A stretch of 64,000 bases of DNA from positions 2,305-66,304 of the forward strand of contig JAAZGM010000134.1 in NCBI GenBank assembly GCA_012511245.1, in the 5' to 3' direction. A program made the position numbers and the translations under genes. The first letter of the stretch is position 1. Each line of letters opens with the position of its first letter. Below are positions 1 to 64,000 of the stretch, piece by piece. Source of the DNA: Methanomicrobiales archaeon. Lineage in GTDB: Archaea; Halobacteriota; Methanomicrobia; Methanomicrobiales; Methanoculleaceae. Under the pieces are notes generated by a model. That model saw only the letters and a program-made list of their open reading frames with translations, was not told the origin of the DNA and did not search any database.

Positions 1-608
1 TTTTTGCGGTTAAAACTCCCGACAAACCTGACCGGATTTGAGAGAGCGAGTTCGGTCGCGATGTCGTTCTGGACGGCGGGGATGGCGGTCGCGGTCAGGG
101 CGATGATGGGAACCGTGGGAAACCGCTCTTTGAGCAGACGGAGACGGCGATACTCGGGACGGAAGTTATGTCCCCACATAGATATGCAGTGCGCCTCGTC
201 GACGGCGATGAGCCGGACGTTTGCTTTTTTGATGAGCGCGAGGAAGGATGACTGCACCGCCCGCTCAGGGGAGACGTAGAGGATCCTGATGCGGCCTTCG
301 AGGATCACCCGCTCGATGATCTTCTGCTCCCCGTAGCCGAGCGAACTGTTGATCGTTGCGGCCGCAACACCGTTTGCGCGGAGGCTGTCAACCTGGTCCT
401 TCATCAGGGCGATGAGCGGGGAGACGACGACCGTAAGACCGCCCAGGACGAGCGCCGGGAGCTGGTAGCAGAGGGATTTGCCGCCCCCGGTCGCCATGAC
501 GGCGAGGACGTCGCGCCCGGCAAGGACGGCGTCGACGATCTCCTCCTGGTGGGGACGAAACGCAGTATAGCCGAAGTACCTCTCAAGAACAGTGTATTTT
601 GTGTCCAT
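1..608 (-). CDS. recQ: ATP-dependent DNA helicase RecQ (5' part; runs off window start)
   Basis: Manual translation from ATG at 608: MDTKYTVLERYFGYTAFRPHQEEIVDAVLAGRDVLAVMATGGGKSLCYQLPA...VSPLIALMKDQV...YVSPER...AVDEAHCISMWGHNFRPEY...ALTATA. Absent from ORF track because no stop lies inside the window. Confidence 0.95.
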   Translation of the reverse strand, partial: MDTKYTVLERYFGYTAFRPHQEEIVDAVLAGRDVLAVMATGGGKSLCYQLPALVLGGLTVVVSPLIALMKDQVDSLRANGVAAATINSSLGYGEQKIIERVILEGRIRILYVSPERAVQSSFLALIKKANVRLIAVDEAHCISMWGHNFRPEYRRLRLLKERFPTVPIIALTATAIPAVQNDIATELALSNPVRFVGSFNRK

Positions 609-746
609 TGCACCACGATGTCTGATCTGCTGATACAGTTGGGCGGGAACCGGGAAAGGTTTGTTGTCCCGGTTGGTGGCAGAGAGATCTCCCGCACCTC
701 CCCTCCGTATCGAAGCGCATATCCGCGGGAGACGCAAGTACTTGAG

Positions 747-929
747 ATGATGAAGAACGTCGATATGGTGGTCGAGAAGAACATCCTCACCATACGGGTA
801 GATCTCGAAAAAGAGTTTGGAGCATCTAAGAGCGGGAAGTCGATAACAATCGCATCCACCGAGGGGAACGTCTCGGTGCCGGGGCACGAGGGGATCAAGA
901 TCGGGCTGAACATCTACCGGGCGAAGTGA
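747..929 (+). CDS. small conserved hypothetical protein (60 aa, LTIRVDL..FG.SKSGKSITIAST.GN)
   Basis: C-terminal part of ORF 549..929; protein-like sequence begins at MMKNV (747); the upstream part overlaps recQ. Confidence 0.7.
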   Translation: MMKNVDMVVEKNILTIRVDLEKEFGASKSGKSITIASTEGNVSVPGHEGIKIGLNIYRAK

Positions 930-937
930 GCGGCCGG

Positions 938-1618
938 TCACGACCGGGCGGCGGCACACCGGATCTCCCCGTCAACCTCCCGGATCGGGCAACAGTCGCA
1001 AAGCGGGGATTTTTTGCAGATGGCGCTTCCCAGGCGCACGATCTGGGCATGGTAGTCGTTGAAGAGCCCCACGTCCGGGCTGAGGTTCTCAGTAAAGAGG
1101 CGTTGCGTCTGATCATAGGATGTTTCTTCGGGGAGGAGGCCGTAGCGTGAAAATATCCGCCGGGTGTAGGCGTCGACGACGAAGACCGGTTTCTCACAGG
1201 CATACAGCAGGATAGAGTCCACCGTCTCCTTCCCGAGCCCCCGGACGGAGAGGAGACGCTCGCGAAGAGTGCCGGTCTCTACCGCCGCCATCGTTGCCGG
1301 GTCGCCGCCGAACTCTGCGACGTAAACTCCTGAAAACTCCCTGATCCGCTCAGCCTTCAGGTTGTAGAACCGGGAGGGAACGATCAGGCGGGCAACCTCG
1401 GTGGTGTCGGCAGCGGCGAGGAGGTGGGGATCGAGCATCCCGGCATCTTCGAGGTTCCGGATGGCCTGTGCCGCGTTCGTCCAGGAGACATTCTGGGTGA
1501 GGATCGCGCCGATCATCGTCTCAAACGGTGTCTCTGCAGGCCACCAGCGCTGGTGGCCGAACGCTGCAAAGAGGGCATCATAGATCCGGATAAGTTCGTC
1601 GGTGAGGCATGCTGCCAT
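938..1618 (-). CDS. endonuclease III-like HhH-GPD DNA glycosylase with [4Fe-4S] motif
   Basis: WWPAETPFE, GAILTQN, HhH LLSVRGLGKETVD, VVDAY, C-x6-C-x2-CP; ATG at 1618 overlaps the nadE stop. Confidence 0.85.
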   Translation of the reverse strand: MAACLTDELIRIYDALFAAFGHQRWWPAETPFETMIGAILTQNVSWTNAAQAIRNLEDAGMLDPHLLAAADTTEVARLIVPSRFYNLKAERIREFSGVYVAEFGGDPATMAAVETGTLRERLLSVRGLGKETVDSILLYACEKPVFVVDAYTRRIFSRYGLLPEETSYDQTQRLFTENLSPDVGLFNDYHAQIVRLGSAICKKSPLCDCCPIREVDGEIRCAAARS

Positions 1619-3210
1619 CAATGCCACCAGGGTTTTGCGGCGATCGGCATATGCCAGTCGGTGCCGAACGCTCTCTCGCTCACCCGTATCCCCGGTGGAG
1701 CCTGCCTGCGCTTGAACTCGGCTCGTTCGACCATCTTCACGATCCTGCGGACGGTCTCGTCCGGGTACCCGGCGGCGATGATCTCATCCGGCGATTCAAG
1801 ACAGTCGATATGGCGGTGGAGGATCGCATCGAGGAGATCGTAGGGAGGGAGGACCTCCTGATCGGTCTGGCCGGGCCGAAGTTCTGCGGAGGGCGGTTTT
1901 TCGAGCACCCGGCCGGGGATGACGTGCTCCTTCATGTTCAGCCACCGGGCAACCCGGTAGACCGTCCCCTTCGGGAGATCGGCGATAACAGCCAGCCCCC
2001 CCGCTGCATCCCCATACAGCGTGGAGTAGCCGACCGCAGTCTCCGATCTGTTCCCCGTGGAGAGGAGCATGGAGCCGAATTTGTTCGATATGGCCATCAG
2101 GATCACTGCCCGGATCCTGGCCTGCAGGTTCTCTTCGGCAATGCCGCGGGAAAGCCCGGTGAAGATCTCCGCAAGGGCGCAATCAAACGCCTCCATCATC
2201 GGGGTTATCGGGATACTGCACGTCCTGATCCCGAGGTTCTCTGCAAGTTCCTGCGCATCCTCAACGCTTTCTGTGGAGGTGTAGGGGGAGGGAAGGAGCA
2301 CCCCGAGGACGTTCTCCGGCCCGAGCGCCCGGGCGGCTATGGCGGCCACTAGCGACGAGTCTATCCCGCCGGAGAGGCCGAGGTGGACGGACGTAAATCC
2401 ACATTTATGGATGTAGTCACGGGTGCCGAGGACCAGCGCCTGCCAGATCTCCGCTTCGGGTGCAGGGTCATCGGGAACGGCTGCCTGCGGAATAGGAGAG
2501 GCGAGATTGACCGTTACGATATCCCCAGCAAAGGCCGTTCCACGGCCGATGAGAGTCCCATCGGCAGAAAACGCAACGCTCCGGCCATCGAAGACCAGAT
2601 CATCGTTTCCACCGACGAGGTTTGCTGATACGACTGCAACCCGGTTCTCCCTTGCAAGCCGGGAGAGCGCCTCTTCGCGCAGACGTTGTTTCCCTGCAGC
2701 GAACGGGGATGCTGCGAGGTTCACGATCACATCCGGTGCCGGGTGACCGCACAGGACTTCCTCACCGATAGAGACCCCGACAGTCTTCTTGCCGATCAGG
2801 AAGGGTTCGGGTTCTTCAGCTGCCGGTTTGAAGTAGCGCCCCTCATCGAGCGGGCCGAAGGAGAGTCTGGTCTTCTGAAAAGTTCGCTCCACCACCCCGT
2901 TCCTGAGGAGGGCGGCGGCATTGAAGAGTGGGCGGGTGGTTCCGGCGGATTTTGGTTCGGCGAAACCGACGAGAACCGGTGGTGCGCCGGCGAGTCTTGC
3001 GGCAAGGTCGTCGAGGACGGCAATGCTTCTGGTTATGAATCCAGCCTGCAGGAGCAGGTCCCGGGGAGGGCAGCCGGTCAGGGAGAGTTCCGGGGCAACG
3101 ATCAGATCCGGCCGGTAACGTGACGCCTCATATGTGCCTGCCACAATCCTGTCGGCGTTGCCGGCAAGGTCGCCGACGACCGTGTTCACCTGGAGGAGCG
3201 AGATCTTCAT
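1618..3210 (-). CDS. nadE: NAD+ synthetase with N-terminal nitrilase-like domain
   Basis: GLSGGIDS, ENLQARIR, YSTLYGD, PPSAEL, LPPY..LD, EFKRRQAP. Confidence 0.92.
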   Translation of the reverse strand: MKISLLQVNTVVGDLAGNADRIVAGTYEASRYRPDLIVAPELSLTGCPPRDLLLQAGFITRSIAVLDDLAARLAGAPPVLVGFAEPKSAGTTRPLFNAAALLRNGVVERTFQKTRLSFGPLDEGRYFKPAAEEPEPFLIGKKTVGVSIGEEVLCGHPAPDVIVNLAASPFAAGKQRLREEALSRLARENRVAVVSANLVGGNDDLVFDGRSVAFSADGTLIGRGTAFAGDIVTVNLASPIPQAAVPDDPAPEAEIWQALVLGTRDYIHKCGFTSVHLGLSGGIDSSLVAAIAARALGPENVLGVLLPSPYTSTESVEDAQELAENLGIRTCSIPITPMMEAFDCALAEIFTGLSRGIAEENLQARIRAVILMAISNKFGSMLLSTGNRSETAVGYSTLYGDAAGGLAVIADLPKGTVYRVARWLNMKEHVIPGRVLEKPPSAELRPGQTDQEVLPPYDLLDAILHRHIDCLESPDEIIAAGYPDETVRRIVKMVERAEFKRRQAPPGIRVSERAFGTDWHMPIAAKPWWH

Positions 3211-3460
3211 GGCTATTCCCCGATCATCCTGATCAGTAATGGCGGAACGGATAGCATATGCCTTTGCATGTCTGTATCTTCGTGAGGTGAAGGGTTCTGG
3301 GAGCCCGGTTGCCTGCGCCCACCGATCACATCCCTTTTAAGGGCCAAAAGTCAATGCGCCTTGTAGAGACTATGCAACGAGCATGCCGCAGAGCGGTATC
3401 CCCGGTCTGGCTATTCGGAGAGCTGACCGCACTCCGTAACCGTATCCGGAGGCGAGCATC

Positions 3461-4798
3461 CTGATCACCGGCCGCCCCCGGTCTGAATGGAAGAATACCC
3501 GGCTTCTCCTGCTTGCAGCCTCAATTCTTGCTGCTTTTGCCGCAAACGCCGCCGGGCTCTTCGCTGGTATCACCATCGTCCTCCCGCATCTCCTGTACCT
3601 GCCGATCATCCTTGCCGCCTACTGGTTCCCCCGTCGTGGTATCCCCATAGCGATCGCCCTTGCCCTCGGATACCTGGCACTGGGTCTGCCCTTCACCGGA
3701 GGAGAGACCGGAGCGATCGTCTCGGTACTTGCGCGTGCCGGGGTCTTTGCCGCCATCGGCATCGTGGTATCGCTTCTTTCTCTTCGGTTGCGGGAGCAGG
3801 AAGAACGATATCGTGGGATATTCGACAACTCAGAGGCAGGGACGTTCGTCGTTGCCCCGGGAGAGTCCGGGCCGTACATCGAGGAGGCAAATTACGTGGG
3901 TGCCGCGCTCCTTGGGCTTGCGGCGAAGAGCCTGGTCGGGAAAGAGATCACCGGGTTCTTCGATGACTCCGGCGCCTGGGAGGCGTTAAAGACGGAGATC
4001 GACCGGAACGGCACTGTCTACGAATATGAGACGACGCTCCTCCGGATCGATGGAACAGCCGTTCAGGTGCTCATATCGGCCGGCCGGCTCCCCGGTGAAC
4101 GGATCGTTCTCACACTCGTCGATATCACCGCCCGGAAGAGCGCCGAGGGTGCACTCCGCCGGACAAACGCCAAACTGAATATGCTTGGAAACCTCACCCG
4201 GAACGATCTCTCTGTGGCGGTATCAGGGCTTCTTGAGCGGATCGCTGCAGGGATGAAAGAGTTCGACGATCCGGCCGTCCGCCTGCACCTGGAGGCCATA
4301 TCAGAGGATGCCCGGATTGTGCAACGGCGCGCGGAGATCACCCGCGACTACCAGGATCTCGGCCTCCGGTCGCCGGGCTGGCAGCCGGTTCAGAGGGTGA
4401 TCCTGGAAACAACGTCGTGTCTGTTGCTCCCGGGTATATCCGTCCGTTCCTGGGTTGAACGGCTCGAGGTCTTCGCTGACCCGATGCTCGACCGGGTCTT
4501 CTCGAACCTGATCGAGAACGCTGTCCGGCATGGGGGGACCGTGTCCTCGGTCGTCATCACCTACCAGATCCTCGGCGATGGCCTCACGATCTCCGTCGAA
4601 GATGACGGCAAGGGGATCCCTGAGGCGGAAAAGGAGCGGATCTTTGATTACGGTATCGGAACCGAGGGTGGGCTCGGGCTCTTCCTCGTCCGGGAGATCC
4701 TGACCATCACGGATATGACGATCCGGGAGATTGGAACGCCCGGCAAAGGAGCGCGGTTTGAGATATATGTACCCCCGGGCGGGTATCGGATAGTCTGA
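3461..4798 (+). CDS. membrane PAS/HATPase sensor histidine kinase-like protein (probable CTG start, degenerate H-box)
   Basis: ORF 3764..4798 extends in frame upstream through TM helices (HLLYLPIILAAYWFPRRG) to a stop at 3437; PAS domain; NLIENAVRHG, DDGKGI, GLGL boxes. Confidence 0.85.
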   Translation: MITGRPRSEWKNTRLLLLAASILAAFAANAAGLFAGITIVLPHLLYLPIILAAYWFPRRGIPIAIALALGYLALGLPFTGGETGAIVSVLARAGVFAAIGIVVSLLSLRLREQEERYRGIFDNSEAGTFVVAPGESGPYIEEANYVGAALLGLAAKSLVGKEITGFFDDSGAWEALKTEIDRNGTVYEYETTLLRIDGTAVQVLISAGRLPGERIVLTLVDITARKSAEGALRRTNAKLNMLGNLTRNDLSVAVSGLLERIAAGMKEFDDPAVRLHLEAISEDARIVQRRAEITRDYQDLGLRSPGWQPVQRVILETTSCLLLPGISVRSWVERLEVFADPMLDRVFSNLIENAVRHGGTVSSVVITYQILGDGLTISVEDDGKGIPEAEKERIFDYGIGTEGGLGLFLVREILTITDMTIREIGTPGKGARFEIYVPPGGYRIV

Positions 4799-4807
4799 GG
4801 CAGAAGT

Positions 4808-6040
4808 ATGTTTGCAAAGGTGCTTATTCCAACAGACCTCTCCAGAGCCTCATTCATTGCGGCAGAGCGGATCGGCGAGATCCCGGGCGTCCGTGAGGTC
4901 ATCCTCATCCACGTCAGGGGATCGGCTGCCTCTTCGCCTTCTGATGAGGGTACACTCCAGCAGATACGGGAAGTTGTGCAGAGGCAGGGGTTCCCCGTCG
5001 AGGTGGTGGTTGCGGAGGACGATGGGACCGGTGTCCCGGCGCTGATTCTCAGGGCAGCCGCAGATGTGGGGGCAAACCTGATCGCGATGGGGATCAGGGA
5101 TCAGGGGCTCCTCCGGAACCTCTTCTCCGGCAACGTCGCGGCCGCCGTGCTCCGGGATGCCCGGGTTCACGTTCTGATCATGCCCCAGTCAGCAGGGGCC
5201 GGGACACCGCTCTTCTCCCGGCTGCTGGTGCCGACCGATCTCTCCGATCCGGCACCTGAGGTCCGGTCGCTCCTTGGGGATGCAGCCGGAGGCGGGACGG
5301 CGGCGTTCCTGCATGTCGTCGAACCCGGACGTTCTGGAACTGAGCAGGAGATCGCCGATCGGCTCGCCGCCCTGAAGAGCGTGTTTGCGGCCGCCGGGCG
5401 GGAGCCCGAACCGCTGGTGCGGACAGGAGACCCCGCGCGCACCATCTGTGCTGTGGCAAACGAGATGGGCGCATCCCTGGTCGCTATCCCGCGTATAGGA
5501 AGGCGTGACGCCGCAGGCCCCGCTCCACTCGGGAGCGTCACGAGCGCTGTTGCAGGGTGTGTGCGCCAGCCGGTTCTGGTGCTGGCAGTCTCGATCCACC
5601 TGGAGATCGAGACCCGGGAACTCCGGAGCGATGAGTTCGGGCTCGCAGAAGAGATATGGGTCGATTACCATGAGTTGAAGGCTGACCTCGCGACCGACCG
5701 GATATTCGGGGTCTTTGTGAACGGTGAACTGGTCTCCATCGCCAGGTGCCGCCGTCACCCTGACGGCTATGAGGTCGATGGCGTCTTCACCCCGGCCAGG
5801 TTCCGGGGCAGGGGATACGCCCGGCGGTCGATGGATGCACTCGTCGAGGCATGCCAGCACGACACCCTCTACATGCACTCTGTCAGGAACCTCGTCGACT
5901 TCTATGGGAAGTACGGTTTCATATCGATACCGGAGAGCGACCTCCCGCCGACGATCCGTGCAAGGTTTGCGTTTGCCCTCGGTGAGATGGAAGGGGCGAA
6001 CGTCCAGCCGATGCGCCGGATTGCAGGAAGGTTCCGGTGA
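4808..6040 (+). CDS. tandem universal stress protein domains fused to a C-terminal GNAT acetyltransferase
   Basis: Two Usp starts (KVLIPTDLS, RLLVPTDLS), LGSVT; GNAT motif A VFTPARFRGRGYA, FYGKYGF. Confidence 0.85.
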   Translation: MFAKVLIPTDLSRASFIAAERIGEIPGVREVILIHVRGSAASSPSDEGTLQQIREVVQRQGFPVEVVVAEDDGTGVPALILRAAADVGANLIAMGIRDQGLLRNLFSGNVAAAVLRDARVHVLIMPQSAGAGTPLFSRLLVPTDLSDPAPEVRSLLGDAAGGGTAAFLHVVEPGRSGTEQEIADRLAALKSVFAAAGREPEPLVRTGDPARTICAVANEMGASLVAIPRIGRRDAAGPAPLGSVTSAVAGCVRQPVLVLAVSIHLEIETRELRSDEFGLAEEIWVDYHELKADLATDRIFGVFVNGELVSIARCRRHPDGYEVDGVFTPARFRGRGYARRSMDALVEACQHDTLYMHSVRNLVDFYGKYGFISIPESDLPPTIRARFAFALGEMEGANVQPMRRIAGRFR

Positions 6041-6057
6041 TAGAGGTTCGTCCCCTC

Positions 6058-6228
6058 TCAATCGTCGTAAAAATCCAGGGAGTCTGTATCGTCTTCGGTC
6101 TCGTCGGTATACGGGAGATCGATGACGACCGATCCATCCTCGAGGACATCACCGATCTCGACGCATATCCCTGCAGGAAACTCCCGTTCTTCTGTTCTCC
6201 CGTCTGAATGTTTGATGTATGCCCACAT
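6058..6228 (-). CDS. small acidic hypothetical protein (56 aa)
   Basis: ORF 6058..6249; GGAGGGG RBS precedes the ATG at 6228 (MWAYIK); D/E-rich tail. Confidence 0.55.
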   Translation of the reverse strand: MWAYIKHSDGRTEEREFPAGICVEIGDVLEDGSVVIDLPYTDETEDDTDSLDFYDD

Positions 6229-6482
6229 ACTGTACCCCTCCAGATCCATTCTTTCAAGACTCCTGATACAATCCTGGAGATGTGCTCCATTCCAGTATCA
6301 GATGGCGGTTTTATATAGGTTTTACGCTCAAAAATGCCGAATTGTACCTCATTTCTTCAGATTTCGGGGACAACATACATGGTAGCGCATCCCCAAGCGG
6401 CGTTCTGGAGGGATACGTTCTCCCATCTCCTTCCTGTGGCAATGGGCAACCATATATCGTGATGGTACCCAAGGATGCATCC

Positions 6483-6980
6483 ATGCGCATCGGGATCCTC
6501 TCTGACACACACGACTGCCTTGAGATGGTGGACGCGGCTGTAAAACAACTCAATGAAGAGCGGGTAGATCTGGTGCTCCATGCCGGCGATTATATCTCGC
6601 CGTTCGTCATCCCGCGCCTCTCAAACCTGCAGGCACCCATGATCGGAGTCCTCGGAAACAACGACGGCGATCCCCATCTTCTCTCGGTGCGGTTCGCCGA
6701 GCACGCTCACCTCAGCCTGCGGGGTCTGTTCACCACCGTCACAGCGGGCGGGATGGCGATAGGGCTGCTCCACGGTGATGACCGTGAACTCCTGCAGGCG
6801 CTCATCGTCCGAAAGGCCTTTGATGTCGTGGTCCACGGCCATACCCATCAGGCGCAGGTCCGGACGCTCTGCGGGACGCTGGTCGTCAACCCCGGGGAGG
6901 CCTGCGGTTACCTGACCGGGCGGCCAAGCATCGCCGTGCTGGATACCGGGAGCCGGAACGTGGAGTTGCTCTCACTCTGA
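6483..6980 (+). CDS. YfcE/MJ0936-family metallophosphoesterase
   Basis: SDTHD, HAGD, GNND, HGHTH, NPG motifs. Confidence 0.9.
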   Translation: MRIGILSDTHDCLEMVDAAVKQLNEERVDLVLHAGDYISPFVIPRLSNLQAPMIGVLGNNDGDPHLLSVRFAEHAHLSLRGLFTTVTAGGMAIGLLHGDDRELLQALIVRKAFDVVVHGHTHQAQVRTLCGTLVVNPGEACGYLTGRPSIAVLDTGSRNVELLSL

Positions 6981-7005
6981 TCCGGGAAAAAAGTGGTCTC
7001 CGGGT

Positions 7006-8283
7006 TTACAGCGCATCTTCATCGCCGACTCGTTCATCAAGTCTCCAGACCGGGGTGCCGGCATACCCGAGATCCGCCCTGAGCGTTGCCCCGGCGACCT
7101 CGAACGTATCCGGGACGTCGAAGTAGAGGTAGCCTTTCAGCGACTCGTACCGCTCAAGCTGCTTTCCATTGAATGACTCCCCGAGCGTGGTGAAGGGCGG
7201 AACATCCAGGGGCGTGAACATAGCCTCCCCATACTCGAGGGTGAACGCGCTTCTTGCCGGTGTCTCGATGACGTAGAGGTCCGAGTCGCCCTTGTGTCCG
7301 AGGTTGGTTGACTTGACAGCGACGAGAAGGAACACGCGCCCTTCACCGGCCTCGATGGTCGGTGTCGATCTGGTGCCGGGGACTTCCTGGTACGCTTTTG
7401 CGGTTCGGGTGAACTCGACGAGTATCGAGGCCATATTCTCACCAGCCGGATCATCATATGCATGGCGTTCAAGGAGGCGGAGCGCCTCCCCGGATGGCGG
7501 GACTACGATGGGGCCTGTTCCAGCCAGGATGCCGGTTGCCCGGGCTGCGAGAGGGGTGTTGGTCGTCGTGGCTGTACGGAGACTCCCAGATTGTATCTCG
7601 CCCGCCTCGCGGCTGACTGCCTCAAGGTTCTCCGATGCCGCTGCCATATCGCTGAAAGCCGCTGGAACAGCATCTTCTCCGGCATCGGCCGGGCTGAGGA
7701 GTTTCGAGCTTGCTCTGGAGTATGCTTCAAGCGACCTGACAAACTCATCTTTGAAGGGTTGCCGTTCCGGGGAGACGCGGAGCGGCTGCACCTCGTTGAG
7801 CAGCCTGACGGAGAACGCATACAGGTCATCCGCTGCTATGGCGGCGGCGTCTTCATCCTGCAGATAGAGGGCATGGGCATGCTCCATCGAGAGACGCATC
7901 AGGCGGATGCTGGCGGTATCGACCAATCCTGCCAGTCGCTCGTCGTCGTAGGACTCGGTCACAGCCGGGAGGGCGGTTTCTGTCTCGTTCTCAGGCGATG
8001 TGAGGGTTATACTGGTGGTGTTCTCCTCGCTGAGGTCTGCTGCATCATCCTGAAGGATAGATACTACGTCGGAGGTGCCGTTGACCGGAAGTACAGGGTC
8101 ACCGGATGGCTCCGGGCTGCTCCTCGCTACCGGAAGTTCTTTGAGCGCGAGCGGCAGCAGTTCTCCTGACTCCAGGGATGCGAGCCCCTGGCCGGAACCG
8201 GCAGCGGCCGGTGCGGTGAGAAGGAGCCCCGCACAAACGGTGATCCCAAGGAGAACCAGAGCGTTCTGGTGGTACTTGCTCAT
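7006..8283 (-). CDS. secreted/surface hypothetical protein with C-terminal DUF4352-like domain
   Basis: N-terminal signal peptide, acidic composition, FLLVAVK..N.G and GYLYFDVP motifs. Confidence 0.65.
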   Translation of the reverse strand: MSKYHQNALVLLGITVCAGLLLTAPAAAGSGQGLASLESGELLPLALKELPVARSSPEPSGDPVLPVNGTSDVVSILQDDAADLSEENTTSITLTSPENETETALPAVTESYDDERLAGLVDTASIRLMRLSMEHAHALYLQDEDAAAIAADDLYAFSVRLLNEVQPLRVSPERQPFKDEFVRSLEAYSRASSKLLSPADAGEDAVPAAFSDMAAASENLEAVSREAGEIQSGSLRTATTTNTPLAARATGILAGTGPIVVPPSGEALRLLERHAYDDPAGENMASILVEFTRTAKAYQEVPGTRSTPTIEAGEGRVFLLVAVKSTNLGHKGDSDLYVIETPARSAFTLEYGEAMFTPLDVPPFTTLGESFNGKQLERYESLKGYLYFDVPDTFEVAGATLRADLGYAGTPVWRLDERVGDEDAL

Positions 8284-8597
8284 GTGCATTTTTCTTTCAA
8301 TTAATAAATATAAATATTATTATATTTTCTTTTGAAAAAAAGGGCTTTCCTACGAAACTGTTTGCGATACCGGGCCTTCAGCAGCATCCACAAGCCCGGA
8401 TACCAGAAGGATAAAGATCTGCTAAACCTGCCCTTACTGCGATATAGCCTCACGAAGGCGGGGGCACAATCCCGGTTGCGGGAGAGGAACCTCCGGGCTC
8501 GTCGGGTGCCAGGGCAATCATCTGGAAGATAAATCCAGCGCTCGCCTGTGGAAACTTATATGAACTCTCGTGGATTACCGGCATAAGAGGGCACCCA

Positions 8598-9074
8598 ATG
8601 GAGATCGTGAAGATACCGAATATGAGCAAAGCAGAGTACGATGCACTCATCGAAGAGGGATTTCTCAGCCGTATCGCATTCCAGGGCAGTAAATACCCGT
8701 ATATCGCGCCGTTCCTCTACGTCTTCGACGGAAAATTCCTCTACTTCCTGGCAACCAAATATGGACGGAAGACCGACCTCTTCCGGCAGCACCCGTATGT
8801 CTCAGTTGAGATCGAGAAGTACTCCGGCGATCTCTCCTGCTACACCTTTGTGACGATGCAGGGGTATCTGGTGCAGCTTGAGGATGCTATCGAGAAGAAA
8901 CTCATCAGGGAGAAGTTTGTGAATATGATCAAGGCGCACAACCTCTCAAAAAATATTTTTGCGGCGCTCGGGCACGATCCGGAAGACCCGATCGAGGCGA
9001 TCGCCTCTGAAGAGCGTTCAAATATATGGAAACTTACCGGTGTGACCGATATCGTTGCCCTAAAAAACCTCTAG
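8598..9074 (+). CDS. pyridoxamine 5'-phosphate oxidase-like FMN-binding protein
   Basis: RIAF..PYIAP..Y..LYF..GRK...PYVSVEI split-barrel pattern. Confidence 0.8.
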   Translation: MEIVKIPNMSKAEYDALIEEGFLSRIAFQGSKYPYIAPFLYVFDGKFLYFLATKYGRKTDLFRQHPYVSVEIEKYSGDLSCYTFVTMQGYLVQLEDAIEKKLIREKFVNMIKAHNLSKNIFAALGHDPEDPIEAIASEERSNIWKLTGVTDIVALKNL

Positions 9075-9191
9075 CCTCGTTGATGGAACCCGTGCGGGTG
9101 CCCGGAAGATTGGATCTCTACCGGCCGGAAGAAGGGGAGGACGGTTGCGGCTCCCCTGCGCGGCCCGCCTCCATCAGACCATTGCCATGAG

Positions 9192-9713
9192 TCACGTGAG
9201 CAGCGGTTCAAGCATCGCTCCGGCGGTATCGAGAAGCCCGGCGAGCCCCTCTGGTGTTGCCGTCCCTTTCTCCATCCAGCGGATGATCCCGCGCCCGTCC
9301 AGGAGATAGATGTACGCAAGCGACGGATCGCTGATCGCATACGCTCGGCGGCACCGTTCGATATCATCCGGCACGATCAGCACCTGGTCGTGCTTCGCCG
9401 GAGGAGTGCCGCCCGCAAGCCCCTGCCGGATGCGGTCGGCAAGGGACTTTCCTATGAGGCTGTCGCCGACGACCACAACAAGGTAGGTCGTCACCCGGGG
9501 ATTCTCGGTGAACGCCCCGGAGAACGGGTTGCTCAATGACTCCACCATCGGCCCTGCAGACTCAAGAAGGACGAGGACGATGAGCGAGGCGGTGTCTCCG
9601 GCATCGTCCGGAAGGGTGACGACCCTGCCGGTGAGGGATGTTGCCATGAGGGTGGGAAAGGTTCTGCTGAGGGCTGCCGGCACCGGTTCGGTGGTTCCTG
9701 CAGTTCTGTTCAT
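9192..9713 (-). CDS. thioredoxin-like fold protein (ATP10-like), no redox Cys
   Basis: FP.L...SL.G..V.LP start and YIYLLD.RG.IRW...G.AT end. Confidence 0.55.
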   Translation of the reverse strand: MNRTAGTTEPVPAALSRTFPTLMATSLTGRVVTLPDDAGDTASLIVLVLLESAGPMVESLSNPFSGAFTENPRVTTYLVVVVGDSLIGKSLADRIRQGLAGGTPPAKHDQVLIVPDDIERCRRAYAISDPSLAYIYLLDGRGIIRWMEKGTATPEGLAGLLDTAGAMLEPLLT

Positions 9714-9829
9714 GGGCTGCAGGTAAGGGCATCCCCGGGATAAAATCTCTTCTCCGGAATGGTACGGCCCCGGGGCGGGGGGCGCTTCATCAAACACTAT
9801 AACTATCGGGCGCAACAGTTCATCAAGAA

Positions 9830-10717
9830 GTGTGTAGCGGTTTGATCAGCATCGGGGAAGGGTGGGAAGACCTCACCACGGCGCTCCGGGACTCAGGAGA
9901 CCGGGAAAGCGTCTATGTCGTCGGAGCAACGGATAGCGGGAAGACGACGCTCTGTCGGTACCTCGTCGATACAATGGCACTACAGGAGATGACGGCATAC
10001 GTCGACTGCGATACCGGGCAGTCCCGGATCGGCCCGCCGACGACCGGGGGGATGGCCGTCTATCCCCGCTCATCCACCCCGTATCTCCGGTTCGTCGGTT
10101 CGACATCCCCGGGCGGCCACTTCATCCAGACGCTGACGGCAGCAAAACGCCTCGCCGAGAAGGCCGATGAACTCTCTGTCCGCGTCACTGTCATCGATTC
10201 GCCCGGGATCATATCAGGCGGTGTGGGCGCTGAGTTCCAGTTCCAGATGATCGATCTCCTTCGCCCCACCCGCATCGTCGCCCTCCAGCGCGGGCGCGAG
10301 CTCGAACGGCTGCTCGCGAACTTCGCGCGCCATCCCGGGATTGCAATCCATCGGATCGCCGTCTCCCCTGCTGTCGTTGTCCGCCCTGCCACAGTGCGGC
10401 GGCGTTACCGTGAAGAGCGCTTCAGGACTTATTTTTCCGGCGCAGAGTTGCAGGGTGTTCCACTCCCGGGGCTCGGACTCCAGGGCAGGGCTCCCGATCC
10501 CGGGAACCGCCGCGGGATCGGTGGAAGGCTCATCTCCCTCAATGATCCCGAGAACTTCGTCATCGCCCTTGGCATCGTCGAGAACCTGTACCCCGGAAAG
10601 CGGGTTGAGGTCTTCGCCCCACCCTTTGACCCGGCCGCCGTTGCCTCGCTCCGGTTCGGTTCGCTCTACCTCGATCTCGATGCGGAACCGGGATCAATGG
10701 AATCCTTCCGCAACTGA
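9830..10717 (+). CDS. Clp1/Grc3-family polynucleotide 5'-hydroxyl kinase
   Basis: Walker A GATDSGKTT, DCDTGQS.IGPP, DSPG, R..RRRYRE lid. Confidence 0.85.
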   Translation: MCSGLISIGEGWEDLTTALRDSGDRESVYVVGATDSGKTTLCRYLVDTMALQEMTAYVDCDTGQSRIGPPTTGGMAVYPRSSTPYLRFVGSTSPGGHFIQTLTAAKRLAEKADELSVRVTVIDSPGIISGGVGAEFQFQMIDLLRPTRIVALQRGRELERLLANFARHPGIAIHRIAVSPAVVVRPATVRRRYREERFRTYFSGAELQGVPLPGLGLQGRAPDPGNRRGIGGRLISLNDPENFVIALGIVENLYPGKRVEVFAPPFDPAAVASLRFGSLYLDLDAEPGSMESFRN

Positions 10718-10725
10718 GTCCCTCC

Positions 10726-11979
10726 TCACACCGGGATGAGCGAGAGCCAGATCATATACACCACCGCCTGGGCGAGGGTGAGGGGGACGCCGATCCGTGC
10801 GAACTCACCAAATGTTAGCGTTTCGCCCTCCTTTTCCGCACCCTGGACGATGATGACGTTGCTTGCAGCACCAAGGATCAACATGTTCCCGGCGATGGTG
10901 CTGCCGGCCGCAAGCGCCATCAACCCGGCGGTGGAGATCCCGGATTGAGAGAGGGCTGGAAGGAAGAGGGCAACAAAGGGGACGTTCGAGATGAACTGGG
11001 AGATGACGATGCCGGTTGCAATGATGACCGGGATGGCGTCGAGGTCGAGCGAGCTCCCCTCGATGATCGGTTGAAAGAACCCGGACTGCCAGACGCTTGC
11101 CATGAGGATGAAGAGGCCGACGAAGAATGCCAGTGTCGGCCAGTCGATCCTGCGAAGGATCTCGAACCGCCGCCTGCTTCCGGCGAGGATGGGAACTGCT
11201 GCGACGGCCGCGATCCAGGTCAACGGGATATCAAGGCCCGGAATGAGCGTCACCACGATTATCCGTACTGCGATCATGAGGACGAGCAGGATGAGCGCGA
11301 GGCGGGTGAGGGCTGCAAGGGCCGGATCGATGATCGCCTCTTTGTGATGCACCAGCGGAATGATGGATCTGAATTCATCCGGAAATGCCCGATAAAGAAA
11401 GATATAGGCGATCAGAAGCGAGACCGCCGTCGGGACGGCGAGGTAGAGGGGGAACGTGATGAACGGGTTTGCAACATCGCCCGTGAGCGCGATGAGGAGA
11501 TTCTGCGGGTTCCCGATGGGGCTTGCAACACTCCCTGTTGTTATAGCAAACGCAAGGGTGAGCAGGAGGAGTTTTGAAGAGATGCCGTGCCTCCGGGCGA
11601 AGTAGAGCATCAGCGGGGTGCCGACGACCGCGAGCGTATCGTTCATCAGGAACGCCGAGAGGATGCCTGCGCCGACGAGGATGAGGGCAACCAGGTGCCG
11701 GACTGACCCTGCCCGCGAGAAGAGGCGAAAGGAGAGATGATGAAGATAACCGCTCGAGGCGAGCGCTTCCCCGAGCACGAACATAAAGAAGAGGAAGAGC
11801 ATCACGTCGATGTTGATCGACATAAGTGCATCGAGCGGTGTGATCGCTCCCGTCGCAAGGACAACCGCCGCACCGAGGAGCATCACCTGCCAGATACGGA
11901 GGTTCACACTCCCGATCCTCCTGACCGCGATCAAGAGGAAGACGATGATGAGAACGATGAGCGGGATGAGTGTGACCAT
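10726..11979 (-). CDS. ArsB/NhaD (SLC13-like) anion permease
   Basis: About 12 TM segments; NDT, SPIGNPQN, SNVP, GAASNVI motifs. Confidence 0.85.
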   Translation of the reverse strand: MVTLIPLIVLIIVFLLIAVRRIGSVNLRIWQVMLLGAAVVLATGAITPLDALMSINIDVMLFLFFMFVLGEALASSGYLHHLSFRLFSRAGSVRHLVALILVGAGILSAFLMNDTLAVVGTPLMLYFARRHGISSKLLLLTLAFAITTGSVASPIGNPQNLLIALTGDVANPFITFPLYLAVPTAVSLLIAYIFLYRAFPDEFRSIIPLVHHKEAIIDPALAALTRLALILLVLMIAVRIIVVTLIPGLDIPLTWIAAVAAVPILAGSRRRFEILRRIDWPTLAFFVGLFILMASVWQSGFFQPIIEGSSLDLDAIPVIIATGIVISQFISNVPFVALFLPALSQSGISTAGLMALAAGSTIAGNMLILGAASNVIIVQGAEKEGETLTFGEFARIGVPLTLAQAVVYMIWLSLIPV

Positions 11980-12118
11980 GGTATCGCCGGTGAAGGATTG
12001 TGCGCAGTCGATTGTTCTGCTCTCTATCCGGAAAAAGGATCGCACGTTGAAGGAGGGAAATAATAGACAGCCTCTGCTGCTACGTCCACATAAGCGCCGT
12101 AATCCAGGGTGAAGAATA

Positions 12119-12700
12119 TCACGGATGTAACGGTCGACCTGGTCCTGTATTGCCGTGCGGTCCTCCTCTTTTTTGGAGCCGGGACTCTATCTTCTGCAGT
12201 ATCACGACGAAGAGTGCGCCTGCTATCAATCTGATGTTCTGCCCGGCAGCCAGCAACCCGGAGTTGATCAGGTTCATCGGGTGGAGCGCAAGGACGAGGC
12301 CGGATACCACTGTCGGCGGGATGATGGCGGCAACAATGGCAATGCCGGCGATGATCTCCGTCGTACTCCTTCCAGATGCCAGTGCCGCAAATACATCAGG
12401 GCATCCTCAGTTCTGCCGAGGGTGGTATAGACTGAGAACCCGTAGGCCAGGCCTATGATCGGGGGGAGGAATACCGTCCTGATGATGATCGTCCGTTGTC
12501 AGGCAGCAGGCTGGAGAGGGTTATCTCTCCGCAGGAGTAATCCCGGCGGCAGTATCAGCCAGAAAGAGTATGATGGTGTGGATGAGCGTGAGCGTTATCC
12601 GGACGCAGGAAGGAGACGATAGCTCGAACGCCAACGATCCCGACGATTGTTCTCCGGGCAGGCTGCAACGGCATCCCGGTGACGTGGGTATCCAGGAAGA
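12119..12700 (-). pseudogene. decayed TIGR00341/DUF389-like membrane protein remnant
   Basis: Fragment LASGRSTTEIIAGIAIVAAIIPPTVVSGLVLA resembles the DUF389 G.AIA.A..PP motif; upstream hydrophobic fragments broken by stops/frameshifts; boundaries approximate. Confidence 0.5.
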
Positions 12701-12869
12701 AACACGGTTTAGAGAGAAGAGGATACACGAAAAGACGACGTCAAGGGGGGAAGTGTCTTGTGTGGATCCAATCTCTCTAGGACTATCTGGTGCATTTTAG
12801 TATTTAATAATTCCTGTTTGAAAAATATGGAAAATAAAGGTTTCAGGCAGTTGTCCGGAGATTTGAGGA

Positions 12870-13832
12870 TTAGCGTGCAGGAACCGCTTCAATGCTTCCT
12901 CCTCCCGGCTCCATCCCTTCGACGACGGGGTTATCCGGATGGGTCACCCATTCAGTGAACGCACCCTCGTGGAGCCGGACGTTCGGGTAGAGATAGAGCC
13001 ACTTCAAGAGGACAAACTCATTCGTGGCTTCCCGGCCGGTTCCACACGAGCAAATGACTGTCTTGCTCCGGTCAACACCATGCTCCTCCAGGATCATATC
13101 GAGTTCTTCGTTCGATCTGAGCTGCGCCGGGTTCGACTCAGCCATCAGGCTTCTCCAGGGGAGGTTGATGGCACCGGGGATATGTCCGGCCTTCCGCCAG
13201 GGGCCTTTTCCCCCATAAAACGCCGATGGACGTGCATCAAGCACGACCACACCTTCGTTATCCTTGATCCGCATGAACTCCTCATGCCCTATGGCATAGT
13301 CGTCCCTGACCTCAATGGTGAAATTGGACGGTTCGACTGCAGGATAGTCCTGCGAGAGTTCACGCCCCTCGCTCTTCCATGCATCGATCCCGCCGTCGAG
13401 GATGTAGACGGTATTGTGGCCGTATTTTGCGAGGGTGTAGGCCATCATCGTCTGCCCGAGTCCATCACCTGCTCCGGAAAACGCACCTTTTCCGGTGTAG
13501 ACGACGACCGGGGAGTCGGCATCGATGCCCGCGCGCCGGAACGACTCCTGGATACAGGCGTTCGGGCTGAATGATCCCGGAAAGCCGCGGTTGGACACCC
13601 GCAAGACGCCTTCCGTCAGGTAGACGGCACCGGGGATATGCTCCTGGATGTAGTCATGTATGTTCGGCTGAACATCGACGATCGTCAGGCCGGCATCGTG
13701 CAGGTGGCGGTCCAGCCATTCTGAGTTCACCAGTTTGACTTTTCCATCACCGCGGGGATACGGGATATTCTCCCGGTCGCTCCGTGCCTGAAGGCGGTCA
13801 ATACCGCCGGGAGTAAACATCTTCTCTTCCAT
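12870..13832 (-). CDS. tandem-domain sulfurtransferase (rhodanese)
   Basis: HIPGA twice, LDGG..AW, active-site loop CGTGRE, EW at C-terminus. Confidence 0.9.
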   Translation of the reverse strand: MEEKMFTPGGIDRLQARSDRENIPYPRGDGKVKLVNSEWLDRHLHDAGLTIVDVQPNIHDYIQEHIPGAVYLTEGVLRVSNRGFPGSFSPNACIQESFRRAGIDADSPVVVYTGKGAFSGAGDGLGQTMMAYTLAKYGHNTVYILDGGIDAWKSEGRELSQDYPAVEPSNFTIEVRDDYAIGHEEFMRIKDNEGVVVLDARPSAFYGGKGPWRKAGHIPGAINLPWRSLMAESNPAQLRSNEELDMILEEHGVDRSKTVICSCGTGREATNEFVLLKWLYLYPNVRLHEGAFTEWVTHPDNPVVEGMEPGGGSIEAVPAR

Positions 13833-13999
13833 GCTCCTTCACCTCACGCTGGATACTCTCACCGGAGCAGCCGGTGAGCCTGCGTCATTCCAGGCTTGAG
13901 ACCACATATACCTTGTGCAGGCTGAGGGGGAGATGAACCTGACGGTGGGGACGCACAATGAACCAGAGTTCAAGAAAAAAGTCGTTAGAGGAGGATTTT

Positions 14000-14674
14000 T
14001 TACTTTCCGCCGCCTTTCGGGCTGATCTCGATGCTCTCACCCGGCGCAAGCACCGCAACCTGCATCGAGGTTGTGCGTTCGATTATCTGCTTGAAATTCT
14101 CCGCGTTCTGCTGGATTGCAGGGAAGGTATTGTAGTGCATCGGGATCACGAGCGGTGCGCCGATGTACCGCGCTGCGATCATCGCCTCCTCGGGTCCCAT
14201 CGTGTAACGTCCGCCGATGGGAAGGAGTGCCACGTCCGGCCGGTAAAGATCGCGAATGAGCTGCATGTCAGAGAAGAGTGCTGTATCGCCGGCGTGGTAG
14301 ACGCTGACGCCATCCATCGTGATGACGAACCCGGCGGCAACACCACCATAGAACCCCGCCCCTTCATCCTCAAGCCACGATGAGTGGAGCGCAGGCGTCA
14401 TCGTGAACCGGACACCGTCGACGGTGATTGTGCCGCCAAGGTTCATTGGTTCAGCAGGTACGCCCTTTGCCGCCAGGTATTTTGCCACCTCATTGACGGC
14501 GACCGTCTTCTTCGAGAGATCTACGGCGATACCCAGATGGTCGGCGTGGGCATGTGTCACGGCAACGATATCGGGTTCCGTAGCAATGTCCCCCTCCGGG
14601 ATGAAGGGATCGATGAGGATCGTCTGCGATCCTGCAAGAGAGAAACATGCGTGGCCAAGCCAGGTCAACCTCAT
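14000..14674 (-). CDS. UPF0173 metallo-beta-lactamase-fold hydrolase
   Basis: WLGHA, THAHADH, YHAGDT, PMHYNTF. Confidence 0.9.
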   Translation of the reverse strand: MRLTWLGHACFSLAGSQTILIDPFIPEGDIATEPDIVAVTHAHADHLGIAVDLSKKTVAVNEVAKYLAAKGVPAEPMNLGGTITVDGVRFTMTPALHSSWLEDEGAGFYGGVAAGFVITMDGVSVYHAGDTALFSDMQLIRDLYRPDVALLPIGGRYTMGPEEAMIAARYIGAPLVIPMHYNTFPAIQQNAENFKQIIERTTSMQVAVLAPGESIEISPKGGGK

Positions 14675-14735
14675 GGTGAAGAGGTTGCTCTGGATGTTAA
14701 AAAATGTTGAGTGGGGTATAGGGAGCGAACCGGTT

Positions 14736-15344
14736 TCAGAACTCCCCCATATCGATAGCCTCGGTGATGTCGATCGCTTCACTAAGACCATCATTCGTGA
14801 CACCGCGCGTCATCATCTCGGAGAGATCGCGATCTTCCATCACATCCCTGATCCGTTCCAGGAATGGATCAAGCGTGGTATCTTTCTGCTGCTCAATCAC
14901 GTGGCGGTACTCACGAAGCGTCGAGGGGCTTATATCGAGTTCCTCGCTGATCTCCTTCATGGTCTTTCCCGATTCAAGAAGCTCGGTCATCACTTCCTGA
15001 TCAAACGGCATCTTGAAGTCGAGTTCCCTGAAGAGTTTAAGGCGGACCCGGGCACGGGCCACGGTCTTACTCAGTTTTTCATCGTCAAGCGCCCTTGCGA
15101 TCTCGGTGTCGTTCTTGCCGTCGTAGTACGCAACCACGAGTTTTGCAAGTTGCCGCGGGGCGAGTTTGGTCTTGAAATACCCCCGATCGAGGATCTCCCG
15201 CATGATCAGGGCAATCTCGCGTTCCACAGCGTCGCGATCCCGGAGCGTACCGTGAACCTTTCTCATCGGTTCGACGATCGTCTTCTTGTTCGTGATGGTC
15301 GTAAACAGCTCAAGGAGCTGTTGCTTGCGGGTATCTTCAGCCAT
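14736..15344 (-). CDS. conserved hypothetical protein with two HTH-like segments
   Basis: DTEIARAL..TVARAR and KTMKEISEELDISPSTL HTH-like patterns. Confidence 0.7.
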   Translation of the reverse strand: MAEDTRKQQLLELFTTITNKKTIVEPMRKVHGTLRDRDAVEREIALIMREILDRGYFKTKLAPRQLAKLVVAYYDGKNDTEIARALDDEKLSKTVARARVRLKLFRELDFKMPFDQEVMTELLESGKTMKEISEELDISPSTLREYRHVIEQQKDTTLDPFLERIRDVMEDRDLSEMMTRGVTNDGLSEAIDITEAIDMGEF

Positions 15345-15652
15345 GTTCGTCTCTCTCAGTTCTGTATTCCATTATCCGGTCCTGATGGTCACCCATGGTG
15401 ACCTGGTATTTATACGTTCCCCACCCAGGTCGGGGCATAACGTTCCCTACATTACAACCGCTAACATTTAAATTTTACCATATCTCTTCTCAAAATAGAA
15501 GGATCATTTCAGTGGATGTAGCCATATCTTCCGGGATACTATCTGCTGTGGAAATACATCCGGCCTATCGTCTATCTCTCGGTGAATCATGATCCTGCAC
15601 GGGTCAAAGACTATTCTTTATTAGCACCGCCGCTCAACTGTATTGCAAGACT

Positions 15653-17383
15653 ATGGCCGAAACGAGCGATATTTACGAAAAAGTCATGGAAGTAGCCAGA
15701 AGACGGGGTTTTGTCTGGCCATCATCCGAGATATACGGGTCAGTTGCCGGATTCATCGATTACGGCCCTCTCGGAGCGATGTTGAAACGGAACATCGAAA
15801 ATCTCTGGCGTTCGTTCTATGTTTACCAGGAAGGCTACTATGAGATCGAATGTCCAACCATCGGAAACGAAGCGATCTTCGTTGCATCCGGCCACGTAAA
15901 AGAGTTTGCCGACAAGATGGTGCAGTGCCCACACTGCGGCGAGTACCTCCGCGCAGATCACATCGCAGAAGAGAACGGCATCGAGAACGCAGGAACACTC
16001 TCTGCAGAAGCGCTCCAGGCGGCGCTCTATGAGCTCCCCTGCCCGTCATGCAAGGAGGTCCTGGGAGAGGCGGGTGTCTTTGCGTTCAACCTTATGTTCG
16101 AGACCACCATCGGCCCGGGTTCGCAGCGGAAGGGTTACCTGCGCCCGGAGACCGCCCAGGGTATATTCACCGACTTTTCCCGGCTTCTGCGGTTCTACCG
16201 GGACAAACTTCCTTTTGGCGCCGTCCAGATTGGAAAATCCTACCGGAACGAGATCTCCCCCCGCCAGGGCATGATCCGGTTGCGGGAGTTCACCCAGGCC
16301 GAGGCCGAGATCTTCGTCCATCCGGCACATAAGGATCACCCTGCCTTCCACCGCTACGCGGACCACGCAGCCCCCCTCCTCACCATTGCACGGCAGCTCA
16401 GCGGCCAGGAGCCTGCCGCAATGACGATGCGCGCCGCTGTGGATGAGGGTGTCATCGCGAACGAATACGTCGCTTACTACATCGCGCTGACACACCGGAT
16501 ACTGACCGCTATCGGCGTCGATCCGACAAAACTCCGGTTCCGCCAGCACCTGATCGACGAGCGGGCGCATTATGCAGCGGACTGCTGGGACGCCGAGGTC
16601 TATTCCGGCCGCTTCGGGTGGGTGGAGATCGTCGGCATCGCCGACCGCACCAACTACGACCTGCGTTCGCACACAGAGCACTCGGGCACCTCAATGACGG
16701 TCTTCATGCCCTATGATGAGCCGGAACGTGTCGTAAAACGGCGGATCGTGGCTGATATGGGAGTGCTCGGGCCGCAGTACCGCGGCAAGGCGAAGGCGAT
16801 CGCGGATGCCCTTGCTACATCCGAGCCAGGAGAGGATGGCGCGCGGGTCACTGTCGATGGTGAGGAGTTCTTCATCCCCGCCGATCTCTACCAGGTCAGG
16901 GAGGAAGAGGTCGAGGTACGTGGCGAAGAAGTGATGCCCCATATTATAGAACCGTCGTACGGCATCGATCGGATGATCTACGTCGCTCTCGAGCACAGTT
17001 ACGCCGAGGAAGAGGTCGAAGGCGAGATCCGGAAAGTGCTCCGGTTCCCGCCGGCGGTTGCGCCGATCCAGGCCGCCGTCTTCCCGCTGATGAATCGTGA
17101 CGGTCTCGACGGTATCGCACAGGCGATCACGGAGAGGCTCACACAGTGCCGCATCCTCACCCAGTACGATGACTCCGGTGCCATCGGCAGGCGTTACCGG
17201 AGGCAGGATGAGGTCGGGACACCCTTTGCCGTCACTGTCGACTACGATACGCTTGAGGATAACACTGTGACCGTGAGGGATCGCGACAGCATGGAGCAGA
17301 TCAGGGTGCCTATCGAGCGCCTGCCGGAGATCCTCTCCGCACTCATCTCGGGCGCCATCACGTTTCGTGAAATCAGGGTATGA
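15653..17383 (+). CDS. glyS: glycine--tRNA ligase (archaeal/eukaryal type)
   Basis: YGPLG, LRPETAQG, RNEISPRQG..RLREF, IEPSYGIDR, IGRRYRRQDE. Confidence 0.97.
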   Translation: MAETSDIYEKVMEVARRRGFVWPSSEIYGSVAGFIDYGPLGAMLKRNIENLWRSFYVYQEGYYEIECPTIGNEAIFVASGHVKEFADKMVQCPHCGEYLRADHIAEENGIENAGTLSAEALQAALYELPCPSCKEVLGEAGVFAFNLMFETTIGPGSQRKGYLRPETAQGIFTDFSRLLRFYRDKLPFGAVQIGKSYRNEISPRQGMIRLREFTQAEAEIFVHPAHKDHPAFHRYADHAAPLLTIARQLSGQEPAAMTMRAAVDEGVIANEYVAYYIALTHRILTAIGVDPTKLRFRQHLIDERAHYAADCWDAEVYSGRFGWVEIVGIADRTNYDLRSHTEHSGTSMTVFMPYDEPERVVKRRIVADMGVLGPQYRGKAKAIADALATSEPGEDGARVTVDGEEFFIPADLYQVREEEVEVRGEEVMPHIIEPSYGIDRMIYVALEHSYAEEEVEGEIRKVLRFPPAVAPIQAAVFPLMNRDGLDGIAQAITERLTQCRILTQYDDSGAIGRRYRRQDEVGTPFAVTVDYDTLEDNTVTVRDRDSMEQIRVPIERLPEILSALISGAITFREIRV

Positions 17384-19626
17384 ACTACGTCTCCCATCCG
17401 CTGATCCGGCCAGACAGCATCGAGGAGCGGCGGTATCAACTCTCCATCGCTCTCCGGGCGCTTGATGCAAACACGATGGTCGTCCTCCCGACGGGGCTCG
17501 GGAAGACCGCCGTCGCGCTCATCGTCGCGGCGTCCCGCCTCTACACCCAGCAGGGGAGGGTGCTCATGCTCGCGCCCACAAAACCCCTGGTCGAACAGCA
17601 CCTCCGTTTCTTCAAACAGTTCCTGCTCACCCGGAAGGATTCTGAGCCGGATGAGTCTGATTTTGCTATGTTCACCGGCGATACCCCGCCGGAGGAACGG
17701 GCGCGGGCCTGGGAGGCGTGCCGGGTCTGTTTCGCCACCCCGCAGGTGATCAAGAACGACTGCCTTGCGGGGAGATACAGCCTCGCCGACGTCGTACTGC
17801 TGGTCGTGGATGAGTGTCATCGGGCGGTGGGGAACTACGCCTACGTCTTCCTCGCCGGGCACTACTGCACCACGGCAAAAACCCCCCTGCTGCTCGCGAT
17901 GACCGCGTCTCCCGGCGGGGATCCGATGAAGGTGCAGGAGGTCTGCGACAACCTGCATATCGAGGCGGTCGAGACCCGGGTGGAGACCGATGAAGATGTC
18001 CGCCCCTACATTCATGAGCGCGAGATCCATTATGTCGACATCTACCTGCCGGAGGGGTTACAGGCGGCGGTCGCCGTTCTCCGGGGGCTTGTGGAGTCAC
18101 GCCTTAGCCAGCTCGCGAAGCTCGACTTCCGCGTCCCGAAGCCGGAAAACCTCTCGATGAAGGCGCTCAACACTTTAAATGCCCAGATCCAGCAGCGCAT
18201 ACGAATGCGCGACTCTGCAGCGTTCACCGCGGCGTCCCTGCACGCTGAGTGCATGAAACTCCGGCACGCCATATCGCTTGCTGAGACGCAAGGGAGCGAG
18301 GCGCTCAAACTCTACCTCGCCCGACTCGGCGCGGAAGGTGCCTCGAGTTCGGGGAGCAAGGCAAGCAAGCGCCTCGTCGCCGATCCTGCTTATCTGGGCC
18401 TTGTCGAGGCGGCTGCCGGCTGGAACGAGGAACTGCACCCCAAGGTCTCGATCGTCCGTGAACTGGTGCAGGCGCAGCTTACGGCGCATCCTGAGAGCCG
18501 GATCATCGTCTTTGCCACCTACCGCGACACCGTCCAGACGCTCGTGGACACCCTCACCGCTGCCGGCATCGCATGCGAACGGTTCGTCGGCCAGGCGTCC
18601 CGTGATGCGGAGCGGGGCCTCACACAGAAGGAGCAGATCGCAAGCCTTGCCCGGTTCAGGGAGGGTGAGTTCAAATGCCTGATCGCGACATCTGTGGGTG
18701 AGGAGGGGCTCGATGTCCCCTCAACGGATATGGTGATCTTTTACGAGGCTGTTCCCTCTGAGATCCGGAGCATCCAGCGGAAAGGACGGACAGGACGAAG
18801 CGGCAGCGGCACGATCGTTGTGCTGGTGACGAAGGGCACGTCTGATGAGGCGTTCCGGTACGCAAGCCAGAGCCGGGAGCGAGCGATGGTGGCAGGGATC
18901 AAGGAGATGAGCACCGCATCTGTACCGCCTGCTCCGTCTGCCCCATCCGCCACCCGGCAGACGGATTTCCTCGCGTTTGCCCCGGAAGGGCCGGCGATCA
19001 CCGTCGACGACCGTGAGACGTCATCGAGGGTCGCCGGCCGCCTGCATGAACTCGGGGCATCGATCACGCTCGAACGCCTTGAGTTCGGCGATTATGCCAT
19101 CGGCGACCGCATCCTCGTGGAGAGGAAGACGGTGCAGGACTTCATGAATACCCTCATCGAGCGCGATCTCTTCGGGCAGATCAAGGCGATGGCCGACGCA
19201 GTGCTGCGTCCAATCCTGATCATCGAGGGGGAGGAAGACCTTTACTCGGTGCGAAACATCCACCCGAACGCCATCAGGGGCACACTTGCGGCCATCACGG
19301 TCGATATGGGCGTTGCACTGATACGTACCAGGGATGCGGACGACACTGCCGAGACGCTGTATGTGCTTGCACAGCGGGAGGGAAGCGAACGGGGGGAGCG
19401 GAAGGTGCATCCAAAGAAGTCTTTCCGCTCGGCACGTGAGGAGCAGGAGTACGCACTCGCTGCGTTCCCGAACGTCGGTCTAAAAAGCGCACGCCTTCTT
19501 CTTGAACACTTCGGATCGTTCAAGGCGATCATCGATGCCGAGCCGGAGGAACTCTCAGCGGTGCACGGGATCGGGGAGAAGACTGCCCGTGCTATATGGG
19601 ATCTTGCCCGCAGGTCTTACCGCTGA
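17380..19626 (+). CDS. hef: Hef helicase-ERCC4 nuclease (FANCM/XPF homologue)
   Basis: PTGLGKT, DECH, QRKGRTGR; nuclease VDDRE...GDY...ERK; C-terminal HhH. Confidence 0.93.
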   Translation: MNYVSHPLIRPDSIEERRYQLSIALRALDANTMVVLPTGLGKTAVALIVAASRLYTQQGRVLMLAPTKPLVEQHLRFFKQFLLTRKDSEPDESDFAMFTGDTPPEERARAWEACRVCFATPQVIKNDCLAGRYSLADVVLLVVDECHRAVGNYAYVFLAGHYCTTAKTPLLLAMTASPGGDPMKVQEVCDNLHIEAVETRVETDEDVRPYIHEREIHYVDIYLPEGLQAAVAVLRGLVESRLSQLAKLDFRVPKPENLSMKALNTLNAQIQQRIRMRDSAAFTAASLHAECMKLRHAISLAETQGSEALKLYLARLGAEGASSSGSKASKRLVADPAYLGLVEAAAGWNEELHPKVSIVRELVQAQLTAHPESRIIVFATYRDTVQTLVDTLTAAGIACERFVGQASRDAERGLTQKEQIASLARFREGEFKCLIATSVGEEGLDVPSTDMVIFYEAVPSEIRSIQRKGRTGRSGSGTIVVLVTKGTSDEAFRYASQSRERAMVAGIKEMSTASVPPAPSAPSATRQTDFLAFAPEGPAITVDDRETSSRVAGRLHELGASITLERLEFGDYAIGDRILVERKTVQDFMNTLIERDLFGQIKAMADAVLRPILIIEGEEDLYSVRNIHPNAIRGTLAAITVDMGVALIRTRDADDTAETLYVLAQREGSERGERKVHPKKSFRSAREEQEYALAAFPNVGLKSARLLLEHFGSFKAIIDAEPEELSAVHGIGEKTARAIWDLARRSYR

Positions 19627-19991
19627 CCCATCCTTGCAAGGGCTCTTGCGCCCCGTTCGACCGCCTTCATCAGGGTCAGGCACTCATCAGGCCTCTGTTC
19701 GCCCCTGATCCGTTCGCAGAGGTGGACGATCGTCCGTTCTATCTCGGCGGCAGCCTTACCCTGCAGCTCCCGTGCAACCGGCGCAGGAAGTTGCTCAGAT
19801 CTTGTGGCCGGCACAGGCGGTTCTGGTTCGGGGTGGGACTCTTCCGACGCAGCAAGCGGGCAGATGACACACTGTGTCTCTCCTTTATACTCGAACAGGG
19901 GATAACCGCAGACTTTACAGGATTTAGCGAGCATCTTTCCTCCCTTGAGGAGATACCCGGCCATGACTTCGTCAGCCCGATCAGCTGTCAT
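19617..19991 (-). CDS. UPF0148 / autoantigen p27-family Zn-ribbon protein
   Basis: LLKGGKML..CxxCG.PLF...CxxC. Confidence 0.85.
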   Translation of the reverse strand: MTADRADEVMAGYLLKGGKMLAKSCKVCGYPLFEYKGETQCVICPLAASEESHPEPEPPVPATRSEQLPAPVARELQGKAAAEIERTIVHLCERIRGEQRPDECLTLMKAVERGARALARMGQR

Positions 19992-20057
19992 TTCGTTGAA
20001 CTCCCTTAATGAACTTATATATGTCTGGATGCCATTAATAATAAAGGGGTAATTCTA

Positions 20058-20321
20058 ATGGCAAGTCCAGAAGAAACAATACGGATCTGCATCCAGATGC
20101 TGCAGAATATCAGTGAAGATTCCACTATTCCAAGAAATATTCGACGTGTTGCAGATTCAACCAGATCAGTCCTTCAGGATGAATCAAGAAGCATCGGCCT
20201 TCGTGCCGCAACCGCAATCTCCATGATCGATGAGGTCAGCAATGACCCGAACATGCCGGTTCATGCACGGACCCGTATCTGGGAACTGGTATCCCAGCTT
20301 GAGACGGTACCTCTCGATTAA
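20058..20321 (+). CDS. UPF0147 family protein
   Basis: [20 protein letters not shown]. Confidence 0.9.
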
Positions 20322-20427
20322 ATCAATCAATTCTCCCCGGGTGATTCCGGAAGCTGGGTATGCTATCCCGGCTGCCGGCTAAAACACCATACTCCTTTTG
20401 TCCGCCGCACGGCGGTTGTGCCATACA

Positions 20428-20841
20428 TCATCCCATGACGGTGACGTGGACCGTCCGCTCGCGCCTCGACCGCACGTCGAGTTCGAGGAGGACGATCTGC
20501 TGCCAGGTGCCGCATGCAAGCGCACCGCTGATGACCGGGACGGAGAGTGACGGGCCGACGATCGCCGCCCTGACGTGAGAGCGGCCGTTGCCGTCGCCCC
20601 ATGCCGCGTCGTGGGCGTAGGGGATGTCATCCGGGGCGACGACCGAGAGCGCCCGGCGGAGGTCTAAGAGCACGCCGGGTTCGTACTCGATGGTCGTGAC
20701 GGCGGCGGTCGAGCCCACGACGAAGATGTTCACAAGTCCGTCCCGAACACCGCTCTCGGCGACCGCCTGCGCTACCCGGGGCGTGAGGTTGACGATCTCG
20801 CCTTCGCCATGGGTATCTACCTGGATTGTCGTACGATACAT
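20428..20841 (-). CDS. YjbQ/UPF0047 secondary thiamine-phosphate synthase family
   Basis: GSTAA, Y.HD...GNG.SH, GTWQQI..ELD. Confidence 0.88.
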   Translation of the reverse strand: MYRTTIQVDTHGEGEIVNLTPRVAQAVAESGVRDGLVNIFVVGSTAAVTTIEYEPGVLLDLRRALSVVAPDDIPYAHDAAWGDGNGRSHVRAAIVGPSLSVPVISGALACGTWQQIVLLELDVRSRRERTVHVTVMG

Positions 20842-20993
20842 CTTGAGCACCTCATTCGCACCTCCCGTTGTCCTGCGGGCCACTTAAATCTCATGTTCCT
20901 GAGGAACCGGCACATCCCCCCGGGGTCACGGTGTGGCGGTTCGTAAGCGCTTTATGTGCGGGACGGGTATTCCCTCTCTGGAGATGGTATCCG

Positions 20994-21209
20994 ATGCTCT
21001 ATCGCTGGAAGAATGGACAGGATGTAGATGAGGCAGTCGTTGTCGTGATGAACACCCTTGATCAGGATCAGGAGATCCAGGGATGGTTGCTTCACACCCT
21101 GCAGCAGGCGATCGACGAATCCGACCTGCAACTTGCGCAGTACTTCTTTGTGGAACTTGAGCAGCACCGGCCTGAAGCGCTTGGATTCTTCAGGAAACCG
21201 GAATCTTAG
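20994..21209 (+). CDS. small helical hypothetical protein (71 aa)
   Basis: Protein-like C-terminal part of ORF 20868..21209, preceded by GGAGATGG. Confidence 0.55.
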   Translation: MLYRWKNGQDVDEAVVVVMNTLDQDQEIQGWLLHTLQQAIDESDLQLAQYFFVELEQHRPEALGFFRKPES

Positions 21210-21461
21210 CCCTTTCGAGGGAGATGCCCGGGGACGAGGTGACCCCGGGGTAGACGTCTTCAGGTGTTTTTCATGGATGTTACAACTGGAGACGTACGGA
21301 GCGACTTCCTGCCGATATGGGAGACCGTCGCCGCCGCCGGTCCGGTGAGGAGGATGGTGAGCACCGCGCCTGGTTTCCCCGACCACAGAGCGGTTCTGGT
21401 CATCGGATATTCTCTCATGTGAACCGGGTCCATCCCGATCCGCTGATCGCGCCGCCAAAGA

Positions 21462-21680
21462 TCACTCTGTAACTCCTTTATCCTCGTCGTCCTCGAAGCA
21501 GAAGACCTCCTCGATGGTGACGCCGAAGGTTTTTGCAATCCTGTAGGCGACCTCGATAGAGGGATTGTATTTCCCCCGCTCGATGGAGTTGATCGTCCGC
21601 CGGGTGACCCGGATTCGATCGGCAAGTTCCTCCTGGGTCATGTCGTGCATCGCGCGAAAGACCTTGATCTTGTTCTTCAT
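21462..21680 (-). CDS. XRE-family HTH transcriptional regulator
   Basis: MKNKIKVFRA..TQEELA..VTRRTINSIE.GKYNPS. Confidence 0.9.
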   Translation of the reverse strand: MKNKIKVFRAMHDMTQEELADRIRVTRRTINSIERGKYNPSIEVAYRIAKTFGVTIEEVFCFEDDEDKGVTE

Positions 21681-21685
21681 CGTCT

Positions 21686-21800
21686 CTACGCCCCGTATTT
21701 TCTGTTGTAGTGCCATAAGAACGCACCATACAACACGGCCAGCAGCACCGTGATCGCCCCGAGCGCTGCGCCGAACGCACGGGTCGTGTCCCGGATGCGG
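21686..21800 (-). pseudogene. C-terminal remnant of a DUF2178-like membrane protein
   Basis: RDTTRAFGAALGAITVLLAVLYGAFLWHYNRKYGA* ends 5 bp before the XRE start; no plausible start; upstream sequence runs into a repeat element. Confidence 0.45.
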
Positions 21801-21865
21801 TGGGGGCTATGGATATACTGAATTGGCGGTGACTGCAGGGAAGACCTTCTGCGATAGAGACAGGG

Positions 21866-22107
21866 AAGGGGGAACGAGTTCCCCCTCCCCGTCAGCCCCT
21901 CCCCCTATGGCGATATCTCCACGGTCCACTGCATGGGCGGATGCTGGATAAGATCCATGCACGGCTGCTCGTCGGGTATCGCCATGCCTGCCCCGCCCCG
22001 CAAGAAAAAGGAGGAACGTAATACGCGGGTGGGGTGGGGACTACGGGGGGAGCAGACCCCCACCGGCCCTTTCCCGAATGGCGATACCTGCCACGACTCG
22101 TTGCATG
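21866..22107. repeat. composite GC-rich palindromic repeat element (REP/MITE-like), copy A
   Basis: 11-bp inverted repeats GGTATCGCCAT (21975-21985) / ATGGCGATACC (22078-22088); another TGGCGATA at 21908; several hairpins; similar to copies at 35.9, 48.9 and 56.2 kb. Confidence 0.75.
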
Positions 22108-22239
22108 AAGGTACGCCAGAGAAAATAAGGGTCGCCTCTGGAACCGATCTGATCAGGACGAAAAATAAGATCCGGGCTGGATCTCAATAGACTGGTTTAT
22201 GGTATTTTCATGCTGGAAGCAGACGGGAAAAGAGGAGTC

Positions 22240-26701
<4,462 letters not shown>

Positions 26702-26877
26702 TTATAACCACTTATACTGAACGGCCTCCGTGGATACGCTGATTTGCGCCGTTTCAGCATATTTCCAGCCGTCCGGAGCCTCCATGCAGATATGCCTCTC
26801 TGCCGGGGCGGCAGGGTTACCCCGGCCTATATGGACTCGGCGATTCTGCCGGCGCGCGCCGGGAGGGAGGAGACTTC

Positions 26878-27186
26878 TCAGTCATACTTCCCTGTGTCTG
26901 GATCCGGTATGCCGAGTTCTATATCGACTGCAATCGCGATCCGGTTGAGGATTCGCCTGATATCTGCTGCATCTTCTTTGTCCAGGATGCCCGGTTGGTG
27001 CCAGAGCACCATCTTACGGAGCCGTCCGACGAGTTCCTCGATCTCAGTTCCCCGGAACTGGACCGGGACGATGAACTCTGAGAGATGATCTGCAGCGCCA
27101 AAGAAGGCCCTCTCGGGAGGGAGGCCGAAGTGCCGTGAGAGAAGCATGAGGTTGACGATGAAACCCCTGCCGAACTCGCTCTTCAT
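26878..27186 (-). CDS. small hypothetical protein
   Basis: Compact ORF (KSEFGRGF...FFGAADHL...DTGKYD) with host-like codon usage. Confidence 0.6.
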   Translation of the reverse strand: MKSEFGRGFIVNLMLLSRHFGLPPERAFFGAADHLSEFIVPVQFRGTEIEELVGRLRKMVLWHQPGILDKEDAADIRRILNRIAIAVDIELGIPDPDTGKYD

Positions 27187-27432
27187 AGAGATGGATCGCA
27201 TGGGAGCCTACATAATTGTGTTGACTGAGAACGGTAAAGTATCGGGCACAGTTCAACACTCTCCGGTTTTCTCAAGATCTTGTCCGCACATAGGATGCCC
27301 GTCGTCTGCCGCATCTCCCCGGGCCACGGTGGCGGGGCAATAGTGCCGGTTCCGGGACATCTGGATGATCTCCTCCGGAATAATTACAAAACACCCCTGT
27401 GTTCCGGCAACCGGCAGGGTTCAATGGCAGGA

Positions 27433-28248
27433 TTATGTAAACAGATAAGTTCCGGCCGAGACCGCCACGATGAAGATGAATGATGCCGCCAGAAACGCCC
27501 ATTCCCCGGGGTGCAGGGGCTTTTTTGCAAGAAATATATACGAAGCCTTTCCGTAGCTCCGGCAGAGCATGCTGACATATGTGCGCTCCCCCTGCTCAAA
27601 CGACCTGATAAAGACCGACCCGATTGTATAACTCATCTGCCTGATGCGATACACGTACGGCAAAGAACCGTCGAATACGTCGAAGCACCGGGTTTCAAGC
27701 GCATGCCTCACCCTGTTGAACATGTCGGCAAAGACGAATAGATATCGTATCATCATGCCCAGAGCGAGTGCAAACTCCGGTGGCAGACCCAGCCTCGCGG
27801 CGCCGTCCAGAAGATCCTGCATCCTGGTCGTCGAGGAGAGCAGGATGATGAAGGAGATGCAGACCAAAAACTTGGCCCCAAGGATAGTAGCGAACTCCAT
27901 CGATTCGGCGAATATGTGTATCCCGAAGGGCAGGTCGAAGATCGCGTGAACGCTGGAATACCGCGGATTTTCAAAGAATATCTGAAAGAATATGATGAAA
28001 AAGCCGAACGGAAGGATCATAAGGAACCGCTTCACAAAAACCAGCGGGGGCAGCCGGGAGAACGCCCACAAACAGAGAAAGAAGAGGAACATCACCTCCC
28101 CGAAGAGATAGGTCTTTGTGGAGTACGGGAATGCCACAACGGCAATGATGCATGCGAAGCATATGAGAATCTTCACTCTTGCATCCAGGCGGTGGACCGG
28201 GCTGTCACGGTATGCCATGCGTTCGATGTCGTAAAGCTCATCGATCAT
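27433..28248 (-). CDS. cbiQ: Co/Ni ECF transporter T component CbiQ/NikQ
   Basis: SPVHRLDARVK, MIRYLF, RSFEQGER.Y.SM..R. Confidence 0.9.
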   Translation of the reverse strand: MIDELYDIERMAYRDSPVHRLDARVKILICFACIIAVVAFPYSTKTYLFGEVMFLFFLCLWAFSRLPPLVFVKRFLMILPFGFFIIFFQIFFENPRYSSVHAIFDLPFGIHIFAESMEFATILGAKFLVCISFIILLSSTTRMQDLLDGAARLGLPPEFALALGMMIRYLFVFADMFNRVRHALETRCFDVFDGSLPYVYRIRQMSYTIGSVFIRSFEQGERTYVSMLCRSYGKASYIFLAKKPLHPGEWAFLAASFIFIVAVSAGTYLFT

Positions 28249-29078
28249 GGCGATCCCTTGAGTTTCTCAAGAAGTGCCGCTTCTACTTCATCGTATGTGT
28301 ATCCCATCCGAATGTCTACCCCCTGACGCTGGAGCGAACGAATCAGCCGCGGGAGCACGGGTACCTGCAGGTGTGCGAAACTCAAGAGATCTTCCTGCAC
28401 GAAGACCTCCTGAACAGTTCCCTTGCCGATAACAGATCCCCTGTTCATGATCCAGATCTCGTCTGCGATCTCGGTGACGATATCGAGATGGTGCGTGGAG
28501 GTGATCACGGTCATGCCGTATTTTTCCGGGAGTGTATTGATGAAATCGATCAGATCGGAGACGCCTTGCGGGTCAAGGCCCGCCGTTGGTTCATCCATGA
28601 CCATCACCTGAGGCTCCATGGCGATGATCCCTGCAATGGAGACTCGCTTCTTTTCTCCTCCGCTCAGGTGATGAGGAACGCGATTTCGGAGTTCTTCGAT
28701 TCCGACAATCCGAAGTGCTTCATCGACGCGGTGCTGGATGGTTTTACTGTCAAGACCGAGGTTTGCCGGTCCGAACGCCACATCCTGCTCGACGGTCGGT
28801 GAGATGATCTGGTCGTCCGGATTCTGGAAGACGATACCGACGAACTTCCGCACATCCCTGATATTCTGCCTGGTGATCGGCTCGCCTCTGATGAGCACCT
28901 CCCCGGATGTCGGCTTGAGAATGCCGTTGAAATGCTTGAAAAGCGTGCTCTTTCCTGCGCCGTTCGCTCCTATTACCGCGATCAGTTTCTTCCTGCCCGC
29001 AACGAAGTTGACATTGTCCAGGGCCAGGTCGGTGCCCCGATAGGAGTACCGGAGATTACGGGTCTCGATCAGATGCAT
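28245..29078 (-). CDS. cbiO: Co/Ni ECF transporter ATPase CbiO/NikO
   Basis: GANGAGKST, FQNPDDQ, LSGGEKKR, DEPTAGLD. Confidence 0.92.
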   Translation of the reverse strand: MHLIETRNLRYSYRGTDLALDNVNFVAGRKKLIAVIGANGAGKSTLFKHFNGILKPTSGEVLIRGEPITRQNIRDVRKFVGIVFQNPDDQIISPTVEQDVAFGPANLGLDSKTIQHRVDEALRIVGIEELRNRVPHHLSGGEKKRVSIAGIIAMEPQVMVMDEPTAGLDPQGVSDLIDFINTLPEKYGMTVITSTHHLDIVTEIADEIWIMNRGSVIGKGTVQEVFVQEDLLSFAHLQVPVLPRLIRSLQRQGVDIRMGYTYDEVEAALLEKLKGSP

Positions 29079-29111
29079 GTATAGTCGGCACTTCGAAAAA
29101 TTGGAGATATA

Positions 29112-29447
29112 TCATTGTTTTGATGCAGCAACCACTTTACCGGCACCGAAGGCAAGGGCAAAGGCGATCAGGACGCCGACGATAATGGCGATGATCGCGC
29201 CAAGCGACCCCAGTTCCTCCCCTAAAGCATAATCCGGCATGGGTGCTGCATAAGCAAACGTGCCGGACCCGACCGCTTCGGGATCGCCGTCTTCGGGGGA
29301 CGGCCCCGTCAATGTCTTGCCGCCCTGCACGAAGAGAGCCGTGCTTTCCAGCCCATCCGGATCGCTCGATGCGAAAAATACCGCCGTAACGCCGATGGCG
29401 ATCGCAAGGACGATCCCGACGGCGATAAACGACTTCATCTCCATCAT
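29112..29447 (-). CDS. PDGLE-domain ECF accessory subunit (NikN/CbiN-like)
   Basis: ASSDPDGLE, APMPDY, two TM segments; ATG overlaps the cbiM stop. Confidence 0.85.
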   Translation of the reverse strand: MMEMKSFIAVGIVLAIAIGVTAVFFASSDPDGLESTALFVQGGKTLTGPSPEDGDPEAVGSGTFAYAAPMPDYALGEELGSLGAIIAIIVGVLIAFALAFGAGKVVAASKQ

Positions 29448-30088
29448 GCCGCCACCCCGCTCTTGCTCTCCAGCGGCATCAGGTCGGGGCGGGCATGGTA
29501 TATGAGATAGACCGCTCCTGCAGTGATCGCGCCTTCGATGATGCCGATAGCCGCATGGTAGGTGCCCATGGCCAGAAGACCCGGCACAAGGGGAAACGTG
29601 CCTGCAACGAACATCTCGACCGATGCCGCAAGTGCCGGTATGAAGCATGCAAACCAGGCAGCAATCCCGGCGGAGACGTACGCGTTCCGGGCAATGCTCT
29701 TTAAGGTCGTGAACCCGTAATAACCAACAAAACCGCCGATAACCCCCATGTTGATGATATTCACGCCCATGGTCGTGATACCGCCGTCGCCGAAGAACAC
29801 GCCCTGGATTATCAAGACCAGAGTGAGGATAAAGACCGCGGCATAGGGGGAGCCCAGGACAATCGCGGCAAGGGCTCCTCCCACAAGATGGCCGCTCGTC
29901 CCCATACCTACCGGCAGGTTGAAGGCCTGAATTGCAAAGATTCCTGCAGCCAGAACCGCCACAAGAGGGATTTTTTCCTCGGCAAGCTCCTTTCGCGCCC
30001 ATCTCAATGAGAGAGCGACGAAGATCAGGGCAATGATCCAGTACACTGCAGCCTGTCCAATCGGAATAAACGCATCAGGTATATGCAT
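29444..30088 (-). CDS. cbiM: Co/Ni ECF substrate-binding component CbiM/NikM
   Basis: N-terminal MHIPD metal ligand, GTSGH, GDGG. Confidence 0.92.
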   Translation of the reverse strand: MHIPDAFIPIGQAAVYWIIALIFVALSLRWARKELAEEKIPLVAVLAAGIFAIQAFNLPVGMGTSGHLVGGALAAIVLGSPYAAVFILTLVLIIQGVFFGDGGITTMGVNIINMGVIGGFVGYYGFTTLKSIARNAYVSAGIAAWFACFIPALAASVEMFVAGTFPLVPGLLAMGTYHAAIGIIEGAITAGAVYLIYHARPDLMPLESKSGVAA

Positions 30089-30106
30089 GGCACACCCTGA
30101 TCTGCT

Positions 30107-30135
30107 GTGTTACGTAATAGTATATAGGTATTACG
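30107..30135. promoter_or_regulatory. putative NikR-type operator overlapping the TATA box of the cbiM/nikM operon
   Basis: CGTAATA-N9-TATTACG inverted repeat; also reads GTGTTAC-N14-GTATTAC; TATATA in the spacer. Confidence 0.55.
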
Positions 30136-30148
30136 AATCGCGAAGGTT

Positions 30149-31303
30149 CTATAACTCCATAAGAACTCGTCGTACTCCTGATGCGAAGAGTATGCCCATT
30201 GCCCTTGCCAGCGCGGGTTTCAGGGCAAGTTTACGGATCAGGGTGCCCGGCCTGTCCATATCACCGTGCTCCACGATCGTCTGGATGATATCGGGGTCAT
30301 TTAACGCCCGGCAGAGACGGTCGATCTCCTCCGGCGTCATCTTCTGCCGCATCCTGAGCGCTCTCATCCCGATATCGAGTTCTCTCCCGAAATCTTCCTT
30401 CCAGCGCCGCTCGTAATCCCGGAGGCTCCCGTCGTCGAACTCCCCGCGCGCCACGCACGTCGCAGCGACCGCAGCAGCGTGTTTTGCTGACCGGATGCCC
30501 GTGTAGATTCCTCCGCCCGACGTGGGTTTCGCGAACCCCGCGGCATCGCCGACGATGAGCGCTCGATGGCCGTAAGTCTGAGGCATGACCCCGAGCGGGA
30601 TGACGCCGGTTGCGAGGTGGAGCGAGTTCTCCCCGTAACGGGCAATGAATCGGTCGAAGTGATCCTTTGCATGCTCTCTCGCGCAGAGACCGACACGCGC
30701 CCGGGTTGCTGAGATCGGGATCACCCACCCGAAGAAGTCGGGTGAGGCGTCTGGATGGAGTTCCACATAGCGTGGATCTACCTTGCAGGGGACCTCTGCC
30801 TGCACCCCGGCAAGATAGACCCTTGATCGCTGGAATCCGAGCATGCGGGCGATGGAGCTCCGTGGCCCGTCGGCAGCGATCAGGAGGCGGAAGGGGATCT
30901 CCTCCCGCCCGTGGATGCCCCGGGTCAGGAGCGAGGTGCCCTGGATACCTGATGCGCTTGTTTTCAAGCGAAACTCCGCCCCGGCGTTCGCCGCCTTCTC
31001 TGCCATCTCCCGGTCGAGGTGACACCGATCGACGACATAGGCCTTCGTCACCCCTGCATCGAAGAGGAGCTCGCCGCCGAGACCCGAGACCATGCGTGCG
31101 CCGCTCACCTCATTCAGGACCGAACGGTTCGAGACGTTACACTCGGCAAACGCTGAGGCTGAGAGCAATCCTGCGCACTGCACCGGGTAGCCGATCGTCC
31201 CATGCTCCTCAATACAGAGTGTTTTAAGCCCTTCTTCGGCACACGCCCGCGCTGCTGCGCTCCCGGCAGGCCCCGCGCCCACAATGACTACATCCCAGAC
31301 CAA
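30149..31303 (-). CDS. geranylgeranyl reductase family FAD oxidoreductase
   Basis: GAGPAG, PVQCAG, ADG, WVIP, GDAAG..KP.SGGGI. Confidence 0.88.
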   Translation of the reverse strand: MVWDVVIVGAGPAGSAAARACAEEGLKTLCIEEHGTIGYPVQCAGLLSASAFAECNVSNRSVLNEVSGARMVSGLGGELLFDAGVTKAYVVDRCHLDREMAEKAANAGAEFRLKTSASGIQGTSLLTRGIHGREEIPFRLLIAADGPRSSIARMLGFQRSRVYLAGVQAEVPCKVDPRYVELHPDASPDFFGWVIPISATRARVGLCAREHAKDHFDRFIARYGENSLHLATGVIPLGVMPQTYGHRALIVGDAAGFAKPTSGGGIYTGIRSAKHAAAVAATCVARGEFDDGSLRDYERRWKEDFGRELDIGMRALRMRQKMTPEEIDRLCRALNDPDIIQTIVEHGDMDRPGTLIRKLALKPALARAMGILFASGVRRVLMEL

Positions 31304-31409
31304 GCTATCATCATCCCCCGCAAATCCGGGATCCCGGTGATTCCTCTCTCCCGAATATTAGGACCCCGGTTGGTATAAATGAGAGCGGCCGGCAGGGCCG
31401 ATCCCCTGC

Positions 31410-31634
31410 CTACCTGAGATGCTCCGCCACGAACCGGCCTGTCTCGAAGCCGATGAGGGCAAGAAAGATCATGGTCAATATGACCATCGCAGAAAGGAAG
31501 AGTGCGACCACCTCATCAAGGGTGAGCATGAACACCCCGGCAGCCGGGGCCATGAGGCCGGGGAATGTGGCAACTGCCACGGCGCCGATTACCCATATCG
31601 CCACAAAAATGAGGTAGATCGATAGTTTCCTCAT
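31410..31634 (-). CDS. small two-TM membrane protein
   Basis: 74-aa hydrophobic ORF directly after the 31639..32241 gene. Confidence 0.6.
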   Translation of the reverse strand: MRKLSIYLIFVAIWVIGAVAVATFPGLMAPAAGVFMLTLDEVVALFLSAMVILTMIFLALIGFETGRFVAEHLR

Positions 31635-31638
31635 GGAT

Positions 31639-32241
31639 CTACTCTTCGCGGTATTCTGTCTGCTGTTCTTTTAAAGCCATATCTTGCCGCTCTGACTCGA
31701 TCTTCTGGGTGAACTCTGCGGCCCACCGCTCAATCTCTCCCGAGAAGAGCCTGCCAACCCGGAAGAGGACGATGATCGCCCAGAGGACCAGGAGGATCAG
31801 GATTATGCCTGCAAGGACCGAGAAGATCCCCGCGATGAACGGCAGGAAGAACAGGTACGCGATGACGACAAGGAGCACGTAGGCAATACCCCGGAATGCC
31901 CGCCGGTAGCGCGTCACCCTCTCTTCAGGTGTATCGCCTCGCGAGTATGCCACGGCGGCGTACCCCGCGATCGCGTCGGTGACGTCGAGGACCTCCTTGA
32001 ATATACCAAGGATGATGATCACGAGCGCGACGAGGATTATCCCCGATATCAGGCTGCTAAGGCCGATCAGGCCAAAGAAGGACGGGTCCCCGAGCATCGT
32101 TGCAAGCGGCTGGAAGACGAAGACGCCAAAGAGCCATATAAGGAATGCGGTGACGATGCCAACCACAATCTTTGGAATGCTATCATAGATCTCATGCCGG
32201 GATTCGGCAAGTAACTTTTCACGGTTTATCACACGAATCAC
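31639..32241 (-). CDS. hypothetical membrane protein (4 TM)
   Basis: Hydrophobic helices with a charged C-terminal tail. Confidence 0.7.
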   Translation of the reverse strand: MIRVINREKLLAESRHEIYDSIPKIVVGIVTAFLIWLFGVFVFQPLATMLGDPSFFGLIGLSSLISGIILVALVIIILGIFKEVLDVTDAIAGYAAVAYSRGDTPEERVTRYRRAFRGIAYVLLVVIAYLFFLPFIAGIFSVLAGIILILLVLWAIIVLFRVGRLFSGEIERWAAEFTQKIESERQDMALKEQQTEYREE

Positions 32242-32535
32242 CTTGATTCATATGGACTTTAAGTGAGTACCCTTAAATAGTTTAGCCTGGATATGGGCCA
32301 TTTATAGGCTATCTCCAGGAAAAAAAGCCTGTCTAATAGAACAAAATCGCATGATATCCCGTTATATGTCCTGGAGATCTGGACGGCCCGGCACGTTCTT
32401 CGGCGGGTTGCCACTCCTCCGCTTCCTGCCCGGCGGGTGCGCGGGGGGGAGGTCTTTCGCACACCCGGTATAACGTGCTCCTCCGCCGCCCTCCACAGCT
32501 GTGTATTTGATGGATCATGCCCCAAGTAATACGAA

Positions 32536-32898
32536 ATGCCGGATATGCGGGAGTTTAAGTGGAAGCAGTGCCTGGTCGTGCGTGCTGATATCAAGATGAG
32601 CTGCGGCAAGAAGTGTGCGCAGATCGCTCATGCAGCCATAGGGGCATACGAGAAGGCCGATAAACTGGCAAGAAAAGCCTGGTTTGATGAGGGGCAGAAG
32701 AAAGTCGTGCTGAAGGCATCAAACGAGCGTCAGCTCTTTGAACTCAAGACGATAGCGGAACGAGCAGGTATCCCGGCATCGATCATACAGGATGCCGGGA
32801 TGACCGAGATCCCGCCGGGAACCGTGACGGCGCTCGGCCTTGGCCCTGCCCGCTCCGAAGACCTCGACCGGATCACTGGAGACCTCTCCCTGCTATGA
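32536..32898 (+). CDS. pth2: peptidyl-tRNA hydrolase Pth2
   Basis: GK.CAQ.AHA, GQKKVVLK, DAG.TEI.PGT.T.LGLGP. Confidence 0.95.
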   Translation: MPDMREFKWKQCLVVRADIKMSCGKKCAQIAHAAIGAYEKADKLARKAWFDEGQKKVVLKASNERQLFELKTIAERAGIPASIIQDAGMTEIPPGTVTALGLGPARSEDLDRITGDLSLL

Positions 32899-34166
32899 TG
32901 CCCTCACCCCACCCCCTTGAGGTGGAACTCGGGATGCGCTACTACGCATCCGATACCCCCGGTATCGGTGGGCGGCTCCGCGCAAGCCCCGCCGATTTTG
33001 TCGTCGACGAGCTCCCGCTCCCGATCAGCGATCCCGACGGGCCTTACCTCATCTGCCGGCTCACCAAGACGAACTGGGAACTTCAGCGGGCGGTCAAGGA
33101 GATTGCGAAACGGCTCGGCATCAGTCACCGGCGGATCGCCTGGGCGGGGACGAAGGACAAGAACGCGGTGACGACCCAGCTCATATCGATCTACGACGTC
33201 TCACCCGAAACGGTCGAGCAGGTGCGCCTTGCGGATATCACGCTCGAGGCCGTCGGGCGGTCGCAGCACCCGCTCATCCTCGGCGGTCTTGAGGGCAACC
33301 GGTTCGATATCCTCATCCGCGACTGCATCGAGGATGACCTCCCGGCACGGGTGCAGGCGGCGACGGCCGTTTCATCCGCCGGGATACCGAACTACTACGG
33401 GTTGCAGCGGTTTGGTGTTGTCCGGCCGGTCACGCACCTCGTCGGCGAGAGGATCCTCAAAGGCGACTACGAGGGCGCCGTGACCACCTACATCGGCCGG
33501 GCGTACCCCCGGGAGTCGGAAGAGGCACAGCATGCCCGGACTCATTTCGCCGAAACCCATGATGCGCGGGCGGCGCTCGCCGATCTCCCCGTCCGGATGA
33601 CCTATGAACGGGCTATGGCAAATCACCTCGTCGCAAACCCCGGCGACTACGCCGGCGCGCTCCGGGCGCTCCCCCCAAAGCTCCTCTCGCTCCTTGTGAG
33701 CGCATATCAGTCCTACCTCTTCAACCGCGCTCTCTCTTCACGGCTGGATGCTGGTATGTCGCTTACCGAGCCCGAAGTCGGCGATCGACTCCTCTTCTCG
33801 GGGGGTCGCGAGGATATTGTAACCGCACGAAACCGACAGGCTGCCCTGCTGCAGATCCGCCGTGGCCGAACCCGGGTCGCCCTCTTCATCCCGGGAGCCG
33901 GGGCGGTGGCATCATACGGGCCGATGGATGAGATCATGCAGGACCTGATGGCTGAGTCCGGGATCAGCGCCGGGGACTTCGAGCGTGCCTCCCGGTTCGT
34001 AGAGACGGCGTTTTCCGGTGTCCTCCGGTCGATAAGCCTCTTTGCAGATGTGGAGGCGGATGTATCCGGTACGGACGTCCGGCTCAAATTCACGCTTCCT
34101 CCCGGTCATTACGCAACGACGGTCTGCCGTGAGTACATGAAGGCCGACCCGTACATGATGATCTAA
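32895..34166 (+). CDS. truD: tRNA pseudouridine(13) synthase TruD
   Basis: AGTKDK.AVT.Q, GNRF, PNYYG.QRFG, F.LPPG.YAT. Confidence 0.95.
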   Translation: MMPSPHPLEVELGMRYYASDTPGIGGRLRASPADFVVDELPLPISDPDGPYLICRLTKTNWELQRAVKEIAKRLGISHRRIAWAGTKDKNAVTTQLISIYDVSPETVEQVRLADITLEAVGRSQHPLILGGLEGNRFDILIRDCIEDDLPARVQAATAVSSAGIPNYYGLQRFGVVRPVTHLVGERILKGDYEGAVTTYIGRAYPRESEEAQHARTHFAETHDARAALADLPVRMTYERAMANHLVANPGDYAGALRALPPKLLSLLVSAYQSYLFNRALSSRLDAGMSLTEPEVGDRLLFSGGREDIVTARNRQAALLQIRRGRTRVALFIPGAGAVASYGPMDEIMQDLMAESGISAGDFERASRFVETAFSGVLRSISLFADVEADVSGTDVRLKFTLPPGHYATTVCREYMKADPYMMI

Positions 34167-34187
34167 GCGATCAAGACCCAAAAAAGA

Positions 34188-34877
34188 TTATTCGCGGGTG
34201 GGATGGTAGAGCACATCCCACTCGGTGATCAGGTTGCTCCCGCACATATAGTGGCGCTTCAAGGAGAGGCGGAACATCTCTTCTTCAGTCTCGATGTGCA
34301 TGCCGCCGACGAGCGACGGGGTATCAGCGCCGCCGACGATGAACGGCAGGTGGATCAGGCGTATCTCATTGACAAGGTGGTGGTTCAGCATCGACCAGTT
34401 CAGCGTCGGCCCCCCCTCGATCATCATCCTGCCGACACCGTAGTCCCGCTTCAGGATACCCATCAACCCCGGCAGGTCGACCTCTCTCTCGCCCATGACG
34501 ACGACGTCGACACCGCTTTTCCGGAGACGGGCAACGTTCTCCTTCGGCGCCGCCTCGCTGACGGCGATGACCGTCCGCGCGTCAGGCCCGAGGATGTTTG
34601 CATCCGGTGGGATATCCGCCCGGTTGCTCGGAATAACGCGGAGCGGGCTTTTTCCCTCGACCAGCCTGACTGTCAGGAACGAGTTGTCGATCCTGATGGT
34701 GTTTGCCCCTACCATGATGGCGTCGTATTCCGCCCGGGTCCGGTGAAGAAGGAGTTCGGTCTCGGGCGCCATGTATCTCATGAGGATCTTGCTTGAGGCA
34801 CCGCGCTTCAGGGTAAGTTTCCCGTCGACGGTGATCTCCGACATCATGAGCACGTGCGGCCTGTCGTGTTCTGGCAT
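34188..34877 (-). CDS. RibD C-terminal reductase-family protein (archaeal pyrimidine reductase-like)
   Basis: DGK, AIMVGANT...DN..LTVR, IEGGPTLN; probable start MPEHD at 34877. Confidence 0.82.
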   Translation of the reverse strand: MPEHDRPHVLMMSEITVDGKLTLKRGASSKILMRYMAPETELLLHRTRAEYDAIMVGANTIRIDNSFLTVRLVEGKSPLRVIPSNRADIPPDANILGPDARTVIAVSEAAPKENVARLRKSGVDVVVMGEREVDLPGLMGILKRDYGVGRMMIEGGPTLNWSMLNHHLVNEIRLIHLPFIVGGADTPSLVGGMHIETEEEMFRLSLKRHYMCGSNLITEWDVLYHPTRE

Positions 34878-35022
34878 TGGAATTCGTTCCCGGTGATATA
34901 TCTGGCGGGAGCGTTTATGAATCTGATGATTTTTGCCGGTATGGAAATATTCGGGGTGAGTTGTTGCGCTCTGGCAGGACAGAGCAAAGGTTAAACCCGA
35001 GACAGGCCGATAATTTAATGCG

Positions 35023-35655
35023 ATGAATATAACCTCCCTGCGGCCGAAATTCATCAAATATACGGAGCCTATCGCGTCGTTTTTTATACGCCTCGGTGTC
35101 ACGCCAAACCAGATCTCCGTACTCTCCGTGTTCTTCGGTTTTTCGTGCGCGCTTGCCTTTGCCGGACGCTACTTCCTCGCCGGCAGCCTGCTCCTCCTCG
35201 CCTCGGCGATCCTCGATCTGGTGGATGGCAGCGTCGCCCGGAGGAATCACACGGAGAGCCGGTTCGGGGCGGTCTTCGACTGGGTCGCTGACAAATACGT
35301 CGATGCAGCGGTCATCCTCGGTGTGGGGTTCTCCGGCATCCCCATCATAAGCCAGTTCATCGATGTCCCGCCGGTTGCCGACTTCGGTATCGTGGGGCTG
35401 GCACTTGCCGGGTCGCTGATCAACACCTTCATCAAGCCGGTCACATACGCAGAGATCGGTTTCTCGGAGAGGATTGCCGGGAAGATCGAGGATCCTCTTG
35501 AGGGTGTCGGATTCTTCGGGCGGCCCGAGACAATCCTTGTGCTGGTGCTCGGCGGCATAACCGGGTACATCTGGGTTGCAATCCTCCTCATCGCAGTCTG
35601 CACGAATCTCTCTGCAGTCCAGCGGATCTTCTACCTCTACCGGCGGTATTCCTGA
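35023..35655 (+). CDS. CDP-alcohol phosphatidyltransferase (archaeal phospholipid head-group synthase)
   Basis: TPN and D..DG..AR.......G...D...D signature. Confidence 0.9.
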   Translation: MNITSLRPKFIKYTEPIASFFIRLGVTPNQISVLSVFFGFSCALAFAGRYFLAGSLLLLASAILDLVDGSVARRNHTESRFGAVFDWVADKYVDAAVILGVGFSGIPIISQFIDVPPVADFGIVGLALAGSLINTFIKPVTYAEIGFSERIAGKIEDPLEGVGFFGRPETILVLVLGGITGYIWVAILLIAVCTNLSAVQRIFYLYRRYS

Positions 35656-35914
35656 CCGATTCACATCTTTTATCGCTCTGTTGAAACCCTGTCCTGATCT
35701 TCATCCTCACCCTGATGTGGCTGATGCCGGACTCGATCTGTCTCCTGCCGACCTTTTTCTCAGGTGTACCTTCAGACAGTGGATCGTGAGGGGTACTGCC
35801 GTTGACAGATGGCAGATCTTAGCGCTCCTCCCCCTTCAGGATGGGGACAATGCCCGGGTGTTGCTGGTAGAGAATCGTGTCGGGGGTGCAGGCATCACAT
35901 CTCTCTGGCCAGCA

Positions 35915-35987
35915 TCCCCAACACGGTGGATCGTTTGGGGTATCGCCATCGGGTAGCGGTTTGCGGGGAGGAGGGTCTCCACCCTGT
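35915..35987. repeat. TATCGCCA repeat family, copy D
   Basis: TATCGCCAT at 35941 followed by a G-rich tract; its reverse complement resembles the units at 21866 and 22044; flanking CCCCAA/TTGGGG hairpin. Confidence 0.5.
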
Positions 35988-35989
35988 GT

Positions 35990-36814
35990 TTAGCGCTCGG
36001 TTTTTCCAGCGTTTGGCCGAATGATCCGTTCCACCTCACTGCGGTAGAGGCGGTAGAGGCTGTCGGCGAGGGTGCCGAGCTGGGGCACGACCATGAAGAG
36101 GGTATACGCGAGGATGACAAGAAAGACCAGTGCTCCGAGTTCTGCCATGACATTGTGCGCCCAGAAAAAACTCTCGTAGCCGAACTCCCCGTTGCCGGCG
36201 ATCCCCGGGAGGTAGGGGAACCACTGCTCGGTGTAGGCCGTGATGACAAAGACGTTCCGGACGATGTTCAGGATATATATCGTCGGGAAGACGATGAGGA
36301 AACCTGCGGCTTTCTGCTTCAGCGTCGACTGCACACCCCAGGCGACCCCGAGCATGATCGCGATGCTCTGGATACCGGTGCAGGCAAGGATGATCTCGGT
36401 CTGGAGGCCGTTTCGCTCCATCAGATTCCAGCCCTGGAAGGTTACCGGATAACCGACCGCTGCAAGTGCCGCTGCTGTCTGGTTGGTGACGACTGCAATC
36501 AGCCAATCCCCGAGTGCGGGTATGTAGCCGAAAGGCGCGTAGATCAGGAACGCCACGGCAGCTATCATCGAGATCTGCATCACCCGGGGGTCGTCGCGGA
36601 GCAGGTATTTTGCGGTTATGTAGAGGAAAGGTATCGAGAGGAAGGCTATCGCCGGGTACATGAAGTTATTGAGGGAGAAGTAGTAGGGAAGTTCAAAGAA
36701 GAGATATCCGACGATGCTTATCCACCCGCCGAGTGCGAAGTACTTCCGGAATCTGCCCGGGACAAGAAAGATAAGAAAGCAGATGCAGGAGATCAGCACC
36801 AGATAATCCTTCAT
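35990..36814 (-). CDS. artA: archaeosortase A
   Basis: IILACTGIQS (catalytic Cys), YILNIVRN, SFFWAHN. Confidence 0.9.
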   Translation of the reverse strand: MKDYLVLISCICFLIFLVPGRFRKYFALGGWISIVGYLFFELPYYFSLNNFMYPAIAFLSIPFLYITAKYLLRDDPRVMQISMIAAVAFLIYAPFGYIPALGDWLIAVVTNQTAAALAAVGYPVTFQGWNLMERNGLQTEIILACTGIQSIAIMLGVAWGVQSTLKQKAAGFLIVFPTIYILNIVRNVFVITAYTEQWFPYLPGIAGNGEFGYESFFWAHNVMAELGALVFLVILAYTLFMVVPQLGTLADSLYRLYRSEVERIIRPNAGKTER

Positions 36815-36939
36815 CTTTTATCCTTCGGTGTATCTGGCTATAATTATTTGCGCACCCCCCCGTCCCCGGGCCGCATGCCATGCAACCGATCATGCGGCAT
36901 GACCAAGAATTAATTGCGATCGCCGCTCAACTTATTATA

Positions 36940-37254
36940 ATGATGTTCTGTCCGCAGTGTAAGGGTCTGATGATATCATCCGGAGGTCAGATGAAGTGCA
37001 AAAAGTGTGGCTATATCCGGGCAATCGACGAATCTGACCGGTTAAAGAAGACAGACAAGCGTGTGGAGAAGGAGATCACCATCGTCGACGAAGAAGATAG
37101 GATTGCAACCCTCCCGACCACGACCATCAAGTGTCCGGAATGTGACTGCACGACGGCGTTCTGGTGGCTGCGGCAGTTGCGTGCGGCGGATGAGAGCGAG
37201 GTCAGGTTCTTCCGGTGCACTGCCTGTGGGAAGACCTGGCGCGAGTACGATTGA
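36940..37254 (+). CDS. tfs: transcription factor S (TFS/RpoM)
   Basis: MFCPQC...CKKCG and CPEC...Q.RAADE..RFF.C..CG..WREY. Confidence 0.93.
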   Translation: MMFCPQCKGLMISSGGQMKCKKCGYIRAIDESDRLKKTDKRVEKEITIVDEEDRIATLPTTTIKCPECDCTTAFWWLRQLRAADESEVRFFRCTACGKTWREYD

Positions 37255-37501
37255 TCGGGCTGGTTTACCGTTCTGGTACCCCTCTCGGGGTGCACTTTAT
37301 TTCATCAAATATTTGCGTCCTCTCCTCTGGTTCACGCGTTTTCACTTCTTGCTGCCCGCTCTTTCCCGATACCGGCTCCTATGAAGGCGTGGGTGCTGTA
37401 TGCCCTGATGCAGCTGTCAACCACTTCAACGCAGTTCTGGTAACCATCCCCCATTGTTTACCCTCTGGTGCACCTGCCCCTTCGACCAGAATGTTGATAT
37501 A

Positions 37502-37527
37502 ATTATACATTATTAATAATGTATAAT
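37502..37527. promoter_or_regulatory. perfect 26-bp palindrome at the acs promoter
   Basis: ATTATACATTATT|AATAATGTATAAT immediately before the GAGGT RBS. Confidence 0.7.
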
Positions 37528-37539
37528 CGAGGTACTCGG

Positions 37540-39438
37540 ATGGCGGAAAACTTTGATGTCAAACTCGAGGAGGCGAAATACTACACCCCTGAAACCATCT
37601 GCAGGGAGCAATCCTGGGTTGGGGACTACAACAGGGCCTACCGGGATTTCCTTGCAGATCCTGATGGGTTCTGGGACGGTGTCGCCAGAGAGCTTGAGTG
37701 GTTCCAGCCCTGGGACCGGGTGAAGGAGTGGAACTACCCCTATGCGAGGTGGTTCCTGAACGCCAAACTCAACGTCACCTACAACTGCCTGGACCGTCAC
37801 GTCCAGAACCAGCGGCGAAACAAGGTTGCGATCATGTGGCGGGGAGAGAACGAGGACGAGGAGCGGATCCTCACCTACCGTCAGCTCTACCATGCGGTCT
37901 GCCGGTTTGCAAACGGTCTTACGCGCCTCGGCGTCGTGAAGGGCGATCGGGTCTGCATCTACATGCCGCTCGTCCCCGAGCAGATCATCGCCATGCTTGC
38001 CTGCGCCCGCATCGGGGCGATCCACTCGGTCGTCTTCGGCGGGTTCGGCGTCAGGGCGCTCAACCAGCGGATCAAGGGCATCGGCGCCAAAGTGGTCGTC
38101 ACCGCTGACTTCACCTACCGGCGCGGCAAGGCGATCCCGCTCAAGAATGTCGTCGAGGAGGCTGTCGTCAATGCACCCTCCGTCGAGCGTATCGTCATTC
38201 TTCGGCGTGATCTCGACAAACCCGTGGAGATCCACCCCGAGATGGAGGTTGACTTCCACAGTATGATGGAGGACGTGGAGCGAGAGTGCCCGGCAGAGCC
38301 GATGGATGCTGAGGATCCGCTCTTCATCCTGTATACGAGCGGCACCACCGGGACACCGAAGGGCATCGTGCATACCTGCGGTGGGTATATGGTCGGGACT
38401 TACTACACGACGAAGAACGTCTTTGATATCAAAGACAGCGACATCTTCTGGTGCACCGCCGACCCCGGCTGGATCACCGGTCACAGTTACTGTGTCTACG
38501 GCCCGCTCCTGAACGGTGCAACCTGCCTCATCACAGAAGCAACCCCGGATTACCCTGATCCGGGCACCTACTGGGACCTCATCGAGGAGTACGGTGTCAC
38601 CATCTTCTACACCGCCCCGACCGCCATACGGATGTTCATGCGGGTGGGAGAAGAGTGGCCAAACCGCTACAACCTCTCGTCGCTCCGTATCCTCGGATCG
38701 GTCGGTGAACCGCTCAACCCCGAGGCGTTCGAGTGGTACTACCATACCATCGGGAAAGACCGGTGCCCGATCATGGATACCTGGTGGCAGACCGAGACGG
38801 GGATGCACATGCTGACAACGACGATCGGCGAACCTATGCGCCCTGGATTCGTGGGAAGGCCGATCCCGGGCGTCATCGCGGATGTCGTCGATGCAGCGGG
38901 GAATCCTGTTCCACCGGGTACGGGCGGCCTTCTGGTCATCAAAGATCCCTGGCCGTCGATGATGCGGACGATCTGGGACGATGACGAGCGCTACTGTAAG
39001 TACTGGAACACCATCCCGGGCTGCTACACTGCGGCTGATCTTGCGGTGAAAGACAGAGACGGCTACATCATGGTCATCGGGAGGTCCGACGACCTGATCG
39101 TCGTCGCCGGGCATAACATCGGGACGGCCGAGGTCGAGAGTGCGCTCGTATCCCATGAAGCGGTGGCGGAAGCCGCCGTCATCGGGAAACCCGATACCCT
39201 GAAGGGGAACACAATCAAAGCCTTCGTCATCCTCAGGGATGGCCGGCATCCGGGTGAGAAGCTGAGAAATGACCTTGTCTACCATGTCAGGATGACGCTC
39301 GGCCCCATCGCCATACCGTCCGAGATCGAGTTCGTCGAGGCGCTCCCAAAAACCCGGAGCGGCAAGATCATGAGGCGGGTCTTAAAAGCGCAGGAAATGG
39401 GTATGGACCCCGGTGATATCTCGACCCTGGAAGACTGA
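37540..39438 (+). CDS. acs: AMP-forming acetyl-CoA synthetase
   Basis: [32 protein letters not shown]. Confidence 0.95.
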
Positions 39439-39479
39439 ATAACCAACTATTTATATACTTTTTTAAGCATGCTATATAT

Positions 39480-40043
39480 ATGAATGAGCACAGACCAGAG
39501 GAGTCCCTCAAGATAGAAAATATCGTCGCTTCCGCGAAAGTGACGGAATCTCTTGATCTGCCTTCTCTTGCGTCCCAGCTGAAGGATGCGGAATACAATA
39601 AAAAACGGTTCCCCGGCGTCGTTCTCCGGATGCAGGACCCCAAGATCGCCGCGCTCGTCTTTGGTTCCGGGAAGGTCGTCCTGACCGGTGCAAAGAGCAT
39701 CGACAACCTCTCACGAGGTCTTGAGATCCTCGTCGAAAAGTTGCGGGCACTCGGCATTGAGATCCCCGGGAGTCCGACCTACAAGGTCCAGAACATCGTC
39801 ACATCCGCCGACCTCGGGACACCGATCAACCTCAATAAGATTGCCGTGGGCTTCAACCTGGACAAGATCGAGTACGAACCCGAGCAGTTTCCCGGGCTTG
39901 TATACCGCCTCGACGATCCGAAGGTGGTTGTCCTTCTCTTCGGGTCCGGCAAACTGATCATCACAGGCGGAAAGGTGCCTGAGGATGCCCAGCGAGCAGT
40001 ACAGCGGATCCTCTCTGAGCTCTCCAGTCTTGGTCTTATCTGA
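39480..40043 (+). CDS. tbp: TATA-box-binding protein
   Basis: Two repeats: NIVAS...FPG...FGSGK, YEPEQFPGL. Confidence 0.97.
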   Translation: MNEHRPEESLKIENIVASAKVTESLDLPSLASQLKDAEYNKKRFPGVVLRMQDPKIAALVFGSGKVVLTGAKSIDNLSRGLEILVEKLRALGIEIPGSPTYKVQNIVTSADLGTPINLNKIAVGFNLDKIEYEPEQFPGLVYRLDDPKVVVLLFGSGKLIITGGKVPEDAQRAVQRILSELSSLGLI

Positions 40044-40455
40044 AACCCACCTGATAACTCATTCCTTTTTTGTATGGCAAGGGCTTATCAGCCCGGTACG
40101 TCACTGGCCTGATACCCCGGGATATGCGCGAAATGCATCGGCAGAGCACCGGGGTTGCCGGTGCTCCGAAAGAGTTATCCCGGTAACCCCGGCGGATCGC
40201 AATAGACACAAACCCGGGAGATGATGTGGCTATTCATCTGGCGCCCGGTAATCCTCTTGTTCACCGTATCCTGCCACCAGAGGAGTATTTCTCAGCAGTT
40301 GCAGGAGTGTGATCCGGCGAGAAAAGGGCGGCTCTCAAAGGGTTGATGATTCATCAAGTCATTAAAATCCGACGCAATCGCCTGATCTCCTATTAAAATA
40401 ATAATATTTTTATAGTCGGATTTAAAACACTAGATAAGTATCTGATGGTGAATGG

Positions 40456-40836
40456 ATGAGGTCTGATAAGGTACGGTATTTTACACCCCGCGATGAAGAA
40501 CTCGCCGAGCTCCTGATGGGCATCGGAATCAAAAGAAACGTCTCTAAAGTGCTTGTATACCTGGCAAATACCGAAGAAGCAACATCCCGTGACATCGAGC
40601 GCGGCACCGATCTCCGCCAGCCCGAAGTCAGCATCGCCATGCGCTACCTCAAAGAGTGCGACTGGATCGATACGCGCGAGAGCAAGTCGGAGAGCAAAGG
40701 TAGGCCGGTGAAGATCTATACCCTCTCACGCTCAATAACCGAGATCATGGATACGATCGAGAAAGAGAAGAAGAAGGAAGCCCGACATCAGTTGGACCTT
40801 ATTCAGAAGATGCGGGAATGCATCTCAATGCAGTGA
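40456..40836 (+). CDS. methanogen winged-HTH transcriptional regulator
   Basis: SRDIERGTDLRQPEVSIAM...KGRP.K.Y.L. Confidence 0.85.
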   Translation: MRSDKVRYFTPRDEELAELLMGIGIKRNVSKVLVYLANTEEATSRDIERGTDLRQPEVSIAMRYLKECDWIDTRESKSESKGRPVKIYTLSRSITEIMDTIEKEKKKEARHQLDLIQKMRECISMQ

Positions 40837-41529
40837 TACAACGCTGCAACCTTTCTCCTCACCGATAATGACTGTTATCTTTTCTGTGTAAGCCGAGAAC
40901 AAGCCGCACTCCAGTACACCCGGGATCGGGGCGATCTCCGCCTCCAGGCGTTCGGGATCTGCAATTGTCCCGAAACCGCAGTCGATGATGAAGTTACCGT
41001 TATCGGTGACGACCGGGCCATCCTTCTTCACCCCTTCCCGGAGAACCGGATCGGCACCGAGCGCTGCAAGCCGGCGGGAGACCGCCTCCACGGCGAACGG
41101 GAGCACCTCGACCGGCACGGGCGCGTTCAGGGCATCCACCATCTTGGTCCTATCGACGACGATGATCGCTCTTCGTGCTGCATCACAGACACACTTCTCC
41201 CGGAGGAGCGCGGCGCCACGCCCCTTGATCAGGTGAAGGGCGGGATCGATCTGGTCAGCCCCGTCGATGGCGATATCGAGTTCGGGGTGCTCATCGAGGC
41301 TTGTGAGAGGGATCCCATACTGGCGTGCTCTGATGGCTGCCTGATAGGATGTCGGGACGCCGACGATGGAGAGTCCATCCTCTGCTATCCGCTTGCCCAA
41401 CCGCTCCATCGCAAAGAAGACGGTCGATCCTGTCCCGAGCCCGACAACCATCCCGTCCTTGACCTCTTCTGCTGCCCGGTAGCCTGCGTTCCGCTTTGAT
41501 GCGGCCTGTTCTTCTGCAGTCATGGACAT
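40825..41529 (-). CDS. rpiA: ribose-5-phosphate isomerase A
   Basis: GLGTGST, DGADQ, KGRG.AL.REK, TDNGN. Confidence 0.95.
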   Translation of the reverse strand: MSMTAEEQAASKRNAGYRAAEEVKDGMVVGLGTGSTVFFAMERLGKRIAEDGLSIVGVPTSYQAAIRARQYGIPLTSLDEHPELDIAIDGADQIDPALHLIKGRGAALLREKCVCDAARRAIIVVDRTKMVDALNAPVPVEVLPFAVEAVSRRLAALGADPVLREGVKKDGPVVTDNGNFIIDCGFGTIADPERLEAEIAPIPGVLECGLFSAYTEKITVIIGEEKGCSVVSLH

Positions 41530-41532
41530 ACC

Positions 41533-42333
41533 TCATCCTCCCCGCATATCGATTCCATCAAAAATTCCCCTGAGAGCATCTCTGGCGCCAAATGCCGTGC
41601 AATCGAGTGTGATCGGCGTTATCGAGACGTTACCCTTCTGCACCGCATGTGCATCGGTGCCTTCCTCCGCATCCTCGCGCAAGGGGCCGTCGATCCAGTA
41701 ATACGGACGTCCACGAGGGTCAAAACGTTCCTCGACACCGGTGTAGAAGAGTTTCTCGGCAAGACGGGTGATCTCGTATCCCCCGCGCACCTGCGCCGGG
41801 ATGTTCACGTTGATGACGTGCGCGTCCGGAGGAAATCCGTTTACAAGGATCTTTTCACAGATCTCGCGAACCACGCGCTTTGCATCGAAGAACCGGTCGG
41901 TGATCCGCGAAGGATCGTCGAACTTATCGCCCTGATCCTCCACCTGGAGCGAGAAGGCGAGAGACGGCACGCCCTGGTTCGCTGCCTCAAGTGCAGCGCC
42001 GACAGTCCCCGAGGTCATGATGGACTCGTAGGAGAGGTTTTCGCCGATGTTGATCCCGCTGACAACGAGGTCGGGGTTCAGGCGCAACGCAAACAGTCCG
42101 ATGATCACGGAGTCGGTCGGTTTCCCGCCGACCGAGTATGCCGGCACCCCGTTCATCGTCACTTCTGTTGCGCGGATTGGCTCGAAGATGGAGATAGACC
42201 TTCCTACAGCGCTCTGCTGGGTGGCAGGCGCGACCACGGTGACGTCGGCAATCGGCGCAAGCGCGTTGTATGCCGCCCAGAGTCCTGTGGAAGTTATCCC
42301 ATCGTCGTTCGTGAGCAGAATCTTGGGTTTCAT
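41533..42333 (-). CDS. surE: 5'/3'-nucleotidase SurE
   Basis: LLTNDDG, SGIN.GEN, SGTVGAA. Confidence 0.95.
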   Translation of the reverse strand: MKPKILLTNDDGITSTGLWAAYNALAPIADVTVVAPATQQSAVGRSISIFEPIRATEVTMNGVPAYSVGGKPTDSVIIGLFALRLNPDLVVSGINIGENLSYESIMTSGTVGAALEAANQGVPSLAFSLQVEDQGDKFDDPSRITDRFFDAKRVVREICEKILVNGFPPDAHVINVNIPAQVRGGYEITRLAEKLFYTGVEERFDPRGRPYYWIDGPLREDAEEGTDAHAVQKGNVSITPITLDCTAFGARDALRGIFDGIDMRGG

Positions 42334-42416
42334 CCTTGTCTATAGGGATGGTTCCCGCGCATCAAAAACCTGCCCGATCGTCAGGGTCAAATCCTCTGTA
42401 GCTGACCTCTACTGCA

Positions 42417-43304
42417 ATGAAGGTCTTTCTCGCCGAATACTCTGTATGCAACGATCCCGAGCTCGCACCGGAGGGCGCCGCCATGCTTGCCGCCATAAGC
42501 GGGAGTTTCGAGCGGTGCGGTTACGACGTGGTGACCCCGGAGCGTCCTGACTTCGAGGGCGAGATCCGGCGTCTCGCGCCGGGGTGCGATCTCGGGCTGG
42601 TCATCGCTCCCGACCACCTGCTCTTCCGGTATACGCATATCCTTGAAGGGTTGACCCACAATATCGGATGCGGGAGCATGAACGCGGCAGTCTGCGCAAA
42701 CAAAAAGAGGACTGCAGAGATCCTCTCGCGGAACGGGATAGCCGTTCCCCCCGCTGCCGGGGAGGGGCGGAAGGTTGTCAAACCGGTGGCAGGATGCGGC
42801 GCTCTCGGTGTCCGGCTGACGGAGGAGGAGCCGGGAGCCGGCGAGTTTGCACAGGCCTATGTCGAGGGCGAGGCGCTGAGCGTGAGCCTCGTGGGGAGCC
42901 GGGTGACCGGCAACGTCTGTGAATTCTACTCAGGCGCTCCGCCGCTCCTGCTCGCCGTCAACCGGCAGGAGATCGCCATCACGGATGATGGGAGGTTCGT
43001 CTACCTCGGAGGAGAGACTCCTGTCCATCCTGACCGCGAGGAGGAGATCGTCAGTGCCGCTGTCCGGGCGATGAACGCCCTCGGGTGCCAGGGATACACC
43101 GGGATCGACGTCATTGCCGGGGAGCAGATCTATGTCGTGGATGTCAATCCGCGGCCCACGACCAGCCTCACCGGCATCGCGGCGGTCATGGGGGAGGAGA
43201 TCGCCGAGATCCTTGTTAAGGCGTCGCACGGCGAGGCGCCGGCGGAGGTGCACCTCTCCGGGAGGGTGCGGTTCGACAAGAACGGGGAGCTCTGCCGGCT
43301 ATGA
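42417..43304 (+). CDS. mfnD: ATP-grasp tyramine--L-glutamate ligase-like (methanofuran biosynthesis)
   Basis: EG.AML, VIAPD, KP..GCG, DVNPRPTTS; adjacent to an mfnF-like gene. Confidence 0.75.
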   Translation: MKVFLAEYSVCNDPELAPEGAAMLAAISGSFERCGYDVVTPERPDFEGEIRRLAPGCDLGLVIAPDHLLFRYTHILEGLTHNIGCGSMNAAVCANKKRTAEILSRNGIAVPPAAGEGRKVVKPVAGCGALGVRLTEEEPGAGEFAQAYVEGEALSVSLVGSRVTGNVCEFYSGAPPLLLAVNRQEIAITDDGRFVYLGGETPVHPDREEEIVSAAVRAMNALGCQGYTGIDVIAGEQIYVVDVNPRPTTSLTGIAAVMGEEIAEILVKASHGEAPAEVHLSGRVRFDKNGELCRL

Positions 43305-44230
43305 TCGGGATCGATATCGGCGGTGCGAACCTCAAGATTGTTGACGATACCGGTGTGCAGATCCATTACTGTCCGCTCTGGCAGGGCGCACCCCTTGCCG
43401 ATCTCCTCGAACTGTATGCAGGAAGACCTGCTGCCGTGGTCATGAGCGGGGAGCTCGCCGACTGCTTTGCAAGCAAGATGGACGGCATCCGATGGATCGT
43501 CGGAGCGGTCCAGGAGGCCATCCCCGACGCCGTCTTCTACGGCACCGATGCCCTGTTCCATACCCGGCCGGATCCATCCCTTGCCGCCGCGAACTGGCTG
43601 GTCTCGGCCGACTACCTGCGGGAGGACCATGCCGATGCGGTCCTCCTCGACGTGGGGAGCACCACTGCCGACATCATCCCCCTGAACCGTTTTGAGGACC
43701 TCAAGGGGCTGACCGACACCCGGCGGTTGCAGGAGCACTACCTGGTCTACACCGGCATGCTCCGGACGAACGTCGCGACGCTGGTCTCGTCGGTCACGCT
43801 CGACGGGACGCCGACCCCGGTGAGCACCGAATATTTCGCCGCGAGCGCAGACGCCCATCTCGTTCTCGGCCACATATCTTCCGGAGATTATACCTGTCCT
43901 GCACCCGATAACGGCGAAAAGACCCCTGATGCGGCACTCCGGAGGCTAGCCCGGGTAGTCTGTGCTGATCTCGACGAGATCGGGCGAGATGGAGCCTTAA
44001 CGGTCGCGCGTCGGTTCTGGGATGCCCAGCGGACGCTGATCGTCCGCGCGGTGGAGGATGCAATGACCCGGAGCGGGGCCGGACGGTTGATCACGGCCGG
44101 GATCGGTGCGGACCTCTTTGCCTGCGAACTCAGCGGCACTACGCTTGACGATGTGATCGGGGAGGTCTCGGATGCATTGCCGGCATACGCGGTCAGGGAA
44201 GTGGCACTACGGCGCGCCGGTGGCACCTGA
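43301..44230 (+). CDS. mfnF: hydantoinase/oxoprolinase-like methanofuran biosynthesis protein
   Basis: GIDIGGANLK, MSGELADCF, AAANW, DVGSTTADIIP, LARVVCAD. Confidence 0.78.
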   Translation: MIGIDIGGANLKIVDDTGVQIHYCPLWQGAPLADLLELYAGRPAAVVMSGELADCFASKMDGIRWIVGAVQEAIPDAVFYGTDALFHTRPDPSLAAANWLVSADYLREDHADAVLLDVGSTTADIIPLNRFEDLKGLTDTRRLQEHYLVYTGMLRTNVATLVSSVTLDGTPTPVSTEYFAASADAHLVLGHISSGDYTCPAPDNGEKTPDAALRRLARVVCADLDEIGRDGALTVARRFWDAQRTLIVRAVEDAMTRSGAGRLITAGIGADLFACELSGTTLDDVIGEVSDALPAYAVREVALRRAGGT

Positions 44231-44469
44231 CCCTTCTCCTGCTCGCGGCGTCGATCGGTATCACGGCCGTATCGCTGGCGCTAGGCTATCCGCTCTTTCT
44301 TCTTTTCCTCTTCATTCCGTTGATCCCGCTTCTTGGAAGATCCCCCGTCGTGAAACGGTGTCCTGCCTGCGGATGGGAAACCGCAGGCAACGAGCGCTTC
44401 TGCCCCTACGATGGGACGCCGCTCGTGGTTGAGGATGAAGGTGGCAAGGTTCAGCAGGGAGAGCGGTAA
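44227..44469 (+). CDS. small membrane-anchored Zn-ribbon protein (80 aa, CTG start; not in ORF track)
   Basis: Manual translation (M)TLLLLAASIGITAVSLALGYPLFLLFLFIPLIPLLGRSPVVKRCPACGWETAGNERFCPYDGTPL...; CTGA overlap with the mfnF stop. Confidence 0.65.
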   Translation: MTLLLLAASIGITAVSLALGYPLFLLFLFIPLIPLLGRSPVVKRCPACGWETAGNERFCPYDGTPLVVEDEGGKVQQGER

Positions 44470-44907
44470 CAGAAAACCAAAGAGGTCGGTTGCGGGGATC
44501 CCTCCAAAGTCGCGAGAGGCATAGTTCCGGATCGTCCCCCGGTCGACGACGATCCCCATCGCCCGGAGGTGCTGTGCCACCTGGTTGAAGGGCATCTGCT
44601 GCGCGAGGAGGAGACAGAGATCGACGATGGGCGCTCCAAGACGGGTCTCGGGGTAAAACGGTGCATCTGCATAACAGAGGGCGCCGCAGTCCCGGCAGTA
44701 AAACCGTTTCACGAAGACCCGGATGGTGCGCTCCTGTCCATCATCAAGCATGACGGCAAATCGTTTTGCCCGCATATCATGGCCGGTCACCTGACCGGAA
44801 CACGACGGGCAGAGATCGATATCGGTGAATATCACGCCATCCATCGCTGTAAGAGCGCTCCCCACCAGGTCGGCGAGCATCGGCGGTATCAGCACTGTCT
44901 TCCTCAC
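44281..44907 (-). CDS. Zn-finger + HTH protein resembling a transposase N-terminal module
   Basis: CPSC...RFYCRDCG, then HTH-like MPFNQVAQHL..GIVVDRGTIRNY; GGAGAGG RBS before the GTG. Confidence 0.7.
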   Translation of the reverse strand: MRKTVLIPPMLADLVGSALTAMDGVIFTDIDLCPSCSGQVTGHDMRAKRFAVMLDDGQERTIRVFVKRFYCRDCGALCYADAPFYPETRLGAPIVDLCLLLAQQMPFNQVAQHLRAMGIVVDRGTIRNYASRDFGGIPATDLFGFLLPLSLLNLATFILNHERRPIVGAEALVACGFPSAGRTPFHDGGSSKKRDQRNEEEKKKERIA

Positions 44908-45319
44908 ACGAGCACCTCTCCCCTGTGATTGTTATGGGAGGGTTATACATCCACTGATAATAACATCTCCCGTCAAACGGGAGTGCCCGGGTGGCGCGGT
45001 CTTTCCTGCCCGCTCCGTCCCCGGCCTGGTTGCGATCTTGCTTCTGAATACCCGGGACCGGCCGCCGCGCCCGGGTAGGTGTGGTATAACCGGTCAACTC
45101 TTTTATGCCGCAACCGGTCTGACACCATCGTATGAGCGCCCTGCGATGCAGGGCCGACATATAACTCCTGCAACCGAACCGGCCGGTGGTACCTGAGATC
45201 ACTATCCTCCTGGGGAAAGAAGAATCGCACAACCCACACTTATTCATCAAAAAACGGTGTGTTAATCACTAGTGTTAAATATTTTAATCGTCTATATAGG
45301 TGTATCCGAGGTTTTTACC

Positions 45320-47386
45320 ATGGATCTCAAGTATGTACAGACCACATGCCCGTACTGCGGTACTGGGTGCAGCTTCAATCTCGTCGTGAAGGATGGGAAG
45401 GTTGTCGGCACACAACCTTACACCCGTTCTCCGGTCAACGAGGGAAAAGTCTGCCCCAAGGGCACTTATGCTCACGAGTTCGTGAACAGCCCGGACCGCC
45501 TCACAAAGCCGCTCATCAAGAAGGACGGCAAATTTGTTGAATCGACCTGGGACGAAGCCTATGACCTGATCGCACAGAAGTTCAAGTCATACAAGCCCGA
45601 CGAGTTCGTGGCTCTCTCATCGGCTCGCGTCTCAAATGAAGAAAACTACCTGATGATGAAGTTCGCCCGCGGCGTCATGAAGTCCCGGCACGTCGACCAT
45701 TGCGCCCGGCTCTGCCACGCATCCACCGTCGCCGGCCTCGCCGCATCGTTCGGCTCCGGCGCGATGACGAACTCCATCGGCGATATCGCCGAATCGAAGT
45801 GCGTCTTCGTCCTCGGGTCAAACACACTCGAACAGCACCCGCTGATCGGGCGGAAGATTGTCCAGGCGAAGCAGAATGGCGCAAAGGTCATCTGCGCCGA
45901 CCCGCGCTACACCCCGACCGCCCGGCTGGCCGACCTCTACATGCCTTTTGTCTCCGGTACTGATGTCGCTCTCCTGAACTGTATGATGCAGGAGATCATC
46001 AAGAACGGCTGGGAAGACAAGGAGTTCGTCGCAAACCGCACGAAGGATTACGATAAACTCAAAGATGTCGTCATGAAAGAGGACTACAGTCCTGAGAACG
46101 TCTCGAAGATCACCGGCATCCCGGTCGAGCAGCTCAAGCAGGCCGCTGAGATATTCGGCACCACGAAACCCGGCGCCATCCTCTACTCGATGGGTATCAC
46201 CCAGCATACCGTCGGTGTCGACAACGTCCGGTCGGTTGCAAACATCCAGATGCTCACCGGCAACCTGGGCAAGCCCGGCACTGGTGTAAACGCGCTGCGT
46301 GGCCAGAACAACGTCCAGGGCGCCTGCGACATGGGTGCACTTCCAGTCGTCTTCACCGGCTACCAGAAGGTCATCGACCCGGTCACCCACAAGAAGTTCG
46401 CCGACGCCTGGGGCTTCCCTAATGGCATATGCGAGCCGAAGAACGGCTACGAGGTCACTGTTATGATGGATGTCCTGACCGACAACCCCGGTGAACTCAA
46501 GTGCATGTATGTCATGGGCGAGAACCCGATGATCTCCGACCCGGACATCAATCACGTCCGGCACGCCCTTGAGAGCCTGGAGTTCATGGTCGTCCAGGAT
46601 ATCTTCCTGACCGAGACCGCCGAACTCGCCGATGTCGTTTTACCGGCCGCATGCTACGCGGAGCGGGGCGGTACCCAGACCTCCACTGAACGGCGTGTCC
46701 AGATGTGGAGAAAGGCACAGGACCCGCCCGGTGAGGCGAAAGAAGACTGGCAGATCATCAGTGAGCTCGCAGCAAAGATGGGCTACGCCGCCCAGTTCCC
46801 CTACCAGGACATCGAGGAGATCTTCAACGAGGTCGCCGCCCTCACGCCGTCTTACCATGGCATGAACTACGAGCGGCTCAACAGGCCCGAAGCGCTCCAC
46901 TGGCCCTGCCCGACCGAAGAACACCCTGGAACCCCGATCCTGCACCGCGAGAGGTTCGCACACCCTGATGGTCTCGGCATCTTCGCCCCGATCGAGTGGA
47001 AACCCCCGGCGGAAGTCCCTGATGCGGAATATCCGTTCGTGCTCACGACCGGGCGTATCCTCTGGCACTGGCATACCGGTTCCATGACCCGCCGGTCCGC
47101 AACCCTCGACTCCGAGGTTCCTACCGGATGGATCGAGATCAACCCCGAGGACGCAAAGGCGCTCGGTATCCAGAACAAAGAGATCGTCCGTGCAACCTCC
47201 CGCCGCGGCACTGTGAATGTCCCCGCGAAGGTGACCCCCGACATCATGAAGGGCGTCATGTTCATGCCGTTCCACTTTGCCGAGTGTGCAGCAAACGTCC
47301 TGACGAACAACGCGCTCGACCCGATCGCAAAGATCCCTGAGTTCAAGGCCTGTGCTGTGAAGGTCGAGAAGATCACGGAGGCCTGA
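45320..47386 (+). CDS. fdhA: formate dehydrogenase alpha subunit (Cys type)
   Basis: CPYCGTGC, DHCARLCHAST (Cys, no in-frame TGA), LRGQNNVQG, PEFK.CAV. Confidence 0.95.
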   Translation: MDLKYVQTTCPYCGTGCSFNLVVKDGKVVGTQPYTRSPVNEGKVCPKGTYAHEFVNSPDRLTKPLIKKDGKFVESTWDEAYDLIAQKFKSYKPDEFVALSSARVSNEENYLMMKFARGVMKSRHVDHCARLCHASTVAGLAASFGSGAMTNSIGDIAESKCVFVLGSNTLEQHPLIGRKIVQAKQNGAKVICADPRYTPTARLADLYMPFVSGTDVALLNCMMQEIIKNGWEDKEFVANRTKDYDKLKDVVMKEDYSPENVSKITGIPVEQLKQAAEIFGTTKPGAILYSMGITQHTVGVDNVRSVANIQMLTGNLGKPGTGVNALRGQNNVQGACDMGALPVVFTGYQKVIDPVTHKKFADAWGFPNGICEPKNGYEVTVMMDVLTDNPGELKCMYVMGENPMISDPDINHVRHALESLEFMVVQDIFLTETAELADVVLPAACYAERGGTQTSTERRVQMWRKAQDPPGEAKEDWQIISELAAKMGYAAQFPYQDIEEIFNEVAALTPSYHGMNYERLNRPEALHWPCPTEEHPGTPILHRERFAHPDGLGIFAPIEWKPPAEVPDAEYPFVLTTGRILWHWHTGSMTRRSATLDSEVPTGWIEINPEDAKALGIQNKEIVRATSRRGTVNVPAKVTPDIMKGVMFMPFHFAECAANVLTNNALDPIAKIPEFKACAVKVEKITEA

Positions 47387-47388
47387 AA

Positions 47389-48627
47389 ATGGCAGCAAAA
47401 GGCGATATGATGTACGCATGGGCTGCTGATGCCGCCTGCCAGGAGAGAGGCGAGTGCGGTGGAGCGGTCACTGCTCTGCTGACACACGCCCTCTCGTCCG
47501 GCATGGTGGACGCTGTCCTTGCCGTCAAGAAAGGACAGGATATCTACGACGCGGTCCCGGTGCTCATCACCGACCCGGCGGAGATCGCAGAGACGGCAGG
47601 CTCGCTCCACTGCGGGACGCTCCTGCTCTCGAAACTGATCAAGCAGTACCTGGACGGCGCTGAGAATATGCGGATCGCCGTGACGGTGAAAGGCTGCGAC
47701 GCAATGGGCATCTACGAGCTTGCAAAGCGCAAGCAGATCAACCTGGACAACGTCCTGATGATCGGCCTGAACTGCGGCGGATCCGTGAGCCCGGTCTCCG
47801 CCCGGAAGATGATCGCCGAGAAGTTCGGTGTCGACCCCGACGATGTCGTCAAGGAGGAGATCGACAAGGGACAGTTCATCATCGTCACGAAGGATGGCCA
47901 GCACAAGGGCATCTCGATGGACGAGCTCGAGGATGAAGGCTTCGGCCGTCGCTCGAACTGCCGCCGGTGCAAGATGAAAGTCCCGCGCCAGGCCGATCTC
48001 GCCTGCGGCAACTGGGGTGTCATCGGTGATAAGGCCGGGAAGGCCACGTTCGTTGAGGTCTGCTCCGACAAGGGCGCCGATCTCCTGAACAATGCCGCAA
48101 AGGCTGGAGCCGTCGTCACTGAGGCTGCGAACCCGAAAGGTATCGAGATCCGCGGCAAGGTCGAGAACGCGATGCTGAAACTCGGCGACAAGTGGCGGAC
48201 GCGCTACTTTGATGAGCTCGGTGAGGGGAAGGATCGCCTCAAGAAGATCATGGAGGAGACCGGCCGGTGCATCAAGTGCTACGCCTGTATCGAGAGCTGC
48301 CCGATCTGCTACTGCGTCGAGTGCAGCACGAAGAAAGGATACCTGGTCGAGCCCGGTCAGGTCCCGCCGCCGTTCATGTTCCACCTGATCCGCTACGCTC
48401 ATATCGCGGACTCGTGCATCAACTGCGGCCAGTGCGAAGAGCACTGTGCGATGGATATCCCGAACTCGCTTTTCATGCATGCTCTGCAGGTCGATCTCGA
48501 GGATATGTTCGGCCACACCCCGGGTGTGGACATGGAGCTCCCGGTGCTCGCCCTCGTCGAGGAGCGGGCGGAGAGAAAACGGCTCTCCGATACCGGCGAC
48601 GACCAGATCTTCGACATCTTTGAGTGA
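47389..48627 (+). CDS. fdhB: F420-dependent formate dehydrogenase beta subunit
   Basis: GECGGAVT, GSLHCG, KGCD, two ferredoxin-type CxxCxxCxxxC clusters. Confidence 0.93.
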   Translation: MAAKGDMMYAWAADAACQERGECGGAVTALLTHALSSGMVDAVLAVKKGQDIYDAVPVLITDPAEIAETAGSLHCGTLLLSKLIKQYLDGAENMRIAVTVKGCDAMGIYELAKRKQINLDNVLMIGLNCGGSVSPVSARKMIAEKFGVDPDDVVKEEIDKGQFIIVTKDGQHKGISMDELEDEGFGRRSNCRRCKMKVPRQADLACGNWGVIGDKAGKATFVEVCSDKGADLLNNAAKAGAVVTEAANPKGIEIRGKVENAMLKLGDKWRTRYFDELGEGKDRLKKIMEETGRCIKCYACIESCPICYCVECSTKKGYLVEPGQVPPPFMFHLIRYAHIADSCINCGQCEEHCAMDIPNSLFMHALQVDLEDMFGHTPGVDMELPVLALVEERAERKRLSDTGDDQIFDIFE

Positions 48628-48631
48628 AGAT

Positions 48632-48648
48632 CTCTTCTCTCTTTTTTT
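48632..48648 (+). terminator. oligo-T archaeal terminator of fdhAB
   Basis: CTCTTCTCTCTTTTTTT directly after the stop. Confidence 0.5.
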
Positions 48649-48908
48649 AGCGGGTTACGGCACCCGAAATGATTGCAGCACCTCTCGCTCGCAGATTCAC
48701 ATGGATGAGGGAACAGGGCGCGTTATGCAGTCATGCCCGGTGCCTCGCTAACGCATTTACGATTATATCCCCCGGGAGATCCGGCCATCGGCGCCTTTTC
48801 CATGGGAGCCTGGATCAGCGGTGGATAGAGCCTACTGTATCATGCCCCTTAATTTTATGAATTTTGATGCGTAGGAGCGCATCAGTCACTTCCGATTGCA
48901 CTCCGGGG

Positions 48909-49030
48909 GCACGGCTTTCCCCGGCTATCGCCACACACTGCCCCCGCCCCGCAGGAAGGGGGAGGAGCGCGAAGCGCGGGTGGGGCGGGGGCTACACAGT
49001 TCGCTACGGGACGGATTCTCATCGCCACCG
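48909..49030. repeat. TATCGCCA repeat family, copy B
   Basis: GCACGGCT..CGG.TATCGCCA...GCCCCCGCCCC...GCGCGAAGCGC...GGGGCGGGGGC aligns by eye with 21959-22045. Confidence 0.75.
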
Positions 49031-49120
49031 GGGCTGAGGATTAAGGATGTGATAGACGACAATATGATGATAGATTTAGGCGGCAACAGCCACCAGGAGA
49101 AAAAGGGGGGATTGTCCAGT

Positions 49121-49615
49121 TCATGGAACAATATGAGAGAGGGGGGGGATTTCACTCAGGTCGAAGAAGGTCTCCTCATACCCGTCCGGGAACCGGACTG
49201 TTGTCTGGTCGGGGGAGAAATCGGCCTGGACCAACGGTGCAAACCAGTAATCGTCAAGGATTGCCTGGGCGCCAGTGAGGTCGAGACCTGGTGTCGAGTA
49301 GGTCTTCCCATCGCCGGCATCACGAACTGTTGCAAACTTCGCGGCTGAGAACACGGAGACATCGCTCTTTGCCGAAGTCACTGTCACGGGAACACCAAGT
49401 GCACTCTCGAGTGCGGATTTCAGTTCTTCAGCCGGATCGGCGATCTTGAAGAAGACGGCAACCCTCTCGATCCAGGAGAGTGTGTAGTTGAATGTGATGT
49501 CTGCGCTTGCATCCTCGTTCACGGTTATCTGAAGGCGGTCTGCGCTGAAAGCTGTTGCTGGGGCTACAACAACTGCCATGAGCAGGAGCAAGGCGACCAG
49601 AATTTCGCGTTTCAT
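49121..49615 (-). CDS. secreted hypothetical protein
   Basis: Signal peptide MKREILVALLLLMAVVVAPATA; FPDGY C-terminal motif. Confidence 0.7.
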   Translation of the reverse strand: MKREILVALLLLMAVVVAPATAFSADRLQITVNEDASADITFNYTLSWIERVAVFFKIADPAEELKSALESALGVPVTVTSAKSDVSVFSAAKFATVRDAGDGKTYSTPGLDLTGAQAILDDYWFAPLVQADFSPDQTTVRFPDGYEETFFDLSEIPPLSHIVP

Positions 49616-49902
49616 TTCTGTACCTCAAGGAACCTTATGCCGTTCGAATGGATAAATATTTTGAGGGAGCCTGCTTCCCATCCTGCCGTACTGCGTTGCT
49701 GATGCCGGCAATCGGCGGCGATCCGGTCTCGTGCGGCAACTGGAGATGGAGGTCAATAGTGCCTGGAAACCCGGTTGTTGCCTTTCATGGCCTCATAATG
49801 GATATTTTTCACCCGTACATCCGGGTTTCTGTGATGTGGTAGATAGGCGCAAAGAAAACAACGGATCTTCCAGAGTGGCTCCTCTGGAGACCTTATATCG
49901 GG

Positions 49903-50874
49903 TCAGTGCACCAGCAGCCAGAGGTGAAGGTTACGGTAGCCGGCGTTGCTGATGTTGTTTGTAGGGATGTTGTCCGGCGGGTCTCCGGTAAAGAGGAGAA
50001 ACTCGATCCGGTTTGTGTTCGGGTCCATGATCCGGAATGTGTAGGGCTGCTCGACGGTCTGGTTGTGCGGCACCGTGACGGAGAACCGGTCAAGGAGTGC
50101 CGCCGAGACGACTGTCGACTGATTTGCCGCGGCATTGAACCTGCTCTCCACAGCAAACGTCTCCACCGTGTAGGTGATATCCCGGTATTCGTGGTTTCCG
50201 ATCCCGATGATGACCGTCTGTGGTGTCCCGGACATGAACTCGGTCGGATAATCAGCTGCTTTTCCCCGAGGCCCGAGGATATAAAACTCAGTGAACTTCT
50301 CACCCTCCTTTGGGGTGGTGATGATGAAGACCGTCGTTGCTATCGCAATGAGGACGGCGGCGATGAGAACGACACTGAGGATACGGTCGAACCGGGACGG
50401 TGAACCACTGGAGGACTCATCCTGCGCTGCAACAAGGTGTGCGACGAGGGGGACCATACAACGGCTGTCTTCCGGGAGTTTACGCCCCCGAACCCGGGCG
50501 ATGACGCCGACGACGAGACTGAACGCCAGGAGTATGACGGCGATGGAGTCGAGCCGGATACCCTGTGGTGTGTAGTTGAGCACAAAGCCTGAGAGCGACA
50601 CGATGGCGAGGGAGACCCCAAACGAGAGGACGATACGCTCGATCCTGCCGGGTTTGTCCCCTGCCGGAAAGAGTGCCGCGACCAGGAGGCAGCCGGGGAT
50701 GAAGAGGACGAACGGCAGGACGAGGATCACACGGAAAGGGCTTTCATTGATGATCGGGGCGTAGATGCCGGCAAGAGCGAGGAAGACCCAGAGGTAGATG
50801 ATCTTTATGTCCAGCAGGACAGTGCGGGGGTCAAGCAGCCTGACGGGTTCTCCTGTAGCGGTCCCGGGTATCAT
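49903..50874 (-). CDS. DUF1616 family membrane protein
   Basis: LFIPG..L.AALFP, ER..LSFG.S, LNYTP.GI, FTEFYILG..GKA.DYP, LHLW. Confidence 0.85.
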   Translation of the reverse strand: MIPGTATGEPVRLLDPRTVLLDIKIIYLWVFLALAGIYAPIINESPFRVILVLPFVLFIPGCLLVAALFPAGDKPGRIERIVLSFGVSLAIVSLSGFVLNYTPQGIRLDSIAVILLAFSLVVGVIARVRGRKLPEDSRCMVPLVAHLVAAQDESSSGSPSRFDRILSVVLIAAVLIAIATTVFIITTPKEGEKFTEFYILGPRGKAADYPTEFMSGTPQTVIIGIGNHEYRDITYTVETFAVESRFNAAANQSTVVSAALLDRFSVTVPHNQTVEQPYTFRIMDPNTNRIEFLLFTGDPPDNIPTNNISNAGYRNLHLWLLVH

Positions 50875-51016
50875 ACCGGTATCCCATAAAAAGGCATGGT
50901 ATAAATAAGTTCTCTACTGAGGGGCTGTTTGATGGATACGGATACCCGAGACCCATGAAGGCCGACTTGAAATGAATCAGCACCCTTTAATCGGAGTGTG
51001 ACCTACCCAGACGTAT

Positions 51017-51577
51017 ATGTCCCGGGAAGACCGGAGCGATCAGGCGTTCACCGGACTTGAGGCTGCGATTGTCTTCATTGCGTTTATTGTCGTCGCTTCA
51101 GTCTTTGCATATGTTGTCCTTGGAGCGGGCATGCTCACATCCCAGAAGAGCCAGGAGACGATGCATACCGCTCTCGGTGAGGCGGGATCCGCCCTCCTCC
51201 CCGGGCAGTCGGTCATCGCAAAATTGGACAACGACCGTGGTCTCGTTGAATTTATGGAGTTTGATCTCGAGACCGCAACCGATCTCGCTGCCATCGATCT
51301 GAAACGCATGACCTATACCATCGCTACGAAGAACGACCTCATCACGTTCTCCCCCGGCGACTCCCGCGTATCTATCACCTGGCGCTACCCGGAGGACGGC
51401 GGCCATCTTCTTGAGAAGGGCGAGGTTGTCACCGTGAAACTGAATACACGCAGTGCAGGTATCAGGCGGGGAGATACGTTTACCCTTCAGGTGAGCGCCG
51501 CAGGAGGAGAGACCGCTGTGTTGACCAGAACCGTTCCCGCAGGTATCGGAAAGAATGTCTACGTCGAGCTCTTCTGA
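51017..51577 (+). CDS. archaellin/FlaB-like class III signal peptide protein
   Basis: AFTGLEAAIVFIAFIVVASVFAY..LGAG, LLEKGE, RTVP. Confidence 0.85.
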   Translation: MSREDRSDQAFTGLEAAIVFIAFIVVASVFAYVVLGAGMLTSQKSQETMHTALGEAGSALLPGQSVIAKLDNDRGLVEFMEFDLETATDLAAIDLKRMTYTIATKNDLITFSPGDSRVSITWRYPEDGGHLLEKGEVVTVKLNTRSAGIRRGDTFTLQVSAAGGETAVLTRTVPAGIGKNVYVELF

Positions 51578-52136
51578 TGCCGGGTTCACCGGACTTGAGG
51601 CCGCGATCGTGCTCATCGCGTTTGTTATCGTTGCAGCCGTCTTTGCGTATGTTGTCCTGGGGGCTGGTATCCTCTTCTCTGAGGGGAGCCGGTCCGCCGT
51701 TCATCAAGGCATCCAAGAGGCAGGATCAGGCCTCATCGTGACCGGCGGCGTATACGGGATCAGCAACACCCCGGGAAGGATAGACTCCATCATCGTCCCT
51801 GTCAGCCTCACTGTCGGCAGTGATCCTATCGACATCACCTCAGTATCCATCCGTCTGATCGGCCCCAAACATAGGGAACACATCTTGCAAAACAGCCCTC
51901 TCTTCGATCTCCCCCCGGAGACCGGGCATTGGAGCGTCCAGAAACGGTTGAACGCCGATTCCAATCACCTTCTCGAAGCAGGAGAGCAGTATATACTGAA
52001 CATCTCACCGGACGGTAGGGTAGATTGCATGGCGTACCGGACGTTCACGATCGAGATTAAACCGGTAGGAAGGCAGGCGCTCCGGGTGGAGAGGACGGTT
52101 CCGGGCAGCGTCACCGCGATCACCCGGCTGGATTGA
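51555..52136 (+). CDS. archaellin/FlaB-like protein, second paralogue
   Basis: GFTGLEAAIVLIAFVIVAAVF, LLEAGEQ, FTIEIKP, RTVP. Confidence 0.85.
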   Translation: MSTSSSSDAGFTGLEAAIVLIAFVIVAAVFAYVVLGAGILFSEGSRSAVHQGIQEAGSGLIVTGGVYGISNTPGRIDSIIVPVSLTVGSDPIDITSVSIRLIGPKHREHILQNSPLFDLPPETGHWSVQKRLNADSNHLLEAGEQYILNISPDGRVDCMAYRTFTIEIKPVGRQALRVERTVPGSVTAITRLD

Positions 52137-52141
52137 CGGTT

Positions 52142-52828
52142 CTATCCGGTGTGCAGGTTGTCCCGATATCGTATCATCCCGGCAACCCCGATCGTCGCCA
52201 CCGCCGCAAGCAAAAGATAATCTTCCGACTTCGCTCCGACCATCAGGATGCCCCCCGGGCTGCCGGCCACCCCGGCGTAGACGGAGGCGAGGGCAAGAAC
52301 TCCAAGGAGCGGGATGGAGATGCGGACGAGTGTCGTGGCGAGCCGGGAGAGATCAGGGCTGTAGTCCCGGAAGGCGGCAAGGATGATCCCGACTGATGCT
52401 ATGAGGAATATCCATTCGGAGAGCGAAGAGATCTCTGCCAGTATAGCTCCGCCGAAGTAGTCGGTAAACTCATGCGGCTCGTACGGGCCAAGGAACGGGA
52501 AGTACCAGCTGACGGGTATCGCCCACATCGCATCGAGGACCTGGTGGGAGAGGACTCCTGCTGCAACAGCGAGGAGTGCAAAAGATTCCCGTCTCCAGTA
52601 TAGATAAACGCCTGCAACCGCGATGAGTGCAATGAAGAGCAGTCCATGCCCGAACAACCGCCCGGAGTCGAGTGTTTCGGCAAGAAGAATGTGACCGATC
52701 GGTTTGTCGATCAGGTCGGGGAGGATAGCCCCGAGAGCGGCAAAACCAATCAACCGTCGATCGTCCAGGTATCTGGCGAATGCAAGGCCCAGGATCAGGC
52801 CGAGGAAGAGGTGGCAGGCGACGAACAT
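52142..52828 (-). CDS. membrane-bound metal-dependent hydrolase (YdjM-like)
   Basis: H..., GAILPDLIDKP, R.FGH, SHQVLD. Confidence 0.8.
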   Translation of the reverse strand: MFVACHLFLGLILGLAFARYLDDRRLIGFAALGAILPDLIDKPIGHILLAETLDSGRLFGHGLLFIALIAVAGVYLYWRRESFALLAVAAGVLSHQVLDAMWAIPVSWYFPFLGPYEPHEFTDYFGGAILAEISSLSEWIFLIASVGIILAAFRDYSPDLSRLATTLVRISIPLLGVLALASVYAGVAGSPGGILMVGAKSEDYLLLAAVATIGVAGMIRYRDNLHTG

Positions 52829-52920
52829 CTCTATTATGTAGGTGGCTTCTGCCGGCTATAATCCTGCCGTTCGGGCAGGGGCAAATGATATGGCCGAAGA
52901 AGACTGATATCTCCTGAATT

Positions 52921-53112
52921 ATGACAACGCTGGATAAACAGGAGATCCTCATCATCTTCGCCTCGTTCCTCATCGGCAGTTCGGTGGGATGGTGGAGCCG
53001 CATGCATGGGGGTGACAGCCTCATCGCTGTCGCTGCGACGCTTGCTGGAACCGTCGCCGGTTATCTTGTCATCGTAACCGTTCTTCGGGCTATGGGTCAC
53101 CCGGTCCGGTAA
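52921..53112 (+). CDS. small two-TM membrane protein (63 aa)
   Basis: Two hydrophobic helices; fills the gap between genes. Confidence 0.55.
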   Translation: MTTLDKQEILIIFASFLIGSSVGWWSRMHGGDSLIAVAATLAGTVAGYLVIVTVLRAMGHPVR

Positions 53113-53810
53113 CCGGTATGAAAGGGGCACTCTTCCCGCAGGCATTCGCGGTTGATATCACTGAATTCGCACCGTACTACCCCCTCTACCGGGAGGTTCA
53201 CCCCGAGCCGTTCGAGAAGAAACGTGATCGCGGTGCGGATAGCAAGCCACGAGTTGCGTTTGCAGCACCTGGGGCCGCCGTGCCGGGCTATCGTCATCAG
53301 ACTGCGCGCGGTCATCTGGTTTGCAAGCGACCACTCCTGCTTCTTCAAGGGTGTTGACCCGGTGATCAGGCTCACGAAGATACCGGTTCCGACCGCCGCC
53401 CCGCAGGTGCCGTGGGTTCCGCAGGCTCCCCCCGGAACCATGCTGGCTCTCATGCGGGCGCGCTCAAGGTGTCCTCCTTTTCTCCCCGGTTCCCCCCGGC
53501 GGTTGCAGTAAGCAGCGATGAGGCATGCGGGCATGAGGAAGTGGTGCTCCGGCCCGTGCATCCTCACCGCTGGATGCCGCATCAGGATGCAGGCGATGGC
53601 AAGCGGATCCTCGAGTTCCGTTGTGATGCAGAACTGTTCGATGAGATCGAGCGCTTCCCGGCCATGGCAGCGGTCGCAGACGAAGTGCCCGGCCTCACAG
53701 GCAACCGCGGTGTTCACAACCTCCCCGCAGACTGCGCATGGAAGGTCGCGGGGCTCCTCACCATATACGAGATCCCGGCCGCAGATCAGGCATCCTGCCT
53801 TATGCTCCAT
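53097..53810 (-). CDS. Cys-rich DUF5714-family protein
   Basis: CLICG, C..GHFVCD.CH, MHGPEHH, GG.CG..G.CGAA, GPRCCKR. Confidence 0.8.
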   Translation of the reverse strand: MEHKAGCLICGRDLVYGEEPRDLPCAVCGEVVNTAVACEAGHFVCDRCHGREALDLIEQFCITTELEDPLAIACILMRHPAVRMHGPEHHFLMPACLIAAYCNRRGEPGRKGGHLERARMRASMVPGGACGTHGTCGAAVGTGIFVSLITGSTPLKKQEWSLANQMTARSLMTIARHGGPRCCKRNSWLAIRTAITFLLERLGVNLPVEGVVRCEFSDINRECLREECPFHTGYRTG

Positions 53811-53864
53811 GGTGTAGGAGTGCGTCGCCGTACCCCATAACCCTGCGGCTCCGGGAAGAAAGAG

Positions 53865-54551
53865 TTAGAGCTGGGCCGCCGGGGTTGCCCGAACTGTCCC
53901 TGGAATGGCGACTTTCTTCTCAAGGATGTTGACGGCGATGGTCGTGACCGAGACCAGCACGAGGTAGACGATGCCGACGGCCGCAAATGACTCCGTGTAG
54001 AGGAAGTACTTTGTCGCCACCTGCTTTCCTGCCCCGGCGAGCTCGACCACCGTGAGCATGTAGGCGAGCGACGAGTACTTGATCAGGTAGATGAACTCGT
54101 TTGAGAGTCCCGGTATCGCCCGGCGGAGTGCCTGCGGCAGGATAACGTTTTTGATCGCCTGCCACCTGGTCATCCCGAGCGACCTTGCCGCGACCATCTG
54201 GCCGTCCTTGATCGATATGAGGGCGCCCCGGATGTACTCAGCGTTGTACGCGCCGTTACAGAGGATGAACCCGAGCACCGATGCTGTGAACGCAGTGAAC
54301 GTGATCCCTATCGACGGGAGCCCGAAGTAGAGGATGAAGAGCAGGAGAAGGAGCGGTGTGCCCTTGATCAGGAAAACAAACGTCTTACAGAACCAGGATA
54401 TGACGGGGTGACCATACTGTCTTCCCACCGCAACAGCGATGCCGAGCGCAAAACCGAACGGGGCGGAGCACACAATCAGCTGCAGGGTCACGATCAATCC
54501 CTGCAGCAGCGCCGGGAGGAGGATATCGAAGAGAAAGACTGTCTGGTCCAT
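53865..54551 (-). CDS. polar amino-acid ABC transporter permease
   Basis: KGTPLL, AY.AEYIRG, ILPQA, IKYSSL. Confidence 0.9.
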   Translation of the reverse strand: MDQTVFLFDILLPALLQGLIVTLQLIVCSAPFGFALGIAVAVGRQYGHPVISWFCKTFVFLIKGTPLLLLLFILYFGLPSIGITFTAFTASVLGFILCNGAYNAEYIRGALISIKDGQMVAARSLGMTRWQAIKNVILPQALRRAIPGLSNEFIYLIKYSSLAYMLTVVELAGAGKQVATKYFLYTESFAAVGIVYLVLVSVTTIAVNILEKKVAIPGTVRATPAAQL

Positions 54552-54559
54552 ACTGTTCC

Positions 54560-55315
54560 TCAATCACTCATCCGAGAATCGATCCGGCCGATGAAGTCCT
54601 TCATCCGGGTGAACTGCGGGTCGTTCAGGAGCAGGTCAGGTGATCCCTGCTCGGCAACCACGCCGTTCTCCATGAAAAGAACCTCGTTTGCAACCGAGCA
54701 GGCAAACCCCATCTCATGGGTGACGACGAGCATCGTCATACCGTTCCGGGCCAGTTTCTTCATGACCTCGAGCACCTCCCTCGTCAGTTCGGGATCGAGC
54801 GCGGAGGTCGGTTCGTCGAAGAGGATGACATCCGGGTCCATGGCAAGCGCCCGCGCGATGGATACCCGTTGTGCCTGACCGCCCGAGAGTTCCGCCGGGT
54901 AGTGGTTGGCCCAGTCCTCCATCCCGACCTGCCGGAGTTCGGTGAGCGCCTTTTCGCGTGCTTCCGCTTTGCCCATACCCCTGACCTTCAGGAGCGCCAG
55001 TTCGACGTTCTTGAGTGCGGTGAGGTGGTCGAAGAGGAAGAAGTTCTGAAAGACCATCCCGATCTTCTGCCGGAAGTGGTTGATCCGGGCTCCCGAGTTC
55101 GTGACCTCCTCCCCGTCGAGCCAGACCCTCCCCCGGTCGGGTATGGTCAGCTGGTTGATGCACCGGAGAAGCGTGCTCTTCCCGGTCCCTGATGGGCCGA
55201 TGAAGACCTTCGTCTCGCCGCGCCGGACATCGAACGATACCCCGCGCAGCACCTCGATGCCCCCGAAGGACTTGTGAATATCCTCGACTTTCAGCACAAT
55301 CTCGTCGTTGTTCAT
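54560..55315 (-). CDS. polar amino-acid ABC transporter ATPase (GlnQ-like)
   Basis: [32 protein letters not shown]. Confidence 0.93.
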
Positions 55316-55318
55316 GTT

Positions 55319-55996
55319 CTACATCGCTCCAGTCCCAAACCCGGGAATTGCCACCCTCGCTTCAAGCCTGTGCAGCAGTTTGAGGCCTCCGTAGTTCAGG
55401 ATGATGAATATCCCCGCCGTCGCGAGGTAGATCGGTATCGTGATGTGAGTCTGCGTGACGATCCTCGCGGTGATGGTGAGCAGTTCCACGACTCCGATAG
55501 CGTAACAGACCGCTGAATCGGTCAGGATGTTGGGGTACTCGTTTGACCAGCCGGGAAGCGCTATCCGCATCGCCTGGGGAAGGATGACCGAGTGGATGGC
55601 GGTGAACCGGCTCATTCCAAGCGATCTCGCTGCGATCATCTGTCCTTCACCGACAGACTGGATGGCCCCCCGGAAGATCTGCGACTGGTATGCTGCTCCC
55701 CGGAGACCCAGCACGACCGCCCCGACGACGAACGCTGAGTAGTGGCCGAGCCCGATCGCCGGGAATATGCCGAACCAGAAGAGGAAGAGAAGGACGAGGA
55801 TGGGAAGGCCCCTGAAGAACCAGACGTAGATCCCGACCGCCCACCGGATCGGCCGACCGCCGTAGACCTGGCCGAGCGCCATGGGGAGCCCGAGAAGGAT
55901 CCCGAGGCCGAGTGCGGCAAGGACAAGGCCGAGGGTAGAGGCGATGCCTGAAAGAAGATACGGCAACCAGTCGAGGAGGATCGGCAAAACGTCCAT
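55319..55996 (-). CDS. polar amino-acid ABC transporter permease
   Basis: FRGLP, AYQSQIFRG, ILPQA. Confidence 0.9.
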   Translation of the reverse strand: MDVLPILLDWLPYLLSGIASTLGLVLAALGLGILLGLPMALGQVYGGRPIRWAVGIYVWFFRGLPILVLLFLFWFGIFPAIGLGHYSAFVVGAVVLGLRGAAYQSQIFRGAIQSVGEGQMIAARSLGMSRFTAIHSVILPQAMRIALPGWSNEYPNILTDSAVCYAIGVVELLTITARIVTQTHITIPIYLATAGIFIILNYGGLKLLHRLEARVAIPGFGTGAM

Positions 55997-56196
55997 GTGG
56001 CTATCCCTGAATCACTGTAATCTCTCCGGCCAGAGGAACAGTGCCGGTACTCTATGCATGAATCTGACGGAGAGCAAAATAAACGTTGCTAATCTACGGT
56101 TAACCGGAAGATCACTTGTTGCCAAACCCGCCTCAGGTGAAGAAGGTGGCTGCAGTTATACCAGGATATTTTGAGGGTGCCCCCAAAACCCCTTTG

Positions 56197-56246
56197 CCGG
56201 GGGGAAAGCCGCTCCTTCCCGATCCCTCCCCCGCGTGGCGATATCC
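56197..56246. repeat. TATCGCCA repeat family, copy C
   Basis: CGGGGGGAAAGCCGCTCCTTCCCGATCCCTCCCCCGCGTGGCGATATC matches the unit architecture at 21866 and 22044. Confidence 0.6.
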
Positions 56247-56468
56247 GATGAGAAGCCGCTTCACCCTCCTTGTCCTGGACATTGTTCTGATGGTAGATAT
56301 CTCGAAGGTGAGTGTCCTGATCCGGGTATATGGAGTGTATAGATCTTTTCGGAATGATCTCTTTGCCACCGAAAGAGGGTTTGACCATATCCATGGTAAA
56401 TGCCTTCCATGCCGCGCTTCCCCGGGGTTCCAGCAACACTTAAGTATCTCGGGATGGGGAGGAGAGGT

Positions 56469-57392
56469 ATGCCATCTGCACTCGATATCAGGATCCCTCT
56501 CGATGTGCCCGCCGGGGAGCAGGAGAGGTACCGGGAGAATTACCGGGCAATCACGCGCGATACCGGGAGACTGATGCTCTTTGCCGGGGATCAGAAGATC
56601 GAGCACCTCAATGATGACTTCTATGGCGAGGAAATCCATCCCGACGACGCCGATCCCGAACACCTCTTCCGGATCGCGAGTCAGGCGCGTATCGGGGTCT
56701 TTGCGACGCAACTCGGTATGATCGCCCGCTACGGCGGGGATTACCGGGACGTCCCCTACCTCGTCAAACTCAACTCCAAGACCAACCTGGTCAAGACCTC
56801 CCAGCGCGATCCGCTCAGTTCAGAGATCAACCTCGTCCAGCAAGCCGTCGATCTCCGCGACCGAACAGGGCTTACAATCCTCGGTGTCGGCTACACCGTC
56901 TACCTCGGGAGTGAGTACGAGCCGGTGATGCTCTATCAGGCGGCGCAGATCGTCAACCACGCGCATGCACATGGCCTTGTCACTGTATTCTGGATGTATC
57001 CCCGGGGCAAAGCAGTCAAGGATGAACGCGATCCGCACCTGGTCGCGGGCGCGGCGGGTGTTGCAGCAGCCCTCGGGAGCGATTTTGCGAAGGTGAACCC
57101 GCCGAAAGCGGACGGGAAGATCGATGCCGCGCTGCTCCGGGAGGCGGTGGCAGCCGGCGGCAGGACCGGTGTCGTCTGTGCGGGTGGATCCCACGTCGAT
57201 ATGCAGGAGTTCCTGCAGCAGCTCCACGACCAGATCCATATCGGCGGCACGGTCGGGAACGCGACAGGGAGAAACATCCACCAGCGGTCGCTCGATGAGG
57301 CTGTCCGGTTCTGCAACGCGATATCGGCGATCACCCTTGACAACGCGAGCGTTGAGGAGGCAAACAAGATCTGCACAGGAGGCAGGTATTAG
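56469..57392 (+). CDS. class I (DhnA-type) fructose-bisphosphate aldolase
   Basis: GDQKIEH, KLNSKT, YLGSE, W.YPRG, Schiff-base AKVN, GRNIHQ; GGAGAGG RBS. Confidence 0.82.
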   Translation: MPSALDIRIPLDVPAGEQERYRENYRAITRDTGRLMLFAGDQKIEHLNDDFYGEEIHPDDADPEHLFRIASQARIGVFATQLGMIARYGGDYRDVPYLVKLNSKTNLVKTSQRDPLSSEINLVQQAVDLRDRTGLTILGVGYTVYLGSEYEPVMLYQAAQIVNHAHAHGLVTVFWMYPRGKAVKDERDPHLVAGAAGVAAALGSDFAKVNPPKADGKIDAALLREAVAAGGRTGVVCAGGSHVDMQEFLQQLHDQIHIGGTVGNATGRNIHQRSLDEAVRFCNAISAITLDNASVEEANKICTGGRY

Positions 57393-57393
57393 G

Positions 57394-58428
57394 ATGACGA
57401 CGGTCGGCATACTGACGGGAGGGGGTGACTGTCCGGGCCTGAACGCGGTGATCCGGGCGGTCGTGCGGACAGGGGCGAAACACGGGTTCGACGCGATCGG
57501 GATCCGGGATGGATGGCTCGGCCTCGTCATCGGGAACGTTGAACCACTGACCGATTATTCGGTGAGCGGGATCCTCCCGCGGGGCGGGACGATCCTCGGG
57601 ACGTCGCGGACGAACCCCTTCAAGGACGAGGCGAATCTCCAGCGGCTGCGCGACAACATCAGGAAGTTCGGGATCGATGCGATCGTCGCGATCGGCGGCG
57701 AGGATACCCTCGGTGTCGCGAACAGGCTCTCGAAGATGGGCATTCCGGTTGTCGGGGTTCCAAAGACCATCGATAACGATGTCGCCGCGACCGACTACAC
57801 CTTCGGGTTCGATACCGCCGTCCAGATCGTCACTGAAGCGGTCGACCGCCTCCACACGACGGCGGAGTCGCACCACCGGATCATGGTCGTCGAGGTGATG
57901 GGACGGCATGCCGGGTGGATCGCAACCATGGCCGGGATCGCGGGCGGGGCGGACGAGATCCTGATCCCGGAGATACCGTTCGATCTCGACGAGGTTGCCC
58001 ACCACCTCCGGATGCGGTATGAGCGTGGAAAGAAGTTCAGTATCGTCGTGGTCGCTGAGGGCGCTCAACCGAAGGGACGGGCGGAGGCGATCGCGCAGTC
58101 TGCACGGGTAGATGAGTTCGGCCATGTGACCCTCGGCGGTGTCGGGAACTACGTGCGTGACGAGCTTGAGAAACTGCTCGATATGGAGGTGCGGGTGACG
58201 GTGCTCGGGCACACCCAGCGCGGCGGTTCGCCGACGGCGCACGATCGGGTGCTTGCGACCAGGTTTGGAGTGGCGGCGGCGAATCTCATCAGGGATAAGG
58301 ATTTCGGGAAGATGGTCGCGCTCCGGGGGAGCGATATCGTTGCGGTCCCGCTCGAAGAGGCGGTGGCAGACCTCAAGACGGTGGATATGGATCTCTACAA
58401 GATCGCGAGCATCTTCTATGGGGGGTGA
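57394..58428 (+). CDS. pfkA: PfkA-family 6-phosphofructokinase (group III, predicted PPi-dependent)
   Basis: TGGGDCPGLN, GGTILGTSR, GGEDT, PKTIDND, VMGRHAGW, LGH.QRGG. Confidence 0.92.
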   Translation: MTTVGILTGGGDCPGLNAVIRAVVRTGAKHGFDAIGIRDGWLGLVIGNVEPLTDYSVSGILPRGGTILGTSRTNPFKDEANLQRLRDNIRKFGIDAIVAIGGEDTLGVANRLSKMGIPVVGVPKTIDNDVAATDYTFGFDTAVQIVTEAVDRLHTTAESHHRIMVVEVMGRHAGWIATMAGIAGGADEILIPEIPFDLDEVAHHLRMRYERGKKFSIVVVAEGAQPKGRAEAIAQSARVDEFGHVTLGGVGNYVRDELEKLLDMEVRVTVLGHTQRGGSPTAHDRVLATRFGVAAANLIRDKDFGKMVALRGSDIVAVPLEEAVADLKTVDMDLYKIASIFYGG

Positions 58429-58448
58429 GCGGTTCTCCCTTCCTCTCC

Positions 58449-59531
58449 CTAACGCCGGTGCGAGTGCTGATGGTGGATATCGGGCTGGTGCGGGTGCTCG
58501 TGTGTGAGTTCGGCATGGGTGTGTACGTGAGAATGCTCCCCGGCCGCTGAGAACGGCGGGTCACTTTCTGTGTGGGTGTGATCGTGATGAAGATCATCAT
58601 GGCGGTGGCGGTGCTCATGGATGACTGCCGGATGCCGATGAGGATGTGAGTGCTCCTCGGAGGCCATCAACCAGGCGCCGACGGCCATGACAGGCAGCGC
58701 GACATAGAAGACGCTCGTCGGAAGTTCGGCAAAAAGCAGGAACGAGAAAAAAACGCCGAAGAACGGGGATATGGCAAGAAACGAACCCGCTCGGGCTGTC
58801 CCGATGCCCCGGAGGGCGAGGAGGAAGAGGATGCTCGTCAGCCCGCCGTAACAGAGGAACCCGACCACCAGGGCTGCAGCGGTAGCAGTCAGGCCCGGAA
58901 GGTGTTCCCCGGTAGCAAGCGCGATGAAGAGCACGATAGTTCCGGCACCCGTTCCCTTGATGAAGATGACCCGGAAAGGGTCCTTTGCTGAGAGCCGTTG
59001 TCCCAGGTTGTTGTCGACCGCCCAGAAGAGGCAGGTGAGCAGGATACCCAGCGCCGAAAGGGAGAGGCCGGTCCCGGCGTCTGGGCTCCAGGTGAGGAGG
59101 AGGCACGATGCGGTGATGCACCCGAGCGCAACCCAGACACGGCGGCTCACCCACTCACGAAAGACTGTTACGGCGATCAGCGTCGTTGCAACGGCCTCAA
59201 AGTTCAGGAGGAGGGCTGCCGTCGCCGCAGGTGTTCCCGGGAGGCTGTGTACCAGGGTGACCGGCGCGAGAAGCCCTCCAAAGAGCATCACGCCGATGAG
59301 CCAGGGTATATCACTCCTCCCCGGCGGCGCCTCGATCTCTCTTCTCCGGGTTCCCCTCGCTATCCCGACGAAGGAGAGGAACAGGGCGCCGAGACCGCTC
59401 CCGAGCGAGACCAGTGCAGCAAGAACGAGCGGCCCGATATCGGCGAGAAGAAGTTTCGTGAATGGAGCGCTCCCGCCGATCAGAACCGCTGTCGCCAGTG
59501 CATAGAGGACAGGCGTCCGGTAATGCGCCAG
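58449..59531 (-). CDS. EamA/DMT-family transporter with His-rich C-terminal tail (probable CTG start)
   Basis: ORF 58449..59291 extends in frame to CTG at 59531 (VLYALATAVLIGGSAPFTKLLL...); tail HSHPHRH...HEHPHQPDIHHQHSH. Confidence 0.85.
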   Translation of the reverse strand: MAHYRTPVLYALATAVLIGGSAPFTKLLLADIGPLVLAALVSLGSGLGALFLSFVGIARGTRRREIEAPPGRSDIPWLIGVMLFGGLLAPVTLVHSLPGTPAATAALLLNFEAVATTLIAVTVFREWVSRRVWVALGCITASCLLLTWSPDAGTGLSLSALGILLTCLFWAVDNNLGQRLSAKDPFRVIFIKGTGAGTIVLFIALATGEHLPGLTATAAALVVGFLCYGGLTSILFLLALRGIGTARAGSFLAISPFFGVFFSFLLFAELPTSVFYVALPVMAVGAWLMASEEHSHPHRHPAVIHEHRHRHDDLHHDHTHTESDPPFSAAGEHSHVHTHAELTHEHPHQPDIHHQHSHRR

Positions 59532-59631
59532 AGTGGATCCTTCCTGGATGGGGATGAGCTTACGCGGGTGCAGGTACGCGGCCTCCAGATAGGTAAATGG
59601 TCACGAAAAAGGAGGGACGGATTGTCCCCAA

Positions 59632-60399
59632 TTACTTCAGGTTGTGCTTCTCTTTGAGCTCTTCCCAGTAGGGATCGGCCTGCAGTTCCGCAATGGCCTC
59701 GTTCATGAACTCGAGGAGTTCGGTATCGGTCTTCCTGATGGCGACACCGAATTCTTCCCTGGTCTCGACGGAACCGATCACCTTCACCGGTTTGCCCTTG
59801 ATGATGTCTTTTATAGAGACGTCGTCGTACATGACCGCATCGACCCGGCCTGCCTCGAGGTCATTGATGGCAAGCTGCGTGTTTGCATAGGTCTTCAGGT
59901 TCTCTGCGGGCATTACTCCCTTAGCGACCAGATTCTTCTCGATCCAGCTCTCAGCGGTGCAGCCCTGCTGCGCCCCGATGACCACCTTTCCGGCAAGGAC
60001 TTCCTCAAGCGTCACATTCGAGCTCTCGCGGGCTACGACGTCCTGGTTGACAACCCAGTAGGGGTTGCTGAAGTTGACTGCTTCCTGCCGCTCAGGGGTG
60101 ATCGACATCCCTGCATAGACCATATCGATCTTTCCGGCCTGGAGCGCGGGGATGATACCGCTCCACTCCACCGGCATGAACGCCACCTCGATGCCCTTCT
60201 TCTCGGCGATCCACTTCATGGAATCAACATCAAATCCCTGGGCGTTGCCGTCCTTGTCGATGAAACTGTAGGGAGGATACGCATCATCGATGCCGACGAC
60301 GTAGTCTGGTTCGGTGGTCGTGCCGGTGCACCCGGCGCCTGCGACTGCCAGCACCGCGACGAGGCAGGCGAGCAGTGTGAGAATACCATGCGTTCGCAT
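59632..60399 (-). CDS. amino-acid ABC substrate-binding lipoprotein (family 3)
   Basis: Lipobox AGC, YPPYS, GFDVD, IT.ER...FS.PY. Confidence 0.92.
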   Translation of the reverse strand: MRTHGILTLLACLVAVLAVAGAGCTGTTTEPDYVVGIDDAYPPYSFIDKDGNAQGFDVDSMKWIAEKKGIEVAFMPVEWSGIIPALQAGKIDMVYAGMSITPERQEAVNFSNPYWVVNQDVVARESSNVTLEEVLAGKVVIGAQQGCTAESWIEKNLVAKGVMPAENLKTYANTQLAINDLEAGRVDAVMYDDVSIKDIIKGKPVKVIGSVETREEFGVAIRKTDTELLEFMNEAIAELQADPYWEELKEKHNLK

Positions 60400-60651
60400 G
60401 TGAAGGGATTAGCCGTGTAAGTAAAATTAACCTTTTGTTTTGGCCTTCAGGAAGGGCAGATTCAGCCTGCCGGCACGTATGGCACCGATTTAAGGAAGAA
60501 CGCCTGCTCTGTCGTGCAGTGCTGGGAGTCTTACCCCTCCCGGGGTCTGACGGCGATAGATATTTATGGTACAGTATCCTGCTGGACTCGCCCCTTTATG
60601 GGAGCTCGATAATGGATGGTGAGATTTATGAAAGGAGCACAGGAATCCGGC

Positions 60652-60882
60652 ATGAGTAAATTGTCTTCTGTTGCCGGGACCATACGGGAGCTCGATCCCC
60701 AGATCATTGAGGTGAGCACCTCGGGAGTGAGTTTCCCTGCATCGAAGAGCGAACTCATCGAACGCGCGAAAGGGACTGATGCACCCCAGGTCGTCATCGA
60801 TGCGCTGGACAAGTTCGAGGACCGGCAGTATATCGACCCGGAAGACATAAAGTCTGAGTTCAACAAGATCCTGAACAAGTAA
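60652..60882 (+). CDS. DUF2795-family small protein
   Basis: GVSFPASKSELIERAK..AP..VIDAL......Y. Confidence 0.7.
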   Translation: MSKLSSVAGTIRELDPQIIEVSTSGVSFPASKSELIERAKGTDAPQVVIDALDKFEDRQYIDPEDIKSEFNKILNK

Positions 60883-60988
60883 CGTCCTTTTTTCGCAGGT
60901 GCCGACTCCGGCACCTGCCGTGTTCTGCCCCCCACTGATCGAAATCATTTAAGATCGGGATAGTGATTTTTTCCAGGATCCACTCCAG

Positions 60989-61345
60989 ATGAGCGTTCTA
61001 CGGTCGCCTGTTCTCGGGAGTCCAATGCCGACCTCCTCGACGCCTACTCCCGTGCTGTCATCCAGGTCGTCGAGACCGCGGGGCACGGCGAGCAGGTGAG
61101 AGCTGGATCCGACGTGATTGTATCGCCAGAAGGCTACATCCTGACCAACAACCATGTTGCGCAGGGAGCAGGGCGGATCGAGATCCAACCGCCCTGCCCA
61201 TGCATCTGGCCGGGTTTGATCCGGCGATTGATCTTGCTTTACTCCGCGCCGGCACAACGGATATCTCCTGCGTATCGTTCGGTGATTCCGGAAAACTTGC
61301 GGTCGCCCTCACCGCGAACCGGGTGGTCAAGGTCATCTCGGTGAA
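60989..61345 (+). pseudogene. fragmented HtrA/DegP-like serine protease remnant
   Basis: Pieces in different frames: LLDAYSRAVIQVVE; GSDVIVSPEGYILTNNHV; DPAIDLALLR...FGDS.KL; no GNSGG catalytic Ser or PDZ seen. Confidence 0.7.
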
Positions 61346-61460
61346 CTGCTCAAGTCCCGCTGATCGCAGAACCCGCAACCCTTGTGGTCGTCTGGAACGG
61401 GCGGCGGATCACACTCTCTGCATGCGCCACCGCCGGGTGAGGGGGCTAGAGCGGGGGCGT

Positions 61461-62048
61461 TCAGGGAACCCATGTTATCCGGGGTTCCCGGCGCGCCAAT
61501 TTTGGTGAGAGGTGGGCAGGGTAGCCGAATATCAGCGGCGCCACGATCTGGTGGTCATCTGAAACCTTCAGCGCTGTAAGAAGATCGGGGTTCTGCTGGA
61601 CGAGAGCCGCTGAACCGATCCAGCAGCTGCCGATGTCGAGCGCCCAGGCAGCAAGCATCATATTCTCCGCGCAGAGTGCGCAGTCGAGAAAACTCGATAC
61701 GGCTTTTCTGGCACCGAGAACCAGGACCAGCACTGGAGCATTGTAGAAGATGTTGAACCCCGGGGTCTTGAGTGCCGCAAGGAACTCCTCTGTCCCTGCC
61801 CTCCTCTCCTCTTCGATACTCTCTATGAGGATAGGTTTACAGTAATCAGATATCCTCTGCATCAGACCCCGGTCTTTTATGATCACAAACTGCCAGGGCT
61901 GAAGCCCAAGAGCGGTCGGCGCCTGGATTCCTGCTGCGATGATCGCTCTCAGGGCATTGTCCGGAACGTCCCGGTCGATGTAGTTTCTGATGCTTCTGCG
62001 TTCTCGGATAACGGAGAAGATCTTGATAGGTTCAGTGTCTGCCATCAT
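61461..62048 (-). CDS. nitroreductase family protein
   Basis: RRSIRNY, APT....QPW.F, AENMMLAA..L.IGSCWIG, GYP. Confidence 0.9.
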   Translation of the reverse strand: MMADTEPIKIFSVIRERRSIRNYIDRDVPDNALRAIIAAGIQAPTALGLQPWQFVIIKDRGLMQRISDYCKPILIESIEEERRAGTEEFLAALKTPGFNIFYNAPVLVLVLGARKAVSSFLDCALCAENMMLAAWALDIGSCWIGSAALVQQNPDLLTALKVSDDHQIVAPLIFGYPAHLSPKLARREPRITWVP

Positions 62049-62277
62049 GGATCCCGGTTATGGCCTGCTGGCGGTATATATCCTGGTGCTGCAGACCAGG
62101 GCCTCGTCCTTTCAACCGGAAGCCATCCCCCCTTTTCTTTCCCGGAAACCCGAATATGCTGCTGAATTATTCTGGTGGTCAAAGAACTCCAGGTTTCCAC
62201 CCACGTTCGGATAGTAACCCTTTTTAATCTCCCCGGAACACAACCACTACAGTTACTGTATTTCGGTGTGGTGGGAT

Positions 62278-64000
62278 ATGGCAGACTCGCACCAGGATCG
62301 GGCACCCTTTGATCGTGCGGTGCTCGACGCTCTTGAGGATGGACTTCTTGTGGTAGACAGCGACCGGAAGGTCAGCTGGTACAACCCGGCCATCGCGCGG
62401 ACCCTTGGCATCCAGAAGGATGATGCCATCGGGATGGCGTCTGACTCCCTCTTCACCGCATACTTCCTGCCGATCATCGAGGATGACGATTTCGTGCAAC
62501 CTCTCCACCGCATCCTCACGAACGGTGCAGACCTTTCCTCTCTCCTCTGTCGTGTCCGGACTCCTGAAGGCGCCCGGTGTTGTCTCTTGATATCGAGCAG
62601 ACAGGCTTTCGCCGGAACGGGGTTGCGGCTCATCAAGGTCAGAGATGCTACCGCGGAGATGTATACCCATCACTTCAAGGCTGCGCTCGACCACTCTCCA
62701 GTGGTCGTCTTTGTGCAGGATGCAGATCTTCGCTACATCTGGTCATATAACCAGCAACTGGGGCCTACAGACGCGTCCATCATAGGTCTGAGTGACGAAG
62801 ATGTCTTTCCCGGGGAGGCCGAGCGTCTCGTCGCGCTCAAGCGACGGGTTCTTGAGACGGGAGAGATCGTGCGTAATACGGTGGCGTTCACCATCGCAGG
62901 TGAGCGGCGTGTCCGTGATCTGACGCTCAAACCGCTTCGGGGCGCGGAGGAGGAGATCATCGGTGTTGCCGGGATGGCCTTCGACGTGACCGAACGAATC
63001 CGGGTGGAAGAGGCGTTCCGGGAGAAAACGTACGAATTGAGGGAACGGATGGACGAACTCCGCTGCCTGTATACCATCGCGCATCTTGTCAAGACGCCCG
63101 GGATGACGCTCGATGAACTCCTGCAGGCGGTCGCCGATACCCTTCCCATGGGGTGGCAGTATCCGAACGATATCGAGGTGCGGATCACCGTCGATGGTCG
63201 GGATTACTACTGGGGTGATCCGGTGGATTCCTCCTGGAACCAGAGGAGCCCGATCGTCGTCCATGGCAAACAGGTCGGTGAGGTCGAGGTGCGATACTGT
63301 GCAGAGGTTCCGGTGGGCGATGAAGGGCCGTTCCTGCCGGAAGAGCAGATGTTGCTTGACTCCATCACGAACCAGCTCGGCCAGATCCTGGAACAATTGC
63401 AGGTGGAAGCGGCATTTGAGGAGAGCGAGGAAAAATTCCGGGGGATTGCCCAGCGGAGTTTTGACCTTATCGTCACATCATACCTGAATGGTGGGTTGAA
63501 CTACATATCGCCAGCGATGGAGCGGATACTCGGGTACACCCCTGAAGAGATGGTAGGCACTGATTGGGAGGACTATATCCTCCCGACAAGCCTTCTGGTC
63601 TGGAAAGAAGGGCGGCGGAGGGTTCTCCGGGGTGAGCAGGTCGAGAGACTCCAGATTGAGGTCCGGCGAAAGAATGGGGAGACCGCCATACTGGAACTGA
63701 ACGAATCGCCGATCGTCGAGCGAAAGACGATCGTAGGATACCAGGTGATCGGCAGGGATATCTCAGAACGAGTCCTGCACGAACGACTCCGGGAGCAGGC
63801 GTTCGATATGACCGAGCGGAATATCGCCCAGTTCGCCGTTCTTGCCGACCACGTCCGCCACCCGCTCCAGGTGATCATGGGGGTTGCGGATCTCCTCGAC
63901 GATGAAACAATCGCGGAAAAACTCCGTGAACAGGTCAGGCGGGTCAATATGCAGATCAGTGAACTCGACCAGGAGTGGATTGAGTCCCGGAAAATCCGCG
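62278..64000 (+). CDS. multi-PAS signalling protein with C-terminal HisKA-like helix pair (runs off window end)
   Basis: Manual translation from ATG 62278: three PAS/PAC-like regions (YNPA, DADLRYIW, YISPAMERILGY), ERMDELRCLY GAF-like segment, C-terminal NIAQFAVLADHVRHPLQ...ELDQEWIES. Confidence 0.85.
   Translation, partial: MADSHQDRAPFDRAVLDALEDGLLVVDSDRKVSWYNPAIARTLGIQKDDAIGMASDSLFTAYFLPIIEDDDFVQPLHRILTNGADLSSLLCRVRTPEGARCCLLISSRQAFAGTGLRLIKVRDATAEMYTHHFKAALDHSPVVVFVQDADLRYIWSYNQQLGPTDASIIGLSDEDVFPGEAERLVALKRRVLETGEIVRNTVAFTIAGERRVRDLTLKPLRGAEEEIIGVAGMAFDVTERIRVEEAFREKTYELRERMDELRCLYTIAHLVKTPGMTLDELLQAVADTLPMGWQYPNDIEVRITVDGRDYYWGDPVDSSWNQRSPIVVHGKQVGEVEVRYCAEVPVGDEGPFLPEEQMLLDSITNQLGQILEQLQVEAAFEESEEKFRGIAQRSFDLIVTSYLNGGLNYISPAMERILGYTPEEMVGTDWEDYILPTSLLVWKEGRRRVLRGEQVERLQIEVRRKNGETAILELNESPIVERKTIVGYQVIGRDISERVLHERLREQAFDMTERNIAQFAVLADHVRHPLQVIMGVADLLDDETIAEKLREQVRRVNMQISELDQEWIESRKIR

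Follow-up and report, generated by a model that had tools for sequence, protein, structure and literature searches.

The window analyzed here is a stretch of 64,000 nucleotides from a Methanomicrobiales archaeon. Its plus strand carries an mfnD-like ATP-grasp gene (42417..43304), whose stop codon overlaps the start of an mfnF-like gene in an ATGA (43301-43304). The product of the former matched the Pfam family ATP-grasp_3 at 103 bits, above the cut-off, and the NCBIfam model MfnD_Meth (NF040722, the tyramine-L-glutamate ligase equivalog) at 95.8 bits against a cut-off of 400. The product of the mfnF-like gene (43301..44230, 309 amino acids) scored 295 bits with TIGR03123 (cut-off 244) and 195 bits with the MfnF equivalog NF040623, (4-{4-[2-(gamma-L-glutamylamino)ethyl]phenoxymethyl}furan-2-yl)methanamine synthase (cut-off 520), and its orthologues were found across methanogen orders. 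A small gene encoding a putative membrane zinc-ribbon protein follows on the plus strand, in its proposed form at 44209..44469 (86 codons plus TAA, overlapping mfnF by 22 nt). Opposite it lies the zinc-finger/HTH gene P0002 on the minus strand (44281..44907, 208 amino acids, GTG start, TAG stop), and divergent from the latter is fdhA on the plus strand (45272..47386), the true start of which is probably ATG 45320, with orthologues aligning from residue 15-17. Of the 97 loci compared, at least 80 have an FdhA N-terminus divergent from the minus-strand gene, and in 95 the small gene is preceded by mfnF, which bears out the first-pass annotation in making the small gene the third one after mfnD and mfnF; judging from gene order, it keeps this place as third cistron throughout the Methanomicrobiales.

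The plus-strand frame originally noticed runs from 44227 to 44469, and an ORF check of the window gave 80 sense codons followed by TAA. The frame is open from 44149, i.e., for 26 codons upstream of CTG 44227, and contains no ATG, GTG or TTG before TTG 44320. Since this is the first canonical start, ORF callers miss the gene or cut it to 49 amino acids. A tblastn-type search matched the frame in 40 of the 41 Methanomicrobiales genomes searched; homologues of the plus-strand peptide are thus the rule in this order. Third codon positions were the most variable over codons 1-66, and dN/dS was 0.30 over codons 1-18, falling to 0.157 over codons 20-66. On this comparative evidence, the conservation of the frame is far beyond chance and 44227-44469 is part of a genuine gene, in agreement with the earlier claim of a real frame with two membrane helices and a zinc ribbon. 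Called homologues of the protein number 18 among 5.8 billion proteins, with none from NCBI, while homologues that start with ATG have been called in metagenomes. The length of the gene among relatives is 66-86 codons, with one outlier of 97; its architecture is shared by more distant relatives too, and a search among longer proteins found no longer or fused forms. Almost all public annotations of this important order of methanogens consequently lack a conserved gene, because it has no canonical start and faces an annotated gene on the other strand. This combination represents a systematic blind spot of gene callers.

Transcripts were sought in four RNA runs. In one of them (X1), unstranded metatranscriptome contigs of a relative, 90-95% identical, bridge positions 44227-44579; they begin at 44227 and thus do not reach ACG 44209. 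The other three runs (X2-X4) yielded no pieces of the locus, and a scan for bacterial-type promoters and terminators revealed nothing relevant.

AlphaFold places two hydrophobic helices in the N-terminal part of the small protein, forming a membrane hairpin (44230..44334; residues 2-19 and 23-36 in the numbering of the 80-residue form), and variability across this region is highest at the third codon positions (0.27-0.44). The hairpin is followed by the zinc ribbon CPACG...FCPYD (44359..44412), whose four ligand positions are taken by Cys, Cys, Cys and Asp, modeled as a small beta ribbon over C45-x2-C48 ... C59-x2-D62. The three cysteines are invariant or nearly so, and the fourth ligand position is Asp rather than Cys, D62 being present in 93 of 96 loci; a CxxC second knuckle occurs in one locus (L115) and in some distant relatives. 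With CPAC as the first knuckle and CPYD as the second, the ribbon does not show the two CxxC motifs of the Pfam zinc ribbons, and PF09297, PF13240, PF12773, PF13248 and PF24460 all remained below their gathering cut-offs, the best scores being 22.8 (24.8), 19.9 (25) and 17.5 (27.3) bits. The motif and the model suggest that the protein binds zinc via a Cys3-Asp ribbon and that its topology is a two-helix transmembrane hairpin followed by a cytoplasmic zinc ribbon; such functions as we ascribe to it and to the minus-strand protein are ones that we infer. A complex prediction for MfnF and the small protein, both supplied as alignments, gave a score of 0.00, which speaks neither for nor against an interaction. 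Codons 67-80 (44425..44466) form a C-terminal tail that appears to be unselected and lies over the conserved end of the minus-strand core: dN/dS in this region is 1.06 for the plus frame vs 0.41 for the minus frame, and the pLDDT of residues 73-80 is below 50.

To locate the start of the gene, the sequence preceding the first membrane helix was compared across 97 loci. In 31 of them an ATG or GTG, mostly ATG, is found 5-7 codons before this helix, whereas 65 have no ATG, GTG or TTG ahead of it. All 65 of the latter carry an ACG, which in the window occupies 44209..44211. It is preceded by a Shine-Dalgarno (SD)-like motif, GGAAGTG (44197..44203), that differs by one mismatch from the GGAGGTG consensus of the relatives; the closest relative (L049) has GGAGGT. 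Motif and ACG both fall within the last mfnF codons (R-E-V-A-L-R...). The arrangement of GGAGGTG, five nucleotides and ACG was observed in 64 of the 68 loci with the motif in frame, and the distance from GGAGGTG to the ATG start of long ORFs in this genome peaks at 4-8 nt. The A of the ACG falls at the third position of an mfnF codon that varies in meaning between loci, namely CTA (30 loci), TTA (14), CGA (6), GTA (4), GGA (3), ATA (3) and others. CTA or TTA supplies it in 44 cases, although these two together make up only 3.7% of local Leu codons. For the CG of the ACG, a conserved Arg codon of MfnF offers another explanation, and the small frame is needed for the A alone. ACG-type and ATG-type loci share the N-terminal motif (M or T)-x-x-(x)-W, the conserved Trp of which sits two codons before CTG 44227. 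In several loci the small frame has a stop at the SD motif (TGA GGT GGC), so that the start is bounded from upstream. An outgroup MfnF with the same C-terminal motif, encoded where there is no small gene, has TTG AGG at the site and hence no ACG.

These patterns suggest that translation would start at ACG 44209-44211, five bases after a GGAGGTG-type SD motif, and that ribosomes ending mfnF 17-19 nt downstream would probably assist this start by translational coupling. ATG and ACG appear to swap at this site among relatives, and one T-to-C change would be sufficient to convert an ATGA, with the start over the stop, into ACGN, with loss of the canonical start and a lengthened MfnF. The use of ACG for initiation, like the coupling of the small gene to mfnF, is what the comparison of loci implies, and a gene of 86 codons beginning at ACG 44209 is the reading that we favor, with some reserve.

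The start had earlier been placed at CTG 44227-44229, which indeed overlaps the mfnF stop TGA (44228-44230) as CTGA. A ribosome ending at this TGA would restart on the CTGA and produce a protein of 80 amino acids. Termination-reinitiation at overlaps of 4 nt has been demonstrated in archaea (PMC6728339), and CTGA is present in the window and in 51 of the 65 ACG-type loci, with TTGA, ATGA or GTGA in 4 more. However, eight loci have CTAA, GTAG, TTAA or GTAA instead, where the overlapping codon is CTA, GTA or TTA, is two mismatches away from ATG and cannot initiate. The conservation of the CTG is itself uninformative, since its TG is fixed by the mfnF stop and its C or T by Leu. Moreover, the Trp upstream of the CTG and the (M/T)-x-x-W motif shared with ATG-type relatives indicate translation upstream of it, and a start at CTG would leave both the invariant ACG and the third-position A in mfnF unexplained. 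We consider initiation at CTG 44227 improbable, and ACG 44209, 18 nt upstream and at the spacing from the SD motif given above, the better candidate.

A further possibility is a programmed -1 frameshift close to the SD-like motif, through which the zinc-ribbon frame would be translated as a C-terminal extension of MfnF instead of as a separate protein. In some bacterial genes, motifs of this type promote frameshifting, and here one is internal to mfnF just upstream, with the small frame at -1 relative to mfnF and open for the 26 codons preceding the CTG. The bases between the SD motif and the ACG vary, however, so there is no conserved slippery heptamer, and the small-frame stop at the SD motif in several loci would leave only 3-4 codons for the shift. 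In addition, 31 relatives possess a distinct ATG or GTG start served by an SD motif of its own, in some cases after an intergenic gap, and fused forms were not seen among longer proteins. This makes frameshifting very unlikely. Least credible is a reading in which only the 49-codon ORF from TTG 44320, the first canonical start, is translated, as a soluble zinc ribbon lacking the membrane helices, or in which the ACG is edited C-to-U to AUG, in the way that ACG-to-AUG editing creates start codons in plant organelles, given that codons 1-31 evolve as coding sequence (dN/dS 0.30, variability highest at third positions, an invariant FIP motif), that TTG 44320 is not conserved in relatives and that we know of no description of mRNA editing in archaea.

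Of 18 other Methanomicrobiales genomes that were sampled, 17 have the minus-strand gene, and 132 further genomes of the phylum yielded a single weak match; by this distribution, the gene is restricted to the order. The conserved core of the protein (residues 1-156, 44440..44907) comprises a CxxC...CxxC zinc finger and a helical HTH-like domain and ends in LPLSLLNLA. Its dN/dS is 0.163, and the pLDDT exceeds 90 for about residues 11-160. A Foldseek search of the PDB with this protein returned nothing at E ≤ 0.001, and a wide VIA-align search gave weak matches to HTH, winged-HTH and transposase DNA-binding domains (Z 2-2.9). Given its confinement to this order and its divergent orientation relative to fdhAB, the gene probably encodes a DNA-binding regulator. 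The closest known systems are the zinc-finger/HTH modules of IS66/ISL3 transposases and of DUF6431, and residues 30-129 align weakly with the N-termini of such transposases (NF033517, NF033550). In contrast to these, the protein has only 208 amino acids, without a catalytic domain and without repeats. An IS66/ISL3 transposase was rejected as an identity, with 26.4 and 23.6 bits against cut-offs of 180 and matches limited to profile positions 11-128 of 370-387. The gene is single-copy, with one full-length match per genome, in fixed synteny beside fdhAB across the order, and with this constant position it resembles a mobile element less than a DNA-binding module that has been domesticated.

The 189-nt antisense overlap between the plus frame and the minus-strand ORF 44281-44907 was confirmed, and the two frames are in register, with plus position 1 opposite minus position 3. 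Among relatives the overlap is open and conserved in both ORFs: in about 84 of 91 loci the minus-strand ORF runs into the small gene, by 42-270 nt and with a variable stop position, and in 4-5 loci it ends before the small gene. In the latter the minus-strand protein ends 6-23 residues past the equivalent of LPLSLLNLA. The question of whether the interlock reflects a strain-specific stop loss can thus be answered in part: the overlapping tail is not peculiar to this strain, and a minority of relatives do have a gene ending earlier. Some relatives have an earlier end or no minus-strand gene, so the minus-strand helix described below is dispensable in them. The mere openness of the minus frame is not beyond chance, because an antisense stop requires a CTA, TTA or TCA codon on the plus strand; as noted above, CTA and TTA are rare among Leu codons in the neighboring genes, and the zinc ribbon is almost devoid of Leu and Ser. 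GC content and overlap length were uncorrelated (rho = -0.08), so the overlap cannot be put down simply to GC content.

Within the overlap, three regimes of selection can be proposed. The segment 44284-44358 would be selected only for the small protein and 44425-44466 only for the minus-strand protein, whereas about 44374-44415 would be selected for both; here the second knuckle of the zinc ribbon lies opposite a short predicted C-terminal helix (GAEALVACG) of the minus-strand protein. The core of this doubly constrained segment (44380..44406) has plus codons 52-60 (T-A-G-N-E-R-F-C-P) opposite minus residues 176-168 (G-A-E-A-L-V-A-C-G), and the wider zone is 44374-44415, which puts the extent of constraint from both frames at about 9-14 codons. 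At codons 52-60, codons for the same residue matched the consensus in 593 of 620 cases (95.6%) where the minus-strand ORF overlaps but in 16 of 57 (28%) in the 11 loci without overlap, a comparison in which the loci are phylogenetically related, so that Fisher p-values exaggerate the significance, and in which the consensus was drawn from the overlapping group. Flanking codons matched in 67-76% with overlap vs 24-45% without. The codon freeze holds separately in Methanoculleus, in Methanoregulaceae and in the other loci and is absent in the 11 non-overlap loci. Substitution at codon 53 is confined to ACA or GCA, both of which give Cys on the minus strand, and the CCG and CCT codons at P46 both give Arg. 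AlphaFold predicts a helix at minus-strand residues 168-175 (pLDDT 73-83), followed by a disordered tail.

Over the rest of the overlap, purifying selection attributable to both frames was not seen; it was confined to plus codons 52-60, in a comparison uncorrected for phylogeny. In the C-terminal tail of the minus-strand protein (residues 184-208, 44284..44358), antisense to the second membrane helix and the linker and apparently unselected, the plus third positions, which are the minus first positions, vary freely (0.27-0.36) and the pLDDT is 38-45. Averaged over 44284-44424, the minus frame has a dN/dS of 1.03, and the claim of dual coding consequently rests on a short segment. These patterns point to about 27-42 nt of true dual coding, while the last 14 plus codons and about the last 25 minus codons are, as far as substitution patterns tell, unselected read-on tails. 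Of the genuine long dual-coding overlap originally proposed, about 9-14 codons constrained from both frames are retained. A view of both tails as pure by-products was revised in the light of sliding-window and per-codon analysis.

It could be argued that there is no dual coding at all, the minus-strand tail being unselected past about residue 156 and the frozen sites at 44380-44406 reflecting a nucleotide-level element, such as a 3' end or stability signal of the minus-strand mRNA or a protein-binding site, or a codon preference of the zinc ribbon. The dN/dS of the minus frame over the whole segment agrees with this view, as do the widely varying stop position, the 4-5 loci without overlap and the expectation, from codon usage, of an open in-register antisense frame; an element tied to the presence of the minus-strand gene could also freeze the sites, and a hairpin is possible at 44364-44389 (z = -1.96). 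However, the freeze vanishes exactly where the minus-strand ORF does not cover the ribbon, the tolerated changes at codon 53 and P46 are silent on the minus strand, the segment is predicted to form a helix, albeit with moderate confidence, and a search of Rfam with 43800-45400 gave no match. The hairpin itself was dismissed as the cause of the freeze, as it is neither conserved nor accompanied by covariation, TGC with the mismatched ACA being the commonest pairing. We regard an overlap free of dual coding as unlikely.

The observations made here are of conservation, of frame-specific substitution patterns and of codon statistics. Taken as a whole, the small gene with its ACG start, its coupling to mfnF and the three-regime interlock is in our judgment a reasonably probable explanation of them. 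The strongest form of the proposal is held more tentatively, at a little under an even chance: that ACG is a selected initiation codon in an archaeal order, retained in several families of the Methanomicrobiales and exchanged with ATG on several occasions, with a shift of the MfnF end each time, and that about 27-42 nt are truly dual-coded, with a zinc-ribbon knuckle and a functional helix on opposite strands, in the interlock with the convergent regulator gene. If confirmed, the ACG start would provide archaea with a clear example, drawn from comparison, of a conserved start codon that is not NTG, and the relatives would offer a natural ATG/ACG series for studying start-codon stringency and translational coupling. 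The interlocked 3' ends would likewise provide, in the lineages without overlap, a natural control that separates dual coding from incidental antisense frames in GC-rich genomes. At this locus, genes for methanofuran synthesis lie together with those of a small membrane protein and of a probable regulator beside formate dehydrogenase, a grouping that may matter for formate-dependent methanogenesis in digesters.

In comparison with known systems, the ribbon of the small protein has the same two-knuckle CPxCG ... FCPx(C/D)G pattern, about 20 residues long, as the Pfam families Zn_Ribbon_1 (PF13240), DZR (PF12773), Zn_ribbon_NUD (PF09297) and DUF7575 (PF24460), but it is fused to an N-terminal membrane hairpin and has Asp as the fourth ligand. 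The junction with mfnF resembles the translationally coupled overlapping gene pairs of archaea (ATGA/TGATG; Huber et al., 2019, PMC6728339) in its co-directional stop/start overlap and in the SD motif inside the upstream gene: here the motif lies at 44197-44203, and the mfnF stop at 44228-44230 is 17-19 nt past ACG 44209 or overlaps CTG 44227. A canonical start is present in about one third of the relatives; where such loci were examined (e.g., L061-L064, L068 and L073), mfnF and the small gene overlap in the classical ATGA. Unlike the 4-nt coupled pairs (PMC6728339), the window and the 65 of 97 loci with ACG have an overlap of 13-34 nt.

Near-cognate initiation is represented by ACG and CUG in eukaryotes and viruses and by AUU in the bacterial infC gene. 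In archaea, ribosome profiling of Haloferax revealed near-cognate initiation sites (PMC7261190), and a review gives only AUG, GUG and UUG as archaeal start codons, ACG not being among them (PMC7531240). The proposed ACG start is like such sites in being one base from AUG, in a strong context and conserved where relatives have AUG; it differs from the established ones in that its evidence is comparative, no ACG start being established in archaea. Finally, the interlock resembles antisense overlapping genes under dual selection, such as the olg pairs of Pseudomonas aeruginosa (PMC8850804; reviewed in PMC7457138), in its opposite-strand proteins and synonymous-site constraint. In contrast to the olg pairs, in which a young ORF lies in an old gene, two old and independently conserved genes are here joined 3' to 3', with a short, apparently dual-constrained part of 9-14 codons that is conserved across an archaeal order.

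The + strand frame from 44227 comprises 80 sense codons followed by TAA 44467-44469 and shares 189 nt with the convergent zinc-finger/HTH ORF on the - strand (GTG 44907 to TAG 44281-44283, 208 aa), the two frames lying in register with + position 1 opposite - position 3. The observation of a hidden small gene antisense to this ORF, made in the first-pass annotation, is thus confirmed. The frame is open from stop to stop from 44149, and ATG, GTG and TTG are all absent before TTG 44320, so that a standard ORF list gives only a 49-aa piece. The upstream genes match ATP-grasp ligase and TIGR03123/MfnF, and both score under the cut-offs of the strict MfnD and MfnF equivalog models. The mfnD/mfnF overlap is a classical ATGA (43301-43304) and the mfnF stop TGA (44228-44230) is overlapped by CTG 44227-44229, so that mfnD, mfnF and the small gene are all chained by overlaps.

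We analyzed 97 loci, consisting of the window, 16 loci from genome searches and 80 from GTDB contigs. The proposed operon position held, with mfnF directly 5' of the small gene in 95 loci; the zinc-finger/HTH gene was convergent on its 3' side in 91, and fdhA was divergent beyond the latter in at least 80. The listed fdhA ORF begins at GTG 45272, while in most loci the alignment with orthologues does not begin before residue 15-17, which makes ATG 45320 the probable start (MDLKYVQTT..., window 45272-45322). Unstranded contigs of one metatranscriptome, from a relative 90-95% identical, bridge 44227-44579.

The 80-aa translation was matched in 40 of 41 genomes of the order Methanomicrobiales, identity being 65-86% inside the genus Methanoculleus and 42-63% for members of other families. 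In a comparison of 16 Methanoculleus loci, variability peaked at the codon position predicted for the gene in each stretch: position 3 of mfnF as far as 44226, position 3 of the + frame across small-gene codons 1-66, and position 3 of the - frame from 44425 on. The + frame showed dN/dS values (Nei-Gojobori) of 0.30 for codons 1-18 and 0.157 for codons 20-66. The small gene is therefore almost certainly real, as had been proposed, and of old standing. Only 18 called homologues were found among 5.8 billion proteins, none of them from NCBI and all named hypothetical. A profile search returned P0141, a 110-aa metagenome gene call that is an ACG-type homologue over-extended to an upstream in-frame ATG by ∼30 residues of out-of-frame mfnF sequence, an example of the errors that a missing start brings into automated annotation. 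The same search found more distant proteins of 70-96 aa that share the hairpin-plus-ribbon plan. Relatives also occur in two further families within the phylum, either unlinked to mfnF or in genomes where mfnF was not found, so the small-protein family is not specific to methanofuran synthesis. One relative outside the order (L155:1492-2120, a GC-rich locus of another family) lies directly 3' of a PadR-like winged-helix regulator gene and repeats, in different form, the association with a DNA-binding protein. Another (L160:729-2577, again from another family) is an 86-aa protein with an ATG start 21 nt after a prephenate-dehydratase-like gene, and a HAD-like gene, next on the same strand, overlaps its 3' end by 77 nt. 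In other methanogen orders an MfnE-like kinase or lipoprotein gene follows mfnF instead of the small gene. The lipoprotein-like gene of ~330 aa, often with a 4-nt overlap, carries a signal peptide and a Cys lipobox (L137-L140, L142, L146, L148); some other genomes have the MfnE-like amino-acid-kinase gene.

Selection on the overlap falls into three regimes. At 44425-44466 selection acts on the - frame (dN/dS 0.41) but not on the + frame (1.06), whose tail is here of variable length and disordered in the model; the conserved core of the - protein ends antisense to the last small-gene codons, at LPLSLLNLA (about residue 155). On average over 44284-44424 the roles are reversed, with selection on the + frame (0.157) and none on the - frame (1.03). 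This mean at first made the - tail look like nothing more than a by-product, but that reading is countered by near-frozen + third positions at 44377-44412, where variation in a sliding window was 0.06 vs 0.27-0.44 elsewhere. Per codon across 96 loci, the same-residue codons among codons 52-60 were almost fixed (ACC, ACA/GCA, GGC, GAG, CGC, TTC, CCC), while neighbouring four-fold sites varied freely (for G49, 40 of 82 codons are GGA). Codon 53, ACA or GCA, alternates between Thr and Ala in the + frame and gives Cys either way in the - frame; the P46 codon, CCG or CCT, gives - frame Arg either way, and P60 is CCC in 80 of 81 (- frame Gly). Loci lacking the overlap provide a natural control that we consider decisive at the level of sequence: same-residue codons were at consensus in 593 of 620 cases in the 82 loci whose - ORF covers the ribbon and in 16 of 57 in the 11 loci without the - gene or with an earlier - end, and flanking codons in 67-76% vs 24-45%, these counts ignoring kinship among related sequences and using a consensus derived from the overlapping group. 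Synonymous diversity over codons 52-60 was 0.01 in Methanoculleus, 0.04 in Methanoregulaceae, 0.07 in others and 0.45 in the no-overlap group. The opposing - residues, G168-A-E-A-L-V-A-C-G176, include a helix in the AlphaFold model (168-175, pLDDT 73-83), followed by pLDDT 38-45 at 181-200. Past about residue 183 the - tail is free, its stop falling wherever the + gene has CTA, TTA or TCA. Overlap length ranged from 42 to 270 nt and did not track GC content; 4-5 loci had no overlap at all.

A dual-coded segment thus probably exists. The proposed long dual-coding overlap is conserved as an overlap, and only about 27-42 nt of it appear truly dual-coded; from the earlier interpretation the real gene in an operon stands, full-length dual coding does not, and the CTG start is less likely than an ACG start.

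Three Methanoregulaceae loci (L068, L070, L124) have a - gene that looks broken, with only 54-102 codons open from the match, and frozen small-gene codons still at consensus; recent pseudogenisation or assembly frameshifts may account for them. A 9-bp GC-rich hairpin (CCUGCCUGCGG ... CCGCAGG, 44364-44389) lies across the first knuckle of the ribbon. Its stability exceeds that of shuffled sequences by a narrow margin (z = -1.96), and relatives show neither conservation nor covariation; Rfam has no match at the locus.

In the AlphaFold model of the small protein, two hydrophobic helices (2-19, 23-36) precede a small ribbon formed around C45, C48, C59 and D62, and the end is disordered; Pfam zinc-ribbon models matched below threshold only. 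The fourth ligand position is Asp, the second knuckle being CPxD and not CPxC in 93 of 96 loci (D62 of the 80-aa translation, 44410-44412), which would be an unusual Cys3-Asp site if zinc is bound. Cys occupies this position in one locus (L115) and several distant relatives, and CPCDG is read in relatives of one other family (e.g., L160). Given the basic N-terminus and a cytoplasmic ribbon, the most likely arrangement is a membrane protein with both termini in the cytoplasm. The small gene is so closely coupled to mfnF that its product may be a stoichiometric partner of MfnF or tether it to the membrane; structure prediction gave no support either way, and relatives outside the order do not adjoin mfnF. 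The - protein combines a CxxC...CxxC finger with a helical domain and weakly resembles transposase N-terminal DNA-binding modules and HTH domains. Since its gene is single-copy, restricted to the order and divergent from fdhAB, the simplest reading would be a domesticated DNA-binding regulator of fdhAB.

To place the start, the start region was tabulated across all loci. A canonical codon, mostly ATG, lies 5-7 codons 5' of the first helix in 31 loci, some forming a classical ATGA overlap with the mfnF stop, and the 65 loci without one all have ACG there. In the 68 loci with an in-frame Shine-Dalgarno-like motif, GGAGGTG is followed at a distance of five bases by ACG in 64, by ATG in 2, and by CCG then GTG in 2; L123 and L069 read GGAGGTAGCAGT-ATG and GGAGGTAGCAGT-ACG, respectively. 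Long-ORF ATG starts in this genome peak 4-8 nt after GGAGGTG, and the window motif, GGAAGTG, has one mismatch. The CG of ACG is part of a conserved MfnF Arg codon, and its A falls at the third position of an MfnF codon whose meaning varies (CTA 30, TTA 14, CGA 6, GTA 4, GGA 3, ATA 3, also CAA, AAA, GAA, TCA). As CTA and TTA together account for just 3.7% of the Leu codons of neighbouring genes, and third positions are A in only 10%, it is a constraint outside MfnF that keeps this A in place. At the same position an outgroup MfnF with the C-terminus ...AVRELALRRGV and no small gene behind it has TTG AGG. ACG and canonical types share an N-terminal (M or T)-x-x-(x)-W pattern, which indicates that the frame is read upstream of CTG, and a small-frame TGA replacing the first triplet of the motif in several loci bounds the start from upstream. 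CTG, the start first proposed, overlaps the mfnF stop in 51 of the 65 loci; CTA, GTA or TTA does so in 8, and restart at the overlapping codon therefore cannot be general. This evidence makes ACG 44209 the likelier start, which would make the small gene 86 codons long and its overlap with mfnF 22 nt. On the MfnF tree (FastTree, weak support) the start switches between ACG and canonical states at least about 7 times, with ACG present in Methanomicrobiaceae, Methanospirillaceae and several Methanoregulaceae clades, and a single transition, ATGA to ACGN, removes start and mfnF stop together. Archaeal start codons are given as AUG, GUG and UUG (PMC7531240); ribosome profiling in Haloferax returned ~30% near-cognate candidate sites, but these were set aside (PMC7261190), and termination-reinitiation coupling is established in archaea (PMC6728339).
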